From positions 1 through 7,356 of the forward strand of contig JAWOFX010000122.1 of the NCBI GenBank assembly GCA_046497275.1: a stretch of DNA of 7,356 bases, read 5' to 3'. The translations under genes and the position numbers were made by a program. Each line of letters starts with the position of its first letter. Position 1 is the first letter of the stretch. The DNA comes from Promethearchaeia archaeon. Lineage in GTDB: Archaea; Asgardarchaeota; Lokiarchaeia; Sigyniarchaeales; SOKP01. The notes beneath the pieces are model-generated. The model was not told where the DNA came from and searched no databases. It worked only from the letters and a program-made list of their open reading frames with translations. This document shows positions 1-7,356 of this stretch, one piece after another.

Positions 1-419
1 CTTCTATCGATAGTATCTTTCATTCTTCCAGAATAGGGTACAACAAACCCATTTTCACTTACCGTTTGAAGGGTTGCTAAATATTCATCAGGAACACTTC
101 CCTCATCAACTGCAAGATTTCTGAGTAACGTTAAAATGAATGAATAATCTACATTTTTTGGGCATCGTTCTGTACATCTATGACACAGAGAACAAGTCCA
201 GATTGCATTACTATTTAATATTTTATCTTTTAAGCCCAGTAGTAACGATGCAACAACTCTATGAGGTTGGAGATCAATATATTCTGATACAGTACATCCA
301 GAACTACATACTCCACATTGAATACATTTTAATAATGTTTTTTCTCCAACTTGTTGGGTAATTTGGTATCGTAGATTATGATCCAATTCTTCAGATTTTA
401 TACTTTCTCCTTCTGTCAT
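1..419 (-). CDS. hdrC: Heterodisulfide reductase subunit C-like 2x[4Fe-4S] protein (3'-truncated by the left window edge)
   Basis: Manual translation from ATG at 419-417 is open to base 1 (139 full codons): MTEGESIKSEELDHNLRYQITQQVGEKTLLKCIQCGVCSSGCTVSEYIDLQPHRVVASLLLGLKDKILNSNAIWTCSLCHRCTERCPKNVDYSFILTLLRNLAVDEG... It has two CxxCxxCxxxC motifs, the HdrC-typical 'IWxC..C..C..RCP..V' and 'LRNLA..G' segments, a strong SD and a position directly downstream of hdrA. Confidence 0.92.
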   Translation of the reverse strand, partial: MTEGESIKSEELDHNLRYQITQQVGEKTLLKCIQCGVCSSGCTVSEYIDLQPHRVVASLLLGLKDKILNSNAIWTCSLCHRCTERCPKNVDYSFILTLLRNLAVDEGSVPDEYLATLQTVSENGFVVPYSGRMKDTIDR

Positions 420-421
420 AT

Positions 422-3400
422 TTAAGCCACCTCCTTAGATTTTTCGAGTTTGATTTTATCACCTGTCTTACCTAAAGGCCCTAAATTTTTTATTCTGTCT
501 GTAAATTCAGTGACAACATTTGCAAATCTTTTACCTTCACTTGCAGATACCCATTCAAGATGAAGACGATCTGGATTTATACCTATTTTATCGAGAATTT
601 CTTTAATTTCATGGTAGCGTCTGAGAGCATCATAATTACCTTTCATATAATGGCAATCGCCAAGATGACATCCTCCAATCAACACCCCATCAGCACCTTT
701 GAGAAATGCTTCTAATATATAATGTTTAGGTATGCGACCCGAACACATTACTCGAATTGGTCGAATATTAGTAGGATACTGAAAGCGACTTACACCACAT
801 GTGTCTGCTCCCGCATAGCTACACCAATTACATAAAAATGCAACAATTCGAGGTCGTTCGTCAACAAACTCTCCTTTTGTCGCTTCAAATATCATTGGCG
901 TTAGCTGATTATCCGCAAAATGACTCATTGTTATTGCTCCCGCGGGACAGGCAGCAGCACAATCACCGCATCCTTTACATAAAAGTGGATCTACTTGTGA
1001 AATTAACTTGTGTCCATCAAATTTCACACCAATTGCCCCATAATTGCACACTTCTTCACATTTTTGACAGGCGATACATAAAGCAGGATTAACATGAGAG
1101 ATCAACGGTTCATTCTCTACAATCCCAGATGTAAGGGGGATCAATGCATGCGCTGCGGCACCTCTAGCTTGAGATATTGAGTCTGCGATTCCCTTTGGAG
1201 AATGCGCAGTACCTGCGAGAAAAATCCCATCAGTAGCGAAATCAACAGGTCTTAATTTTACATGTGCTTCTAAAAAGAACCCATTTTGATCAATGGGCAC
1301 TTTCAATAGTTCTGAAAGCCGTTTATTATCATATGAAATCAAAGGAGTAGATAACACTACCCGATCAGCTTTCACATCAAGGTTAATTTGGGTCAAAATA
1401 TCTTTCACCTTAACATGAATGTCACCATTCTCTAACTCTACATCTGGATATTCGTTAAATCGGATGTAATTTATATTTTCTCTAGCTTTCCAATAATACT
1501 GCTCTTCATCAGTTCCCACACGAATGTCTCTATACATAACATAAATATTAGAGTTAGGATAATTTTCTTTCACATATAGGGCATGCCTTATAGATTCTCC
1601 GCAACAAATTAATGAACAATAGGGTACTCCTTTTTCAGGATCCGTTTGTCTTGACCCAACGCAGTGTATAAACACAATATCTTCCCCATCCTCTAATTGA
1701 TTGTTTTTTAATTTATCCGAAAGTTCTAATTGCGTCATTATACGGTCGTCTTGTCCATAATGATACCATCCCTCCGGTTTATATTCATAAGCACCAGTAG
1801 CTACAATGATTACACCCACATTAAATTGTGTGGTCTTATTATTAGCGTTATTTTTAACCTTAATAGCAAAATCTCCAATGGAACCTTTTACATCAACAAC
1901 CTCGGAATTCAGATGAGTCTTGATCTTTTTATAATTATTGTATTCTTCTAATTTCTGTTGGAGAAATTCTTGTGAGTCTATCCTGTCTTCATTTATTTTA
2001 TAGATTAAATTCAATTGTCCTCCCAATTTGTCATCTTTTTCTACTACATAACACTCAAATCCCTTATCTGCAATTTCCATAGCTGCTGTCATACCCGCAA
2101 TCCCTCCACCTACTATTAAAGCTTTTGGAACTACATCTCCTCGAATCTTAAATTCGGGTTTTAGATTTTTTACTCTACTAATACCCATTCTTATTAGATC
2201 CTTTGCTTTATCAGTTGCTTTCTCTTCATCGTCCATATGTACCCAAGAGTCTAATTCACGAATACTTACAAAATTAAATAAATATTCATTCAATCCTGCT
2301 TGTCTGATTGTTTTTTGAAATAAAGGTTCATGAGTTCTTGGAGTACATGCGGCAACCACCACACGGTTTAAATCATGCTCTTCAATTTTTTCTTTTATTA
2401 TATCTTGAGTTAAACTAGAGCAAGTATATTTGTTATCCATCGCAAAAACGACATCGGGTAGAGTTTTTGTGTATTCTACTAATTGAGGAATATCCATATA
2501 TCCCCCAATATTAATACCACATTGACATATAAATACACCGATTCTCGGTTCGTCTATCGATCTCACATCTTTAAGTGGTGGAAGTTCAACTTTTTGCTCC
2601 TCCTCACTAAGCGGATCAATATGAAGAGCTGCTAATCCAGCAGCGCCGCTCGCTTTTGCCACTGAATTTGCGATATCATCTGGAGATTGACATGACCCTG
2701 TCACATATATTCCTCCTCTTGTGGATTCTAAATCCTCAGTAGAATCTTTTGTTTTATAAAATCCTAATTCATTTAATTCGATACCAAGAATATTAGCAAG
2801 TTCTTCTGCTCCTTCATTTGGAATTACCGCATTTGCTAAAACTACTAAATCGAATGTATCAGTTTCAACTTCTCCAGTATCAAGATTTGCATGTTTCACA
2901 ATTAAATCGTTAGTATTTGCATCTTCTCTGACATCTCCAGGAATTCCATGAGAATATTTTAAGCCATATTCATTTTTCGCTCGTTCAATGAATTCTTCTT
3001 GATTTTTGCCGATCACTCGAGTATCATTAAAAAAGATGGTAACCTCTGTCTCTGGTGAATGTTCTCTCGTAACCACTCCTTCTTTGGCCATATACATACA
3101 GCAAAATTTTGAACAATAAGGACATATATCCTCATTTCTTGAGCCAACACAACCAACAAAGGCAATATTATGAGCGTGTTTCCCGTCTGAGGGGCGTAAT
3201 AGTTCACCCTCAGTGGGACCAGAAGCACTTAAAAGCCGTTCGTATTGCATCGCAGTGATTACATTTGGATACTCACCATAATGATAACGAGGTAGAATGC
3301 TTGGATCTATTAAGTCATAGCCCGTAGCTACGATAATAGAACCTACATTATAATCTAAAATTTCATCTTCCATCTCAAAATTTATAGCTTCTGCTTCACA

Positions 3401-3913
3401 TGCATCTAAGCATAATTTGCACGCATCTTTTGTCAAATATAAACACTTTTCAGCATCAATGGTCGCTTTTCTTGGAACAGCTTGCGGGAATGGAATGTAA
3501 ATCGCTGTGCGGTTGCCCATAGCTTCTTCAAATTCACTCGGAATTTTTTTCATAGGGCATACTCCAGCACATTGTTCACATCCCGTACACTTATCCCAAT
3601 CAACATATCGCGCTTTTTTTCTTATTTTTACCTTAAAATCTCCCGCTTCACCGTCTAGTGCTTCAAGTTCAGAATATGTTAATAATTCCACATTTGGATG
3701 TCTGGCAACCTCTACCATCTTAGGAGCCAAAATACATATTGAACAATCTAAAGTTGGAAAAGTCTTATCTAATTGAGCCATTCGCCCACCAATTGAAGGT
3801 GTCTTTTCTATCAATATAACGCGGTATCCTTGCTCTGCTAAAGAAAGTGAAGCTTCTATGCCAGATATGCCACCGCCAATTACTAGTACAGAATTCAATT
3901 TTTTATTTGTCAT
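422..3913 (-). CDS. hdrA: Tandem HdrA-HdrA flavoprotein fused to a C-terminal ferredoxin and an MvhD ([2Fe-2S]) domain; FAD/Fe-S subunit of an Hdr-type electron-transfer complex
   Basis: 1163 aa. Module 1: GGGISG (aa13-18), LDKTFPTLDCSIC, an inserted ferredoxin (CTGCEQCAGVCP...CKLCLDAC), CVGSR (255) and CSKFCCMY. Module 2: HdrA N-terminal domain RIGVFICQCG (457)...YTCS...AACTPRTHEPLF, then GGGIAG (602), CVGSR (751) and CSLICC. C-terminal ferredoxin CIACQKCEEVC / CKGCGDCAAACP (946-990). MvhD domain from aa1022: RIVAFLCNWCSYAGAD...RVMCSGR...GADGVLIGGCHLGDCHY...LEWVSASEG. Confidence 0.95.
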   Translation of the reverse strand: MTNKKLNSVLVIGGGISGIEASLSLAEQGYRVILIEKTPSIGGRMAQLDKTFPTLDCSICILAPKMVEVARHPNVELLTYSELEALDGEAGDFKVKIRKKARYVDWDKCTGCEQCAGVCPMKKIPSEFEEAMGNRTAIYIPFPQAVPRKATIDAEKCLYLTKDACKLCLDACEAEAINFEMEDEILDYNVGSIIVATGYDLIDPSILPRYHYGEYPNVITAMQYERLLSASGPTEGELLRPSDGKHAHNIAFVGCVGSRNEDICPYCSKFCCMYMAKEGVVTREHSPETEVTIFFNDTRVIGKNQEEFIERAKNEYGLKYSHGIPGDVREDANTNDLIVKHANLDTGEVETDTFDLVVLANAVIPNEGAEELANILGIELNELGFYKTKDSTEDLESTRGGIYVTGSCQSPDDIANSVAKASGAAGLAALHIDPLSEEEQKVELPPLKDVRSIDEPRIGVFICQCGINIGGYMDIPQLVEYTKTLPDVVFAMDNKYTCSSLTQDIIKEKIEEHDLNRVVVAACTPRTHEPLFQKTIRQAGLNEYLFNFVSIRELDSWVHMDDEEKATDKAKDLIRMGISRVKNLKPEFKIRGDVVPKALIVGGGIAGMTAAMEIADKGFECYVVEKDDKLGGQLNLIYKINEDRIDSQEFLQQKLEEYNNYKKIKTHLNSEVVDVKGSIGDFAIKVKNNANNKTTQFNVGVIIVATGAYEYKPEGWYHYGQDDRIMTQLELSDKLKNNQLEDGEDIVFIHCVGSRQTDPEKGVPYCSLICCGESIRHALYVKENYPNSNIYVMYRDIRVGTDEEQYYWKARENINYIRFNEYPDVELENGDIHVKVKDILTQINLDVKADRVVLSTPLISYDNKRLSELLKVPIDQNGFFLEAHVKLRPVDFATDGIFLAGTAHSPKGIADSISQARGAAAHALIPLTSGIVENEPLISHVNPALCIACQKCEEVCNYGAIGVKFDGHKLISQVDPLLCKGCGDCAAACPAGAITMSHFADNQLTPMIFEATKGEFVDERPRIVAFLCNWCSYAGADTCGVSRFQYPTNIRPIRVMCSGRIPKHYILEAFLKGADGVLIGGCHLGDCHYMKGNYDALRRYHEIKEILDKIGINPDRLHLEWVSASEGKRFANVVTEFTDRIKNLGPLGKTGDKIKLEKSKEVA
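428..436 (-). promoter_or_regulatory. Shine-Dalgarno site for hdrC, embedded in the last codons of hdrA-mvhD
   Basis: The minus strand reads AAGGAGGTG, ending 8 nt upstream of the hdrC ATG. It is complementary to the 16S 3' anti-SD (CACCUCCU). Confidence 0.8.
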
Positions 3914-4059
3914 AACATTTTCATTTTTTCGGTTTTAAATTATTTTTTAAAGCTTTTTTGATTGTTTCAGAACTTAATTAATATTTTTTTTTCGATTTCA
4001 TCAATTTTTCCTAATTAAGTTCATAAGATAATTTATAAGTATTCTATATGATAGTGATC

Positions 4060-4076
4060 TATTTAAAACTTCCCCT
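4060..4076 (-). promoter_or_regulatory. Candidate archaeal BRE/TATA promoter for the hdrA-mvhD/hdrC unit
   Basis: The minus strand reads AGGGGAAGTTTTAAATA, a purine-rich BRE-like run followed by TTTAAATA, about 150 nt upstream of the hdrA ATG. An alternative, CTTATAAAT, lies at 4031-4039. The region is very AT-rich, so the placement is uncertain. Confidence 0.35.
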
Positions 4077-4431
4077 TAATGAATGATTTTTTTAATGAAT
4101 TGTCATAAAAACGCAATAAAAGTTGAAGATCAGTCACCGTTTTTCGAAAAAAATAAAAATTTTGAATAAAAAAACACAATTATTGTTGCTTGAAAAAGTA
4201 TAAAATCAAAATTTTCTTCGTAAAAAGAGAATACCTCTTTTATTCCCATTTTCGAAACCATATCTAAAATTCAAAAAAAAAGAAGTCTTTTTTTGTCGGG
4301 ATACCTACATAAAAGTCTCAATTATTAAAGGAAAACTAAAAAAATATAAAAGAAAAACAAGTTAATATTAATTAAATATTGATCGTCTATTTTGGAACTA
4401 AAAAAATATAAGCATGGATTGGTAAACAAAA

Positions 4432-5112
4432 GTGAAAGTGCTCGTTTCAGGTCCAGTTCAGAGCGGGAAGTCTGCCTTTATAAAATATTTAGATCCTAAT
4501 GCATTAAATGTTGAAGCGAAAGGAGCAGATAATAAAGTATATACTGTAGGAATGGATTTAGGATCAGTATCTTTAAATGGATATAGAGTATATTTATTTG
4601 GAACTCCAGGACTCTTAAGATTTTCTGTGATGAGAGATATCGTTTCTAGTGGATCTGATGGAGTTATATTCATTTTTGATTCTGCAGCACCCGAAAAAGA
4701 TACAGAAGCAATACAAATTCTAAACTCAATTCGGAAATCGTTAGGGCCAAACATTCCAATCCTTTATCTCGCCAATAAACAAGATTTAGAAGAGGCGAGA
4801 TTTCCAGAAGTGGTCAAAATACAGAATGATTTACCAGAAAATAGTAAAATTGTCCCCGCTAGTACTAAAACCGGAAAAAATATTGAGGAATCCTTAAAAT
4901 ATTTGGTCAATCAAATATATGATAACTACAAAAGTCTTATAGAAATACTAAAAAATTATGAAAATGATCTTGAAGGGTTGAGAGAACAATTGAATAAAGA
5001 TCCAACTGAAATGAAGGATTTTTTAAATAAATTAGAAGTAAAACGATTTATAAAATTAAATCGAGCTACTAAAACCTATAAAGTTAAAAATGGATTATCT
5101 TTTCTAACTTAG
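4432..5112 (+). CDS. MglA/CvnD-like small GTPase with a C-terminal winged-helix-like extension
   Basis: GTG start, 226 aa. G1 GPVQSGKS (7-14), G2 region TVGMDLG (38-44), G3 FGTPG (56-60, the MglA/CvnD-type variant of DxxG), G4 NKQD (115-118), G5-like ASTKTG. Residues ~163-226 (SLIEILK...LEGLREQLNKDPTEMKDFLNKLEVKRFIKLNRATKTYKV) fit a helix-helix-recognition helix-beta wing pattern. Confidence 0.88.
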   Translation: MKVLVSGPVQSGKSAFIKYLDPNALNVEAKGADNKVYTVGMDLGSVSLNGYRVYLFGTPGLLRFSVMRDIVSSGSDGVIFIFDSAAPEKDTEAIQILNSIRKSLGPNIPILYLANKQDLEEARFPEVVKIQNDLPENSKIVPASTKTGKNIEESLKYLVNQIYDNYKSLIEILKNYENDLEGLREQLNKDPTEMKDFLNKLEVKRFIKLNRATKTYKVKNGLSFLT

Positions 5113-5133
5113 ATTAAACTTGAGAAATTTAAT

Positions 5134-5149
5134 CTTTTTTATTATTTTG
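5134..5149 (+). terminator. Candidate oligo-T archaeal terminator after the GTPase gene
   Basis: CTTTTTTATTATTTTG lies about 20-35 nt after the TAG stop. T-runs are common in this AT-rich DNA, so support is weak. Confidence 0.3.
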
Positions 5150-5161
5150 TCTCTGATAATG

Positions 5162-5169
5162 CTTAAATG
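5162..5169 (+). promoter_or_regulatory. Candidate TATA box for a leaderless or short-leader lyase transcript
   Basis: CTTAAATG lies about 26-33 nt upstream of the ATG at 5195, and no SD precedes that ATG. Confidence 0.25.
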
Positions 5170-5194
5170 AATTGATTTATTCTCCTTTTTAATT

Positions 5195-7356
5195 ATGATA
5201 AAATCGAAACGATCTCTGATTTTCATATTCTTTATTTCGATATTATTGACCCTGAATATACTTTTTACTGTGATTGCGTTTCAATTATTTCCTAGTTATG
5301 GTGGCTTTAATCGGCAAATCCTTTTTATCAAACCTAATGATAATACTAACCAAGAGGGATATTTCATTATGCTTGATGAATTGAGTCCAAAAGCACAGAA
5401 ATTTGACATTGATTGGTTATTGCATAGTAGAGGAGACCTTAAAATAGCTGATGATAAACAATCAGTATCGTTTAATGTCCAAAGTTATCTTTCAAATGAT
5501 AATGTCACTTTAAATGCAACCTTCTTGGAAGAAATAGACGATATCTCAAGTGATGAGGGGATTTTTTGTCCAAAAAATTATGATGAGGGAAATAATTATG
5601 TTGACATTGATACTACATACATTAAAGCTCGGTATTCGGGATCGAAGAATCCCTTAATGGCAACAGTTTTGTATCCGAAAAATGATTCCGATTCCAGTCA
5701 ACAAATCCCCGAAATTATTAGTCTGAGTAATGGATTAAAAAAAATTCGTGAACATGATTTTTTATTCTATCAGAATACGCGGTCCTTAGTGCAGTTTATT
5801 AGTCCAGATATCGAATTTAATGGGGAATTGTTTTTCATACGAAGAAATGCGACTGATTCAACGAAGATCGCATATTGCTTTCTCCAAGAAGCCAACTATT
5901 TAAAATTCGATAATAACGTAACATTCCAATCCTCAACTCCAGTAGATAATATTTTAATAACCTATTCCAATAATTCCCAAATTTCTGGATATATCAACAG
6001 CCAAAATGTTAAAGTACAGATTTATAGTCCATTTACACCTGAAATGATAAGGATTAATGGGATTAATTCATCAATATCTTATTCTGAAAATATTGTTACT
6101 TTATCTGTGAATGATTCTTGCTCGTTTGTAATAAGCGATTCAGATGAATATTATAATCCAGAGAAAAATGAATTAACTTCCTCCACGGTAATGCTGTCTA
6201 TGCCAACAAAGGATATATGGGGTATTGATATGGATGTATTTACAGACTTGACCCATCCCTATATTTTATATAATAGTACTGAGTTGGAAGAGATAAGAAC
6301 TAAGATCTCAGATCCCAATAAACCATGGTATAATTGGACAAATGATTATATTGGGGATATATCAATAGAATTATCTCGTGATCCTGACTTTTATGAAGAT
6401 GATCAAAGAAGGCATGCTGTTTATAAATTAGCGCTTAGTTTTGCGTTTGATAATAATGCAAGCGTGTTAAATAAACTGAAAGAATATCTACTTGATATGG
6501 GTTCTATTACACATTATTCTGCAGATTTAAGAAGGGCGAAAAGCGTTGAAGCATATGCGATTGCTTTCGATATGATATACCAAAATCTTAGCTCCAATGA
6601 ACAAAACAATATATACAATTTGCTTTACGAACATACTGAACCCTTAAAGCGAATGGATTTATATCATCGCAATAATCATCGGGTTGTTGATGCGGGTGCT
6701 TTAGGTTTGTCTGGATTAGTGCTTCAAGATGAAGAAATGATTAATATCGCCACGGAAACATGTCTTGATTACTATTATAATCAGAATCCCGCTGATGGAG
6801 GGTCATTTGAAGGATATTCATATATGGCTTTTGCTTTCTTTCATATGAGTCAGTTCAATACTGGATTAAAGAGATTAGGTGCGTTTAATTTCTACGAGGA
6901 TCCGAAAATTCTGGCATCTTATGATTATATGGCAGAAACCTTAGGACCATTAGGAATGCCTGGAAGTTTTGAGGATTGCACATTTGATAAAGATATTCAA
7001 GAGGTACTTTTATTTACCGCGGCACAAGTGAATGAGAGTTATCCCGAGAAAGCAGAGAAATATCAATATATTTGGGAACAGAGACAGAATAATTCCCAAT
7101 ACGAGAGTACATCTGATTTTGGATATTTATTAGGAGGTCAGCCTTCATTCCATAGAATTCTCTTATATAATTTAAATGATACAATTCAAGGTAAACCATT
7201 TGAAAGTCGTCGAGAAGTATGGAAAGAATCATCTATGGCATATTTACGATCGGGTGATGAGGAGGGATTATTTATGCCTTTCAGTTGTAAGAATTACGAT
7301 CAAAACCATCCCCATCAAGATGAAAATAGTTTTGAATTATGGGCATATGGAGCATA
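5195..7356 (+). CDS. Membrane-anchored or secreted heparinase II/III-like (DUF4962/alginate-lyase-type) polysaccharide lyase, 3'-truncated by the window edge
   Basis: Manual translation from ATG 5195 gives 720 codons with no stop. It begins MIKSKR followed by a hydrophobic stretch (aa8-32). Family motifs: HPYILY (354), NNH (493-495), DGGSFEGYSY (534-543), and LRSG...HPHQDENSFELWAYG (705-719), which matches the HxHxDxNSF signature of Hepar_II_III domains. Substrate and PL family cannot be assigned by eye. Confidence 0.85.
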   Translation, partial: MIKSKRSLIFIFFISILLTLNILFTVIAFQLFPSYGGFNRQILFIKPNDNTNQEGYFIMLDELSPKAQKFDIDWLLHSRGDLKIADDKQSVSFNVQSYLSNDNVTLNATFLEEIDDISSDEGIFCPKNYDEGNNYVDIDTTYIKARYSGSKNPLMATVLYPKNDSDSSQQIPEIISLSNGLKKIREHDFLFYQNTRSLVQFISPDIEFNGELFFIRRNATDSTKIAYCFLQEANYLKFDNNVTFQSSTPVDNILITYSNNSQISGYINSQNVKVQIYSPFTPEMIRINGINSSISYSENIVTLSVNDSCSFVISDSDEYYNPEKNELTSSTVMLSMPTKDIWGIDMDVFTDLTHPYILYNSTELEEIRTKISDPNKPWYNWTNDYIGDISIELSRDPDFYEDDQRRHAVYKLALSFAFDNNASVLNKLKEYLLDMGSITHYSADLRRAKSVEAYAIAFDMIYQNLSSNEQNNIYNLLYEHTEPLKRMDLYHRNNHRVVDAGALGLSGLVLQDEEMINIATETCLDYYYNQNPADGGSFEGYSYMAFAFFHMSQFNTGLKRLGAFNFYEDPKILASYDYMAETLGPLGMPGSFEDCTFDKDIQEVLLFTAAQVNESYPEKAEKYQYIWEQRQNNSQYESTSDFGYLLGGQPSFHRILLYNLNDTIQGKPFESRREVWKESSMAYLRSGDEEGLFMPFSCKNYDQNHPHQDENSFELWAYGA

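Follow-up and report, generated by a model that had tools for sequence, protein, structure and literature searches.

A probable natural circular permutation of a heparinase II/III-like enzyme in an Asgard archaeon, with membrane helices at both new termini

The gene and its extent

The window analysed here is a stretch of 7,356 nucleotides that makes up an entire contig (G000:C146). It comes from a Promethearchaeia archaeon (Asgardarchaeota; Lokiarchaeia; Sigyniarchaeales; SOKP01), assembly GCA_046497275.1, contig JAWOFX010000122.1, positions 1–7,356 of the forward strand. The genome is a draft of 188 contigs, and the open reading frame at 5195–7354 on the plus strand is open at the window edge because the contig stops inside the gene. 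The window covers amino acids 1–720 alone, and features past residue 720 are taken from orthologues. Throughout these 720 residues the protein shares 94% identity with its orthologue P0002, whose length gives an expected full protein of ∼1117 amino acids. The last 172 codons of the gene lie on a second contig of this genome (G000:C66:3–518), where they encode the membrane domain, and codons ∼721–945 are absent from the assembly. Full-length orthologues show 94–28% identity, and their named sources are all Asgard archaea.

In the orthologues the order of parts is a transmembrane (TM) helix, a beta block (residues 36–319), a 30-residue linker, a toroid (350–∼663), a piece carrying the HxHxD motif that runs to ∼787, and six further TM helices. 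The features that lie in the window, all on the plus strand, are the following.

5195–7354, +, permuted lyase-like gene, codons 1–720
5216–5284, +, TM1, residues 8–30, N-terminal signal-anchor helix (hydropathy scan; in all full-length members)
5297–5428, +, YGGFNRQILFIKP...GYFIMLDEL...FDIDWLLHS, residues 35–78 (sequence)
5300–6151, +, relocated beta block, residues 36–319 (BLASTP to P0050; profile and model against 6JP4)
6152–6241, +, linker between old C-terminus and old N-terminus, residues 320–349 (ends of the P0050 alignment)
6242–7183, +, (alpha/alpha) toroid, residues 350–∼663 (profile, model and motifs)
6254–6268, +, toroid motif HPYIL, residues 354–358
6671–6679, +, toroid motif NNH, residues 493–495
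6809–6823, +, toroid motif EGYSY, residues 539–543
7184–7354, +, start of the central beta-sheet domain, residues 664–720, with HPHQD (runs to ∼787, then TM2, in orthologues)
7307–7321, +, HPHQD, the HxHxD motif, residues 705–709

Every motif lies where the preliminary description had placed it. That description had also noted a beta-rich block of about 300 residues ahead of the toroid, and AlphaFold/DSSP on P0002 bears this out: there are beta strands only at residues 38–314, and helices at 339–657. The block holds the latter half of the central beta-sheet domain together with the terminal beta-sandwich. TM1 is preceded by K3, K5 and R6, is modelled as a helix at residues 5–31 with a pLDDT of about 90, and is followed directly by the first strand of the block. 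In the model the linker has one bridge and two 4-residue helices from residue 339 on, and otherwise little regular structure.

Family membership, active site and predicted chemistry

Pfam searches with the 720-residue fragment, and with residues 30–340 and 340–720 separately, gave only chance-level matches, to a CbiG linker and an NOL9 cupin. PF07940 gave no match on the window's fragment, which ends 11 residues after D709, and a scan of the organism's own genome likewise gave none for this fragment; membership of the heparinase family was recognised through orthologues and profiles, not through the Pfam search of the window. The orthologues score 35–42 bits against a PF07940 gathering cut-off of 24, over positions ∼20–100 only, and they also match DUF4962/DSE-like_N (PF16332). 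Hepar_II_III_C covers profile positions ∼20–100 of 237 in permuted proteins and 4–207 in canonical relatives. Thus Pfam sees ∼80 of the 237 positions, none of them in the beta block, which accounts for the labels 'hypothetical' and 'membrane protein of unknown function'.

For both blocks the best solved match is Dp0100, a PL39 alginate lyase from Defluviitalea phaphyphila (6JP4, 6JPH, 6JPN); identity is ∼17%, the E-values come from profiles, and PL35 and PL15 chains are similar on the toroid. The preliminary description had taken PL12, PL15, PL17 and PL21 as its reference families, a choice that is superseded by this PL39 relative. The toroid, the HxHxD beta-sheet domain and the beta-sandwich of Dp0100 all match. 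The catalytic residues of Dp0100 are His405 and Tyr239 (PMC13709232). By profile alignment these correspond to H705 and Y543 of the permuted protein, which keeps the N–H motif as well. Across 36 orthologues N493, N494, H495 and Y543 do not vary, and H705, H707, D709 and E710 are likewise invariant in orthologues. Two positions that are apparent metal ligands in relatives ('SD' and 'AH' in Dp0100) are substituted in the profile alignment, Asp by Asn725 and His by Ala or Ser745, and the surroundings of the active site therefore differ from those of the relatives.

Given the invariant His/Tyr pair and the NNH motif, the enzyme most likely abstracts the C5 proton of a uronic-acid polysaccharide on the cell surface. 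The predicted outcome is most likely beta-elimination, i.e. a lyase reaction, and less likely C5 epimerisation. Either prediction, cleavage or epimerisation, draws on the conserved positions aligned to His405 and Tyr239 of Dp0100.

The protein may instead be a C5-epimerase, or may otherwise process a uronic-acid surface polymer of the cell itself without degrading it, comparable to dermatan-sulfate epimerase or AlgL/AlgG, and would then not be a foraging lyase. This is unlikely, though far from negligible. Human dermatan-sulfate epimerase 1 (6HZN) is an enzyme anchored in the membrane by C-terminal helices that abstracts a proton from a uronic-acid polymer by means of His and Tyr residues. It has the same fold as the permuted protein (Z 17.5), and permanent clamping to the membrane would fit action on a cell-bound polymer. 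However, its sequence match (E 3.6e-9) covers the toroid only and ranks below those of the bacterial lyases, which are closer in both sequence and structure. The order of the human enzyme is canonical, and its TM helices are at the C-terminus only. The organism's genome encodes at least two dehydrogenases of the UDP-glucose/GDP-mannose type. In one lineage such dehydrogenase genes lie ∼3–5 kb from the permuted gene, and in one locus an MBOAT acyltransferase adjoins it. However, the two dehydrogenase loci are syntenic with each other and count as one observation, and this neighbourhood is not kept in four other loci, the window included.

Five loci were read in all, and only the closest orthologue has the small GTPase/Hdr surroundings seen in the window. 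The neighbourhood was also considered as a guide to the substrate and was set aside, as uronic-acid biosynthesis genes are found in the one syntenic locus pair only and nothing is family-wide.

The swapped order

The product of the gene is very probably a heparinase II/III-like enzyme, nearest to PL39, that has undergone natural circular permutation. The swapped order, the fold and the conservation of residues are direct observations of this analysis. The fetched set holds 62 proteins in permuted order and 88 in canonical order. The former lack the canonical linear order of heparinase II/III and run from beta region to toroid to HxHxD segment; in the latter the same beta block is at the C-terminus, after the toroid, and the end of the A3-profile match adjoins the start of the A2-profile match. 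The departure is one of topology, and the fold is unchanged.

The closest canonical-order relative found is P0050, an uncharacterised metagenomic protein of 726 amino acids (Logan SRR29278628) with 27–28% identity over both blocks. By BLASTP, residues 350–787 of P0002 match P0050 26–465 (E 4e-42) and residues 36–319 match P0050 464–726 (E 4e-28). The two matches abut in P0050, and the junction is contiguous to within one or two residues. The C-terminal end of P0050 aligns to residue 319 and its mature N-terminus to residue 350. P0050 has in common with the permuted proteins the junction sequence GGFNR / LYxDxG and the Asn and Ser substitutions, but it differs in its toroid-then-beta order, in a cleavable-looking signal peptide and in being without TM helices.

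Profiles extend these relationships to solved structures. The profile of residues 341–795 matches 6JP4 19–459 (E 4e-19) and chains of PL35, PL39, PL15 and PL17 enzymes (E 5e-21 to 1e-8), and that of residues 31–340 matches 6JP4/6JPH 513–764 (E 1e-6). The matches to P0050 and to 6JP4 greatly exceed what chance would give. It had been proposed from the sequence that the C-terminal beta region was moved to the N-terminus, beside the membrane anchor, and that residues 35–330 would find their counterpart in the last third of canonical enzymes. This is borne out at the level of sequence, of profiles and of structure prediction: residues 36–319 correspond to P0050 464–726, 6JP4 456/513–770, heparinase II 481–765 and Atu3025 581–774, and the toroid with the HxHxD piece (residues 350–787) corresponds to the first two-thirds of canonical enzymes.

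A duplication would give the same N-terminal arrangement if the C-terminus, beyond the residue 720 at which the window stops, carried its own complete beta region, the N-terminal block being an extra copy. Permutants are thought to come via tandem-duplicated intermediates. However, hmmsearch at full sensitivity found exactly one copy of the beta block, and no second R.ILF/WLLH block, in each of the 62 permuted proteins, which therefore represent permutation and not duplication. In addition, the fold of P0002 ends at about residue 787 and is followed at once by a TM helix, with another five behind it, and the tail on the second contig of the organism's own genome is membrane domain. A duplication is thus very improbable.

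It is equally improbable that the N-terminal block is an accessory domain of unrelated origin, carbohydrate-binding or Ig-like, in a protein that has lost its C-terminal beta domains. Residues 30–340 are without a significant Pfam match, and beta-sandwiches can converge, several unrelated glycosidase beta domains reaching Z 5–8 against the block. But the contiguous BLASTP match to P0050 represents real sequence homology, and the profile of the block matches dozens of canonical enzymes in their C-terminal portion. The structural comparisons described below also argue against convergence.

Errors in assembly or gene calling, such as a chimeric contig, a misplaced start or the merging of two genes, can hardly explain the order, even though the draft has 188 contigs and the gene is cut at a contig end. 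The same order recurs, unbroken and in one frame, in over 60 sequences that separate projects produced (NCBI, JGI, ENA and Logan assemblies), on contigs of up to 282 kb, with the N-terminal TM helix and start region conserved.

Predicted structures

The full-length model has a pLDDT of 85.7 and a pTM of 0.80. Its residues ∼350–785 superimpose on 6JP4 5–495 with Z 22.8 and rmsd 2.8 over 429 aligned residues; the span of 331–1029 printed by the aligner for this toroid match extends into the TM helices. The beta block was modelled alone because sequential aligners show only the toroid and HxHxD part of the full-length model. That model (pLDDT 87.8) matches 6JP4 456–770 with Z 20.7 and rmsd 3.0 over 261 aligned residues, far above the generic, unrelated beta-sandwich matches.

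A co-fold of the two blocks gave an ipSAE of 0.95, the best control 0.00. Of 80 solved complexes 58 attain this mark, and of 110 mismatched pairs 2 do. The runs agree in at least 97% of their contacts, with a partner pLDDT of 92. The closest contacts join residues 772–777 to 39–46 and 746–750 to 72–75; strands therefore pair across the cut, and those of the block interleave with the HxHxD piece, as would not be expected of an accessory domain. The co-fold may reflect memory of solved single-chain lyases and therefore shows fold likeness. Judging by the co-fold contact list and by homology, with sequential aligners, residue 36 would adjoin residue 787.

Architecture at the membrane

The canonical order is toroid, beta-sheet part a (with HxHxD), part b and terminal beta-sandwich. 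In the permuted proteins TM1 is followed by part b and the beta-sandwich, the 30-residue linker then connects the old termini, and after it come the toroid, part a, TM2 and TM3–7. The new termini lie at the turn between two paired strands of the canonical fold ('...LYxDxG' / 'GFNR...'), and the chain enters the membrane on both sides where that turn had been. The positive-inside rule would put the N-terminus and the loop at 818–885 in the cytoplasm and so the whole 750-residue catalytic domain outside the cell, where a pair of helices would presumably clamp it to the membrane at a single point. The topology, like the activity and the substrate, is inferred.

It had been expected that the reading frame would end 100–150 residues past H705. 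In orthologues ∼410 residues follow: the lyase fold ends ∼82 residues after H705, and the extra length is a six-helix membrane domain that is family-specific. Residues 790–1117 are without a Pfam match, a PDB sequence search gave nothing better than E 0.07, and searching the ESM Atlas by features yielded nothing usable. A search for shorter, stand-alone homologues of the membrane domain gave only fragments of the same permuted family.

The heparinase II/III-like family is already known, and the novelty is in the swapped chain order and the membrane-tied new termini. A literature search found no description, in the heparinase II/III-like superfamily, of a permutant tied to the membrane at both ends, no paper that connects circular permutation to alginate or other polysaccharide lyases with this fold, and, among the papers searched, no link between heparinases and Asgard archaea; there are surveys that mention both Lokiarchaeota and polysaccharide lyases. 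Perhaps this is the first natural permutant in the lyase/epimerase superfamily, in which a two-helix clamp holds the catalytic canyon at a set orientation above a family-specific 7-TM module and which, like AlgL or dermatan-sulfate epimerase, processes a uronic-acid surface polymer of the Asgard cell itself and does not serve foraging; as a whole this is an improbable combination, offered as speculation.

Comparison with other enzymes

Relative to Dp0100, the chain is cut at about Dp0100 residues 460–510. Dp0100 is a secreted multidomain enzyme, whereas the permuted protein is membrane-embedded at both new termini. PL15 Atu3025, PL17 Alg17c, PL21 heparinase II, the PL35 GAGases, PL33 and PL40 enzymes have the same overall fold as the permuted protein, but all are of canonical order. 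Against these lyases residues 350–785 give Z 15–21 (15–23 with Dp0100 included), and the beta block gives Z 8–13 on their C-terminal thirds. PL15 has an extra N-terminal beta domain that the permuted protein is without. None of these lyases is known to have membrane helices at a permutation site, nor was one found.

The GH70 glucansucrases, relative to GH13, are known natural circular permutants among carbohydrate-active enzymes. They represent the same kind of event, in which the chain start is rotated on a conserved catalytic fold, but in another fold and enzyme class, and their new termini are without a two-sided membrane anchor.

Significance and distribution

Natural circular permutants reveal which parts of a fold tolerate re-threading. 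The permuted lyase is an unusually clean case, as it is a large three-domain enzyme with a junction defined to within a residue or two, and P0050 allows a direct comparison with the canonical order. With membrane helices at both new termini it would be a double-anchored ectoenzyme, and its active site should be kept at a constant place with respect to the membrane. For Asgard biology it represents an enzyme of the cell surface whose substrates are probably acidic polysaccharides. For protein engineering it offers a tolerated cut site and a linker in an industrially relevant lyase fold.

In FastTree and IQ-TREE phylogenies the permuted proteins do not form one clade, and two state changes are needed; a single permuted clade is not rejected by the AU test (p 0.313). 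The permuted family is patchy, being found in 10 of 301 sampled genomes of the Asgard phylum.

A circularly permuted lyase-like protein

The gene product is confirmed to be circularly permuted, with a clean cut and an unusual, membrane-clamped cut site. Fold and catalytic motifs place it in the heparinase II/III-like lyase/epimerase superfamily, nearest to PL39, and the one superfamily trait it lacks is the canonical order of domains (toroid, HxHxD beta piece and then C-terminal beta block). A circularly permuted member of this superfamily was not found described in the literature searched, and none is known to us.

The window covers all of contig C146, one contig of a 188-contig draft genome. 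The open reading frame starts 82 nt past the preceding gene, and all motifs named in the preliminary description were found where it had placed them.

Features of the window open reading frame
5195-7354, + strand: permuted lyase-like open reading frame, ATG start, open at the contig end, 720 codons
aa 8-30: hydrophobic segment
aa 35-78: YGGFNR...FDIDWLLHS
aa 354-358: HPYIL
aa 493-495: NNH
aa 539-543: EGYSY
aa 705-709: HPHQD

A search of 5.8 billion proteins yielded 42 relatives, most of them 1075-1150 aa in length. Named source organisms are Promethearchaeota, Lokiarchaeota, Helarchaeota and Hodarchaeota, and one record is labelled Bathyarchaeota. The best relative, P0002 (1117 aa, residue numbering shared with the window protein), is 94% identical across all 720 residues. 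The final 172 codons of the query gene are at the start of contig C66 (G000:C66:3-518), in a fragment with 91% identity to the orthologue's TM5-TM7 region. The assembly gap between C146 and C66 takes up ∼225 codons, comprising the remaining beta piece, TM2, the loop, TM3 and part of TM4.

Layout of P0002, read from hydropathy and an AlphaFold2 model (mean pLDDT 85.7, pTM 0.80)
aa 5-31: helix
aa 38-314: strands only
to about aa 349: mostly unstructured, two 4-residue helices from 339
aa 361-657: helices
aa 681-779: strands
aa 793-817: hydrophobic helix
aa 818-850: basic low-confidence loop, then short amphipathic helices to about 875
next, to the C-terminus: five long hydrophobic helices

Pfam gives nothing significant on the window's own 720-aa fragment. 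In orthologues, Hepar_II_III_C is above threshold at aa ∼700-770, covering only profile positions about 20-100 of 237, and the helical part has a weak DUF4962/DSE-like_N match. Database labels of these proteins are 'heparinase II/III domain-containing', 'hypothetical' and 'membrane protein of unknown function'.

Evidence for the permutation

Two profiles were constructed from 29 orthologues, A2 for the beta block (aa 31-340) and A3 for the remaining ectodomain (aa 341-795). Against all PDB sequences, A3 matches residues 19-459 of 6JP4, the catalytic domain of the PL39 alginate lyase Dp0100 (E 4e-19), as well as PL35, PL15 and PL17 lyases and dermatan-sulfate epimerase; A2 matches the 6JP4 chain only, at residues 513-764 (E 1e-6). 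This bears out the proposed homology between the beta block and the C-terminal part of canonical enzymes.

A2 has 147 matches among 1.84 billion representative proteins, and both profiles were scored on every fetched protein to read domain order. The beta block comes first in 62 proteins; those with a complete N-terminus all begin with a TM helix, and in nearly every one of the 62 the HxHxD piece is followed immediately by six TM segments. Canonical order is found in 88, where the end of the A3 profile meets the start of A2 (e.g. 466/463, 529/525, 476/473). None of the fetched proteins has a second beta-block copy by this scoring, and the absence of one at the true C-terminus marks a permutation and not a duplication. 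The preliminary description also had the chain end 100-150 aa after H705; this was wrong, because a ∼320-aa polytopic membrane domain follows the fold. An assembly artefact is ruled out, since dozens of independent assemblies, with contigs of up to 282 kb, carry the permuted order in a single open frame.

The closest canonical-order relative is P0050, a metagenomic protein of 726 aa with a signal peptide. Residues 350-787 of P0002 correspond to P0050 26-465 (E 4e-42), and residues 36-319 to P0050 464-726 (E 4e-28). At the P0050 junction, LYADGGFNRNVLFVKP reads through without interruption. In the permuted protein, TM2 comes eight residues after '...LYNDLG', and GGFNRQILFIKP comes four residues after TM1. 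The counterpart of aa 319 is the last residue of P0050, and aa 350 matches the start of its mature chain; thus aa 320-349 are the linker that unites the old termini.

Structural comparisons show the same division. In the full-length P0002 model, aa ∼350-785 superimpose on 6JP4 5-495 (Z 22.8, rmsd 2.8, 429 aligned; the aligner's printed span, 331..1029, runs into the TM helices), Alg17c 30-510 (Z 20), Atu3025 31-620 (Z 18.6), dermatan-sulfate epimerase 36-547 (Z 17.5) and heparinase II 34-535 (Z 16.8). None of the five alignments reaches beyond the first two thirds of its target. The beta block modelled alone (pLDDT 87.8) superimposes through aa 31-317 on 6JP4 456-770 (Z 20.7, rmsd 3.0, 261 aligned) and, more weakly, on the C-terminal thirds of PL40 ulvan lyase (Z 13), heparinase II (481-765, Z 8.1) and Atu3025 (581-774, Z 8.0).

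When the two blocks were co-folded as separate chains, ipSAE was 0.95 versus 0.00 in the best of three controls, which shows likeness of fold and is no independent measurement, as the model may pass by having memorised solved single-chain lyases. As a benchmark, 58 of 80 solved complexes reach this mark, against two of 110 mismatched pairs. Runs had at least 97% of contacts in common, with a partner pLDDT of 92. The most confident contacts join aa 746-750 with 72-75 and aa 772-777 with 39-46; by the latter, the two strands that flank the cut pair with each other in the model, as would be expected of consecutive strands in the ancestral chain.

Membrane topology

Basic residues precede TM1 (K3, K5, R6) and a basic loop follows TM2, which suggests that the N-terminus and this loop are cytoplasmic. 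The 750-aa catalytic domain would then be extracellular, with two helices in place of a beta turn holding it at a single point. Some members have a single helix after the cut (P0064, 732 aa; P0065, 770 aa), and the minimal design is therefore TM, ectodomain, TM. The five extra helices are poorly conserved (zero invariant columns, mean column identity 37%) and have no detectable relatives in Pfam, PDB sequences or the ESM Atlas, or among shorter stand-alone proteins. Perhaps, for these reasons, they serve in anchoring or scaffolding and not in a second catalytic role; this is a guess. A permuted sub-form of ∼1000 aa (about 990-1015 aa; P0051, P0053, P0060, P0061, P0063 and others like them) has no terminal beta-sandwich, the part covered by positions about 222-313 of the beta-block profile.

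Catalytic residues and metal site

In the alignment of A3 with 6JP4, H705 and Y543 correspond to Dp0100 His405 and Tyr239, the catalytic base and acid (2026 review, PMC13709232). Across 36 orthologues no variation is seen at H705, Y543, N493, N494, H495, H707, D709 or E710, and because of this invariance the superfamily chemistry, C5 proton abstraction from uronic acid, is probably retained.

By the same alignment, the Asp of Dp0100 'ASDSGY' is replaced by an invariant Asn (NNPGYPG) at P0002 aa 725, and the His of 'AEAHNV' by Ala/Ser at aa 745. Codon 725 (nt 7367-7369) is just beyond the window end, and the substitution was read in P0002. In PL17/PL21 enzymes, two of the three residues that bind the metal apparently sit at these positions, and this branch may have no metal site. 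The canonical-order P0050 carries the same two substitutions.

Distribution and origin

Matches at E<=1e-10 were found in 10 of 301 sampled genomes of the phylum. The window's family accounts for eight of 68, besides the window's own genome, and a second family for one of seven. One genome of the window's family has two tandem permuted paralogues (G180:C82, 47078-49471 and 50630-53002, - strand), with 26-27% identity to the query. Named canonical relatives are bacterial (Paenibacillus, Planctomycetota). In maximum-likelihood trees of the re-ordered, concatenated blocks, permuted proteins form groups split by weakly supported nodes and long branches, and monophyly was not rejected by the AU test (p 0.313). 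A single permutation event is parsimonious but not demonstrated.

Gene neighbourhoods

The gene directly upstream (4432-5112, +) codes for a small GTPase (Ras/Arf-like), 226 aa long and extended at its C-terminus. At window 422-3913 (-), two HdrA-like flavoprotein modules and a C-terminal MvhD/FlpD domain are fused in one 1163-aa protein, and an HdrC-like 4Fe-4S protein (3-419, -) follows. The GTPase-then-lyase pair and divergent Hdr genes are also present in the contig of a 79%-identical orthologue (L005 7220-7900, 8001-11354), where genes for a CCG-domain (HdrB-like) protein, a DUF5981 protein and MTHFR extend the Hdr unit. This context was not found in more distant loci.

In one lineage (L007 5320-7858, 12867-16987; L009 14804-17437), an MBOAT acyltransferase, a GH172 protein and one or two UDP-glucose/GDP-mannose dehydrogenases are encoded near the permuted gene, a hint that it is connected with the metabolism of uronic-acid polysaccharides. 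The dehydrogenase/GH172/MBOAT context is not conserved in the other loci read, the window included. The window's own genome does encode UDP-glucose/GDP-mannose dehydrogenases, and with those near the gene in the one lineage, the protein may possibly act on an acidic polymer of the cell's own surface.
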